Both the position numbers and the translations under genes were made by a program. DNA of 64,000 bases from Dicyema japonicum (Eukaryota; Animalia; Dicyemida), in the NCBI GenBank assembly GCA_011109175.1, contig RDEW01000023.1, positions 1 to 64,000 on the forward strand, in the 5' to 3' direction. Position 1 is the first letter of the stretch; each line of letters starts with the position of its first letter. Under the pieces are notes generated by a model that did no database searches, was not told the DNA's origin, and saw only the letters and a list, made by a program, of their open reading frames with translations. Positions 1 through 64,000 of this stretch are shown piece by piece.

Positions 1-52
1 TTAATAATATTATTTTATTAATCATAGTTTTATTAATCGTAACACTTGTCCA

Positions 53-667
53 ATGTTAGTGGTGTTATTGTTAGTAACATTAATCACTAATGAAGATTAC
101 TCATTCGAACTGGCGGATGGTCAAATGGAATGCTTTGGTCAGTTCTTAAAGGCTAACATGCCTTTGGAGTTTATTTACCAAGTAAGTATAACATTCATTG
201 TAGGTGTATTCGGGAGTCAACAATGAATTGGATGTATTCATATACAGACCCGACCATATACTACTAAAATCCTTTAGTAAGGAGTCCTACGGATATCTTG
301 ATGATGATATTAAACAAGAGGGATTCTACAGATTTTGCTTTGACAACAGTTTTTCCTACAGTTCGCACAAACTGGTGCACTTTAGTTTCAACCACTGGGA
401 TCACGAAGATGACGAGGAGTTGAACTCAGTGGGGGTCCTCAGTCAGGCAGAACATAGTTTATCGAAAATGCATAATTTATTGGAGACAATTGGGAGTGAC
501 ATTAAGGAAATTTCTATTATGGAGAGGAATGATGAAAATTATGCGGATATCATATTTAACTCAATTCTGACATGGGGATGGTTAACTTTGTGGCTATTGT
601 GGCGATTCAGGTGACCTACATTCTTTTTGTGAGGGATTTTTTTAGTGGGAGAAGAAGTTTGGGTTGA
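53..667 (+). CDS. p24/emp24/gp25L (TMED) family cargo receptor; 2 exons (53-181, 204-667), 22-nt intron, apparent 1-nt frameshift near 590
   Basis: ATG 53 gives signal peptide MLVVLLLVTLIT then YSFELADGQMECF. Intron gtaagt...tgtag at 182-203. GOLD motifs EGFYRFCFDNSFS and HKLVHF. The shifted frame gives the expected TM/tail VAIVAIQVTYILFVRDFFSGRRSLG*. Confidence 0.85.
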
Positions 668-769
668 TTTTTGGGTTATTATTTACTTTTAATGTTTCTA
701 TATAAGTTAGTTATATGTGCATGGTTATGTATTCTGGGGGATAATAGGAAATTATTATTGTCTAAATCC

Positions 770-1530
770 TCTTCTGTCCAAAAAGTGTTCCATGGAGAGT
801 TTTAGTATTCGCGATCTAAACCATACCTCTATTCTCCTCACTAATTCCTTTAGTCTCCCTTTGAAAGCGCATGTGACTTGGACATATTATGACATCAGCC
901 GCATAAATCAGTGGTCTCGTAGTTGAAAAGGTCGGATTTGCAATTGTCTGAGGGATAATGGAAGATGATGTAGGATTGCTTATTCCCCTAACTCGTAACG
1001 ATGTAAAATGTAAACTCTTCTGTGGTAGCATTCACTAATACAAAATTGCGTGATTTATTATTGGATTTGTAGTACGTGCATATTGGGGGTTGTTTATTTA
1101 TGCCTTAAAGAATTAGGAATATTTGTAGATCGGCTTGATATGTTGTTGGCTAGCTCGTTATTTCTAAGACGCTATGTTACATTTTTATGAAAAGATAACA
1201 AATTCATAGGTATCTCAAACACGGGCAACTAGACTTGATCAAAACTGGGGCGGATTACCTTTTCTTTGGTTGATATGAAAAGTAATCCTTGTTGTGTTAT
1301 GTTCAGTATATAAACGTTTTATAAACTCCATGTGGTGATCTCAGTCCACTTGTCTAATATTGAAGGCCAGGAAAAACATCGACTGTTTTTTCGAAACCAT
1401 ACAGATTTTTCATCTGTGTATGTGGTCACTCCCAATATCCGTCGAAAAACTGGATGCTCCGCGTTAGATAAGGTGCGGAACCAGGAAAACTCCTGCCTTG
1501 TCTCCATGAAGGTTCATTTTCGATAGATTT
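770..1530 (-). other. Possible unidentified intron-containing gene or gene remnant
   Basis: Open segments 816-1031 and 1319-1507 are separated by short GT..AG stretches, but I could not build a consistent model or recognise a family. Confidence 0.25.
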
Positions 1531-1645
1531 ATTCCCCATGCGTTGCAATTTATTTAAGTAATAATGGGGTCACCGAGAAAGAAAGACAATAAAAGGTCAA
1601 ACTATTAGGTGACCCCTTTCACCAAGATCAGTCATATCATCCTTT

Positions 1646-1810
1646 GTCTAGATCAGTGGTTCTCAACCTTTTTTGGTCGTGGACCCCTTGTGAGTGAATA
1701 AAAAAATTTGCGGACCCCAACATATTTTTACAAGTTTTTTGTCAAAAAATTATTACTTTTCTAAAAACAATTTATATGTACCCATTTTATTTAACAAACA
1801 ATAAAAAAGT
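1646..1810 (+). mobile_element. hAT (Charlie/Buster-type) transposon terminus
   Basis: CAGTGGTTCTCAACCTT at 1654 is a typical Charlie/Buster TIR. It is preceded by GTCTAGAT, matching the nTCTAGAn target preference. Confidence 0.7.
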
Positions 1811-1818
1811 TAATATAT

Positions 1819-3510
1819 TTAATAATCAACAACCTTCCTAACCTGCCTGTTCGCCAGGTTCGATTCTGGTTGCTGAGACAACTCCGATAGCTCCTTGTCC
1901 AATTGAACCATCTTCCCATATGACATCTCAGGTCTGCCTCTATACTCCAGTGTCAAGCTCTCTAGGGTCCGCTTTAACACAGTGGACTGTAGATAGGCCT
2001 GGAGCTTCCTATCTACCCCCAACTGCTTCAGATAACCCTTGTGATACTTTGTTGCAATTCCTTCCCACGTAATTACTATAGGAATAACGAGGACCTTGCA
2101 ACCAAGCATCTGCCCCATCTCGTTTGCAAGAAAGTCATACTTCCTTTTTTTCTCCACCTCCACAGTCAGCAAACGGTCTTGAAACGTGATGGCAACCTCT
2201 ATGATAAGGACTTGGCCAGACTCCTTATCGTCTACCAAAATGTCCGGTTTACTGTGCTTGACTAGCACCGATCTACGGATAACACTGTCTACCTTAATTT
2301 GGACCCTGGTGTTTTCTACTACAGATTGCACCTTATGAGTCCGCAACTTTCTGGTGTGGCGAATACTTATTGACTTACAGTGGGGACATGTATTTGTTGA
2401 TCGACCCCAAAAAATATTGCGGTCTTGCATATACGTGTACAACGCCTCCGATCGAGGTGAGTTGTCACCGTATTTTAGCCATATTGTCGACGACTTAAGG
2501 TCGACATGTGGGTTGTCCAATGCTCTGAAGAGGACCTTATGAAGGCTTTTTAAGTTGATCTTTTCCATCAAATTATTATATTGTAATTCGATCAACGCCT
2601 TCACATTTACTAGCCCACCATCATCAACACCATACTTAGCAGACAAAAAAGGTCTGATAGTGCCTAGGTGGGTTGCCCGTGTTTTCTCGGTCGTTATTAT
2701 GGCGTGCTTCCTAGCAGACACACTTGACCCAGCTATCAGGGTGTCGTGCATTCGCATTAGGATGCGCTCACTTAGTTGGACTACTCCACACAGTCCACGG
2801 CCGAATTTATCACGGGGTAAATATAGTCTCTCCTTATTGGCTGCCAGCACATGGACATGGTTCTCTCTGAGTACTCCACGGATCATAACATCCATCTCAT
2901 CATACTATTTGGGCTCAAACTCCACAACACCTATGTAGTAGTTTAGCAGCGAGATAGCATACTCATTTAATGCTAGGAACAAATTCCTTGCATTTAGAGA
3001 CGTCTTACACAATAAAGCTGCTTTTTACGGATGCCTTCAGTCTCAGGCATTATAAGGGACTTTGGAGATTCGGTAACACCCAGATACTTATATCCTTCGT
3101 GTTCCTCTAGGACTCTTACTAACTCGCTACATACTTGCGTGTTAGTCGCAGACTTTGAATAATTCAAATCTAGTCCTATGCTCTCAAAGAATTCCCTGGC
3201 ACAGACCCCCATGGAGTAGAGCTCCTCGGCTGTTCGAGCATACATCTTCAGGTCATCGATAATGTATTGGGTTTAATAAGACATCTACGATTAAATTTTC
3301 ATGCCGGATGACTCGCCTATGTGGTGGCATCGCTCTCTTGAAGTGTTGGAAAAGAGTCTTAAACTCCCTATCCCGCAACCATGGAGGCTCGTATGGTGTC
3401 GGATCCTGCTCCTTTCCTGTGGAGATGTGGGGGAAAATCCTAGACCAGATCTAGTCATAATACAAATTAACATAAAATTGGAATTCTTAAGGCTTTTACG
3501 CGACCATCGT
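1819..3510 (-). mobile_element. R4/Dong-like non-LTR retrotransposon (RT C-half, zinc knuckle, restriction-like endonuclease), 5'-truncated
   Basis: YIIDDLKMY RT motif (~3250), GYKYLG, ERLYLPR..GRGL, CPHC..H knuckle, and KPDILV...LIIEVAIT PD-(D/E)xK nuclease in the 358-aa ORF 1819-2895. Confidence 0.85.
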
Positions 3511-3559
3511 TAGAGCTTCTATACAAAGAATTTGTTCTACTGAGTATCGAGTGCGCCTG

Positions 3560-4060
3560 TGCTGCATGGATTATCCCTTTATCACTATCGCACAGAGCAA
3601 GCTGGAAGTGTTATTTAGGGTCCTGGCTCAATGCCTTCCCATACGGGCATTTGGTACTCGACTAAAATACAATCCGCGTTTGAGTTACTCTTTGGCTAGG
3701 CCTTGACGTCTGCTTGCAACACCAATGCCGATGTGATGGTTGAAGGAAAAAGATGGGGTGCGTCATAAACGGATACTATCAAATGGGAATTTGCTCAAGT
3801 CATCGTTGCACACGGTTCCAGAGCAAGCACTGTTGAGTGTTTGAAAAGCCGAAAGTACCACGGCATTGTTGACCGGTTCATTTTCCAGCCAATCACGTTA
3901 AGACATTTGGCGTCATTGGTCCGAGCACGTCTTTAGCATAAGAATGAACCTAGATGATGCAATGGCTTTTCCAGAACATTGGGATTGCAGTTATGAGTGG
4001 TAACTCCCATTGTGTGCTTAAAGCATGCAGACCATAGTGGAGACCTGTCACAACAACTTT
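3560..4060 (+). mobile_element. Degenerate CRE-clade retroelement 3' relic
   Basis: GSWLNA.P, RFIFQPI.L.TFG.IG and GIAVM.GNSHCV-like remnants, homologous to the ORF at 32905-33603. Confidence 0.6.
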
Positions 4061-4089
4061 ATTTTATTAATAAAAATTAATTTAAATGT

Positions 4090-4572
4090 TCAAATAAAAG
4101 CATTACGGAAAGTAGTGTTTGACTGGGCGTAAAATACAATGATTGCATTCTTATTGGTAGTATTAGTGAGTGAATATGAGTTACCTAATAATAAATTAAT
4201 GACTGACCTGCCTTTACGTTAAAATACGAATATTGGTTTGCCTGTGTTGGAGGACTGTCATTTATTTGTAATTTTACTGATCCTTCGTTTATAACACAAG
4301 ACTATGTTATAATAATAATAACTAGGTCTATGTTGTCCAAATTGCACATTTCTTTCCTTTTTGAACCATATATTATCATCTCCCCTGAGGCTATTCCATT
4401 TCTTCCACTCATGGGAAACATGAATATTTCGTACGAGTCACATTTGTGGTGCAAATCATTTTTGTTAAGAACGTGACCTGTCAGTTAATCGAAATTACAA
4501 CATTTTGATGAAATCTTTGTTTTCTTCTTAGACCGTGCATCCTTCTAAAAATAACAATAATCACACCACCAT
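4090..4572 (-). CDS. ~129-aa CENP-C/Mif2-type cupin-domain protein; 5 exons, introns 25/24/21/23 nt
   Basis: Removing introns 4545-4569, 4478-4501, 4302-4322 and 4185-4207 gives an open frame ...GIASGEMIIYGSKRKEMCNLDNIDLSCVINEGSVKLQIND...YFNVKAGNSYSLTNTTNKNAIIVFYAQ, which follows the CENP-C C-terminal cupin pattern (G.L.L, G.V.V.I, F.VP.GN.Y.I.N....A.L.F). Confidence 0.65.
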
Positions 4573-5269
4573 ATTTAAAAACGAACCGCCTTTTATTATT
4601 TAAATTATTTAGTATAAATATTATTTAATTAATTATAATATATTATTAGCCACGCAGTCAGGGCAGCCGCTAAATAACCGTTTACTCTTTTTTACAAATA
4701 AAATCTACAGAAATCGTCACCTCAATTGACAAGATATATTATTTATCCAAATCATTGAAAATTATCTAATTCAAAATTTCTTGTCTAAAGACATAATACA
4801 GACCAATATCCATACTATGTACTTCTTAGATCAAGTTCACCCACATCTTTCCGTGGTACCATTGACAGCACGGTTTGAAAAAGACTTATCGGCTATTAAA
4901 CATTATTGAAAAGGGTCAATTTTACCTTGGATGGTCTCCAATCAAACCTTTGCCTCCTGAAAACTTTAATTTAGTGATTTTATAAGGTTTTTAATTCTGT
5001 TTCAGAAAATCTTTATGATAAAGAGTTTCTTGAAATTCAAAACATTCAAATGATTGTTTGATAACTTAACAACGACCTACTAATACTATTATACAGATGA
5101 CACGATCCTTACATTGACAACTGTGTCTAACAACCAGCTGGATATAAAAAACAACGAGATATTTAATTTATTAACTCAGGGAATTACACTAGAGTTTTCT
5201 GTAAGGCTTCGATTTGAAGAATGCCTGATTTTACCAAAAACACATCTGCTCTCATTTGAAGGACCAACC

Positions 5270-5660
5270 AGTAGGAATTTCGTGGGATCACACAAAGTAT
5301 ATAATAAACGAAGCAGCAAGCCAGTACCTCGGCACGCGGGAGATGGCCAGTAAGGGTCGGACGACACATACAGAACTAGTAAAGAAGCTAGCAAAGGAGT
5401 TAAAAGAAATCCATACAAAAAAAACTAAACGAAAAAGACACTCCTCCAATGCAAAACGGTTTCGTGGAAGACCAGAACTACCCTCCCGGTCGTTCTACAA
5501 AACGATCTGAAAGCCGTGAAGAAAACATTGGCATCTGGTGACGATCTGGACTCACTGAGGGACCTAGCAAAGAACAGAAGAGTTTGGAGCAACCTAACTA
5601 ATTCTCATATTTTTTGCTGCACATAAATATTATGGCTCTCGTGAAAGTGCTAATAATATC
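5270..5660 (+). mobile_element. RTE-like (family B) 3' fragment
   Basis: FRGRPRTTLP..LQNDLK..DDL..LRDLA.NR..W plus the conserved 3' tail; nearly identical to 53520-53710. Confidence 0.8.
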
Positions 5661-5916
5661 AATTTCTACTTCAAATATAAGGACTTGCGACTGTGAACGT
5701 GCTTCACATTACTTTAATATTTCCAAGTGTTGTAGTAAGAATATTTAATCTTTTAATGACAACCTCTCCGCTGGAGTAAAGAAGAGAAAGATCCTTTTTG
5801 GAAACCAGCAGGTAAATGACATTTTTGATTTGTGTGGATTCAATGACATTTTTAGGAATTGAAGAAGGCAAGAAAAAAACCCAAAGACAATAAATAAACC
5901 CATTTATTGTTAAATA

Positions 5917-7364
5917 TTACTCAAATTCGTTAATTGTGTAGTTTAAAACTGATTTTTGAATATAATTAAGGGAGTCAAAAAAATCAGAATTATCATAGTT
6001 TATTCTAAACAGACCTTCAAATTTTTTACTATTTTCAATCAAGTAAATTGCTTTGTCGTATTGCTTGGATTCCACAATATACGATAGGACAGGATTTACA
6101 TCGTTGTTACATTTTTCCAACATTGTACAGATCCTGGGAGTTATATTCACCCTTGTGTGTCACAGTTCGAATACCTTTTATTCAAAATTACTTGTTTCAG
6201 TAATTTATGATCATTATTTTCAAGTAAGTACTCAACAAGACACTCTGATAGTTCTCTACTCCACTTTATCTGTTCGTAGCTTCCATTCGCTAGAGCTTCA
6301 CAATATAGCATCCCCACGTGGTTAGTGTCCGAGGCTTCTAATAATAAGGAAAATAACTACCATTTTTAAATTTATTGAAAATATCAACATTTCTGAGAAT
6401 AGGACAGTGAACTGCTATTAAAGCAGCCTTTTTGTATTTTTTACCGTCAAAGTGATGATAAAACAGTTTTATATATTTGTTGATGTTTTCCTGCATTTTT
6501 TCATAATTTATATCCAATTCGTCTATAATTAATACATTTTACGCCTATTTCTAGGAGATCCTGGGTTTTTATTGAATCACAGAGATTACCGACTATATTG
6601 ATGTTGGATGGAAGCCCACTCTCGATGTGACTTTTAGCAATATTGATCACATTCATCATTTTTTCTTCTCGGCACTTTAGAATCCGGTTTTGGGCCAACA
6701 ATTTGTCTCGTTCTTTGGTAGTGTCCACCAAAAAGTCAATGCCCGTTGTCCACTCGTCATTTGAAACAAAATATCTCTTCTTAAAATTCAACTTTTCTAA
6801 CTCCTGGTCGATCCTCACACCTTTTTCGATTAAATACTCAATGTCAGCGTCTTTCTCATCAGAAATTTCTTAACTAAAGAAACATGGAAATACTTAAGTG
6901 ACCCGACCCTGACGGATTGTTCCTTTCCCTTCGTAGATTGTAAATTTTCTCATTTTGACTGTCAACCAAGTTTTGAACAAACTCACAATCTAGTTTCAGG
7001 TTGTTATTCTCAGATTTTAAATCATCATATCTGGTGGATGAAGCAAATGTAAACTTTTCTTGTAGGTCTTCATAGGCATCTTGATAGTTTTGATTATTTT
7101 GATGATTGAGGAGTATCCTCCGATCCTGCAGGAGCTTTTCATTCCTTAACTGAATTTCGTTTCTGATGTGTTTGAAAAATTCGTTATACTCGGTGTTGAT
7201 TTTCTGACATATTTTTATAGTTTCTCATTTCACCAATCAACTTTGGTAATGTCATGACTTACAATTTCAAATTGTTCGTTTGTCTCAACTATTATTTCTT
7301 GATAGTCTTTATCCCCAATCAGGGAGTTTAGGTTTTCCTGTATTTTGTAGTAATTCCTTAACAT
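5917..7364 (-). CDS. CLHC1: Clathrin heavy chain linker domain-containing protein (CLHC1-like), multi-exon, one apparent 1-nt indel near 7230
   Basis: N-terminal coiled coil followed by FDGKKYKKAALIAVHCPILRNVDIFNKFK...LSECLVEYLLENNDHKLLKQVILNKR, which parallels the clathrin linker (F..G.Y..AA..AA..P.GILR...ESLEL.R.VL...K.LL..W). Joined through 20-29-nt introns. Confidence 0.55.
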
Positions 7365-7499
7365 TGCCTATTAGAATCCCCTTGGTTACACTACGATTAT
7401 TACTTTCTATAATTATTCATAAATTTTATTACTGCATAGTCCTTGGCAACCACTTGGGTCTCCTGTTCGTAATGGAAACTCACTATTTATTTATTGAAA

Positions 7500-9560
7500 A
7501 ACCCAAAGACCACCAATCAATTCGCTAAATTAAGTTATCTTAGCCTCCAACATATCTCGATTTCTCTTCTAATGCTTTGCCAACCGCGTTCCTGAAGTGT
7601 CTTCATTTATTTCTGCAGAGGAATTCTATCGGAGTGCACTTTTTAATGCCAATCTGAATTCCTACGCATGAACCGCTCTCTCTGAATGGGATTCCTAGCT
7701 CCTTGCATATATGTAGTAAGCCCTGGCCATTTCTTACCGTCGCCTTTTCTGAAAGGAGACTGTGGACGGATATGGTGTCTGATTGCATATTTCGCATGAT
7801 TCTCCGCCTGAGAGAGTTAATACGCTCGACTCTCGTAGAAGGAATAGCGAATTTCCAAGCATAACAGGCATATTCAACCGTCAGCACAATGACTAGAAGA
7901 TATAATTTGCTGATACAAGCAGTAGGTGGGAAGGGGCTCGTCTTTATAATGGCTTTTAATACGTTCCATTTTCAAAGACCTTTGGTTAATAAATAAATAG
8001 AGACCCTTGGTTAAAATTTCCTCCATGTGACTGGAGAACGTCATAAGAGAGTCGATTGTCACTCAAAGGAAGGAGACTTGTCCTTGCAGCAATAATTAGG
8101 TCGTCCGCGTAAGATAAAAACAGTGTCCTGATCATGATAGTAGATAAATCGTGTAGAAATATGTTAAATAAGAGAGGAGACAGAAAGGAGCTTTGTGGGA
8201 CCCCATTCGGGAGTAATTTTGATTTTGAAGTAATTTTTCCAATTCGGACTCTTCCATGTCGGCCATTTAAAGAAATTTTCAAGCCATAGCATGATGTTCG
8301 GATGTAAGTTTTTAGTTTAAGATCTTCTTTGTTAGGAGTGTCATCGGAACCGTGTGGAAGGCTTTCTGTATATCTATAGACATCAGAGCCGTCCGTAAGT
8401 GCGTCTTCATGTTGAAGACGTCTGTGATGAACTGGGAAACAGATTCCTAATGCGTCGTTGTAGAACGGCTAGATCTGAAGCCATGTTGAAAATCAGGAAA
8501 TTGTAGAACTGAAAAGATTAACATTAGTACAAGTTTTTTTAACACTTTTGACAAGGCATAAGTTATAGAGACATGGTGGTAAGAGGATGGTCTTTTGATT
8601 TACAGGCTTGAAGATTGGAGTAATTCTTCCATATATTTGGTATTGTGTGGGAATTTATAAAATAGTTATACAGTCTTGATAACATGATAAAGTCATTGGT
8701 GTTTGATATGAATAGCACAGACACCGTCGGGGCCACAGGCTCGGGTAGAAATTCTTTTTCACATCGTAGGTAGTGAAGAATGTAGTATATCCTGTCTTTG
8801 TGGACCACATCGTTTGTCATGCAGAGAGCAAAAGAATTTCTGGCTGATCGACAAATAGTATTTCATAAGGTTATTAGCAATTTTCCGTGCGTGTTACGGG
8901 ACAAGGGTAACGATTTCTACTCCGCCGCCATCTTTCTTTGTGAGGATGTTGATACTTCTTAGTGTCTTCCAGAAAGTTCCAAATGTGTTCTTGTGGCATA
9001 TTTGACCAACAAGCCGACTCCACTAGTGTCTGGTTAGCATGAATTAGTCGGGAAATTCTGTGATTTTGAGAGCGTGTGGACTATATAGAGCCATCTGATT
9101 GCATTCCGGTTTTCTTCAAAGCATCCCGTTTCTTGATAAATTCCAGAATGCCCAAAAATGGTTTCGGATAGAATTTTATGTAAGAGGATAATGTGATGAA
9201 CATTCATTTCGAATAACTTGACATTGTGGCTGTCTTGTCAACAGGGAAGTCTTCCACAGCGAGGCCCAATAGATAATTATTCACATATGTGCTGAATCCA
9301 AACCAATTTGCCTTCGAATAGTTTTTTGAACTTTGTAGAACATCTTGGCAGATAAATAGATCTTTTGAGTTTCAACACAATTGGGTTATGGTCGCTTGTA
9401 AAACCATAACTTAGGTTCTACATCACCAGACAGAGTAGTAAAGAGAAAACGGGGAATTGGTAGGCCACCCTTCTGAAGGTCTTAAAAGGGTAGAGAAGGT
9501 CGAACGGTTTTCTTCCATCACATGTTTTGACGTTAAAGTAGAGAATATAGAAATCATCAA
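7500..9560 (-). mobile_element. Family A single-ORF APE-RT non-LTR element (Ingi/Vingi-like), degenerate
   Basis: EEP remnants (KGGL, DHNPI), RT LPNGVPQ.SFLSPLLFNIF and SYADDL, C-terminal VEYACYAW, ending in the family A stop/tail motif near 7540. Confidence 0.8.
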
Positions 9561-9881
9561 AATCTCAATCCCTGTAACTACCTGTCTGGTAAATGAGCCA
9601 CTATATAGAAAAATTAGTTTCAAAGAACTGACTGTTTTACTCAGATACTCTGTCTACTCAAATATGTTCCCAAAATATAGATTGATGGTTCGGACTCTCT
9701 CAGAGATCAGTCAGATGTATATATATAAAATGCATTGAACTAACTTAATTTTTAACAAAAAAAGTTAAGTGCATAAAAATATAAGAAAATTTAATTCAAA
9801 GTTATAATGTTCAATGATGGTTAGATTTCTTGAGATTTTGTTTTTTCTGTCCCAAATTTGAATCATTGTTGACGGATTCTT

Positions 9882-11014
9882 TCAAAGGCTTGGTCCCCAC
9901 GTGTGGGTAGTTGTATTGACAGGTTTTGAATATTTTAGAAATCGCTATGATAAAATATAATATTCAAACATAGGCTGAGTAATCAATTTTTTGAGATTTG
10001 ATAAACTGAACCAATATATCTTCCCTCTCCAACCTTTCATCTTCCTTGATTACCCGCGTTGTGTAATTGTCTAACGGTTGAAATCCAACATTATCTTGTT
10101 GGCCCTATTAATCTCAACCGGATGGTACCGATATTTCATTGTTAAATACATCTATGAGGTAATTGATCAAATTATGTGGTAGTTCGTACAGTTTGTCTCC
10201 GTTTTGGATCATAAAGTCAACGATATCTATGCAGTCTTTCATATTATTCATTAAATCAAATTCAATCTGAAATTAGGATTAAATATACAGGAAACAATGT
10301 CGGAGTAAAAACTATGGCCAAATTCTTACTATTCATATTGGGGGACCGATGACCGATTTCATGGAGGAAACAAAATAAGTTGAATATTCCACACTGAATA
10401 TATCTCGGCATTAAACGAATTAAGATTGAGTAAGCAGTCAGTTTGTTGGTTTCTGTACATTCTAAACATTATTCCTAATATCCCACGTGGTGAAATCAGT
10501 CGGATGGCTTCAATAAATTCAAGTGGAATTACTGAAGGCTCAAATGTACGAAGGAGTCGTTTTAATGCACATGCCAACTCATGAATGGTAAAGTAGTTTT
10601 GCACTTTAAGGAACTCATCTTTTTTCAGCAGCTCAATGATCTTTGTGACTTTATCATTGTTTCCACTCAATCTGAAGATTCCCTCCATTAAGTAGTCTAT
10701 GGTAGATTACTCATATGACTACCCTTAAATGATTTAATTTTGTCCATCATCTGTTGGACTCTACTAATCAAGTTTAATTTAACAGAATCTTCTATGCTTA
10801 TCTTATATCTCTTACCTTTAACCACCGTTTTTTTATTGCTAAATTTGTGCATCTTTTTCTTTACTGGTACTTTAATTTCCATGAATTCGTGAACACACTC
10901 AACTTCTATGTACTGAAAGGCATGGATCATCATAACAGTCCTATAACTTTCAGGGTAGTTAATCATCATTGATATAATGAACTCTTCAAGCATCAAACTG
11001 TTCACAGATAACAT
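9882..11014 (-). CDS. RhoGAP-domain protein, multi-exon (termini approximate)
   Basis: EGIFRLSGN arginine finger, LACALKRLLR and NMNSKNLAIVFTPTLF, joined through 23-26-nt introns (e.g. gtagtcatatgagtaatctaccatag). Confidence 0.8.
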
Positions 11015-11229
11015 TTAATGTAACTGAACGAAATACTCAATTTAAATATAACCGGTTCCTTTACGAATATTACTTCCTTAGACTTTGAATGAAATATATA
11101 GTGTTCCTTTACAAATATTACTTCCTCAAACTATATTGATTTAATTACTACTATACTAAAATATTATTAATTCAAACAGCTATAGTAGTTTATTATTTAC
11201 CAATAAATCAATACTTTACAAAAAATGGC

Positions 11230-11780
11230 CAGTAAGGGTCTGCAAAGGCTTTCCCAGACACTTCTAACCCCTACACCAATTGAGGAATTAGTGAGGAAAA
11301 CCGGAGCCTTACTACCTCTAAAAAAGTCCGTCTCCTCTGTCCAGGTTAACCGGTGGAAGTATGGAGGGGCATCCAGCAGACTTCAGGGATCGCTTAACAA
11401 TTCCATTTATCGTATTATGTCTTGGGAATCGTCCTGCAAAAAAGGGCATGATGTCCATAACAGTCGACGGTACCACCGCACCGGCACTTGTGAGTCTGGT
11501 AAATCTTTAGTCAAAGTCTAATGGAGATACCGGTGCGGACAGTGTCGTCGTAAAGGTTGTTCCCGACGCTTTAAACTGGGAGGGCATCTTCCAGTGACTA
11601 GACAGACACGTCCGTGTTGGTTTGATTGGTTCAGAAGCATCTCTTATTTCACAGAAGGGCTTGTAAAGGTATCTGGACACGGGACATATGGAAACCACAC
11701 GAACAGGCCGTGCATTGATCATCCGTTTTCTTCGTTCGAACAAGCCGTGCAGATGTTATCTTATTTTGTAATTTGCCGCA
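11230..11780 (-). mobile_element. CRE-clade 3' fragment
   Basis: DDTVRTGIS.RL, HKCRCGG.VDCYGHHAL, GLDRGDG remnants. Confidence 0.7.
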
Positions 11781-12059
11781 TTTTCTTCCTGATTTTTTTT
11801 TTTTCAACACCGCACCAAGTCGTGCGCAATTCAGTAAATTATCATTAATCTATAAGAAAAGTGACTAATTGATATCCATTGGATAATAGATATCCTATTG
11901 GATGTTGGAGAAAGGATGAGTTGGTGGTAAACTCATAGGTATAGTTAACTACGATAATAGAAAGTTATGATTTATTGGATTTACCGCCCCTTGCATATCT
12001 GTCCTCCTTTTGATCCAGTCAGCTGGTGATCAAAATGATTTCCCAACTCCCAACAAAAT

Positions 12060-12520
12060 CGTCAGAGAGCAGAGATATGGAGCATCTAAGAGTCTAGATG
12101 CCTGAGCAGAAAGACTGTTACAGGTTCATGTGCGAAAATAAATATGAGAGGCTTCTGAACCAATCAAACCAAAATCGACGTGCCTGTCTAGTCACTGGAA
12201 GATGCGAATGGAGTGGTGCTTGGATCAATGGCCTCCCGGTTGATAGCGTCGGGACCCAACTTGATGACGATACTGTCCGCACAGGTATATCCACCAACTT
12301 GGACTGAAGATTTGCCAGACTCACAAATGCCGGTGCGGTGGTATCGTCGACTGTTATGGACATCATGCCTTTTCTTGATTAAGTGCAGGGCGATTCATAA
12401 GAAATAAGGCGATAAATCGAATTGTTAAGCGAGTTCTGGAGTCTGCTGGATACCACTCCACACTTGAATCTGTTGGTCTGGACAGAAGAGACGGAAAACA
12501 GCCGGACGGAATCACAATTT
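12060..12520 (+). mobile_element. CRE-clade 3' fragment, close paralogue of 11230-11780 in opposite orientation
   Basis: SGAWINGLP..VGTQLDDDTVRTGIS, GLDRRDGKQPDG. Confidence 0.75.
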
Positions 12521-12921
12521 TAAAAGTTCTATGTAGCAACAACTACTGAAAGAAACCATGGATCGTTTATGCTTACTTAATTTACATAGGAGTAGTCTCA
12601 ACATAGAGGATCGCATATATCCTCAGGACTGACCCCTGTATGTGACCATTTCTTACGCATTGACTCGATCTTCAAGTCATCAGCGGAGTGTATCTTCACT
12701 GTACAATCTGAGGAAGATCATCGAGGACGCACTAACTGTCAGATTCGACGATTTGAAAATTCCCTGCTCTATAGAAATTTATCATTTTACACTTCTCTCG
12801 TCACTGATGGCCTGTGATACCTTTGTCATGAGGATTCTGCACTACCTTCCCGAATTCTTTACTTTCGAGGAATTTAGTCACGTGCGTGAATCTACCTGTT
12901 TATCTCTCATACCCTGAACTC

Positions 12922-14040
12922 TCAACAGAGTCTGTATGATACCATGTGTTGAAAGTCAGAAGATCTATCGGAGTACCATTTTTCTTGTTTATTGTTGGGG
13001 ATGTCTTCCAAAAAGTGTGACCTTGCCAACGTCATTCCAAGTGAAGTCTGGGTACCTTTCTGGATGATGAATGACTCCGGATGGGATCTATCTTTAATTC
13101 CCTTCTTATCAAAGGCTATCAAATTGGCAGAGAACAGGAAATGGCGGATAACTTCGAAAAGAACTCCAGACATGATACGGTTCATAAGTGAAGTAATTGA
13201 ACTCGTAAGACGAAGTCCCTGGTCTCCTACGGACAAAGAGGTTAGATCCTTTAGGTAGCCAGGTCCCATTCCGTCGAACCCGCCACTGCTACTAAGGGCA
13301 TTATTCCGTATTGCTAGGAGAACTTTATCGTTTGATGGAATCAGGTGACTCATTCCGCGTAGGTTTTGGGGTGGCAGTGGATACTTGTTCAGTAAAATAT
13401 TGTAGGCGTCTGGAGTCGGTTTTTGCCTCGTTTTGACCACGTGTCTTCCTCGTACGGTTAGAAGCCATCGGACAACTGGGGATGTGGATACCTCCCAAAA
13501 AAACGAATATTGGTCCTCATGGTGGTAGCGAGAGACTCCTTTCAGTTACCATCTCGATCAAGTCTCAGTGCGGAAGGCGCAAAACTGAATAAGCGCATCC
13601 AATCATGTAGTGCGTTAGTCCGGAGGGCATCTTCGATCGTTTTGGAAAGGATTTCCGCAGCGACAGGCTGTACGGCCTTGTTCAGGGTCCGTGGTTGATG
13701 GGTAATTAACGGGAGAGTAGACATTGGCACGGGGAACCTCCCTGCATAGGCCGAAGCATGACTGACAGTGCCATACTCCAAGCACGCTCGCTGCGGCTTG
13801 TGATAGCTTGATACACCCAAAATGGAAGAAATCTCCACAAGCAGAGCAGGAGATCCCACGTTTCCGAGTTCTGACAAACCGACAGGACGAACACATCTCA
13901 GTTGAATTGGCTGTTACCTTTTTCTTCAAAGTGGGAACATTCTTTTCAGGTGCTTTTCTCACAACCGGCATAATCACAGGAATAAATTCAGTAATTTCTG
14001 GCCCACAAGCGGACGATCTAGTCCAGCACTTCTCGATTCG
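12922..14040 (-). mobile_element. CRE-clade 5' half with N-terminal PHD finger
   Basis: CSSC...CSACGDFFHFGC...WHCQSC, and SSGGFDGMGPGYLKDL...LTSLMN (CRE RT domain 0/1). Confidence 0.8.
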
Positions 14041-14580
14041 TTTTGAGTTTGCACCCCAAAAATTTAAAAAACCAACCTCGCACCCCCAAATTTTAAATCT
14101 AAGAGAATTCGAATTTTATTCAAAAAATTAGTCTAGTTCCTTGAGACTTTCCTGTCTTTTAGTTTTAATTAATTCTTCAAAGCGTGGTTTTTTGTTTGCT
14201 AACGCAATTCTGAGATCGTTTTCAGAGATTAGAGCGTTTCGGTACATATTTTTTATATATAGTAGAGATGAAAATCCAGATTCACATAGCCAAGTTGTTG
14301 CAAATAGAACCAGAACTTCCAGTGCTTTCTTTGCAAGGGTCGGAAGACCAACTTGCAAACCGCACCAAAAAACCTCCAAAGAATTTGAGTCGTACAACAT
14401 TTTCAGTGATGTAGATGCTTGCATTTCAATCAAATGGTCTTTAATCTCTTTTCTATCCTCCATCTTTTCTATTTTGAAAGCAAATGGGTTAACAATTCAG
14501 GTATCAGAATCTTTAATATTTTCGATTGAGAAAAACCCATCAAATGAAAGCTTTAAACATTCAAGATGATTGCTGATTTC
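14040..14580 (-). mobile_element. hAT Buster-type transposase C-terminal fragment and subterminal region
   Basis: FW...PTLAKKALEVLVLFATTWLCESGFSSLLYIKN.YRN.L..ENDLRIAL....PRF dimerisation domain; upstream IVNPF. Confidence 0.85.
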
Positions 14581-14599
14581 TTTTTTAATATTTTTATTA

Positions 14600-14890
14600 T
14601 TTATTAACCCTGGATACAACGAGAAAGAATTTAAAGTAAACGACTAATTAAGTGTATCCTGTAAGTGAGTCCATTTGGAATCAGCATAAATGGTAAGACT
14701 TGCAGTTGTGGAAACTCCTCCAGTGGATTAGGGGAGAGCAAATGATCCTTTTTCGTCCGGCCTGGCACTGGGCGCCACCTAGACAGGTGGATCACATGAC
14801 GCTACTCTAGTAAAAAGAGAGAAGAGGAACAGACAAGGAAGCATAAAACTTCAACCAAATTACCACGCAGCACCTCATGGCGCCACCAGG
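14600..14890 (-). mobile_element. SINE-like non-autonomous element S1 (head hairpin, HDV-like fold, family A tail)
   Basis: Homologous along its length to 30856-31172. Fold core at 14742-14803; tail GGATACACTTAATTAGT...GGGTTAATAAAT. Confidence 0.75.
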
Positions 14891-15489
14891 CTAATAAAAT
14901 TTAATTAAATCTTTTTAATATTTTTATCTAAGTCGAGTTGAATACAATAGCAATTTCATCCAGTGTTGGAAAATTTCCAAAATTATTATCTTGAATCGAG
15001 AAGCGCTGATCTAGTCCGTCGAATCGACTCAATAAGGTCACCAAGAATCCACTTGAGACTGGATGGCTTCTAGAGAGAATCTCGATAGGTATTGTCAGAG
15101 GAAACAAGAATGGTCATTCAAGCTCCCTAAATTAATTGTTTCAAATTATTACATACCTATGAACAGGAGAGCGAATCTAACCAATATTTATTTACCCTCG
15201 GACCCTTCGAGTGAAAGTGGCTAACAAAAACGAAATTTCACATTGCCACAAAAATATCCTATAACTGAACATTATCTTCCTAAAAATACTGCTTTAATAC
15301 AGTGGACATGGGTGTCACGCTGAATATCGAAGATTTGATATTTCTTTAAAGTCCACAGGGGTGAATCTAAGAAAAGTGATGTGGTTAGAATCACTTTTAA
15401 AAATATTGAAAATTTAATAATTATTTGTTGAAATAAAATATGAGAAACCAGAGATGACTAAAAATTCCCTGAACCATCTAGTTAATTAA

Positions 15490-16660
15490 TGCACGTCCGC
15501 GTTCCCAATAAACATTGTTTATGGTTTCCCCTGTGCCATGTTTTCGACTGTTATCCCGTTAGCCTTCTCCATCCCTTTCGTCGTCTGGCTCGCCTCCTGA
15601 TTTCATCCAGATCGTATGCATCCAGTGTTTTGGGAAGGCAACCTCTTGGACGTCTTCTGAATGTAAAAAAATTCTTCCATGGCGGCATTGCAGGGTGTAT
15701 CTTCACCCATCCGTAGAATATGTCCAAAAAGGCGCTAACGGGGTTCAAGTACGTTCAGACTTATTGGTCCACAATCAGTCAGTCTGTATAATTTATTGTT
15801 TGAAATTTCCTTTGTCCAAGAGTATCCAAAAAGTTTTTTTAGTTGGCCTCTGTGAAACGAGTCGAGTTGTTCCATGTCTCTCTTTGATGTTCCCCAAGTA
15901 GCTGCGTCGTACATGAGTACTGGTCGGATAAATCCATAAGCGTAACCGCATCTTAGTAGGAATTTGATTCTTTCTCATCAGAATGGATTGTAATGGTCGT
16001 CACTTATTCTATTGTGGCCAATATCTTTCGTCGTGTGATATCCACTGAATCGCCAAGTAACGATCCGAGTTTTCGGGTGTTCCTCCACTTCTCCTCGGGT
16101 TGGCGTTCTTTCAATAGTGTTTATTTCAGTTTTGTCTTCATTGACTTTGAGGGACCATTTACTCAAAATTGTTTTCGCATTCTCCATCATAACGTTTATA
16201 AATTCCCGATCTTCCGTGACGAAATCGACATTATCCGCTTAAATGAGTTCCATAAAGTGGTTGTCCAGACAACCATTTTGTTCTCTTATTTCTCAAAGCT
16301 GCCTCCAGGTAGATGATAAATAATACAGGAGATAGCGTGTCCCCTTGTTGGGTTTCAACATTGGTAGAAATTGGTTTAGACTCCTTAGAGCCAACTCTGA
16401 TGAGTAGTCCAGTTTCAGATAATAGCATATGTATCATGCGCAGACTGTGACTTCTTCAACACGATAAGTAATTTACTCCTGTTGATGCTGTCAAAAACCT
16501 TGCTCATGTCGATTCCCAGGATATGAAAGGATCGTTTGTACTTCTGACATATATTGCAGTGATCCAGTGATGGCTCTAGACAACATCATCCGTGGATCTT
16601 CCATGCCTAAAACCACTTTGACTGCAAGAGAGATATCAATCGATATTGAGAAGCATCTAT
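15490..16660 (-). mobile_element. RTE-like (family B) RT and C-terminal fragment
   Basis: QQGDTLSPVLFIIYLEAALR, KVNEDKTE, QSGFRHGRSTDDV remnants. Confidence 0.8.
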
Positions 16661-16909
16661 AACAAATAAATTAAAAAAAGTTGTCTCAAAATATCTCCTC
16701 AAAAGAACTATTGCTTAGGATGAAAAATTGCTGGTTAGACGTAAGGATAATGTTTGTCAAAAAACATAATTTAAACTCTTTTAAAATTGGTACCCCAAAA
16801 AGGGGCCATACTGCGTTTGATGGGTTTACTAGTTGTTAAATCGTGGTAACCATAAAAAATCCCAAGTAATAGTTAATCGCAAAATTAAAGTTAAGTTGTT
16901 GTTTCTCGT

Positions 16910-19170
16910 TTAGGTGAGAATATTATCACTAAAATACCGCATGATGTAATAATCACTAAAAATGTAGTACCAAATACCGTAATAAGCCATACTGGTGACT
17001 AAAATTTGTTATTAAAATACGTTAATTTTTTCTTTAAGAAGCATGAATAATTCGCTTTTTAATATTGTTTCTATAATCTGTAACATATCCAAGTCGCTTT
17101 GAACTCTTTGACAGGTACCTGTGTTGTCACATATTGCGGAATTTATATCTTTTTGATTCACTGTTTTGTAACATGGACTTCCTGATGTCTTACTATACAA
17201 TTACCATAGGGTCTAAGTAGATCAGAAGGATTTAATTTGTAATCTGTAACATTAGTTGTATAAAGCTGTTCGCATTTATTACCAATCAAACAAGCCACTA
17301 CACACTGAATACTATCATTAGTGGTTTTTAAATGACAGGGTAACGAATCAAATAATGCACATACTGAGAGATTGCAGGACTAATATAGATATCAAAATTA
17401 CTCCGTTATGGCACAAATGTGCTGTTTTTTGGGATTCGGTTTCCTGATAACAAAGTTTACTATTATTTGTGGGGTTTGATGGTGGGCATGCGGGATCTAT
17501 GCCATTGCCTATCAATCCATTATAATAAATTACAGTTTGAAGGAAAATTACATGCATCCCTGTTTTCTGCATTCTTGTCCTTCCCCCTTAATTTTGCAGT
17601 TTTCGCAGCAACTTCCAGATGACAAGCTCAGTTTAGTCATAATAATACCTGCATACACTATCATCAATTAATTTACAATGTTGGTTACAACAAGGGTCAT
17701 TTGGGAATAATTGTTCACACTGTTCTCCTTTTTCTACTAATCTATTGCCGCAGATAAATTTTACAGTATCTAAAAATTTATAAATTTTACTAACTATTAG
17801 TGAATTTACCCAGATTTTGTGAAATATATGAATTCATTTGTTCCATAGATATTTCTGAAAATTTGTTGTTTTCTTCTGAGTTTGTATGAGAGGCGTATGC
17901 GCTCATAATGTTCTTTTGGTCGTCACTTATTCCTTTGGGATCATGCTAGCAAATGTTAACTACAAAAATACATAAGCGCCTAACGCATGGCCTATTTCAT
18001 GAGTAGTAGTTAAATAAACTAATTGTATTGGCCCAGAAGTAACACCCACTATAAGTGAATTTTTGTGTTTAAATGCTAAAGATAATTATAAATAATACCA
18101 CTTGCAACAAATGCTATACCAAGAGTTGGTCCGAATGAATTTCCGGTAAACATGGCCCTCAAACTAAATCGACTATTATCAGATTTGGTTCTACTATCGA
18201 TCGAAGCGATCTAGGTAAACGTTCATAGATATTTTATCTGTCACTAAAACGGAATTTGGATTAGAATAAATCTACTTATATATATACAACTAACCGTTAT
18301 GGATAAAATCTGTAACAGTAAATCAATTTCAAAATCACTTTTTTTGACGATTTCGTTGATTTGTGTAAAAAGAAGAGATAATTCATTAATTATGTTCATT
18401 CTAGTTAAATTTTCATTACCAAAACTATTGTTAATATAGACATGTATACCAGAGAAAGTTTATTACTATAAAGTTGATAATCCACATACACACCAAAAGT
18501 AAGTGTACCATCAGTAGGCGGTCCACGTTTGCTAACTGAAGAATGTATATTATTTACAATCTTCTGATTCGAGAGATCAGTCCCACAGGTTCCCTTGAAT
18601 CTAAACAATTTGAATATTAGTTTGCCTCTTCTTTATGTCGCTCCCTCCTGGATATGCAATACGATACCCGATTGTGTGGTAATTATAAGAATTCCCCTTC
18701 ACGTAGTTATATTTTGGAACTATGTCAATTTCTGTTCCATTAAATGAAATTTTCCCATGAAAATGTCCTTCAGTGTCAATAAAACCGGAAATGAACGAAT
18801 TTTCATCATCTAAATTCTTAAAAATCGTAACCAATTAGTTTTCCTTCCAAAAGTACCAAGAAATGTTTTTTTTCCTCGTTCATATTTTCAGAAACGAAGA
18901 CTGAATGTTTTCGAGATAACAAATTCATATCATATGTTCTATTACAGTGACATTTAATAATTACACATTGAATAAAGATATTCGGAAATTAATTGATTTT
19001 TTAATCCCTTTTAAATGTATGTAGAACTTCTCCAAAAGATGTTCTCTGTCATAGTGGATATGCTCGTAATTAATATTATCCAAATTGTTTATAACTAGCA
19101 ATTTTATATTAAGTTAACAATTGATTGTTAATATGTTGTGAAACAGTATACTCAAAACACAGATATTCAT
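16910..19170 (-). CDS. ADAM10: ADAM10/17-like (kuzbanian-type) metalloprotease, many mini-introns
   Basis: Signal peptide then YEHIHYDREHL; prodomain GFID.EG.FHGKI; cysteine switch TCG; HEIGHALGAYHD formed across a 26-nt intron; NIMS Met-turn; disintegrin ICGNRLVEKGEQC; TM VWLITVFGTTFLVII; very short tail. Confidence 0.8.
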
Positions 19171-19304
19171 TTAATTGGGTTAATTTAAAACATTTTATTT
19201 CAAAAACAGTTTGCCAGTCTTAATTTTTAATAATTTTATAAAATTAAATTAATTTAAAAAATATTAAATTACTTAAAATGTGTGTTTAATTTATTATTAA
19301 TAAA

Positions 19305-19720
19305 ATCCTTGGTAGGCCACCATTCTGAAGATCAAGAAGGGTAGAGAAAGTAGAACGGTTTTCTTTCATGCAGAACTTGCACTGAGCGCCACCACAACAA
19401 CAGGTAAACCTCATGACACCTCGCTAAATGAACTATCCCAGACTGAAGATCATGAGGTATACGCATTCAGACACAACATCCATCCCAAGTCTCCTTTCAG
19501 AAAAGGCGACGGTGAGAAACTGCCAGGGCTAGGAAACCCATTCAGAAAGAAGGTAGTTCATGCAGAGGAATTCAGATCGGCATTAAAAAAGTGCACTCCG
19601 ATAGAATTCCTTTGCAGAAATTAAATTAGACACTTCGGGAACGCTGTTGGTTTACCGACGGAGCATTCGAAGAGAGGTTGGAGGCTGGGATCACTTAATT
19701 TAGCGAGTTAATTATTTCTT
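19305..19720. mobile_element. Family A fragments: EEP piece (minus) abutting a 3' end (plus)
   Basis: 19310-19370 matches 9460-9520. 19400-19720 matches 7540-7800 in opposite orientation and ends GGGATCACTTAATTTAGCG. Confidence 0.7.
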
Positions 19721-19821
19721 TAAAATAAATAATCAATAAAATTCTTTAGATGACTATTCTTTTTATGACTTGTTGCATAAAAACACAAGTATATGACTTG
19801 GTTTCTCAATTTAAATTTCCG

Positions 19822-20050
19822 TGTGGTGCCATGTGGCAACCTGACTTTTTTATATCCTATGGTGGTGTCATTGGATCCACCTTTGGATCCACACGCCCAA
19901 TGTCTAGCCGGAATTTAAAGGATTCATCTATTGACCTCAACTTCCCAGACAACGCTCTCTGGATCACTGTGCTTGGGTGAGAGTTCTATCGAAACGCGTC
20001 AAGATCAAGAATTAGTTTGGTTTTGCCCTTGGTCTTTGGAATAATTTATT
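19822..20050 (+). mobile_element. SINE-like element S2 (degenerate fold)
   Basis: GTGGTGCCATG head, TGGTGTCATTGGATCCACC, CGCCCAATG..GCCGG, and tail GATCAAGAATTAGTTTGG...GGTCTTTGGAATAA shared with S4. Confidence 0.65.
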
Positions 20051-20059
20051 AATACTTCT

Positions 20060-20800
20060 TACTATGTATATCTCGATTTCTCTGGGTATAAAGGTTTTAT
20101 TTGGTTTTGCATAAAATGTGACTTTTCTTTTTCAAATTCTCAATTTATAGTCCATATGTGAGCCTTATTAATGTAAGAGAATATAAGTAGATCACTCACG
20201 GACTACTATCATCCGCAGAGACAAAAATTATCTAATTACAGAATAGCTCTACTATTTAATTGTTACACACTATTCTAATTAATATTATTATAAGAGCATT
20301 TGATAACTACAATTCCATTCTTTATCACTGATTTGTTCTTCGATTGGAGATTCATCGATAAGAAAATATAAATGTGATACCATTTGACCTTAGCTGAAGC
20401 GATGGTCACATCACAATAAGGAGGTTTTTTGGGATAAGAATGTAGGTGATCTCTGGGTAGTGACTAAGTTGACATGGTCTCTGAAGAACTCACGCCTTTG
20501 TTGTTGGAGAGGCCAATGGACATGGTGAGGTAGGGGGTCGTCTGTCTTGATTAAATCTTTTGAAGGTTTACAAAGAAATCTCAACCATAGTGAGGGTGGG
20601 GATAAAATCTCTATTATTTCGTCTGTATTTAAAATAAGATAGACAATTGGTTCATTTACCTCAAATAGAATTCTTCCATCCACAGTGAACAACGATTTGA
20701 TCATCTGACGTTTTGAACAAAAAAGTGACCTGAAGGCCCCAGTTAGAAAAGAATCCACAAGGAATAAACTTCTTACTGATAAGAATGAGACAATTCTTAA
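20060..20800 (-). CDS. Unidentified host gene (115-aa open exon plus downstream mini-intron-separated segments)
   Basis: ORF 20411-20758 is unrelated to the TE families and is followed by GT..AG-bounded segments. No family recognised. Confidence 0.35.
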
Positions 20801-20849
20801 ATAAGTGCAGATTGCTGTTGAAGGAGTGGAAAGAAACAGAAAAAAGTCT

Positions 20850-23800
20850 TTTAAATATAAGGAACCATCATTTCTTGGATCCTATCTTGTTGGTTGAGCT
20901 GGTGACGTGGCTCTATTGCACACATGTCTTTTTCGTGTTTTTCTTCGGGATCTTTCACTATTAGCTCGTTCACTGTAAGAGGATTAAAGTCGGATACTAA
21001 AAGAAGAAATATATGCGTGGATTTTGGATCGTACAATATAACCGTGGCATGTTTACATGAAAAAAAAGTGAAAGGCGGACTAGATGAAATCAACAATGAT
21101 TTCCGCCTGATTATGCACCCTTCGAATTGTCCACACTCCGGCATTGGATTTGCAATTCGTAAAAACTGAACAGTTGAATCTACAAGACGTGGAAGGTGAG
21201 CGATAAAATATGTATTTTACAATTACAATACGGTGAAAAGAACAATTCCATAATTTCAATTATTAATGTATGTGCACCAACTTCAGTGAGAGCATTAATC
21301 AATGGAGACGAATTAGACGACTTCTATTCCTACTTGTCGCAAGTATATGCATCTTTGTAAACATCGTTCATGATATACATTGCTGAAGATTGGGACGCAA
21401 AGGCAGTACGTGTGAGTAATCACGAAGAATTGATGGAAAGCCATAGAAGAGGGATCAGGAACCAATCAGGAGAATCGCTTATCGAATTTTGCAATACATT
21501 CAAACTATTTCTATGCAATACTGCTTTCAGGCACTCAGCAAGACATAAGACGACATGGAGCTGCTACCGAAAGGACAAATCTGGGACTATCAAGCCTATA
21601 TATAACCAACTAGATTACATTATCTGCAAACAAACCTACAAAACACTGCTAACAGATTCTCGGAGCTACAGTGGGACACTAGTAGATAGTGATCACAGAT
21701 TGGTTGTACCACGTTATTTTCAAACGATATTTTGGGGTTTCCAAAGGAGCTGGCATGAGGATATCTGAGGGGAGGTTCGCAGTAGAGCAACTCTGCATGG
21801 TGGGACCGACTCGGGAAAGCTATCAAAATACATTGAGAGAAAAGATCAGACAGTGGAATAAAGAAAAAATGCTTGGGGAGCTGTGGCAAGACACCATCGA
21901 TGCAATAAAGTGCGCGGCCCATTCAACAGTCGGAGTAAAACCGAAGCATTTCAACGGGCACTATGACCACGAGCTTGAAGAACTATCCAAATTGCAGAGG
22001 AACCTACGTTTACAGGTCGAAACCTGTCAGGACCAGGCAAAGGAACACACTCTAAGAGTCATGCGGAACCAAACCTGTATAAAATAAAGAAAAGAACGAG
22101 GGAAATAAAGGAAAATAAACTTGCTGGAATGGCTAAAGAAGTAGAAAGACTCAAAAACGGAGCGCAGATGTTCAAGGCTGTTCACCTACTACATAGAGAC
22201 ACGCAGTCATCAAAAATCACAATACATGACCAGTTTGGAAAGACTATGTTAAACAAAAATGAAATTCTATCGGCCATATCCAGCCATTATCAGCAGGCCT
22301 TCAATCAAAACCACGGGGAAAATCAAACAATTCGATGGTGAAGCACGAGAACTAAATATTCCGATAACGATTCTGGAAACAAAAAAAGCCCTGGACAAAC
22401 TGAACAACAATAGAGCTGCTGGCCCTGACAACATAAATGCAGAACTTCTCAAATATGCACCGACCGAGATCTCTGAACTATTAACTGAGATATACAACAA
22501 AACATTCAAATACAACTCACCACTGGATGTGGGTAATGGCACACTAATTGCACTACAAAAACCGGGCAAAGCTAAAGGCCCCTTAACGAATTTAAGACCC
22601 ATCGTACTATTGACGACTCTACGCAAGACACTATCACTTATAGTGCTGAACAGGATTGGATCTGACATCGAGAACTTTCTCTCTCACGGTCAAAGCGGAT
22701 TCAGGTCAGGGAGATCTACAGCTGATGTGGTCTGGGGACATCGATGGCTTTGTGCAACACATCAAAAGTACAAGGGGCTATTGGCATCCTTGGCATGGAC
22801 ATGTCCAAAGCCTTTGACTCTATACACAGAGGGAGACTTTTGGATATCTTGGAGAAGTTGGTTGACGAGGACAGTGTCAGAATGATCCGTCTATTACTTG
22901 GAACAACGCAGCTAAGTGTACGTTTTGGAAATTTGGAGTCTGTCCCATTCGAGACAACGTTCGGGGTACCGCAGGGAGATTCCTTGTCACCGGTACTTTT
23001 TGTGACATATCTGGAGGCGGCACTCAGAGACTTCAGACTATTAATTGGCGATCTACCTCAAACTGAAGTGATTTATGCAGATGATATCGACTATATATCC
23101 AGCGACGAGAAAACATTAAACTATATACGGACAAGGATGCCAGATGTCCTAGAAAAATGGTTCATCAAAATCAATACGGAAAAGACGGAGACAACTACCA
23201 TACGCCGTGAATAACCCGAACTGATGAAAAATGGAGATACTGTAAAAAATTGGGGTCGTTGCTCGGAGACGCTGAGGATATCACTAACAGGAAGATGTTG
23301 GCCGTCGCGGCCTTTAGAAAAATGGGAGTAGTCTGGAATCATCGTAAACAAATTAGCACACAATTACGTGTGAGACTATACAATGCCTTCGTGAAACCAG
23401 TCCTAATGTACAACGCTGCAACCTGGGGTGTCTCAGAAGCGGTAATGGACAAACTAGATGCCTTCCATCGTAAACAACTCCGACTGTTGCTTGGCATCAA
23501 CTGGCCAAAAAAATTACAAACAAGAATCTATACAAAGTATGTAATACAAGACCATTGAGTCTGGATATCCTGGAATCAAGATGGCGTCTGTTTGGTCACA
23601 TCCTTCGAATGAGCCAGATGACGCCTGCTAAAATAGCAATGGATAACTATTTCTGCCCAGAAGTGAATACCTCGTTCCGTGGAAGACCTCGCATAACTTT
23701 GCCAGAGGTTCTACACAAGGACCTGACCAATGTAGGACGAAAGCTGAAAACAGGAGATGATCTGGATACGCTCAATAATTGCCAGAAACCGTGGAGCATG

Positions 23801-23880
23801 GAGGAAGTTAGTTAAGAGAATTGTGGGAGAAAAAATAATCTGAAGAAAAATACGGCACAAGCGGAACCTTAATTAAATAA
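20850..23880 (+). mobile_element. Near full-length RTE-like element (family B): APE endonuclease, RT, C-terminal domain; frameshifted
   Basis: F.VRG, SGIGFAIRK, NQLDYII, DSDHRLV (EEP); RAAGPD, QSGFRSGRST, DMSKAFDSI, GVPQGDSLSPVLF, YADDI (RT); RWRLFGHILR and FRGRPR. No ORF1. Confidence 0.9.
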
Positions 23881-24329
23881 ATTACATTTTTGGTTCTTCG
23901 AAAGTGCAATTAATAGTAATAATAATATCTTGAGGTTTGGACTATACAAAAATGTCCTATTCCACAAAAAAACAACTTTAAAATTATATTCAAACAGTTC
24001 GTCAGAACTACTCTGAGTTTCATATGTTCTAACTTTAAACTTTAAAAACTTCAAAAACTGCAAAAACTTCAGAAAATTCAAAATTTGGGTTGGAGTCTGC
24101 GTACATACACCACCTACACTAGGAATCCTTTATTCTTCTAATCGAAGATTACCTGTGTATATGAAACCTACTATTCCTCAACTATTTAAAAAATCCTATG
24201 CAATTATCAACTAAACGAGAATTCTAAAACATATAGTTTTACAGTCATGGGCATCAATTTGTTACTCTCTGATAACAGCAAATAAAGTCATTCATGTGTT
24301 ATTCCCTTTTAAGTGTCTAATTGAGGTAT

Positions 24330-24585
24330 ACCATCCAGCCATATGAAAAGTCTGGATGGGGAAGAGAAAATGGTTCTTTTGGATGTTATTCGACACTGAG
24401 CTGAACCACATGACGCCAACATTTTAATATATTATCATATCGTCAATACAGGAAAGCCTTGAGTACTTTGGAGGACACAAGAAAAATCTCTCGATCCTTT
24501 TGAGGTGTACCGAGATCACTTAATTAGTTGGTTTACTTCTTTCTTGGTGTTCCTTTCTCGGGGTTAATAAATAATAAAAATATTA
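24330..24585 (+). mobile_element. Family A 3' end
   Basis: Ends GAGATCACTTAATTAGTTGG...CTCGGGGTTAATAAATAA, near identical to 49000-49070 and 43870-43920. Confidence 0.7.
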
Positions 24586-24799
24586 ATAGATGACTATAGG
24601 ATTTCCAAAAAAGGTTTATTTATTATTATTAAAAAGCACTCCCCTAGAAACATAAAATTAGTTAAGTTTCCCTTGTGCCGTATTCAAAATCATCCTCTCC
24701 GTCAGCCTCCACCATGATCCTCTGTTGCTTAGGTCGTCCGCCCAGGTTAGTCTCATACCAACCACCGATAGGTGTCGCGAGCTACAGACGTTAACTTGA

Positions 24800-25500
24800 T
24801 AGCTGAAATCAATGTTGTCAATAATTTATTATTTCAAAGCAAACATTAACTAATTATTGATAATTATTTTTTTAAGACGTTTAACTTGCTTCACAATTCC
24901 CTCACTATTTTTAACATTGACATTGTGGGACAATTTTGCAACAATAGTGACAGCATCTCCGTAAGATGCTCAAACCTTTGCAGACGTAGTGAAGGATTAG
25001 TTCCATAGTCCTTCTGAATACGAACCTTTTAAGAAATTATAAATTGAATACACTATCTTTAATGTTGAATTCATATTTCAATCGATGCACTCCCATCTTT
25101 TTATTCATCTTTTTATAATCGTCAAATTATTTCAGTGGCACTGCAAACTTGCAAACATTGCAGTCTTTTACAACTTGACGAATAGCAGTTCGTTTGATAG
25201 CGCTAAACATCCTACGACAAAGCGCATCCAGAGCGTTATGTCCACAGTCTGGTGAATCTCCTGAGCAATAGTTCTCATTTCTTCTTTACTAGTTAAGGGT
25301 ATCACAAGTTTGTGAACTCCGTTAACAGCTTTCAAATATAGCTTTTCATCAATAACAATAAAATTTTCAGTTTTCTTTTTTATTCGGTACCTCATTTGTT
25401 TCGCAATATTCACATCTTCATCATTAAGGATGGTTTCTAAAAGTTGGTACTCTTCATTATCTTTGACTACAGACTTAATACTAGGCATCAGGTCAAAGTG
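24800..25500 (-). mobile_element. Ginger/Gypsy-integrase-like DNA transposon fragment
   Basis: ENFIVIDEKLYLK....HKLVIP, VVKDCNVCKF (integrase Zn-binding). Shares DYGT.PSL with 51660-52790. Confidence 0.6.
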
Positions 25501-25659
25501 ACGAAATTATTTTATATTCAATAAATAGTTAGCCAGACTAAAATTGGAGTAAATTTTTGATAAGATAATTTAATAATAATTATTAATATTATCGTAAAAT
25601 TAATCTTTATATCGGAATATAATAATTTATAAAAATAGAAAAAAACTATATGATTGATT

Positions 25660-26600
25660 AAATTTTAATTAAAATGACACTTGTGAGTAGATGACAGCTA
25701 TCAAGGTAACGTCTTTGGCTCGCGACATGTTTAGACCTATCCTCCTCTTATGGCTCCATATTGACGATATTTTTTTCAATCCTCTCAAAGTAAGGATCTT
25801 CCTACGAGTAACATTTTCAGAGTCTCCTAGAAGTGATCCAACCTTCTTGTGCCTTCTCCATGACTCGTCCGATCTCCGATCATTACGTGTAAGCGTTATA
25901 AACTCTGTTTTGTCGAAAATATGTGTGGAGTACGCTGAGTCTGTGCTGAAGTGTTTGAGTATCCTCAGAAACAAAATCCAATCGTCCGCATAAATTATCT
26001 CGTGATAGTTGTTTCCAATCAGGGCCTTGAACTCTCTTAGTGCAGCTTAAAGGTAAACAATAAAGAGGACCGGGGATAGCGAGTTCTCCTGAGGAACTCC
26101 ACGTGAAGTCAGAAAAAGGTGGAGGTATATTTGCCAATTTTGACAGAAAGGTGAGTGTTTTGCATTAGCAGGCGTATTCTTTCAACATCGCCATGGTGAA
26201 GAAAACTCTTCAGAACTTCCATAAGTTTTCCCCGGTTTACCGAATCGAATGCATATCAATGTCAAATATTTCAATAGATTTTCATACTTTTGGCATATAG
26301 CACAATACCATCTGTGCCCACACACTACATTGGCTGTAGATCTGCCTGTTCGAAATCCACTTTTGCCAGGGATAAGAATTTGTTCACTTTTTTATCTGGT
26401 GTAATGCAATGAGAGACAGTGCTTTGCGTATGGAAGTCAGTAGAATTATTGGTTTAAGGTTGCAAAGGGGACCTTTGGCTTTCCTGGGTTTTTGTAGAGG
26501 TATTAGCCACCCTTTTCCCAGTTCCACCTCATTGTCTTCCAGGAGAGACTGATTGAAAATATTGGTGATCATTTTGGCTAGCTTTTCCGGAGCATGTTTA
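25660..26600 (-). mobile_element. RTE-like (family B) RT fragment
   Basis: LQKPRKAKGP.CNLKPI.LL, YADDL, KVGSLLGDSENVTRRK. Confidence 0.8.
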
Positions 26601-27110
26601 AACGACTTATTTCCTCACTAATAAATTGTAAATATCCTCATTTTCTATTCTGAGACTTGTATGTTGAGACTAGTTCTCCAAGTGAGGAGCACTACATGTG
26701 GTACCACAAATTGAAATTATATGCTCCCAATAGGAATAATCCCTGTAGAACTCAATTTTCCTGGACGTAGGGGATCAGTAACCATAAATTCCTAAGTAAA
26801 ATAAATATATAGGTCATTTAACCTAAATTAATAATTAAAAATATTAAGTTTTGTGGAGTATTTTCATCTAAAGTAACCAATATTTTCAGATTCTTCTACC
26901 AAAACTTCAAAGGGAATCTAGAAGTTTGAGACTTGGTTGTCCAGTTTACGAAGATTTGTGTCCTTTTCAACCACCTTGTATTAACCTTATTCAGATCAAC
27001 GACTTGAGATCTCAGACTATAATGATACCTCAGCTATTTGGGCACGTGACATACTAAGTTTTCTGTGTGAGCAATGTAATAAAACCACAAATTTTAATTG
27101 GTTAATAATA
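26600..27110 (-). pseudogene. Decayed inverted duplicate of the VAMP locus (44075-44740), intron retained
   Basis: Minus strand reads atttgtggttttatt...cacgtgcccaaatagctgaggt...gtcgttgatctg...ggacacaaatc...gaagttttggtagaagaatctgaa, collinear with the VAMP exons, intron and 3' flank, but with stops and deletions. Confidence 0.85.
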
Positions 27111-28199
27111 TTGTGATTTCCAACAGGATTATCTAAACAAATAGTTTGCTTGGTACTGGCTATGAGACCCAAACTACCGTTCCCAGATTTCTTTAATCAG
27201 ACGTGGTAACGTAACCCTGTGCCATAGTCAACCAAAAGAGAGCTGAGGATAGTCCAGTTGAACACAGACTAACTTTAAAATGCAACGATTTATGCAACTT
27301 GACAATTATTCCTTCCCATATTTAAATCAGCTGTTGAGTCTTTCACGAACTTTCTGAGATAATGCTAACTTACACATGCAAAGATCACTCAAAAAGCTTC
27401 CGCTGTAAGAGACCACATACCAAAAAGTCGGTTGAATTTTTCAATATTACTCGACTTGTCCCTAACTGTCGAAACTTAAATGCAAAGGTCTTATAATAGA
27501 TCTCCTGAATTAGCTCAAAATTTTATTTCCTTTGTCACACGAGAAAGAGAATTTTTGATATACAGTGTGCCTAATAGAGGACCATAGACGCAGGATAGCA
27601 TGATTGATCGCGAAGACAAGAATTACTTAATAGTTGACCTTTTTTTTCTTTCTTCCTCATTGATTCCTTAGATAAAGGTTATAGGAGGTAAAAAAATTCT
27701 ATATAATATTTCTACTCGATAGAAAAAAATCCTTAACATATATTGGAAGACATAGTGAATAACTAAACACTTTCGGTTACTACAAATGATAAATGAAAGT
27801 ACATTACATGCAGCAAGGATAACTCTCATAGTATTCATATTGTGGCGATCCAAGGTTTCATCCCATGGAGAGGCCTTTATGAAATAAAATGAAAATTATC
27901 AATAATAATTCTGTAAAAACTTTCTTCTCGGATTGTGGATCCTTCGCTTTGCCAATGAGTTGCTCGTTCTTTTAGTCGCCTTGACGCTTATAGGATTTCC
28001 TCAATTGGAGTGTTGACTCCATGTTTTTGCTCGACAATAATACTTTCTGATCTTTAACACCACTGATTGAACATACGCTCTTATTGGCACATCAATCGAC
28101 ACAGCTTTTAAATGATTTCTGTATCATGTGGAGATACTCATAAATTCTGTTTGTGGATCTTCAATTATGTCTATAAATAAGAAAATAAGTAAAAATGGA

Positions 28200-28900
28200 T
28201 AGAAAATTTCTTTTTCAAACGCAATAGACTGAGACTTTGCCATCATATCAGATTACCAGATCACCTTCCAAAATGTCTTTTTTGCCATGATACATTCAAC
28301 TTGAACAAAAAGTCAAATCGACACTTTAATTCAAAGTATGATAATTTTTCAAAAAAATAATCTATTGGCGACTACCTAAGAGAACTAGCGCGCAACAGAG
28401 GATTATGGTGGAGGCTGACGGAGATGATGCTTTGGATTTTAAATCAAATAATAAATACACCGTTATTTGCAAAAACAATTGCGAATAGAACTAATAAGAT
28501 GTCTTAATATGTGACGATACAACAAGTTGGCGACTTCAAAATAGCTTCTGCAATTTCGATCGGAGTAGATGAGTCATGTGACATTAAGGATACGACTCAG
28601 GTTTATATGAACTTATTATTATATAAGATGTCTCTATTAATACGTTATGTTTATAGAGATTTTCTTAGAGAAGAACTTTTGGCATTATTGCCGCTATAGG
28701 GTCAAACCCATGGAGAGGACATTGCCGGTGCCATACTTGAATACATGGAAACCAGATTTATATCATGAATCTAAAAAAGTTCGCATTACGTTTTAAAACG
28801 ACATTCGTGTCTACTTATTTGCGCAAGCAAGAGTTTTCACATATGAATTTGATCAAATTAAGGAGTCAAATTACTGATGCAAGTTTGAAGTTAAAAATGA
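28200..28900 (+). mobile_element. hAT SPIN/GTF2IRD2-type transposase relic, interrupted by an RTE 3' fragment (28370-28450)
   Basis: KCL.CHDTF....K...RHFN zinc finger, and SIGVDESCDIKDTTQ-[27-nt GT..AG]-MSLLIRYV...EELLALLPL.GQT.GEDI. Confidence 0.75.
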
Positions 28901-28949
28901 CAAAGACATAACACTATTGGCGAAGGAAATGCAAGGTCAATTTTTTTTA

Positions 28950-30640
28950 ACCCAAGACCATGGTAAAACAAAACTAATTATCACGTGATCCCGATGCATT
29001 CTAACAGAGACCTCATCTTTGCATGCAGGGTCAATTATTTCATTAATTAGGTTAAACATATAATTTTGTTATGTTTTATTATTTTAAAAAAGTGCCTCTT
29101 CAATTTTTTTAATTTCAAAAAAATTAACATTCTTCATGTGTCCGGGCTTGTGCGAGAAACAGTTGTTTTAGTGGCTTTCAATGCAAATTTCTCGTCGTTT
29201 TCAGTGAAGTAAATCATATCCGGTTCCTTTCTCAGTTTACTGAAATATTTCGGAGATACATCAGACTTCTTGTGGTCTTTATAAGATATTTTCACATAGT
29301 ATTGTGTTAGGTTGTTTAAGTCGTTTTGGCTGTGATCCACCTCTGACGTTCTTCCATCCTCTCTTGAGGCGTCTCGGATGGTTTTCCAAATTTCAGTATT
29401 ATTATTATTAAGGCACTTTCACGAAAGCCATAATGTTTATACCCCGCATGTGCAACACTCAAAGAAACAATATTTATAGTTAGTCTTCTCCATCTTCCTC
29501 TGTCGACTGCGAGTGATCTCAATTCGTCCAGGTCGTCCCCCGTCTTTAGATTTTTTCTCACACGATTTAAGTATTTGTTTAAGGCAGTCGGAAGTGTCGA
29601 TCTAGGTCGTCCGCGGAAGGGTTTCTCGAAACTGTCAAAGTAATCTTCCATCGCTTTGTTAGCAAGTGCGTCCGGGTTCATTTTTAGTACATGCCCAAAT
29701 AGCCTCCACCGGGCATCTATCACATCCTTGCTGATGTAAGAACACATACACTTGTTGTAGATACCAGTGGTTGATATTCTACGTGCCACTCCATTCCGAG
29801 TAAGCTTTTTAGTTGCCTTCTATGGAACGAATCCAGTTTGAATAGTTCGTTGAAGGAACTTTCCCATGTCCCAGCGTTATACAGTAGGATCGGTTTCACA
29901 AACGCGTTGTAAAGCCTGCATCTGATGTCAATTCCAAGTCCTTTGGCCCTTAGCTATCCTTTCTTCAGTTTAGCCATTGCCGCATTTGCCAGTGTTTTCA
30001 TCCTTAGTACATCTTCAGCGTCTCTAGTAGAGAGCCGAGCTTATTAGTACGTCTCATCTTTCATGAGTAATATCGTCCTCTCTTTTGATTTCCGTAATTT
30101 CAGTTTTGTTAACATTTACGCTGAGAAACCATTTCTCAAGCTCCGCAGGTGCATTTTCTAGTAGGTGTTGGAGTGCGGTCACGTCCCGTGATACAAAATC
30201 CACATCATCCGCATAAGATGTCTCTTCTATGTCTCCTATATAGCATTTACGGAGGTCGCGGAGTGCAGATTCAATGTATATGGTGAATAGTAAAGGGGAG
30301 AGGGAATCACCCTGGGGTGTCCCAATCGTTGTTTTGAAACTGCGGGAAGTTGCTATTTCTGTCCTCACAGATAGTCTTGCAAGTAGTAGTCTGATTATCC
30401 TAACCGACGATTTGTCCAATATTTGCTCAAGCACATTCATCAGTTTCTGTCTATTTATTGAGTCGAAAACTCTGGAAAGATCTATTCCCAACACAGTTGT
30501 TGCGCTCTTGAATCTTTGGTGCGTTACGTAGCGCCATCTGTGGCTCCATACAATGTCTGCCGTAGACCTCCCTTCTCGGAGCCCACTGTGACTTGCTGGT
30601 AGGTATCCGCCACACCCTTTATCCGGCTTTTCCGAAATTT
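28950..30640 (-). mobile_element. RTE-like 3' half (29400-30640) inserted into a family A remnant (28950-29400)
   Basis: GIDLSRVFDSI, GTPQGDSLSPLLF, YADDV, RWRLFGHVL. The (TAA)n tail at ~29400 joins directly to sequence homologous to 61200-61470. Confidence 0.85.
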
Positions 30641-30855
30641 CAGTAGTAGATCTAATATTTGTGCTATTTCCTCTCTATTTTTTAGTTCAATGTTCAAAGC
30701 TTTCAGTCTAAACTTATCCTCAGTAGTTTATCGATCAGACTTTTTGAGTTCGTTTTTTTCCTTAGATACTGGCGACCTGGCATGTCCCCTGGTGTAGTTA
30801 AGGTTATGTTTAGGTACAGATAGTGATCTCGCATCCAAGATAGTGAGGTTTACAT

Positions 30856-31172
30856 TTATTTATTTATTAACCCCGGATACATCGAGAAAGAAGTTAAAGT
30901 AAACAACTAATTAAGTGTATCCAGTTTCCACTTCTACAGAAACAGAGTCCATCCGGAATCAACATAAAAGGTAAAAAACGTCCATAGTTGCAGTTGTTGA
31001 AACCCCTGGAGTGGGGGAAAGCAAATGATCCTTTATTCGTGCCGGCCTGGCACTGGGCGCCACCTAAACAGGTAAATCACATAACGCCACTCTAATAGGA
31101 AGAAGGAGGAGGAACATACGAACAAAACTGAAACTTCAACCAATTAGCCACGAAGCACCACATGGCGCCACG
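30856..31172 (-). mobile_element. SINE-like element S3, complete, with 9-bp TSD
   Basis: GGTTTACAT at 30847-30855 and 31173-31181 flanks a 317-nt unit that starts GTGGCGCCATG and ends in (TAAA)n. Fold core at 31025-31088. Confidence 0.85.
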
Positions 31173-31312
31173 GTTTACATAAGCTTGCTAAGAAGACATT
31201 TAGGGAAACCACCATCCAAACAACATGGGATCAGAATTAAAAGAGTTTATTAAAATATATATTTTTTTAAATTATTTGTTAAATCTAAATTTTTAAATTG
31301 TTATATTTGTTG

Positions 31313-31775
31313 ATGTTCTTTTCTAGTGAATCAAAAAGTGATCCCAATAATAATTATTTCTAGATATTGGCGTTATATTTTTCAGCCTCGCCATGTTTTT
31401 TCTGATTTTCGGAATTATAATTTCTGACAGAGGACTCTTGGCTCTTGGAAATGTGTATTAAATATTATTATTTAAGACATTTTCCATAATCGGAATAATC
31501 CTAATATTTGGAATTAAAAATGTTTTTACTGTTATTTTCAATGTCAATAAATTAATTCCACTGCTAGTCTTTATTTCTGGAATATTCCTCGTGTGGTCTG
31601 GCTGTCTCTTCTCTGGACTATTATTTCAGTTTTTTGGGTTTTGGATGTTGATGAGGTTACTTATTTTTATCATCCCAGAACTTTACTTCCCTCTATATGG
31701 GACCTTGCATCCAAGATTAGAGTTGTTAGCCCATTTGTTTATTATTTCCGTTATTTGATTGGAAGGTTTGACTAA
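31313..31775 (+). CDS. GOLT1: Golgi transport protein Got1/GOLT1; 4 exons, introns 26/24/23 nt
   Basis: Spliced protein MFFSSESKNIGVIFFSLAMFFLIFGIIISDRGLLALGN-TFSIIGIILIFG...FISGIFLVWSG..FSGLLFQFFGFWMLMR-TLLPSIWDLASKIRVVS aligns with the Got1 pattern (DR.LLA.GN, G.F.V..G, F..F.P). Confidence 0.85.
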
Positions 31776-31799
31776 ATATTTTCATTATAATTATTATGG

Positions 31800-34700
31800 T
31801 TACTTCATTTATTTTATCTAAAGGAGGGTACTTTGTCATTTAAATTACGCATCATTATTTTCTAGGTTAGTCTGCCACTGTGACCCTCGAGTTGGAGTTG
31901 TTACTACTCGACAATCTTTATTACAAAACCGGATTAGGAGTTAGATGTAGGGGGTTTTAATTATTCCGCCTTTGCGGCCTGGACACTTCTGACGTCCCCC
32001 ATTAACACACTCTTTTGTTAATAAATCCTCCCCCATCTCCATAATTAATGTGCGTTCTTATGTATGAATCACAAATCCTGTTTTCTACTATTTGTTTCAC
32101 TAAGGTAAGAATCTCGTTTTCTTCAAAACGCCGCGTAGTCTTCTGCTCAGGGCTAACTTTATCACTGATCTTCTAGACTTCTCCAACAGTGATCCTTTCC
32201 TTCTTCGTGGATGGTACCACACCTCGCATCCATACAACATTTCTGTAGGATTATCCTCGTATAAATGAAAAGGAAAATCTCCCTACTGACGGCCAGCTTA
32301 TGTGTGCAGAGGAGAGCCTTTTTTCTACTCAGCTTGATGTCTACCAGAAATGAGCCTTCTTGATCGACTGCTACACCTAGGTATCAAAACGATGAACTCT
32401 TGGAATTCCTAGTGTACAAGGTTATACGTGATTAGTAAACGGCTGATTCTCATAAAGTTTGACTTCTCTGTTGACAGTTTCATCTCTCTCCGGACACACC
32501 AGTCTTGCACTCGGTCAATAACCATCAGATTCTTCTCTCTGAAAGAGTCGACCTCCCAGACATATCCATGATTAGGATGTCGTCCGCGTATATTAATAGT
32601 TTCGAGTTAGGGTCCGACGGAGTTGGGAAATCTGATAAGAAGATTTTAAACAACAGCGGGCTCAAGACAGAGCCTGCGGAACGCCTCTCCTCAGTAAGAC
32701 ATCTCTGGATACATTTCCTCCAATGCGCACTTTGGAAGTCCATCCCGTTAGAAAGTCCCTTAGCCATATGAAAATTTGTTTTGGAATATCTGCAGCGACA
32801 AGCCTTGATAGGAAAACTTAGTGCCACACGCTATCAAAGGCCTTGGATAAATCCAGGCATATCATGTTTACTTTTTTTTTTTTTTTTTTTAATGGAGCAT
32901 TAATTTAAACAATAGAAGTCAGGTAGTTGCCGCTCACCGCGTGGCTGTTCCCTCTCAAAATTGCGAGCGAAATTCGCTCAAATAGCCAGCGGCGTTCGCG
33001 GAGATCTCCAGTGCATGAGGTGATCCGGTTTCCAAGACGTCCGAAAAACTCGAGTGTAGAGGGGGAGTAGGATCCGGAAGTCTCCATAGCAAGGGGAACA
33101 AATTTGACATCATCGGGAAGGTCGACGTATTTAACGAGTTTGGCCTTCTCCGCCTTTACGGATGCTGAACAGGCCCTTGTAGCACTCTCGTGAAGATTTT
33201 TCTGGGCGAACGTGTCTGTACATGTCACATCCCAAACCAGTGGTTTCCCGGCCTCAAATGGAAATATGGTCATCCCGTCCGGTCGTTTCCCGTCACTTCT
33301 GCATAACCCGACCGGTTCAAGAATGGCCGAGTATCCAGCAGCATCCATAGCTCGCCTGACAATTTCATTCAGAGCCTTGTGCCTTGGGGATCTGCCAGCG
33401 CTCCTCCTGCAGGCGAGAGGGTGCAGGCCATAGCAGTCTATCAGGATGCCACATCGGCACGGGTGAGGTACACATACTTTTAGTCCCAGCCGCAGAGAGA
33501 TACCAGTTCTAACGCATTCATCATCCAGAAAAGTGCCCAAAGCTCCATTGGGGATGGCGTTTAGCCAAGCTCCGCTCTCAGGGGAAGCCCCGAAAGCAAA
33601 CAAGCGCGTCGGTGCTGATTGGCAGATTCAGTAGGAGTCCAAATGATTTCCAGCATAATAAGTTGTCCAGGTTTCGCTGGCGATCTTGGGAAGGAGGCAG
33701 GGGGAGGTTGGTGGCATTCCAGGCTTCTCGTGCGTGGATTATCTCTTGGTCAGTTGAGAATTCGGGTGGGGAGTGTAGAATCCTCCTGACCAAAGGTTCG
33801 CAGGCCGTGAGTGATGATGAATAAGCAGGAAGTGAGACGTCCAAAGTTCGACGGATTCCAAGACCCCGAATCTAACTGGGAGTGTAGCCTGCATCCATGT
33901 ATCATCGTCGAATCGGACATTAAATATTTGCTCTGTCGAGCTGAGGAGAGACAAATCAAAATTCTCGAGCAGCTCCAGTTGAGAATAATATGGAGCTGTC
34001 CTTAGTAGATAGGAGATTCTCTGGATGTTGAGACTTCTTTTCAATAGGAATAGTGCTGTGTGCAAGTCCAGCAGCTGTAATCTTTCCAGCGAATCGCATA
34101 GGAGTCGTTTTTTGTCAAGGAGGACATGCTTCATCGCATTACTAGTGATCGGGGATCCAAGAAAAATCAATTCATTTTCAGGGGTCGAAATCCCACCGGG
34201 AAACAAGGAGTAAAATTTTTGAACAATTGAAGAGAAGTCATCGTCAGCAAGACCACAGTTTGTTATTTCACATTTCGTTATATTCAACTGAAGACCCACC
34301 TCGGACAGCGCGGGGTGAGTACTTCTAAGTCCTGGAAGACCGTTTCCGGGGGACCTCCTAAGACAGCGTCATCGAGGTACCAGATGTTGAGTGGGCATCT
34401 AGAGAGCTTCGTGATCCTCTCAATGCCGAGGGAGAACAGCAGTGGTCCGAGGGGTCGCCCTGTTGAACACCTGAGGACGATGGAACTATGAAATCCCCGT
34501 GCAATAGTGATGAAGGTTTTCCGTATGAATAATTGACCAGTTCAAATATGTACGGACATCTTTCCTTGCAGGCCTCCAGAATGCAGTCTCTTCTTAAGCT
34601 GTTAAAAGCGTTCTTGATGTCCAGTTTTACCATAATGTGCCTTTTAAAGTCTTGAATGCTGCTGTTCCTGAATCTTCTGACGGAGTGAACGGCTGCCTCA

Positions 34701-37700
34701 CATCCAAGACGAACTCCGACTCCAACTTGACTGGGAAGTAAGGATTTTGACAAGATTGACGTAGAAAATCTGGAAGCAATCTTGGCTGCTAGTCTTCTGA
34801 AAGTGAATCCGACCGCGATCGGGCGGATTCCACCTCCCTTCTTGTCGACGGCAATCAGACTAGCCGAAAAACAAGATATGAAGTATCAAATCAGGCAAAT
34901 GTCCAGATAATATCCTGTTCATAAGAGAAGTGAGTGAGTATGAAAGACGACTTGCTTGGTCTCCAATAGTCGGTGAAATAAGGTCTTTAAGATGGCCGGG
35001 CCTTAAGCCATCGAGACCTCCACAGCTACTTGGTGCAAAGTTCCAAAACGCCGTGATGACATCCTCAGGCGACCTGGTCAAAGGGGTCGCTTCTGATGGG
35101 GGCTAGCAATGGCGTAGGTCATTCGGAGAGGGTGGATGTTTCCCCAATAGAGTCTTGTAAGTATCAATGGTTGGATTGCGTGGTCCATCTGAAAGTGAGA
35201 GGGCCTTCAATGCGGATCGGGTTCCTCCTTCAAGCAACTTCGATCGTACGGTCTTTCTTAGGCGAAGAATCTCCGTTTCCCGAGTTGAACTCCGAGTCTC
35301 AGTTGAACGGATGCAGAAGGACGTGAGGTCCGTAAAGTGAGTTCCATCCATAAATGCGCGGATGTTGTTCTTCATCTCAATCGAGAGAGACTCTTTCCAT
35401 TGCGATCTTGAGGAGCCAAGAGCGAAAGGAGCAAAATTAAACAAACGTATCCAGTCGTTTATAGAGTCGGAGCGGAGTGCATTGTCGATTGCTTTGGTTA
35501 ATGCTTCGGCAGCTAGGGGGCGGGCTGCTTTAGGGATCTTCACCGGGATACTCCTCGATGACCGGCGTTCATTGATAATTTTGAGCAGCGAATCTGGATC
35601 CAAATGGGAAAGATCTGCCCCGGGGGTACATGAACTCGCGTGACCATTAGGAAACCCCGAACCAATTCCAAGGCACGAGCGCAGTGCCATACCCAAGAGC
35701 ACGGATAGAGGCCTGACAGAGCTTCAAACACCCGAGGTGAAAGAAGACTCCACAGGCAGAACAAGAAATTCCAAACTTTCTCAAATTGCTCATGTTGCAG
35801 GCAGAGCAATTAGACGATGACTTTTCGAGTAACATTCCACTGAATCAACAATAGGCGAAAATCAAGAATAGGAGAATAGTCTCAATAGGCGAAAATAGTC
35901 AATAAGAGAAAGTCAAAAATAGGAAAATAATCACAATATGCGAAAAACAACAACACACAACGACAACACGTTTTTTTTTTTTTTTCATGTTTACTTGTTT
36001 CTTGAATCTCGATCCTTTCAGTACCTCCAAATGCATTTGATGAATGCAATCTGTACTTTCCGGCCTGAATCCCCATTGTTCCGCAAGGAGGAAATTGCTC
36101 TCTTCTATATGCCGACTCAGTCTTTCGAATACGATTCGCTTAATAATCTTAGATATCTAGCATATGAGGCTGATCAGCCTATAGTCGAGAGGATCCCTTC
36201 CTGATTTTCCTGGTTTTAGTATCATCTTGACTACAAAGTTTTTCCATCGTTTTGGGAAATATCCGTGCTTAACACTTGCGTTGAACAGGTTTTTATGACT
36301 AGCAGTAAGGTCTCCGATCCTTCTTTGAACATTTTCATTTTGATGTGGTCGAAGCCCGGAGCTTTTGCTTTGCATGTTCTAACTATTGCCACTACTCCTC
36401 GAGGGTGATTTTTTTCTCAACATCCTTGAGGTCGTTTATTGAGTAACTACAGAGTTCTAGTGACTTATCCATTTGTTCACATGGGATCAATGGCAGTGGG
36501 TTGACTCCCTGGATTTTTTCCAATTGGCTATGAAAATTGCCGAGGCTTCTCCTACAGAGTGCGAGCTCCCATCCGGATTGTTCAGGACGATCTTACTTTC
36601 ATCGTTCCTCTGACCAGTTACTCTCTTGTAAATTCTCCATAAGGAGGGATTTTTAGTATCCAACTTGGTTGCCTCGACTCTCCATCTTTGCTGCAGAGCT
36701 AATTTCGTTCTCTCTTCTATGGCTCTTTTGGTTATTTTGAGCCGACTGGTGAGAGCCATTAGGTCCTTCCAATCAACACATCTTCTTAGTGTAGTTCTTA
36801 GTCGATTTCTTTCTTTGATCAGTCCCAAGGTAATAAATGAAATGTCGATACATTTCTTGCGGCTTGCATTCGAGAATTTCTTCTTAGCAAATAGTCGCAA
36901 ATATGTCCCTATGACGTTTGTGAGATCACAATTCATATTTTTGATTTCATTCGTTGACATATGTTCCTCCGTCCACCTTTGAATTCCAGTAGTGTTCCCA
37001 TTCGATGTGTGAAATTTCGTTTTTTTATGAAAACGTCTTCGATGACATCTGGTACTAGGTTGAAGACTAGTTCCTTCGGTATATGGTCACTACCAATATC
37101 ACACATAGTTCTTGGTCTTTCCACATAAATGTACAATAGCGGTGATAGAATGAACACACCAAGCAGGTCTCCACCATGGTAAGAGAAATGGTTGGGCTCA
37201 TCCGATGTCATGACCTTTATCGTAGAAAAGGGTGGTTCCCGTTCCAGCCGTAATGCCTTCGGCCCATGGTTGTATCCCTCCATTGTAGTAGTATTGGTCT
37301 TTTTTACCTTGGTCTCGTCAATTTTGGTGGCTGTCTAAAGTAGTGTTAGATGTTTCTTACTCAAAATCGGGCATTCACCAACACTATCTTCAGACCTCCT
37401 TTCAATTGTTTTTAGGTGGTCTGGGCTCTCCATTGCCAGGTCCACCATATTCTTTCAATCCACTCCAAAAATTTTACTAAGTTCCTTTAATCTTGAGATT
37501 ATATCTCTTAATTCCTTGGAGATCTTCTCAGGCATGTTATTTCGGGTCTGCCAAACTGATTCTTGTGCCAGCTGAACCGGTTCATTGTTAATATTGCGGG
37601 GACTGGTTAGTCTTCTTTCTGCGGGTTTCATTGACTCTGAGACAGTGTTTATTTTCGACGGTGTTTCCTTGTTGCATTCAACTTTAGTTTTTTCCTTCTG

Positions 37701-38160
37701 TCTTGGTTCCGTTTCATTGCTGAGAGTATTAAGTTTTTGTTTAGCTTCAATTATCACATGGCATCCTCCACATCTGGTTCCGTGTTTAGAAGATCCACAG
37801 TTGACACAGTTTGTTTTTGATCCAGGATCCGGCTTGCATTATGAGATTACGTGTTCTCCTGCACAGCGGAAACACTTATTTTCCTTGCATTGGTACGGGT
37901 GAGTCCAATATCATAAGGTGTTCCAGCATCGGAAAGAAACGACATGATCCTGCATCGTGAAAATTCATCTTGCGAGAGTCCCAGATTACAAATTTCAGAT
38001 TTAAGCGCATTAATCTCGAGTCCATATCTGTAAAAATGGGAAGAAGCATTTTCATAACCCACTCGGTTGAACCAGCATAGTCCAAATACCAACAATTGAA
38101 AACCATCACAAGTACAAGCAGCCTCATCGGCTGTCAAATAAAAAAAGAAGTGGATCAAGG
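31800..38160 (-). mobile_element. Jockey/I-group LINE with gag-like ORF1 (three CCHC knuckles) and APE-RT ORF2, split by the CRE insertion
   Basis: Knuckles at 37760-37950 (CFRCAGEH, CVNCGSSKH), GSDHIP (EEP), KAPGFD, YRLISL, GFRPES, CLDLSKAFDSVWH, GSVLSPLLF, YADDI. The VNM codons are duplicated on both sides of the CRE. Confidence 0.85.
32874..35984 (-). mobile_element. Full-length ~3.1-kb CRE-clade element (PHD finger, RT, RLE) with TSD; several frameshifts
   Basis: TSD TCATGTTTACTT at 32862-32873 and 35985-35996. T19 run at 32872-32890 is the 3' poly(A). GVQQGDP, SGAWLNAIP, CRCG...HPLAC, DGKRPDG, VWDVTC, ERISLAILRGN. Confidence 0.9.
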
Positions 38161-38169
38161 GGATCATCT

Positions 38170-39050
38170 TGCTGGATCCTGTCAATGATTTAATGAGTCA
38201 CCTATTACGAGATGGGTTGGAGGTTCGTAATATAGAAAATTCTTTAGGCTCTCGTCAAAAGATGTTCCCTTCTCACCGAATTGAAGGCGTTGGAAACGTC
38301 CAACTTCACAATAATGTTATCCTCTTTACAATTGTTCATAAAGAAACGAGCGGCATGAATGGTCGATTCGCAGCCGCCGTGGACACCCACTCCGAGTTGT
38401 ACTGGTTTTAGTTCAGATGACATCGTTGACACGTCAACACGAAAGTTTTGAAGCAAGTCTTAGGAATAGGCTTCCAACCGCAATAAGCATGACTCTGCAC
38501 CAGGCTTCGAGAAGAGAAACAATAAGGCAGAAAAAGAGTTCATGGGCGTCGGAAGGGATGTTTCAGGGCGCAAACAGGTTTATGAGTTTCCCGCCTCAAA
38601 AGTTAAAAATGATGAAATGTCTCTATATCATGGGCTTAGACCATCCAAACCCCCGCTGTTGTCTGGTGAGAAGGATTTGATCACATCCATTACATCAGAT
38701 TCGTGAATAAAATAGAAAGAGGTCAATTGAATTGAAAATTCTCTCAGATCCAATGGAGAGGGAAGATGTTTATTCTCCAAAGTTGAAATGATTCAGGGGT
38801 GACCGAGAGGACGGTCTCGGTTGAAAACAATCTCCTAACTGCTGCCCGACGTCTCCTTCCATTAGCTTGGCAGCAACCGTATTCAGAAAATTTTTTGTTA
38901 CCATGATAAGTGACTCTCAAGAGGGAGAAAAGGAAAGAATCGGAACCCAAGAATCCGCTTGTTACCCCGTGAACAAACGTAGCAAGGAATATCTTGCTAC
39001 TAGTGAAGTCGTCCAAAAACGGCATCGCGTCCCAAAAACCTGCTTCTTAA
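38170..39050 (-). mobile_element. CRE-clade RT fragment
   Basis: QLGVGVHGGCE..IHAAR, KLDVSNAFNSVRR, KLMEGDV..AVR. Confidence 0.8.
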
Positions 39051-39782
39051 ATAAGCAGAAATTAGATCGACAAGACCACCAGGTTATTTAACTTTTATAT
39101 ACAGAAATTCTTAAGTAAGCAGGATTAAGCAGAAAATCCAAATAAATTATAGTTTAGGCGTTTTTGGTTGTTATCCTCCTCAGATGACCTTTCATCGACT
39201 CGTGAAAAGTCCCCAAGTATTCTAAACTTAAGGGGGTATACTCCTGTTCAATGACGAGATCATATAAATCAATTTCCGACCTCTGGGGTTTTAATTTATT
39301 GGATTGAATAATTTGTTTAAAACCATGACTCACTAACATAGGGAACTCTCACATTGACCCCCTACACCGTTATTTTTTCACTCTACATGCTCTAACCCAT
39401 ATTATTCGTGACCTGTGGGTCCATTTACAACCATAGATGTGGTCGTCTCGATGTACAATGATAAATCTAACTTGTTGTATTGAAGAGTATGTTGGAGAGA
39501 TCTATTTTGACGAAAATATTAAGAGTGGTAAGTCCTTTCGACTAATTACTGTGGAAATTATAGATTTACTAAGTTGATTATCTATAATTACTGCCTAATA
39601 ATGGAAACCACAACTACAATTAATTGCTCATAAATTATGAAATGTCCTCGATTACTTTAGCCACAAATGGAGGAACTTGTGGAACCTCATAAAAATGTCC
39701 TCTGTAAATCAATATTTGTAAAATCAATATCCGTAAATAGTTAATTAATCTAATATATAGCAGTAATCATTAAGTGAATGAA

Positions 39783-40474
39783 ATGTCATCAAAAGAGGAC
39801 GAGTCATATGATCACATGTATAAGATTCTAATTGTGGGGAACAGTAATATTGGAAAAACCTCCCTTTTGTTTCGATACGCCGATGACTCCTTCAGTACAG
39901 CCTTCGTTTCCACAGTTGGGATTGACTTTAAAGTCAAAACTATTTTCAGGAATAACAAAAGAATCAAACTACAAATTTGGGTTATTTTCATATATTAACG
40001 AAGGACACTGCCGGACAGGAGAGGTACAGGACGATAACAAGTGCGTACTACAGAGGTGCACAGGGATTTATTCTTGTATATGATGTCACTAACGAGGAGT
40101 CCTTTCAAGCTGTGAGGGACTGGTCTGCAACTGTCTTTATTTTAGGATATCCCAGATTCACACCCATTCGTGGGATAATGCTAGAATCGTGCTTGTCGGA
40201 AACAAATGTGACATGAAAGACTCCAAAGTGATATCCACTGAAACAGCTCAATCTACCGCTAAGGAACTAGGTTATCTGATCACTTTTATCATCAGGACTC
40301 GATCTGTTTGAATCCTCAGCAAAGGATAATATAAATGTGAAACAAATATTCGACAGTATTGTGGATTCTATTTGCGTTGACTTGGAGAAGAGTTCATCAT
40401 TTTACGAGTCTACAAACCAAAACTCTGGAATTTCTTTGGATAAAATAAGCAAATCCGTAAATTCGTGTTGTTAA
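39783..40474 (+). CDS. RAB3: Rab3 GTPase; 4 exons, introns 23/23/25 nt
   Basis: [43 protein letters not shown]|[46 protein letters not shown]-terminal SCC*. Confidence 0.92.
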
Positions 40475-40748
40475 CTAACCCTAACTGCTAATTATTTATA
40501 CATTTTAACAAAACCTAACAATCGTATAGGGAATGCCTGTAGCAGACTATAGCCATTAAGAGATAAGTATTGCAGTAATGTGCAATAGTGAATAAGTAAA
40601 ATGATTAATAGTCAGTTTATTGCATTCATCACATCGATCAGATTACTAATATGCAAATACTGCTGTGACAATTATTATCCTGTCAAATACATAATTTTAT
40701 TGTAAAAATAATTTAGTTAACATTAGCAGCTCACAAGCATCACTTCTA

Positions 40749-41807
40749 TTAGGTTCCAACATATCCCATTGGTTGACAAAATCCCTTAAAGAAATCAAAA
40801 AATCTATTGTATCCCCCATCCATCAAATATATGTTATCCAAAAATATTTGATTCGAGTTGCAAAGAGACATGAATTTTTTCATTCTTGAAGGTCCTCTTT
40901 TAGAGGAAAACTCACAGTAAAAGATAAAAATATAAAATTTCCTAGGACTCGTTTGATGTTCAGAACACAAATCCTTGTACACCTCCTCAACTCTCGTGTC
41001 ATCAGGAAGGAACACGGAGTACTTGACGTGACCATTTGAATATTCATTCTCAGAACGACAGTCAAAAAGAGAGATCTTGCAATGTGTCGGAAAAGAAGAG
41101 TATAGAGACACTATGGCAGACACTGTATATCCCGTAACAGTCCTTAGAGCACCCCGCATGTCATATCCCCCATACTTGCAGCCTTTACCAGCGTCGTTTT
41201 CTAACTTTTGAAAAAATGTGTTGAAAAATGCGGACTGTTCAGAGGGAGAAAGGTCAACGAGTCTCTTCCCATCGACAGAAACGTCGAATTCCTCAAAAAC
41301 TGAATCCACAGGAATCAAATTGTCGTCCAACAAAGGCTCTATTATCTTTATGGTGAAACTCTTCTCAAACACAGAATCCAAAGACTCCAAAATCATACTT
41401 TCATCGCTATTGGAGTCAAGTGTATCCATTGCTTCTTTAAACATTACATCCAGGTTCTCAGAGCTCGAACTCTCTTCAAATACTGGTTGATTTAGGTCCC
41501 AACTCTCTTTGAGAATCTTTTTAGAACTCATCAAAGTAGGAGGAAACTCAAATCTTTCCTTAACAACGGGTGGGAATTTCTTGAAACTGAAGTAATTAAA
41601 TCGTTTTGTCTGGTTGAAGTATCGTAAAAGGTTATTATCCGCAATGGTCTTTAAGCGAGACCGATGGGAACTCTTTTTTTGAGAAACATTTTCCTTATTA
41701 GAACGCTTCTTTGTACGACCTTGAAGATAATATGCACAAGTACATGCTGAATGGCCGACATTGGTCACGTCTTTGAACTTTTCATTCAAGTGATTCCTTT
41801 TACTCAT
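40749..41807 (-). CDS. CDC25: Cdc25-family phosphatase, single 352-aa exon; true C-terminus may extend to ~40697 via a 1-nt shift
   Basis: Rhodanese motifs LFDCRSENEYSNGHV, IFIFYCEFSSKRGP (CX5R), IYLMDGGYNRFF, CQPMGY. Confidence 0.85.
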   Translation of the reverse strand: MSKRNHLNEKFKDVTNVGHSACTCAYYLQGRTKKRSNKENVSQKKSSHRSRLKTIADNNLLRYFNQTKRFNYFSFKKFPPVVKERFEFPPTLMSSKKILKESWDLNQPVFEESSSSENLDVMFKEAMDTLDSNSDESMILESLDSVFEKSFTIKIIEPLLDDNLIPVDSVFEEFDVSVDGKRLVDLSPSEQSAFFNTFFQKLENDAGKGCKYGGYDMRGALRTVTGYTVSAIVSLYSSFPTHCKISLFDCRSENEYSNGHVKYSVFLPDDTRVEEVYKDLCSEHQTSPRKFYIFIFYCEFSSKRGPSRMKKFMSLCNSNQIFLDNIYLMDGGYNRFFDFFKGFCQPMGYVGT

Positions 41808-41949
41808 ACGGTCGAGCCGTCTATAAATATAAGAATAGACCTAAAAGGGCCTAAAACAACCAAACTGGTGGTTGTTAGGGACAGAATATATGGGGAAAGG
41901 ATTGATTATTACAAAATCTTAAAGGTCATTAAATGGCCTTATTAACAGT

Positions 41950-42720
41950 AAAATCAAAGCAATCAAATACTGCAACTGTCATCACACCACAAAGTTAGCT
42001 CAATTACTTTGAGATGATGAACTCTGGAAAAGCCGAGCCTATCGTCAACTGAGTTTATATATGCGTAATGAACGGCGTTGACGCGTATAAGGAAGTATTT
42101 TTTCCAATGAATAAATTGATTGGCCACGACGTTCAATAATTTTATCTAAGCTGTCAAATCTGGTAATTGATTTATTAAATTCCTTGGCTACATTCCGTAG
42201 GAACCGACGTTAACAACAGCAGACCCCTGCTGATGTTAATTGTGCTTCCGGCTGTTATAGAATTGTGATTGATTTTATAATTAGTTTCAGGAACTATCGA
42301 GTTCATTTGCATCGATGGATTTTATGATAATTCATGACAACGACAGGACGAAATTTGAGAGGATCCTTTTAGAGTTCGATTTTCTCTCTGAAACTTATCA
42401 AAAACTTAAAATAATGGGCCTAGACACTACAAAACCCATTTAAGTGACATGCTTCAATTTGAGGAATGATTGAGCCATGAAAGAGCCCACTTGTGACTGA
42501 ATTACTGTTTCGATTTTATTTGTCTTTGCCTTTACAGCTTCGATATTTTAGGATTACCGATTAATCATGATTAAACTTGATTCTCTTATTGCTAAGCCTT
42601 AATTATGGCTTGCAATCGTCAGAGATGTTGTTTCAAGCATACATTAGGGTTGATTATTCTCTGTATGCAGGAAAATAAGACTAGTGGCATGGTCTGCATG
42701 GGATTACTATAGAAACCACA
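41950..42720 (-). mobile_element. Highly degenerate R4-like (RLE) retroelement relic
   Basis: TINHISRG and VANQFIHW-like remnants across frames. Weak. Confidence 0.35.
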
Positions 42721-43469
42721 ATAAGGAATATTTATAAGTAGATTGTACTTTTATTGATTAGTATAAGTGACTAGTTAATTGGTTGGAGGTTGAGCTAGTT
42801 ACCAACCTCTAGTTACTAATACATCTTTAACCTCTTAATGGACTAAGGAAACATTGGAAATCAGAGGTTTTGAAATAGGAAAACGACTGGCTCGAATCAC
42901 GTCTGTTCTAAATTGGAGGTATGCTCGAGGGAGGACAAGAAAAGTGACATTTGAATCATAGACGAGTTAACTGAGTGGTTAACTAGTTGAGGTGGTTACG
43001 TACCTCTATTTGACTAACCCCCATATCTTCCAGCGAGGTGATCAAAAACCCAAGGTTCTGAGGAGCATAGGATGCCCGGAATCGAACTCGGTGATCAGTA
43101 AGGATGTCACTATGATTTTAACCATGATATTATTGTAGGGGACCTTCCAGGATATATTTTATTCTGACTCATAATTGTAATACTACTGTCTATTAGTTAT
43201 AATGTAAAATTGATGAGTCAGTTTCAACATTAGTTAAGCAATTAGTCTATTGTGTGGTAATTATGAGGTTTTTCTTTTTCGTGACACGTGTCTGGGTGGA
43301 GGATAAATGTGTCATTGATAGGATATATTTGGCTTAGAATTATTAATATGAATTACTAAAGATATCGAACACCTTATAATTCAATTCTAAATATTTCCTG
43401 ATTAATTTACGAGTCCCCTCGAAAATAACACAACTAATTCAATCTCCTAGTCTTTACTGACGGGAACTA

Positions 43470-43920
43470 CCCAAGATCAACTTCGGAAAGGGGCGAGACC
43501 AGTAAAGAAATACAAAAGTCTCAAAAGACAGTTCATTTTTGAACCGGTAGTAGTCACCTTGGGGATCATTGGAAGTAAATCACTAACCCTATTGAATTGT
43601 ATCGGAAAGAGGAAAAGGGAAAACGTTGGCTCACTGAGCGCAGTTCCTTGCAAATCGTGAAGGGAAATGAGTTTTCAATTATGAAAGCAAACAGCTAAAT
43701 TAAAGAATAGTCCGATTGAATATAAATCACAAATTCATAGGAAGCTAATTTAACTCCAAGGTATGTTATTAAGACAAATTGAAAGAATCATAGTTACCTT
43801 TCTGGAAGGACAATTGTCTCGCCAAATTAGTATCGGAATTATTTAACATTTTCAAAGCAATATTATTATTTATTATTTATTTAATAACCCGAAAAAGGAA
43901 CACCAAGAAAGAAGGAGCTA
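43470..43920. mobile_element. CRE 3' relic (plus, 43470-43700) and family A tail (minus, 43860-43920)
   Basis: FIFEPV.V.TLGIIGSKSL...IVKGN, and aataacccgaaaaaggaacaccaagaaagaagg, the reverse complement of the 49020-49060 tail. Confidence 0.6.
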
Positions 43921-44105
43921 TTAAGTTTGTTTTTTGTTTTTCAAAGCAATATTGAAAAATCAGCCAAGATCTCAATATAAATATCACATTATCAAGGAAT
44001 GAAAAATAACAAATTAGTAAAATATAAATTTAAAATATTAAATATTTAAATATAAAATATATTTACCCATTTATAATTTGTGGTTTTATTTCTTTATACT
44101 AGTGA

Positions 44106-44470
44106 ATGGCTGCTCCTACAGACAAACTTGAAATGGCACGTGCCCAAGTGGATGAGGTTATATTGTAGTTTGATTTACAAGGTCGTTGATCTGATGAAGG
44201 TTAACGTTGAGAAAGTGCTTGAAAGGGACACAAAACTCAGTGAACTTGACAACCGAGCGGAGGCCCTTCACCACGGAGCCTCAAACTTTAACACAAGTGC
44301 CAATAGACTCCGTCGGAAGTTTTGGTGGAAGAATCTGAAGGTCCGAGTATTAGTTATTTTAGATGAAAATTCTCCTAGCCTCAGGATTGATCATTATTAC
44401 TGTCATCGCTATTGTTTGGGCAGTCGAAAGTCAAAAGAAGAAAACAAAACTTAATAGCTTTAATTATTAA
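44106..44470 (+). CDS. VAMP: Synaptobrevin/VAMP R-SNARE; 3 exons, introns 25/22 nt
   Basis: [17 protein letters not shown]|[53 protein letters not shown]|[21 protein letters not shown]. Confidence 0.92.
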
Positions 44471-44899
44471 TTTAGGTTAATTGGCCTATATATGGATTTA
44501 TTTTATTTAGGAATTTTGGTTTACTGGTCCCCTACGTCCAGGAATCTCCAAATTTGACAGGGATGATCCCTATTGGGAGTATAGAATTTCGATTGGTGGT
44601 AATAGACTACATGTAGTGCTCCTCATTTTGAGCCTTAGTCTCTGCATACAAGTCTCAGAATAGAGAATGTGTATATTTAGAATTTATTAGTAATGAAATA
44701 AGCCGTTTTGGAAATCCTATAGTCATCGATTAATTTTCTTATTTGTTAGATACTTAAATAGGAATGACTATTGAATTTCCATGCATTTTCGACCCACAGC
44801 CTTTAGCACATCAGACCAAACATGTTTATTCGCTGATAAAACCGAAAGGCTCATAAAATATCGACCCCAGGATATCACATTTTGATCCTTGCCGTAGAA

Positions 44900-46581
44900 C
44901 CCTCCAGAGTACTATGATTTACACCTTCCTTTTATCCGAGGCTAAGTTTAATCTAAGTACTGTCTGTTCCACCGTGTTTCCCTCGTGGTCCTAAAATAAA
45001 ATACCCATCTAATCAGGGTATTTTCAAAATCAATAGAGGTAAATCCATTCCTCAGAATTAAAGCCTCCAGAGGCGTTCTTTCCACATGTCTACTGTTTGT
45101 CACATCAAGAGCTCTTTCCTGACTGGATACGATTCTAACAAAATTAGTCCAAGAGATGAAAGGAATTCATGATGCGCATGAGTAGAAATGACAGGTTTGA
45201 TGTACAGTTTGTATAATAATTCGAGAACCGGATAGCCTCAGATATTCCATAATCCTAGGACGCTATTCAGAAGGTTATTCTCGCATATGTCATGGACTTT
45301 TCGGGACTGGTAGCTAAATGGTTCTTTAATAGAAAATCGTTGAGACGGGAGGTTTTTTTAAAACCTTAAAAAAGCAGACAGGATGTTCCGATCTGAGAAT
45401 CAATGACGATGTCGTATGTTGAGATCGACCATTAGTAGGTTGAATAGGAAGGGGAATAATGGTTATCCTTGGAAATACCATCGTGAAATGGATTTTGACA
45501 TTCAAATACAAACACATCCTCTCCGACCGCTAAGGAAACTAGATAACCAGATTTTAAAATTTCGAAGGATTCTTTGAAAGTTTTCCAAGAATTTTTCTCG
45601 ACACTTAATCGAAAACGAGAACATTATGGAACAAAGTAGTCGTTATCTGCCTGTGCGAAAATCCATATGTTCGGCTGAGGGGTAAGTAGAAATATACCTC
45701 TTCTCTTTAAATCCATGTTGAAATATTATATACGGAAAAGAGTCTTTAAATTTTTAAAGAAACAGCCTCTCCGTGATTTTTGACATAACGGGACTGGCCT
45801 ATAGCAAGTCGGATCCTTCTTCTTGATTTTCATTATAGAGGAATGTGTGCTTGCTTCAAAAGGTCGTGATTCAAGATAATAACATTGTGGTTTCTTCTAG
45901 AGTTATACGATACCAGGACGTTATCGCAGACAGGGAGGGAGAGCAGAGTGATGTCGACCCTGTATGGAGTTTTGTATTTTTCGACGGATCACCGATTTGC
46001 GTTATCAGCAGTTTCCCTCTTGAATCGGGAGGTTGTTTTGCCAGCCAAAGGGGGAGTTTATCGTTCGTGTCTCCCCAATGACCACGTCATTCAAATTAGA
46101 TAAATTAGATATGTTGGGGATTACATAGCTCTGAACCAGGTTGAGGCACGCAGGCGATTTTCCCTTTTGATGCTACAAGTGAAATAGCAATAATTTCGGT
46201 GACATCATCATTTCCTAATAGGCTCTTTACCTCTAAAGAGATGTCCATGAATATAAGGTTTTTCATGTAAAAAGTGAGATCTCTCAGGTCACCTGTATAA
46301 TATTATATCCAGAGGTTTAGGGATGTTTTTCGGGAGTTTTGTCTCTTGAATTATGGGAACGTCAATCGTAAGTTCCGTCAAAAGAGAACGTAGTTCAAAT
46401 AACTTGCCTCTTATTCCGTTGATGTTTAGTTGTAACACAGTCTCTTGTGGTGAGCTGAAGCTGAGGACGAACTCAGGGGCGTCACCGGGAAGAGAGTATC
46501 CTACAGATGTAAGTGTCTAATAGTCTTTTTGGAGGTACATTATGTGCCCTCTAGGGATATAGTGGTAAACCACACAACGTC
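44900..46581 (-). mobile_element. Family A 5' portion (structured 5' end, EEP, start of RT)
   Basis: TVLQLNING, KQNNLPI, GDANR, GSDH.PV, W..G..IPL....S.SYRPI.L. The 5' end carries the same fold as 59787-59862. Confidence 0.8.
46521..46581 (-). ncRNA. Partly deleted copy of the family A 5' HDV-like fold
   Basis: GACGTTGTGTGGTTTACC...TAGAGGGCACATAATGTACCTCCAAAAAGACTA. P2 and P4 retained; P3 and P1' deleted. Confidence 0.45.
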
Positions 46582-47199
46582 ACATAAAAATAATCTTATG
46601 GAGTGTATACCTCCATTCTTGCTCAGACAGTATTTTAATTTATTGTTTCCGATCCCTCATTTTAATTCATAAACATATACCTTTGGTGCCCGTTATTTCG
46701 CTGTGGGGTTGAGAAGACAAAGGTCACACCATTATAAGTACATCAACAGTCAAATCACCCAACCAGTTGACTGATGTTTTAATTCATGAGTACAAACACT
46801 CTGTGAAGAATGGAAATTATTTTTTATAATCTGATTGTTGTACAGCGAATGAGGTCCTGTTGTTATGCCAACCTTTATCGTTATTTTTGCATTTTTGACA
46901 ACACTATGAGTTATAACTTTGTGTATTAATTTCAATATTACGTTTGTGTTTAGCACTGTCTTATTGTACCTCCACATATGATCCCCTTGTTCTCCCTCAA
47001 AGCAGATGTCCCTTAACCTACCCTAATTTGTGATTGACAAGATTCAAACACAGACATTTGTGCATCATAAGCTACCTCATATCAAAATCCAAGGTTCCGA
47101 TGTCTACCGAGTCCACTAAGAGGGTGGCGGGTAGTTGCATCCAAGTGAAGAGATAAAGACAGATCTTTGTCCTCCAGGTATTAGTAATAAACCCTATTT

Positions 47200-47520
47200 A
47201 TTTAACACCCAAGACCACGGTAAAACCAAAACTAACTATCACGTGATCCCGGTGCTCCTCCCTCGTACCCACACAAGCTCGTACAGGGCGGCTGACTGTA
47301 TTTGCAAGACTACCTTCCCGCATGCCGGAGTTTTGTTTAATGAGGGCCTCCAGAGTAGTCGGTCCGGTTCTGTTTCTCCCACAAGACCACGCTTCGTCAT
47401 TCTGAAAGCCTTCTTTTGAACGTCCTCGTTTTTCTTAGTGTTCGTCCATGAAAATGAAGGTCCCCACGAAGCACACGCGTACGAGAAGCATGGTTCGATC
47501 GCTTGTAAATGTTTATCAAG
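47200..47520 (-). mobile_element. Family A 3' end
   Basis: Ends ...GSTGIT* with tail GGGATCACGTGATAGTTAGTTTTGG...GGTCTTGGGTGTTAAATAAATA. Confidence 0.75.
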
Positions 47521-47615
47521 ACCGGGTACCTGTCTTCCATATTCCAGATAAACATTTTATATAAAACTAACAGTAAAAACTAACAAACAGAAATTCAAAT
47601 AGAAGAAATTAACAA

Positions 47616-48429
47616 CTATTTAAGAATATCTAGATAGTCCTTAACTTCAGAAGCTTCAAGGAGTCTAAACCCAGTCTCAGAGACAATCCCAATCTCAAAG
47701 TCATTCTCAGTCATCATTCCATCCTGCAAGGTGAGAATAGCAGTATGTATAGCATCGTCCAGAACCATGCCATCATCATACCTACCATCACCAATTCACA
47801 ACAACCTTTTCTCAAGGAAAGTTCTATTATTTATGTGATTCTTTCCGATAGCACAGGCCTTCCAAGGAAAGTGAATTCCAGAAGGATCACACTGATAGAG
47901 ATTACCTTTCCCCTCACTCCATCCACCGACAAGCATAGACATTCCGAAAGGACGCACTCCTCTGTGAAAATAAGTGATTAAACTACCCCGACTGCGTGTA
48001 CTCTTGCATTATGTGGGAGATGGACTGAACTAGACTGCTCAAAGGCATTGGATCTTCATAACGAAATTTGTAGGTGGCAAACTCCTTCCTTACAAATTTC
48101 ATCAGAACTCTGTAGTGAGAGGAGTGAGAACCTGAAATCAGGACTGATTCCACTAAAAGTAGCAGCAGCATGTGTCCCGATTGGTTCTATTTTTCTAAGA
48201 GTGTTGACATCATAAATGACACTTCTATGATGTCTTTCAGTGGCCAAGACTATCCCCTGTGATGCTGTAAGTGAAATGGGGAATATACTCTTAATTCCAA
48301 CAGAGGGAGAGCCAGCAGCCACAGCAGCAAGGGCATACTCTATTTGTGTAAGTTTGCCAGTTGGACTATAATAGTATTAAGGATATACCTAAATGTTGTC
48401 AGAGAAAAACTGTAACGCTCAGATGACAT
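47616..48429 (-). CDS. PSMA2: 20S proteasome subunit alpha-2; 6 exons, introns 23/24/22/25/24 nt
   Basis: [13 protein letters not shown]|[19 protein letters not shown]|[30 protein letters not shown]|Y...[12 protein letters not shown]. Confidence 0.95.
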
Positions 48430-48499
48430 GCCTAATTATTATTTATTATTTAAAAATTAATAAACCCTAATTGTTTACATAATACTATTAATATTATAA

Positions 48500-49999
48500 T
48501 CTATCCACCGGACTCGTCCTCTCCCTTGTCGATCTGGGATCACTTACCTGAGAACCTTTTATTTCTTTTCTTTGACCATCCGAACCTGAAACTTTGGCTT
48601 GGAAACTTCCTAAATGAAAGACGAGTACAAGTACTCCGCAACAATATCGACGATTGAGTACGCCTGTGCCTCATGGGCCTATGGAGCTTCGATATCAAAT
48701 TCACTCAAGATCAATACCCTAATTGGAAAACTAGCACGTCAATCGAATCTACCCCCCGATCTTTTCCCTCCAATGCTTGACCACGCCGCAATCAAAAATA
48801 ATGGCTCCGGCTTCATCTGTCTGTGTGGCCAAGAAACAAGTCGTTTCTTCCATTCAAGGCTAAAGGCTTCAAATACACGAAATTTGGGGAAAAACCCTCC
48901 TCTTCAAACCCTAATGAAAGATGATCGTCGTTTATTCAGGAAAGCCGTGGGTACTCTGGAGGAACACAGGAAAAACCTCTTGATCCTGTTGAGGCGTACC
49001 GGGATCACTTAATTAGTTGGATTACTCCTTCTTTCTTGGTGTTCCCTTTTCGGGTTATTAAATAAATAAAGTGCTCCGCAACAATCAAATCAAGATCTCG
49101 CTATTTCCCAAATGGGGTCTCTCAAGGCTCCCCACTATCACCCCAACTCTTCAATCTCTACATAAACGACATGCCATAAACCTGTAATGAAAACTGCCTA
49201 ATCCTCTCCTATGCCGACGATATCATTTTTGCCTCCAAGAACAGAAGCATTCAATCAGCGACTCAGTCCGCTCAACAAATGCTCGACAACTTGGAACTAT
49301 GGCTCTCGAAGCGGAGACTCGACACATCAGCAGCAAAGTCCTTTGTCACACTGTTTACTACCTACAAAAGACAGCTCTGTATCGAACCAAAAGTCTTTAT
49401 GAAGAACGAAGCTATCTCTATTAACAAAACACCGAAGATTCTGGGAGTAACCTTTGACTTGGGACTCACCTTTATCCGACATGTTGAAAACAAAGTAACT
49501 TCTGCTTTAAAGAAAATGAAAATTTTAAAAGTGCTCTCAAAAACACTTAGAGATCAAACTGGGATCCTTGCCACGATTTATAACAATTTATCCGACCAAC
49601 GATGACGAATGCAAGTCCTTCATGGGCAATGCAGATCTCACGATCTTCCTCATTGAAACTATCCGCAATCGAGAAGACTGCAATAAGGTTAATTGGACCA
49701 GAACATAAATCCAGCCCATTGAAAATTTCTTAATCGAACTACAACGGAAACTCTTAAAGGAGGCTAGTTCACCGAGCTGTCCTCTATTCCATACTATCGA
49801 ATTATCTACAATCATACAGAAATTTTGAGCCGATGTCATGTCCAATGAGAAGAGCAGTTCAGGATTTTCGACCCTGCCGGACTCGTCCTCTCCTTTGTCG
49901 GTCTGGGATCACTTAGTTAGATGAGAACTTTTATTTCTTTCTCTTTGACCCAGTGATCCTGGAAATAATAATAATAATAATTGACCCAGTGATCCTGGA
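48500..49999 (+). mobile_element. Three head-to-tail family A 3' pieces
   Basis: Tails at ~48540, ~49005 and ~49910. PQMGSL..PTLFNLYINDM, YADDI, PKILGVTFD.GLTF, IEYACASW. Confidence 0.8.
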
Positions 50000-50189
50000 G
50001 GTATAATAATCTATTTACTGCAATAGTGTATTAAGTCCCAATCCAATGGTTCTGGGTTTAGAATTTCGCTGCTGTCCAATCTACGATGGTTATGGGATTG
50101 ACTGTGACAGGCAAGCAAAAGGAAAAAAGTCAAGAACACTCTCGATGTCTTTGCTTTATTCCTCAATTAATTAGCCTAACTGCTCGTTT

Positions 50190-51520
50190 TTTGGTTGAGG
50201 TGGTGACGTGCCTCTATTTGAATTTATGGTTATAAAGAATTTAGAAAAATCCAATGACCTAATCATCCTAACCTTCAATGTCAGAGGCATGAATAACGTG
50301 GTAAGAGGCACTTTCTATGTTCCGATGTTGAGAAATACCGGGATTCTTTATGCTGTTTGCAGGAGAGTAAATAAAAATGGACTCGATGAAATACATGGGA
50401 ATTACCGTTTAATATTGCTTCCCTCGGAATCAAGGTACTATGAAAAGATTTAATAATACACAAGGATTATATTTCCTGATTATATCGTTATTGGAAAGTC
50501 AATGACAGGATCGACGTTTTAAAACTACGCACAAGATCAAGCAGAAATTCGAGGAGGCTAATCTCATTTATCAACGTTTACGCACTACACAGTGGACGTA
50601 TCCATAAAAAGTCCGGAATAACTTGATCTGTTCTACAATGAATTGGGAAGAACATCAACAGACCTCAGTTCATCATACCCATTGTTCATTGCCGGGGACT
50701 GGAATGCGAAAGTGGGAACTCGTAGAGGAAATGAAAGCTTCATTGGCCATCACGGATGAGGAATCAGAAACTATACTGGAACTATATTGGCAGAATTTTG
50801 CCAGGCATTTGATATGTAATAAAACGACATGGACTGGGAATGATTCTTACCTACCGAAGGCTCTATTAACATTTTCAACCAAATTACATCCGAGTCAAAG
50901 AAAAATCACTGCTACATCCATCGACGTCTTACAGAGATGCAGCTATCAACAGTGATCACAAGATAGTCTCTGCCAAGTTCACTACGAGGACATCAATTGA
51001 CCTACAACGAAGAGAGCAAACGTAGATGTAGGAAGAAGCTACAAAATTGAACAACTGTGTTTCTCTGCATCGATCAGAGACAACTTCCCAAATGTCAATT
51101 GAGAGATCCCTCCGAAACTTGGATGCCAAGACGGAGACAATGAAAGGGATCATTTCGGCAGCAAATGAAAGTATCGGAACTTGGTCCCCAGCACTATGTA
51201 AAAAATACATAAATCCAGATGTTCCCACTCGCATCAAAGAATAAAGGGAACTAAGACTACAACTGGAAAATGCGTCAAACAGGAAACAAATGTTGAGGTA
51301 TCTACGAACGTGCACCCAAAATTCGAATAAGAAGCACGCCACTAACCTACTTGATCCAAGAGTTGCAGAACTTAAACAGCTCAAAGACTCATCAAAATGA
51401 TCAATGCAATTCGCCTGCTCAACAGAAAAAACAAACAAACTCTATGACAGGAATGGAAAATTTTTAACAAATCCCAAAGATCAGGCTGAATATATTGTGT
51501 CATATTTTGAGAGTATGTTA
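50190..51520 (+). mobile_element. RTE-like (family B) 5' half
   Basis: LTFNVRGM, FIAGDWNAKVG, DHKIV; same 5' hairpin as at 20893-20917. Confidence 0.75.
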
Positions 51521-51659
51521 TGTCCCGTTACATTTCACCTGTCAATTGACACCTATCATTCAATCAATATTAATTGGTTTCTAATCAAATATCAAAGAAT
51601 TTATTTTTTTAAAGTCTATATTTTTTTGCATGTTGACTATTTTCAATTCTCCTGATCGT

Positions 51660-52790
51660 GCCTTAATCTGTGATAAAAAATTAAATATTCGGTTGTTTGA
51701 CAAAATTTGAGTAATTTTATGTGGAGATTCAAATCGGTCAACTTTAGCGATGGCTTAGTTCCATAATCCTTTAAAACTCGTATCAATAGAAAAATCATAG
51801 TTTGATTGATGAACGTTCATTCTATTGCCATCCGCTTAAAATAGACTGAATTTAGATTCTCTCGAGAAAAATTAAGATCAAAATGATGAATCTAAGTTTT
51901 CTAGCAAACTTTATACAATAAATACCTGAAATATGTTCCACGTCAATATCCTCTGATGATCGTGGAGGAGCATCTCATTTTCTATGAAATTAAAAAAAAT
52001 AAACTTTTATAAATGGAGTTTCATTTGTGGAAGAATGAATCGTGGTGTTATATGTAAATGTGCTTTGTTTAATAATTTTTTCCAGTTTTTAGTTGATTCT
52101 TCATTAACTTTTCAAGATTTCTTGTCAAAGTTTGGTTAAATCTTTCTCTGATCCCCTGAAACAAATAAAATATTATTTCATTACTTGTAATTGAAAATAT
52201 TTGGTATTCCATACCAATTGAGGATATTTGGCATGATTTTATTTTTCATGCAGAGTATTGATTTTTAACTCTGTTCCGTTATCTGTTTGCAGAATCTCAA
52301 AAAATCGATTTCAAAACAATTTTCTTTGAATGCTTCACAAATATCTAAAAATTAAAATATACCTATTGCAGATTTATTTTTAAGTCCTTTACAAATAGCA
52401 TATTTGCTGTAAACATCAATGACAGAATCATTAATTTTTCAACATCCATGAGGTCTGCCTGGAATCGTTCATTAGGTCTATTGGCAGTCACATGGCATTT
52501 AGAATCGGAAATTTATTATATAAATTAATTTTCTACTTTAAGTGGAATATAAATTTGCAAATTGTGCACTCTTGGACAATTATTTCAATAATTTTATTTA
52601 AAAATAGGAGTGCAAACATTCTTGCTGCAGTTTACGAATCCCGAATAACTATTTCTATGGATAGACTCCGCAATAGTTATCCATGCAAATAACTAGTCTG
52701 TGTTTTTTAAATTTTTCGTCTTTGAGGTTTAATCGACCATCAATGATAATAATGAGTTTTTCATTAATTTGTATTTCGCTTGTCTTGAAG
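51660..52790 (-). mobile_element. Ginger-like DDE integrase relic containing spliceosomal mini-introns
   Basis: VQECTICKF, RPNERFQADL, VIDVYSKYA, ILQTDNG.E, ERFNQTL, YNTT.HSST..TPF. GT-AG inserts at 52345-52362, 52156-52184 (or -52214) and 51901-51925. Confidence 0.7.
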
Positions 52791-52839
52791 ATGTCTGTAC
52801 AGGCTCACCATTTAGAATGCTCACTATGGATTGATATTC

Positions 52840-54560
52840 TATAATATTTTTGACAAAGCCTATTATGGAGATAAACATTTTATAGAACACATGTTGAATA
52901 AGTATGAAAAAATAGAATTGATTTGTGCTGATGATGTCGACCTAATCTCTGAAGACAAAGAACTCCTGGAACATGTGATAAAAAAACACCAGATATACTT
53001 GGGAAATGGTTTCTCACCGTGAACAGGGAATAAGACGATGAATAACTCGAAGAGAAATGGAGACACACAAAGAAACTTGGCTCCCTATTAGGAGATAGTG
53101 AAGATATCATACGGAGAAAAACCATGACAAACACAGCATTACACAGGTTGAAAAACCTATGGCTAAAACGGAAAGGAAGTAACATAAAACAAAGGATAAT
53201 TTTATACGACACCTTTATCAAACCAATCCTCCTATACAACTCTGGGACCTGGGGCACCTCAAAAGAGGAATTGGATAAGCTAGACTTATTTTACAGGAAT
53301 CATATAAGAAGCATAACTGGAATGTCCTGGTCATCCAAGATCTCGCGGAATAGACTGTACAATACGTGTGACTGTACACCATTAAGTCTCGAGATCATTA
53401 GCTCTCGGTGGAGATTTTTTAGACACGTTTTGAGGTTGGACCCTACATCCCCCGAATATCGCCATAGAAGATTACTACTCCTCCCATATAAAAAGCTTTC
53501 GTGGGAGACCGAGAATAACATTTCCGGTCGTTTTACAAAACGATCTGAAAGCCGTGAAGAAAACATTGGCATCTGGTGACGACCTGGACAAACTGAGGGA
53601 TCTGGCTAAATACAGAAGAGCTAGGAGCAAGCTAACTAATTCTCTTGTCTTTTTTGGTGCACATGCGCGGCTATAAATATTATGGCTCTCGTGAAAGTTC
53701 TAGTAATAATAGAAGAATTCTTGGACCCTGATTCTGTCAATATGACCAGAGTTTTGCTATCAGAGTGCGTGTTAGTAATACTTTTCCCCGTGAATTTACG
53801 GGCAATGTTATTACTCCCTAGGGATGTTCCCTTTCGCCTCTGCTATTTGTCATATATATAGAAACGGCATTACGAGACCTTCGGAAGTTCTATTGATGGC
53901 AACATCGTCGAAATTGCTTACGCGGAGGACGTCGATTTTGTGTCAGAAGACAAACCGGCACCTGTTAAACTGAACAGATGGTTTGTCAGAATAAACACCG
54001 CAAAAACCGACATAGTGAAAATCAGGAGAATGGAAAGCATATCAAATGAAACATGGCACAAATCGAACAAACTTGGTTCTTTACTTGGAGACAGCCAAGA
54101 TTTTACCAGAAGAAGGCCCTCGTTTGGTTATGGTGAACAAGTTTAAGAAAGAGTGAATTGGCAAACGACTATCCTGCATATCAGTTCGTTTGAGACTGTA
54201 TGAAGCCTTTGTACAGCCGATCTTAATATAAATTCATCGACCTGGGGGACATCGAAAACCGAACAACTTGCGCTAGATTCTTTCCACCAAAGACAACTTA
54301 GATCCTTATTAGGACTGAACTGGCCAACAAGAATAAACAAGGACTCACTATATAAGAGATGTTGTACGGGTCCACTGAGTCTCAAATTTGTTGATATGCG
54401 TTGGAGCCAACATAGCAATGGAGGATTACTTTATGAGACAGGCGTGTTAACTTCCAGAAATACTTGATGGAGATCTAAAGCTTGGGAACAAAAGTCTAAG
54501 AAGTGGAGACGATGTTACGATTTGAGAAAACTCTTTTACTATCGAGGAAGTTAGAAGAGG
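52840..54560 (+). mobile_element. Two tandem RTE-like 3' fragments (52840-53710, 53720-54560)
   Basis: ADDVDL, KLGSLLGD, KPILLYNSGTWG, RWRFFRHVLR; conserved 3' tail at 53673-53710. Confidence 0.8.
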
Positions 54561-55613
54561 ATTGTTTCGAATGCTGCACGAGTGAAATTATAACAATTAT
54601 GGTTTTGCGCATGTTGCTTATAATAATTGCTTTTTCCTCAAGTTATGTCCTGCCTACGTGGAAGTTTAATAATGGAAAAACTATTACTCCTCGGAGAAAG
54701 GGCTGATATGATTTTTTGAGTTATCTCCATTGACCTCAAGGGCATTAAGAAAGGAAATATTAGGCCTAAGTAATTATCCAGGATTCCTGTTCACAGACGA
54801 AAATATTTTTGATATTCCACCAACGTTCCTATTGCTTTACTACATCCACACAGTTCCCATTTTAGGATCATTTTTAGAGTGTGAATCTATTTCCGGTACA
54901 TACGAGAATCCTCACTGCAGTGACAGAGAAAGCAGGTTCCGCTTTTTGATTGCAGACTCATTCAGTTAAAATAGCTCCAAAATGACCGGATATGTGAATC
55001 AGCCTGTCCTCGATAGAGTTAACTTTCTATTGTTCGTTGGTGGAACTTGTACGGTTTGTCTTGGAATCTTAGATTAATAAAGGAGAAGGTTTCTTACATC
55101 TTGGAGATGATTCCAGGTGTTCTTATTGCTCTAAGGGATGTCTCAGTGATTTAATCAATTTAAAAAAGAATCTCGTTCACTCAATTGACCAGTTGTTTAG
55201 AGTTTTCCTAAATAATAATTAATGTCCATTTTGAACTCTTAATAGTTGAAACAAAGTTACTTCCAATTTCTCTGTCCAATGGGGAGATGATCCATTCGAT
55301 GCTCGGTAAAACGGTCGCATAGAAGTTAAAAGGATCTAAGATAACTTGGAAGGTTTAATATTTTAATAACTCCATATATACCGGAGGTAGTATTAAGAGT
55401 CAATTAAATCCTAATTAAGCTATTAGTTCCCATGATCGAACTCAGAAGCATCCTTTCCACCCTTTTGTGGGTCCCCTTCACTAAAGTCCTCTTGGGATAC
55501 CAACCAGACACTGAGGGAACTAGATCATAGGACACTCTATAAATTAAAGGTAGGTATCGACGTATGAACGAACCCACGTGACAAAATGGAAAACACAAAG
55601 AATATAATTTATA

Positions 55614-56059
55614 TTAATCAAATTTATAATGAATATTATCAATTTGTGAGTTTTCAATAAATGCGGTAATATTTATAATACGATTAAGTAGTAATTCAGT
55701 CTTTATACACTCCATCTTTAGTTTCTCACTTAGTCTACTGTTATCTTCTTCCAACTCAGATATCATCTCATTCTAATAATCACAGCAATGAGGACCTGTA
55801 TGTTTGTGTCTCCTATAATATCATCTGGGAGTGAATTTATGAGAGTCCGGATATCAAAAGAGAGACGGGATATTTGATTGGCGTACAGGGATGGGTAATC
55901 TTTTATTATGCTATCATATAACCTTCTTTTACACTATCTGATGAATTTGAAGTCTGTTGAATAATTCCAATACTGTTTGTAAATAATTCTGACAGCTGTA
56001 ATTATTACTCACTTAACTATATTTAGGCAATCCTGAAGTTGAGAAACTCGGTCCACCAT
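55614..56059 (-). CDS. MED21: Mediator subunit 21; 4 exons, introns 22/23/23 nt
   Basis: MVDRVSQLQDCLNI|LSELFTNSIGIIQQ...DIRTLINSLP...Q|NEMISELEEDN matches MADRLTQLQD...IGVLQQ...DIDVLIDSLP...LEEEN. Confidence 0.88.
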
Positions 56060-56129
56060 GAATAGATTTTTATAATATGTTTTATTTAATCGCAATAATA
56101 TTTTTTAATAATTATTATTATTAAAAGTC

Positions 56130-56530
56130 CAGTTTGATGATATGTTCCACGCATCTACGATGCGGAAAGGGTTTGACGAGTGACGCCGTCATCAGTGAAT
56201 ACTCACTGCGGAACTGGATTGTCTAGAAAGGACACTCACACAAGAAAAAGAAAAAAGAAGTGAAGATCATTCCTTGCTTCTACGATTAGTTAAAATTAAC
56301 TGTTCTTTACTTAAATAAAGTGTGTGTCCTGCCTATGCGGAGCTAATACCACGGCTCCGTGAAAAAGGCTGTTATTATTATTATTATTTGATGACATGTG
56401 GCTCAGTGATTTGCTGGTAAAGGAGGCCGCTGTGAAGAGCGGTTCAAAATGCTCATTTTCACAGGTTTCAATCTTGTTCTTCTCTAGGATCACTTAATTA
56501 GATGGGACATCCTTCTCTTTTAACCCAATG
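56130..56530 (+). mobile_element. Family A 3' remnant
   Basis: Ends AGGATCACTTAATTAGATG. Confidence 0.55.
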
Positions 56531-58777
56531 TTCCTAAGACAATAATTTTCTCATGATCGTTTTATGTGGAGACTTCGAAAAAACTTTGGCTCAATAAAAA
56601 TCGTTCAACTGAATGACTAAATCGTTGATATTTGACTATTAAAAGATTCCAAACTCCTGGGGAATAAAAAAGTAAATTTCAATGTTGTTGGTGTACTTGG
56701 ACCTAATTTATAATGTTTGAACACTTCCACCTATACCTAAGAATTATTCCAAGTGAATTTCGAGACTTTGTAGACCTTGCGAAGTTGTAAGAGAACTCTG
56801 AACATGAAACTATTCCTATAAATTACACGTGGTCTTTTCGGTTATATTCTCAAAACATGGCAAACTCAATTAGGTGGTTAGAATAATCGATTATATAGAA
56901 AATTTTCTCTCCTCAATGATGCACACAGAGCCTTTACAATTAACAACTAACTTTACAATTTAGAAAACTGAACCAGTTTGCCTGACCAAACAGTTTCATC
57001 CGTCGGAGGCTTATAATTTTAATTATCTTTTCTTAAGAACAGAAAATAGTGGGGACTTTAAATCACAAATTACATCAGCTTCACTATCCAGTAAAAGGCA
57101 GATAGCCTTAAAACTCATAGCCTTGACTGTTGGATGCTCCCTTAAGTCCTTCAAAAATAGGGGAGACTAAAGCAAAAGAGAATTTTTTTCAAAATCAAGA
57201 TAGCTAGGTCACGTTAAATAATTAAAGAGTCATAGTTTGTCAGCACTTTAAAATTCCCAGAGCGAATCAAAGAGAGCAGCGTATTTGTTATTCCAGAGTA
57301 GCTTCAAAGGTTTGATTGAGGGAAAAGGGAGTCGAACATCGAGTTTGTATGATAAATAAATATAAAATACAGTTTATATAAAATTGAATGAATAAATAGA
57401 TGTTCAGTCCATTTATTTTGTCCAATATTACATTAAATAGTTTTTCATACACAATTCTTTTTTGAAGGTAAAAGTGCATACATTACTGTGATTACAGTAT
57501 TATTAATGGAATTCTAATATAATAAAAGTCAAAACTGTCTGATAATCATAAACTAATGAGGAAGGACTTTTCAAAGGGTAAATAATAAGCATGAGGAAAC
57601 ACAGTACATTAGAGACTTTTCAAAATTACTTGGATAGACTAAGTAACAATGTTAACCTTCAGGGATTCAATTTATTAACTTCCAAATCACAAAGAGAGGA
57701 TAAGAGTAATCGCATAATTCAGTGATCTTGTCAATGCCCCTCACCTACGATTTTCCATGAAATCTTGGATTAATATCCCTGAAAGTAAAGCTTTCTTATC
57801 GTATCTTGGATGGACTCCAAATACTATCTGATTTCTGACCCAAGAGGGTGCTCTGAAGACTCGACTATTTTAGTGAAATCTCGCAGGCTCCGTCAGGTGA
57901 TCCAGGAAGCTTATCGTTTTTTGTAACAGTGATGTGAAAGTATCGAGTATAACTATGGGGATGGTAACCAATGACTACTTAATCCAACTATTAAGAATAC
58001 TCGAGAATTGATAATTTCGTTGTTCTTTCCCTTATCAATCCTCAAATTTAGTTAAAAATATATCCTAACCCATGGTGTTTACTTCATATTGTTTGTCCAC
58101 AATGGGGATAACAAGTCATTTTAATGAACAAAGACTACATAATGCACAATGTACTATAACTATAGTGCGCCAGAACCTTTTGTTTAGTCAATATTATCGA
58201 CTCAATGTTAAGAAACTAAGTGATATGTCGATATTACTAAAGCAAGGTCAACAAACACGATATTTTTGTTTACAACAAAATTAAAAACAAGGTAACTCTA
58301 ATTGAAGTTATTAATTCACAGAATCCACTTAAATAAATTGAGAGTTGTCAAAGTATGAGCTCCTTGAGAGCTTCCTTACCGTCAAGTAAGATTATTCTGC
58401 TGTTGACCTGGACGGACTTGTCTCAAATCCATGAGTTATAATTATTATATTCAATCATTCTGTTGAAGAAAACTCTTTAAAGCATGGTGGTTGAACACAA
58501 GAACAGGATTAAGGTCCCGTGAGATTTCATCTGTGCTTCACAAACTTGTGGAACTGGAATATTTTCATCTGTGCTTACCATGCTGAGAAACGGGCGCAAC
58601 AAACGTTCTTTCACTTCCTTTTTTCTTTTTGTCGCATATGAGTCATTTATAGACGATCCGGTATTCACTGATGTCACTCGTCAGTCTAAAGTAACTAGAT
58701 CCTTGGAACTCAGCCGAAATCTAGAGCAGCGAGATTGGAACCCGTGAAAATCAGGATTTTCTCCAGCAATTATGATA

Positions 58778-59015
58778 TTGCGCCATCCTGGAGTTGGTGG
58801 TAAACTCCTCCAAGAAAAGGAAAAAATAGTCATGGATTTGTTATTGGCGTCATTGGATTCACCTTACTGAGGGACGCCCAATGCCTGGCCGGCACAAAGA
58901 GAATCCAATTATTCTTTCCCGGGAAACTGGTTACTTGGAGACAAGTTCTGGAATGGTGGAACGAGTCAGGATCAAGGAATTAGTTTGGTTACACTTGGTC
59001 TTTGGAATAATTTTA
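58778..59015 (+). mobile_element. SINE-like element S4
   Basis: TGCGCCAT head, best-paired fold core at 58846-58909, tail GGATCAAGGAATTAGTTTGG...GGTCTTTGGAATAA. Confidence 0.7.
58846..58909 (+). ncRNA. HDV-ribozyme-topology nested pseudoknot (SINE type)
   Basis: P1 GGCGTC/GACGCC; P2 TTGGATTC/GAATCCAA; P3 CCT/AGG; P4 TGCC/GGCA; J4/2 CAAAGA. Canonical L3/P1.1 is absent. Confidence 0.55.
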
Positions 59016-59786
59016 ATTTAATTACATTAAAATAATTGATCTCGACATCATCCTCAACCAGATATCTCCTTATGGGATCCAACTCAGCTTCTCTGTGGGC
59101 GGATGACTTTGAGAATATAAATTTGAGTGGGGTGATGTATACTATTCTCATAAGAGACGTCCTAGATGTGTACTGTTGGGAGTTGGACTGCCTGCACAAG
59201 TCAGCAAATTCCTTCCCATTTTGTCGGATAAGGTATGGTTGGCTTGCCAACCATAGAGGGTGTTCGGCGTTGATATCCCCACAAATGATCACGTCGTTAA
59301 GGAAGCCAAAGTGGATAAATTGGGCATAGCGTAGTGCTTCGGGCAAGAATCGGGTGAGGCACGTAAATGTTCAAAAAGGTAACTTTCATTTGTAGTTCCA
59401 ACTGAGAATGTGTTGATTTCAGAACATCGTCGTCTCTCTCTAGATATTCTTCACCACTGAAGTGATGTCCTGCAAATTTAAGGTATTTCCGATATAAAAT
59501 GAGTAGACCACCACCCCGGTTCTTCCGGTTAATCCGTATTGACTTTTATCCAGGAAACAGCGTGATAAGAATGTTAAATGGGAGTTTTGTCTCTCGAATC
59601 AAAGCCACGTCGATCTTCAACTCGGCCATTAGAGAGTGCAGTTCCAGTATTTTGCTCCTTACTCTATTGACGTTTAGTTGTAGAACTGTGGTTCATTCCT
59701 TGTGGTGGACTAGGGGTTCCTTCCCAGTAGTTAAGCTTAGAGTGCTTGCCACCGGGGAGACAGTATCCTCGGAGTTAAATATTTAA

Positions 59787-59862
59787 TGGTTCACTTTGGA
59801 GGAACATTAGGTGCCCTCCAGGTGTTACCAATAATTACAGAATTGGTAAACCACATAACGCC
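59787..59862 (-). ncRNA. HDV-ribozyme-topology nested pseudoknot at the exact 5' end of a family A element
   Basis: P1 GGCGTTA/TAACACC; P2 TGGTTTA/TGAACCA; P3 CCAAT/ATTGG with loop TCTGTAATT; P4 (TGG)AGGGCA-CCTAA-TGTTCCT(CCA). G-U pairs occur on this strand. Confidence 0.55.
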
Positions 59863-62092
59863 ATACTAAAAATTAATAATATCAGAGACCACGGTTACAC
59901 AAACAAACTAACTAATCACGTGATCCTAGCACGCACTAGCAGGGACCTCATCTTTGCCCGATGCTCTTCCTTCGACCCCACAAGCACGTATTGGTCGAGT
60001 GATTGCACCTTCGCAGTCACGACGGGCGCGTTCCATGGTTCATTCGTATCAAGTCTTCAAGAGACATTGGTGGCTGGAACTCTTCAGAAATCCAACGTTC
60101 CGTGATTTTGGAGGCTCTTTTCCGGCTAGCCTCGATCTTCAAGACATTCGTCCAAGAGATGAATGGGTCCCATATACCACATGCATAAGAGATGCAAGGT
60201 TCAATGAATTGTTTATATATAGTGCTCAAAACAGAATGCTTTTCGATCATCCAGAAGCCTGTGAGGCATTTCAGAACATTGGTTTTTTTTCGAATTTCGT
60301 AATTACGTTTTCAACATGGGGCGAGAATGACATATGCATGTCAAAAGATCTTTTGAGATTTTCTGAAAGGAATAGCTTCATTGTTTGCCTTCAGTTCGAC
60401 CGTCCGTCTTCCCAGTCTCTTGTCTGAAGTAAATAAGGTTGTGACGGACTTTACACTGCTGGCAGTTAAGCAATTCTTCGATAGCCATTCGTCAAGACGG
60501 TCCAGGTTTTCTTGCAATTTCTAAAGTGGCAATTTGGATGTCCTGATCGCGTGACGCAATGACGATGTCGTCAGCATAAGTTAGAATAAAATCATTTTTG
60601 AAGTCTGGAATGGGGAGGTCCGCCACGAATAGATTTAATAAAACTGGAGACAAAAGGGATCCTTGGGGAAACCCATTAGGGAGAACCCGTGAAATAGACC
60701 TTGACTGGCCAATGCAGATGCGTACCCTCCGACCACTAAGGAAGTTAGCTAGCCAGAGTTTGAGCCTTCCAGGGATCTTTGGTAAATTTTTCAAATGAGA
60801 ATCCTCCTTGACAGAGTCGAAACTTTGTGGACGTCTATGGAGCAAAGTAAAGTCTTCATTTGTCCCTGCCTGTGCGAGAAACCATACCTTATAAAGTTAG
60901 TAAATGCCAGATAAGTGGGTCGAAGTAGACCTCTCTTTTTAAAACCATGTTGAAATGACAACTCCGGGAGGAAATTTTTGATTTTCGCTAGAACCAACCT
61001 TTCCAGAATTTTCGAAACCGAACACAATAACTCGACCGGTCTGTATGAAGCAGGGTCCTTCTTTACTTTACCGAGTTACAAATTTGACGTAGGTGGGCAA
61101 GCTTCCATAAGGCTGGAATATAATTTTTGTTAATGGAGTGGTTGAATATCCTCGTTAATACAGCGATTCCATTGTCTCCCAGATTCTTTAGAAGGATCAT
61201 TGGGATCTTATCTGGTCCGTAAGAATAGGTTTTTTAATGACTTTCAATGCATATCTCACGTCGTTTTCAGTGAAGTAAATCGTATCCGGTTCCTTTTTCG
61301 TTTTACTAAGATATTTCGGGGATACATCAGACTTCTTATGGTCTTTATGGGATATTTTCACATAGAATTTTATTAGGTTGTTTAAGTCCTTCTGGCTGTG
61401 GTTCACCTCGGACGATCTTTCATCCTTTCTTGAGGCGTCTCGGATGGTCTTCCAAATTTCAGTAGTGGGTCTATTTCTATTCAACGAGGAGAACACATGC
61501 TTCCATCTTGATATTTGTGCTTTTACCTCCCTGTTTTTACTTTCTTCTTGAATTGGACGGTTGATTTTCCAGCCATAGAGGGTGTTTGGTATCCCCTCCA
61601 ATGATCACATCGTTTAAGAAAACCAAAGTAGATAAATTGTGTAGTGCTTCGGACAAGAACCAGGTGGAGGCACACAGACGTTCACAAAGGTAATTTTTCT
61701 AATTGTTGTTCCTAGTGAGACTGCATTTACTTCAGTAACATAGTCGTCTCACAATATATTCTTCACCACTGAAGTGATGTCCACACGTTTAAGGTCTTTA
61801 CGAAATAAAATGAGTAGGCCACCACCCCGCTTCGTCTTCCGGTCATTGAATGGAATCCAACGAACACCGGGGTAGGATTGATCAAAGGCAGTTTCGTTTC
61901 TGTATCAATGCCACATCGGTCTTCAGCTCCTCCATGAGAGAGGGCAGTTCAATATTTTGCCCTTTACTCCATTTACATTTAGTTGTAGAACCGTGGTCTG
62001 TTTCTTGCGGTGGGTTAGGAGTTCCTTCCGGGTAGATGAAGCTAAAAGTGCGTGCCGCCGGGGAGACAGTTTCCTTGGAGGTAAATGTTTAA

Positions 62093-62162
62093 TGGTTCTC
62101 TTTGGAGGGACATTAGGTGCCCTATAGGCGTTACCAATACTTACAGAATCGGTGAACCACAT
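62093..62162 (-). ncRNA. 5'-truncated copy of the family A fold (P1 5' strand missing)
   Basis: TGGTTCA...CCGAT/ATTGG, TAACGCC (perfect complement of GGCGTTA), GGGCACCTAATGTCCC, AGAACCA. Confidence 0.5.
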
Positions 62163-62799
62163 TATTATTAACCCCAGGCTTACCATTGTAAGCCCAGTAC
62201 AAACAGTCATGACTAACTAATCCAAGGAAGTAACCAAAGGGAGAACATCTGCTTGTGCCGACCAAATCCATCTTCCAATACTTCATTACAGGCTTCCGCT
62301 TCCGAGAAGAGGTGGAGAAGTAGGTCCGCCCTCTTCCATTTTTGTCCCACGTCCTACCCTCGCGGACATCACTTCATTCTTTGCGGAATAGTTTTCATAA
62401 TGCAATCTTCATCAGAGGGTTTGGTCAGGGTAAACCAGAGAACGGTGCGCTAAAATTTATATATATAACGCTAAAATTCTTGGACAAAATAATATAAATT
62501 AATTAACAAAATTAATATTTAAATATAATTGATTTGTGATGGCTAATGTGACTCATTTTATGGAATACACTCACTACTTTACATCCATTATAGAAAAGTT
62601 CACTCAAATAAAACTAATTTTAATGACATCCTTAATATTTTGGATATTGATTTGCTTGCTGCTTCTACAAATTATATGGAGTAAATACTCAGAGACTATC
62701 GAAGAGAATCTGTTCAAATGTAACCCCCATTAATATTTGTAGTTCGGACAGATAACCCAAATTATGATTTTAAGAAATTTGATTAGATTTAAGTAAAAC

Positions 62800-64000
62800 T
62801 ATAATTATCTAATAAATATTTGTTTCCATCAATGTCCTCAGTCTTTATTAGATTGTTTTGACAAGCCCAGTTGCTCTCTCCTTTACGTTTTGTCTGAGGA
62901 TTATTCTCTTTCTTTATTTTGTTTAGTAAATTGTCGACACTTCGAGATATATATTTCACGGGGCACTCCTGTTTACATTCATTCTACCTGTATGCGGGGA
63001 TCTTCTTGTTGTTTTGATGGTCTTAATGGTCTCACTTTTATAGGCTTCTGAGACCTCCCTTTTTTGATTGATATTGTTGTTGCTTGCATTCACAGGTAAT
63101 AGTACCTGGGAGTGGTCTACATTCCTCGGAATGAGTTATCCATCCCTGTTTCTTACATCGAGTACTGCAAAAGTAAATTTCCCTGCAACGAGAACAAGGG
63201 TAGAGGGGTACCATCATTCTGGCACATTCATAGCAAGAGTAAGTAGGGAAGCTAACATTTTACTTTGGGGTACCTTTTGGGTGGTGGACTGTCTGTTTGA
63301 ATGAACTTAATCTTCGATGTGGCTCTACCTGGGGAGGACAGAATTTGCATTAGGGATTTAGCACATTCAGTCTGGTCAGGAATATAAATACATTTGGCTT
63401 TACTACTTCTCACTATAAACTTAGTTACTCCCCTACCAATCTCCCCCTTGGAAAACTCTCGGTCGAGTTTGTTAGCCTCGATTTCCCTCACCCTCTTACG
63501 TACCTGTCCAGCCAGAAATGCCATCAATTCATTGAATTCAGTTACTTTTGCCTTATCCTCTGAATTTAGAGTATAAAAGGGGGACGTATATATTCGTTTA
63601 GACTAATAATCATATTCTGCTTACACTTTCGTAGTGATTATGCACGTAGTCGAGGCAAGTCACTGGTGTCTTCTTTGAGGTTACGTTCAGGGGGGAGAGA
63701 ATGTCCACGCTTGTTTTAAGACAAAAGTTTGCCTACAAATAACATAAATGCACTACAAATGATATTTTATCATTTAATGTGGTATTATCGTTGGTTAGAA
63801 AAACACATAGGGGGTTCATATTCGGTGTCCCCAAATTAAGAGTTATGTTTGCTCCGTGTTCTATGAGGATATTTGCAGAGTTTGATGATTTCATGGAAAA
63901 ACATAACGATAACGGGGAGTTGCCATTCCATATTTCGTCAAGATTGGCTCCATATTTTAATAACAACTTTATATTTCTGTTTCTCAGCTAATTATCACCA
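62800..64000 (-). CDS. ANKMY1: Ankyrin repeat and MYND zinc finger protein (ANKMY1-like); 5' part outside window, 3' end approximate
   Basis: Ankyrin repeats LLKYGAN...SPLSL...ILIEHGAN, then MYND CYECARMMVPLYPCSRCREIYFCSTRCKKQGWITHSEEC at ~63110-63225. Confidence 0.7.

Follow-up and report, generated by a model that had tools for sequence, protein, structure and literature searches.

Within a 64,000-nucleotide stretch of the Dicyema japonicum genome (contig RDEW01000023.1, positions 1 to 64,000; henceforth the window) we recognize what appear to be short non-autonomous retroposons that belong to two related families and are built from modules of single-ORF APE-RT LINEs. In our assessment it is reasonably probable that these are bipartite LP-type SINEs, which captured a structured module of HDV-ribozyme topology from a LINE 5' UTR, with any catalysis by this module being only putative. 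Each such element would combine three parts: a head of ~17-20 nt coming from the LINE 5' terminus and now forming a hairpin of its own, a structured domain of ~65 nt homologous to the first ~78 nt of the LINE 5' UTR, and a LINE 3' tail of ~65 nt ending in a short AT-rich repeat. The initial annotation of this DNA had proposed non-autonomous retroposons assembled from LINE modules and bearing a conserved HDV-order RNA fold, and this general proposal is supported by the analysis reported here.

The four units on which that proposal was based (S1-S4; Table 1) are all present at their annotated places, as confirmed by direct reading and by BLAST within the window; the four copies are real, but they are not the only ones, as further copies of the core are present. 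The best-preserved unit, S3, displays the part order head hairpin, spacer, core fold, body, LINE-type tail and (TAAA)n end. Both insertion marks previously ascribed to it were recovered upon reading its flanks, namely a perfect 9-bp direct repeat ATGTAAACC (in the minus-strand reading) on both sides and a (TAAA)n-like 3' terminus, AATAAATAAATAA. The annotated end of S3 at 31172 has to be corrected by one base, because this position still belongs to the duplication as its final base, and the element therefore begins at 31171. Scoring of the remaining copies for such duplications, as had been suggested, was less rewarding: the flanks of S1, S2 and S4 revealed none that were convincing. The units are short, non-coding and dispersed, and together with the duplication of S3 and the 3' ends held in common with LINEs these features characterize them as SINEs.

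BLAST searches with the units against the window separate them into two families. S1 and S3 align end to end with 76% identity and constitute one family, whereas S2 and S4, which have a 56-nt tail in common with 87.5% identity, constitute the other. Between the families only the 5' head of ~17-20 nt and the core of ~65 nt can be aligned, the latter with an identity of 73-74% over about 55-60 nt.

Table 1. Positions of the SINE units, core folds, LINE-type folds and associated features in the window
Feature	Position	Strand	Description
S1	14597..14887	(-)	Older copy of the S3 family; core at 14741-14803
S2	19822..20050	(+)	Second family, decayed; core at 19864-19927
S3	30856..31171	(-)	316 nt; best-preserved SINE copy
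S3 target-site duplication, 5' copy ATGTAAACC	31172..31180	(-)	Read directly
S3 target-site duplication, 3' copy	30847-30855	(-) reading	
S3 head	31152..31171	(-)	Homologous to the LINE 5' terminus (P1 and 5' strand of P2)
S3 core fold	31024..31088	(-)	P1-P2-P3-P1'-P4-J4/2-P2'
S3 3' tail	30856..30925	(-)	Homologous to LINE 3' ends
S4	58778..59015	(+)	Second family; core at 58846-58908
C5	19354..19420	(-)	Fifth SINE-type core, no recognisable head
F24	24361..24421	(-)	Decayed core, SINE-type
E59	59785..59862	(-)	LINE-type fold, 5'-terminal in a minus-strand LINE copy
E62	62091..62168	(-)	LINE-type fold without the 5' strand of P1
E46	46519..46581	(-)	Third LINE-type copy
E62 3' tail (our reading)	59863..59930	(-)	Adjoins P1 of E59 on its 5' side

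A core profile search of the window recovered six further copies, among them C5, F24, E59, E62 and E46. Downstream of its core C5 has a body and tail different from those of S1-S4, and a 5'-truncated relative of it is found at 9457-9518(-). F24 retains P1, P2 and P2', with P3, P1' and P4 deleted. The LINE-type copies had not been connected with the SINE units in the initial annotation. At the E59 locus alignment places the homologue of the SINE core on the minus strand, and an APE-like ORF lies downstream of it (58972-59346(-)). E62 is 5'-truncated against an upstream tail, and an RT ORF is located at 60492-60845(-). In E46 P3' and P1' have been lost by deletion, whereas P2 and P4 are retained. 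Pfam searches detected APE and RT matches downstream of the LINE-type folds on the same strand, and because of these downstream ORFs we interpret the fold as the opening part of the 5' UTR in LINE copies of the single-ORF APE-RT type. P1 of E59 directly adjoins the tail of the upstream element, the LINE copies being stacked head to tail. The domain is located at, or a few bases from, the 5' ends of LINE copies. The homologous folds at the 5' ends of the E59, E62 and E46 copies show that the partner LINE has its 5' end in common with the SINEs.

The heads of S1-S4, i.e. their first ~17-20 nt, align to the 5' terminus of E59 and E46, and in the SINEs they form a self-contained hairpin comprised of GGCGCC, a loop of AUGU or AUGA, and GGUGCU (GGCGCC-AUGU-GGUGCU in S3). 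In S2 this hairpin is preserved by means of a C-G to U-A change. The common 5' head hairpin that had been annotated is found, as a head of ~17 nt, in 4/4 units. ARAGORN detected no tRNA in the window, and Rfam searches over S3 returned no small-RNA head at E<=10, which leaves no sign of derivation from tRNA, 5S or 7SL RNA.

With regard to the 3' end, a single family A tail had been assigned to all four units; the tails are indeed LINE-derived, but two kinds have to be distinguished. That of S1/S3 (~65 nt) matches the LINE 3' ends at 24512-24578(+), 49000-49070(+) and 43861-43925(-). The best match of the S2/S4 tail is the segment at 59863-59930(-), which we take to be the 3' end of E62 (p<0.001), and it matches the S1/S3-type tail only distantly (p about 0.001-0.002). 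Hence, judging from these alignments, S2 and S4 appear to have both ends in common with the fold-bearing LINE. S1 and S3 appear to couple the same type of core to the tail of another LINE family, amounting to a mosaic rather than a simple pair, because E62 and the LINE ending at 24578 have RTs that are only 28% identical, and the 5' end of the tail-donor family is not present in the window. Such a combination of modules looks typical of the shuffling seen in SINE superfamilies. We also considered a dimer-like origin of S1/S3, in which the spacer is itself a LINE tail; it was set aside, as one pairwise comparison (p<0.002) was not confirmed by a tail profile.

Eight units were divided manually into P1, P2, P3, L3, P1', J1/4, P4, J4/2 and P2', each being an exact substring of the window, and the HDV helix order P1-P2-P3-P1'-P4-P2' fits all 8; the fold strings previously given for S3 and S4 are exact in the sequence. 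Individual units show lesions and variations: the S1 core lacks one base of P4 and has an A-C mismatch at the first pair of P1, the S2 core has a 4-nt insertion ahead of P1' and has lost the C of J4/2, and P2 of S4 extends to 8 bp. P2 (7 pairs) is paired in 54 of 55 cells (98%), and 5/7 of its pairs are altered on both sides (G.U/U-A, U-A/G-C, G-C/A-U, U-A/U.G/C-G and U.G/C-G/U-A). An unguided RNAalifold run likewise recovers P2 with 5/7 pairs changed on both sides, none of 500 shuffles did as well, and sliding the partner strand reduces pairing to 24-51%. P4 shows a whole-helix swap, being TGCC/GGCA in the SINE cores, GAGG/CCTC in the LINE copies and TGCA/TGCA in C5, with 0/20000 shuffles as good; these shuffle statistics overstate independence, because the nine units are few, come from one window, are in several cases decayed, and are related by descent. 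In P3 the CC/GG pairs never vary, a third pair being optional, and L3 displays lengths of 3, 6, 6, 7, 9, 15 and 15 nt with unrelated sequences.

The closure of the pseudoknot by P1 (6-7 bp, G-initiated) is 90% paired in register as opposed to 28-41% when slid, and it is perfectly Watson-Crick in the composite LINE version. Its fifth and sixth pairs occur as T-A, T.G and C-G, i.e. with wobble intermediates. Covariation of P1 is not significant, as column shuffles pair equally well (P=0.62), and what speaks for the pseudoknot is thus conservation, together with changes that wobble pairs allow. Minimum free energy folds contain P1 or P2, never both. About one-fifth of the paired cells of P1 and P2 are G-U, and on the opposite strand pairing would drop to about three-quarters of the cells, which assigns the fold to the sense strand of the element. 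On the RNA-sense strand, compensatory changes have preserved both P2 and P4. The initial annotation had anticipated both the covariation of P2, now sustained by RNAalifold, the 98% of paired cells and the 500 shuffles, and the restriction of G-U wobbles to the element strand, which the eight-unit parse confirms. Covariation among the window copies upholds P2 and P4, with P1 lacking statistical support. The SINE cores cluster together against the LINE copies of the window, having the same P4 and a different P2, which suggests that at least some of the compensatory changes arose within SINE-type lineages or in unsampled LINE subfamilies.

Having the helix order of HDV-like ribozymes is distinct from belonging to one of their families, and the proposal of an HDV-like ribozyme is correct as to the former and unsupported as to the latter. 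A relaxed descriptor of HDV order (P1>=6, P2>=5, P3=3, P4>=4) accepts S3 and S4; when the same 79 nt are dinucleotide-shuffled, only 0.3-2% of the resulting sequences pass it. When applied to both strands of the whole window it yields about 115 matches, or about one per kb, so that the HDV topology alone is weak evidence. A strict descriptor requiring P1.1 gives 18 matches as against 23-27 in shuffles, i.e. no enrichment. Rfam searches of the whole window at the gathering score detected no ribozyme family, and the suggested comparison with the HDV-like and CPEB3 models had a negative outcome, as S3, S4 and E59 have no match even at E<=10 (HDV_ribozyme, CPEB3, drz-Agam, HDV-F-prausnitzii and others). 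A resemblance to the twister/T-variant arrangement GCC..AAUGCC..GG was also pursued and rejected, as the motifs described for it in flatworm LINEs (L4 GUCCCAAGC and those of L1/L2; PMC8501958) are absent from the core, and Rfam returned no twister match for the window or for S3 and S4.

In terms of individual residues, a C directly follows P4 in 6/8 units (E59, E62, E46, S3, S1 and S4). The catalytic-type C claimed for J4/2 is accordingly present in S3, which reads CGAA, and in S4, and is missing from C5, where a CG to TG change leaves T as the first base, and from S2. The annotation had itself cautioned that L3 is short and P1.1 missing. This caveat is softened by an alternative register in which P3 reads ACC/GGU, L3 measures 6 nt and a 2-bp P1.1 (UG with CA) could form in S1, S3 and C5; the strict descriptor accepts S3 in this register, and in S4 a UG:CA pairing is possible at another position of L3. 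Even so, the putative P1.1 bases are invariant and show no covariation, the LINE copies (with TG or TA in J1/4) have no clear partner, and a conserved active-site block of P3/L3 is not seen, as L3 varies in both length (3-15 nt) and sequence. T occupies position -1 in 11/12 units, TAG recurs at -7 to -5 in E59, C5, S1 and S3, and the SINE copies start 2 nt upstream of the GGCGCC strand of the head. The T at -1 and this SINE start imply that the conserved unit extends past the predicted scissile bond. In the SINEs the complete fold lies 60-85 nt internally, and the heads are kept in 4/4 copies.

A ribozyme of HDV type that actively cleaves itself is a reading of the fold that we take seriously while holding it to be unlikely. 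In the LINE such a ribozyme would cut the 5' end loose from co-transcripts arising by read-through or stacking, a processing for which the head-to-tail stacking of the LINE copies would provide a use, and the SINE would be cut either at its internal P1 or, given pairing of GGCGCCA with P1', at the head. The helix order, the G-initiated P1 of 6-7 bp, the 2-3-bp P3, the C after P4 in most units, and the alternative register with its longer L3 and possible P1.1 all agree with activity. Moreover, the GGCGCCA strand of the S1/S3 head pairs perfectly with P1' (-13.3 versus -8.5 kcal/mol for the internal strand), and R2 ribozymes accept a J1/2 of hundreds of nt as well as shifts of the P1 strand (PMC3774820), which makes a head-proximal cut conceivable. 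However, the same bases close the hairpin of the head itself; therefore, their pairing with P1' is not evidence of cutting, and the idea that the CC of the head evolved to pair with P1' is weakened, being equally explained by the hairpin. The failure to match Rfam models, the variable L3, the invariance of the putative P1.1 and its want of a clear partner in the LINE copies, the unenriched strict descriptor, and the T at -1 with SINE starts upstream of the head strand likewise argue against activity. As 4/4 copies retain the head upstream of the fold, cleavage at the internal P1 in SINEs would be weak, conditional or absent, and catalysis in the SINE context is probably weak or absent. A working but non-canonical HDV-like branch, with a variable L3 and a UG:CA P1.1 or none at all, is also conceivable; it would serve the LINEs of this lineage and act within the SINE as a switchable cutter in which the head and internal strands compete for the same P1'; we regard this as rather improbable.

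The 5' module might alternatively function mainly as an internal promoter at the DNA level, with the RNA fold being secondary. The derivation of both head and core from the LINE 5' terminus, the lack of a tRNA, 5S or 7SL head and the purine at the SINE start are compatible with this, and there are precedents in the ~70-bp LINE 5' heads of mollusc LP-SINEs, which have been proposed as promoters (PMC4758252), and in Pr77, which is both a promoter and a ribozyme (PMC3383444). Nevertheless, the compensatory changes and the wobbles of only the G-U type point to selection on RNA pairing rather than on a DNA motif, and the full core is situated 60-85 nt inside the SINE and not at +1, making this explanation quite improbable in our view. 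It would be very surprising if the HDV order were merely a chance reading of an ordinary three-way junction, with P2 enclosing two hairpins and P1 unformed. The non-significant covariation of P1, the frequency of about one relaxed-descriptor match per kb and the mutual exclusion of P1 and P2 in the predicted folds are what such a junction would produce; but P1 is far better paired in register than when slid, is perfectly Watson-Crick in the composite LINE and changes through wobbles, and the entire topology arises by chance in only 0.3-2% of cases per sequence.

Under the interpretation we favor, namely capture of a structured LINE 5'-UTR module, the domain would be an RNA element of HDV-ribozyme topology that has probably diverged from a ribozyme at the LINE 5' end. 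As in other LINE-SINE pairs, the tail would be recognized by the LINE reverse transcriptase for target-primed reverse transcription, and the SINEs may retain the domain for help in cis during retrotransposition. It could do so by binding of a LINE protein to the 5' part of the template, through a stable pseudoknot shielding the 5' region of the RNA, or via a promoter or processing activity like that of L1Tc Pr77.

The elements considered here have multiple parallels among known retroposons. SINEs whose bodies derive from the 5' UTRs of RTE and Vingi LINEs have been described alongside bipartite non-autonomous LINE derivatives (Kojima 2018, PMC5786205), an example of such a SINE being SINE2-1_AMi with positions 2-74 of Vingi-2_Gav (PMC5786205). 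Like these, the present units have a LINE 5'-terminal segment in the body, a LINE 3' end as tail, and signs of module exchange; unlike them, they have no tRNA or 5S head, the head itself being a fragment of the LINE 5' end. It was argued for such headed SINEs that an active 5' ribozyme would truncate them (PMC5786205); contrary to this expectation, a fold of HDV order is here retained and covarying. The cephalopod SINE superfamilies similarly have a central domain of LINE 5'-UTR origin, but possess tRNA heads, and their domain motifs CCTTGGGAAAG and the 23-nt RTE-like segment (PMC5786205) had 0 matches in the window with <=1 and <=3 mismatches, respectively. The LP-SINEs of molluscs, including Lsa_2, the Haliotis, Ostrea and Saccostrea SINEs and the pectinoid MESC SINEs (Matetovici 2016, PMC4758252), contain a LINE-derived 5' module of ~68-70 bp common to Nimb-17_LMi, I-3_DR and RTE-9_CPB (PMC4758252). 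Going by the published descriptions, our units resemble them in having no small-RNA head, a ~70-bp LINE 5' module and tails ending in short tandem repeats, and differ in that the full module is internal and the 5' end has no more of it than the first ~17-20 nt. For the LP module an RNA fold has not been proposed (PMC4758252). It is conceivable, if rather improbable, that the fold described here is the ~70-bp 5' module common to Nimb, I and RTE LINEs and the mollusc LP-SINEs.

Closer parallels in terms of the RNA fold are furnished by L1Tc/ingi and R2 elements. The Pr77 module of L1Tc/ingi, consisting of the HDV-like ribozyme L1TcRz and a promoter, is present in NARTc, RIME and SIDER, with two signatures in SIDER2 (PMC3185411, PMC4035085). 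The likeness lies in an HDV-like 5' module of ~77 nt common to a LINE and its short partners, with a second partial copy in some of them. Pr77, however, cleaves in vitro at +1, the exact 5' end, whereas the present units show a 2-nt offset of their 5' ends and have the complete copy in an internal position. R2 elements have an HDV-like ribozyme, and R2 SIDEs are internally deleted elements that keep the 5' double-pseudoknot module and the 3' UTR (PMC3774820, PMC3414825). In this case the likeness extends to a 5' module of double-pseudoknot type with a 3' UTR, and in R2 compensatory evolution of P1 and duplication or shift of the P1 strand have been documented. In R2 and HDV the P1.1/P3/L3 block spans ~15 nt with invariant residues, a 3-bp P3 and an L3 of ~7-8 nt (PMC3774820); the present fold differs in its L3 of 3-15 nt and the lack of such an invariant block, and the elements are not rDNA-specific. 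Against this background, the claim of an undescribed LINE-SINE pair goes too far as regards the kind of element, since comparable elements have already been published (PMC5786205, PMC4758252, PMC4035085). The present case is a variant of these systems, combining a LINE 5'-end fragment as head with a full internal module in which the pairing is visibly kept.

The function of the conserved central domains of SINEs is a long-standing open question (PMC4824008). In the present case the central domain can be traced to a LINE 5' terminus and is under selection for RNA pairing, which makes the question testable in the form of whether the domain cuts, binds a LINE protein or protects the RNA. The finding also bears on the argument of Kojima that headed SINEs should exclude 5' ribozymes. 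It is further relevant to engineered Vingi/RTE templates for gene writing, in which the payload is flanked by the cognate 5' and 3' UTRs and a double-pseudoknot fold protects the 5' ends of the RNA (PMC13708176). If the fold is indeed the ~70-bp module of the LP-SINEs, that module would receive an RNA-structural explanation; if it is only the relic of a decayed ribozyme, we would have one more case of the known shuffling of modules.

Beyond the window, a metagenome scan with an 18-nt core pattern gave 120 loci, all of them chance GC-rich matches with no extended similarity. A search with the APE ORF of E59 yielded no match. Homologues of the RT provided another route: two loci in unrelated genomes contained no core, and one locus of Octopus sinensis, which likewise has no core, has repeats in common with the window (at 69-80%) as well as one A-type tail. 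One further locus with an RT homologue lies in a contig of bacterial-type genes.

Copies of LINE-type elements in the window stand head to tail. On the minus strand, a LINE-type 3' tail is followed without a gap by the 5' fold of one copy (E59) and is read as belonging to a neighboring copy (E62), which is itself 5'-truncated and adjoined by a second tail ending in GGGGTTAATAATAA. At two independent sites, AT-rich (TAAA)n-type sequence is immediately followed by the start of a further repeat family. Together, these stacked tails and 5' ends and the repeat starts suggest either that tail microsatellites serve as insertion targets or that template switching occurred.

Coordinates of tails, repeats, spacers and P1-flanking segments
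Feature	Positions	Strand	Remark
LINE-type 3' tail	59863-59930	-	adjoins 59862, the 5' fold of E59
Second tail	62169-62235	-	adjoins E62
Further repeat family, start	24573-24633	+	directly after AT-rich (TAAA)n-type sequence
Further repeat family, start	44683-44743	-	directly after AT-rich (TAAA)n-type sequence
Repeat family next to C5	7515-7821	+	
Repeat family next to C5	19428-19713	-	
7 nt upstream of P1, E59	59863-59869	-	
7 nt upstream of P1, C5	19421-19427	-	
7 nt upstream of P1, S3 core	31089-31095	-	
7 nt upstream of P1, S1 core	14804-14810	-	
Head-core spacer, S3	31089-31156	-	
Head-core spacer, S1	14804-14871	-	

The SINE-type core C5 adjoins the truncated start of a repeat family that has two copies in the window, ends near 19687-19721 with an A-type tail (plus strand), and is also carried by an Octopus sinensis locus (L121:4134-4352).

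Upstream of P1, the helix closing the pseudoknot, TAG at -7 to -5 and T at -1 recur in four independent units (E59, C5 and the cores of the SINEs S3 and S1), and thus the conserved unit may, judging from these bases, start several bases 5' of the predicted cleavage site. The S1 spacer can be aligned with the 3' tail of LINE-A at p<0.002 relative to mononucleotide shuffles, which hints at an origin of S1 and S3 by dimer-like fusion of a mini unit with a full one. Neither the S3 spacer nor a tail profile confirms this.

A 337-aa RT with 51% identity to the window's LINE RT lies at the end of contig JAZHCG010296073.1 (GCA_044240345.1; GC 59%), which otherwise carries bacterial-type genes throughout (ABC transporter, phosphonate-binding, PgpA), and could reflect chimeric assembly or contamination. 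Elsewhere in the window, a 352-aa ORF (40749-41807, minus strand) with a C-terminal rhodanese domain is Cdc25-like by protein-language features, its closest cluster being mollusc; a word-index protein search returned zero homologues at E<=1e-5. The GC-richer block at 32000-37000 (41-47%), with several minus-strand ORFs of 150-230 aa lacking a Pfam match, may be another mobile element.
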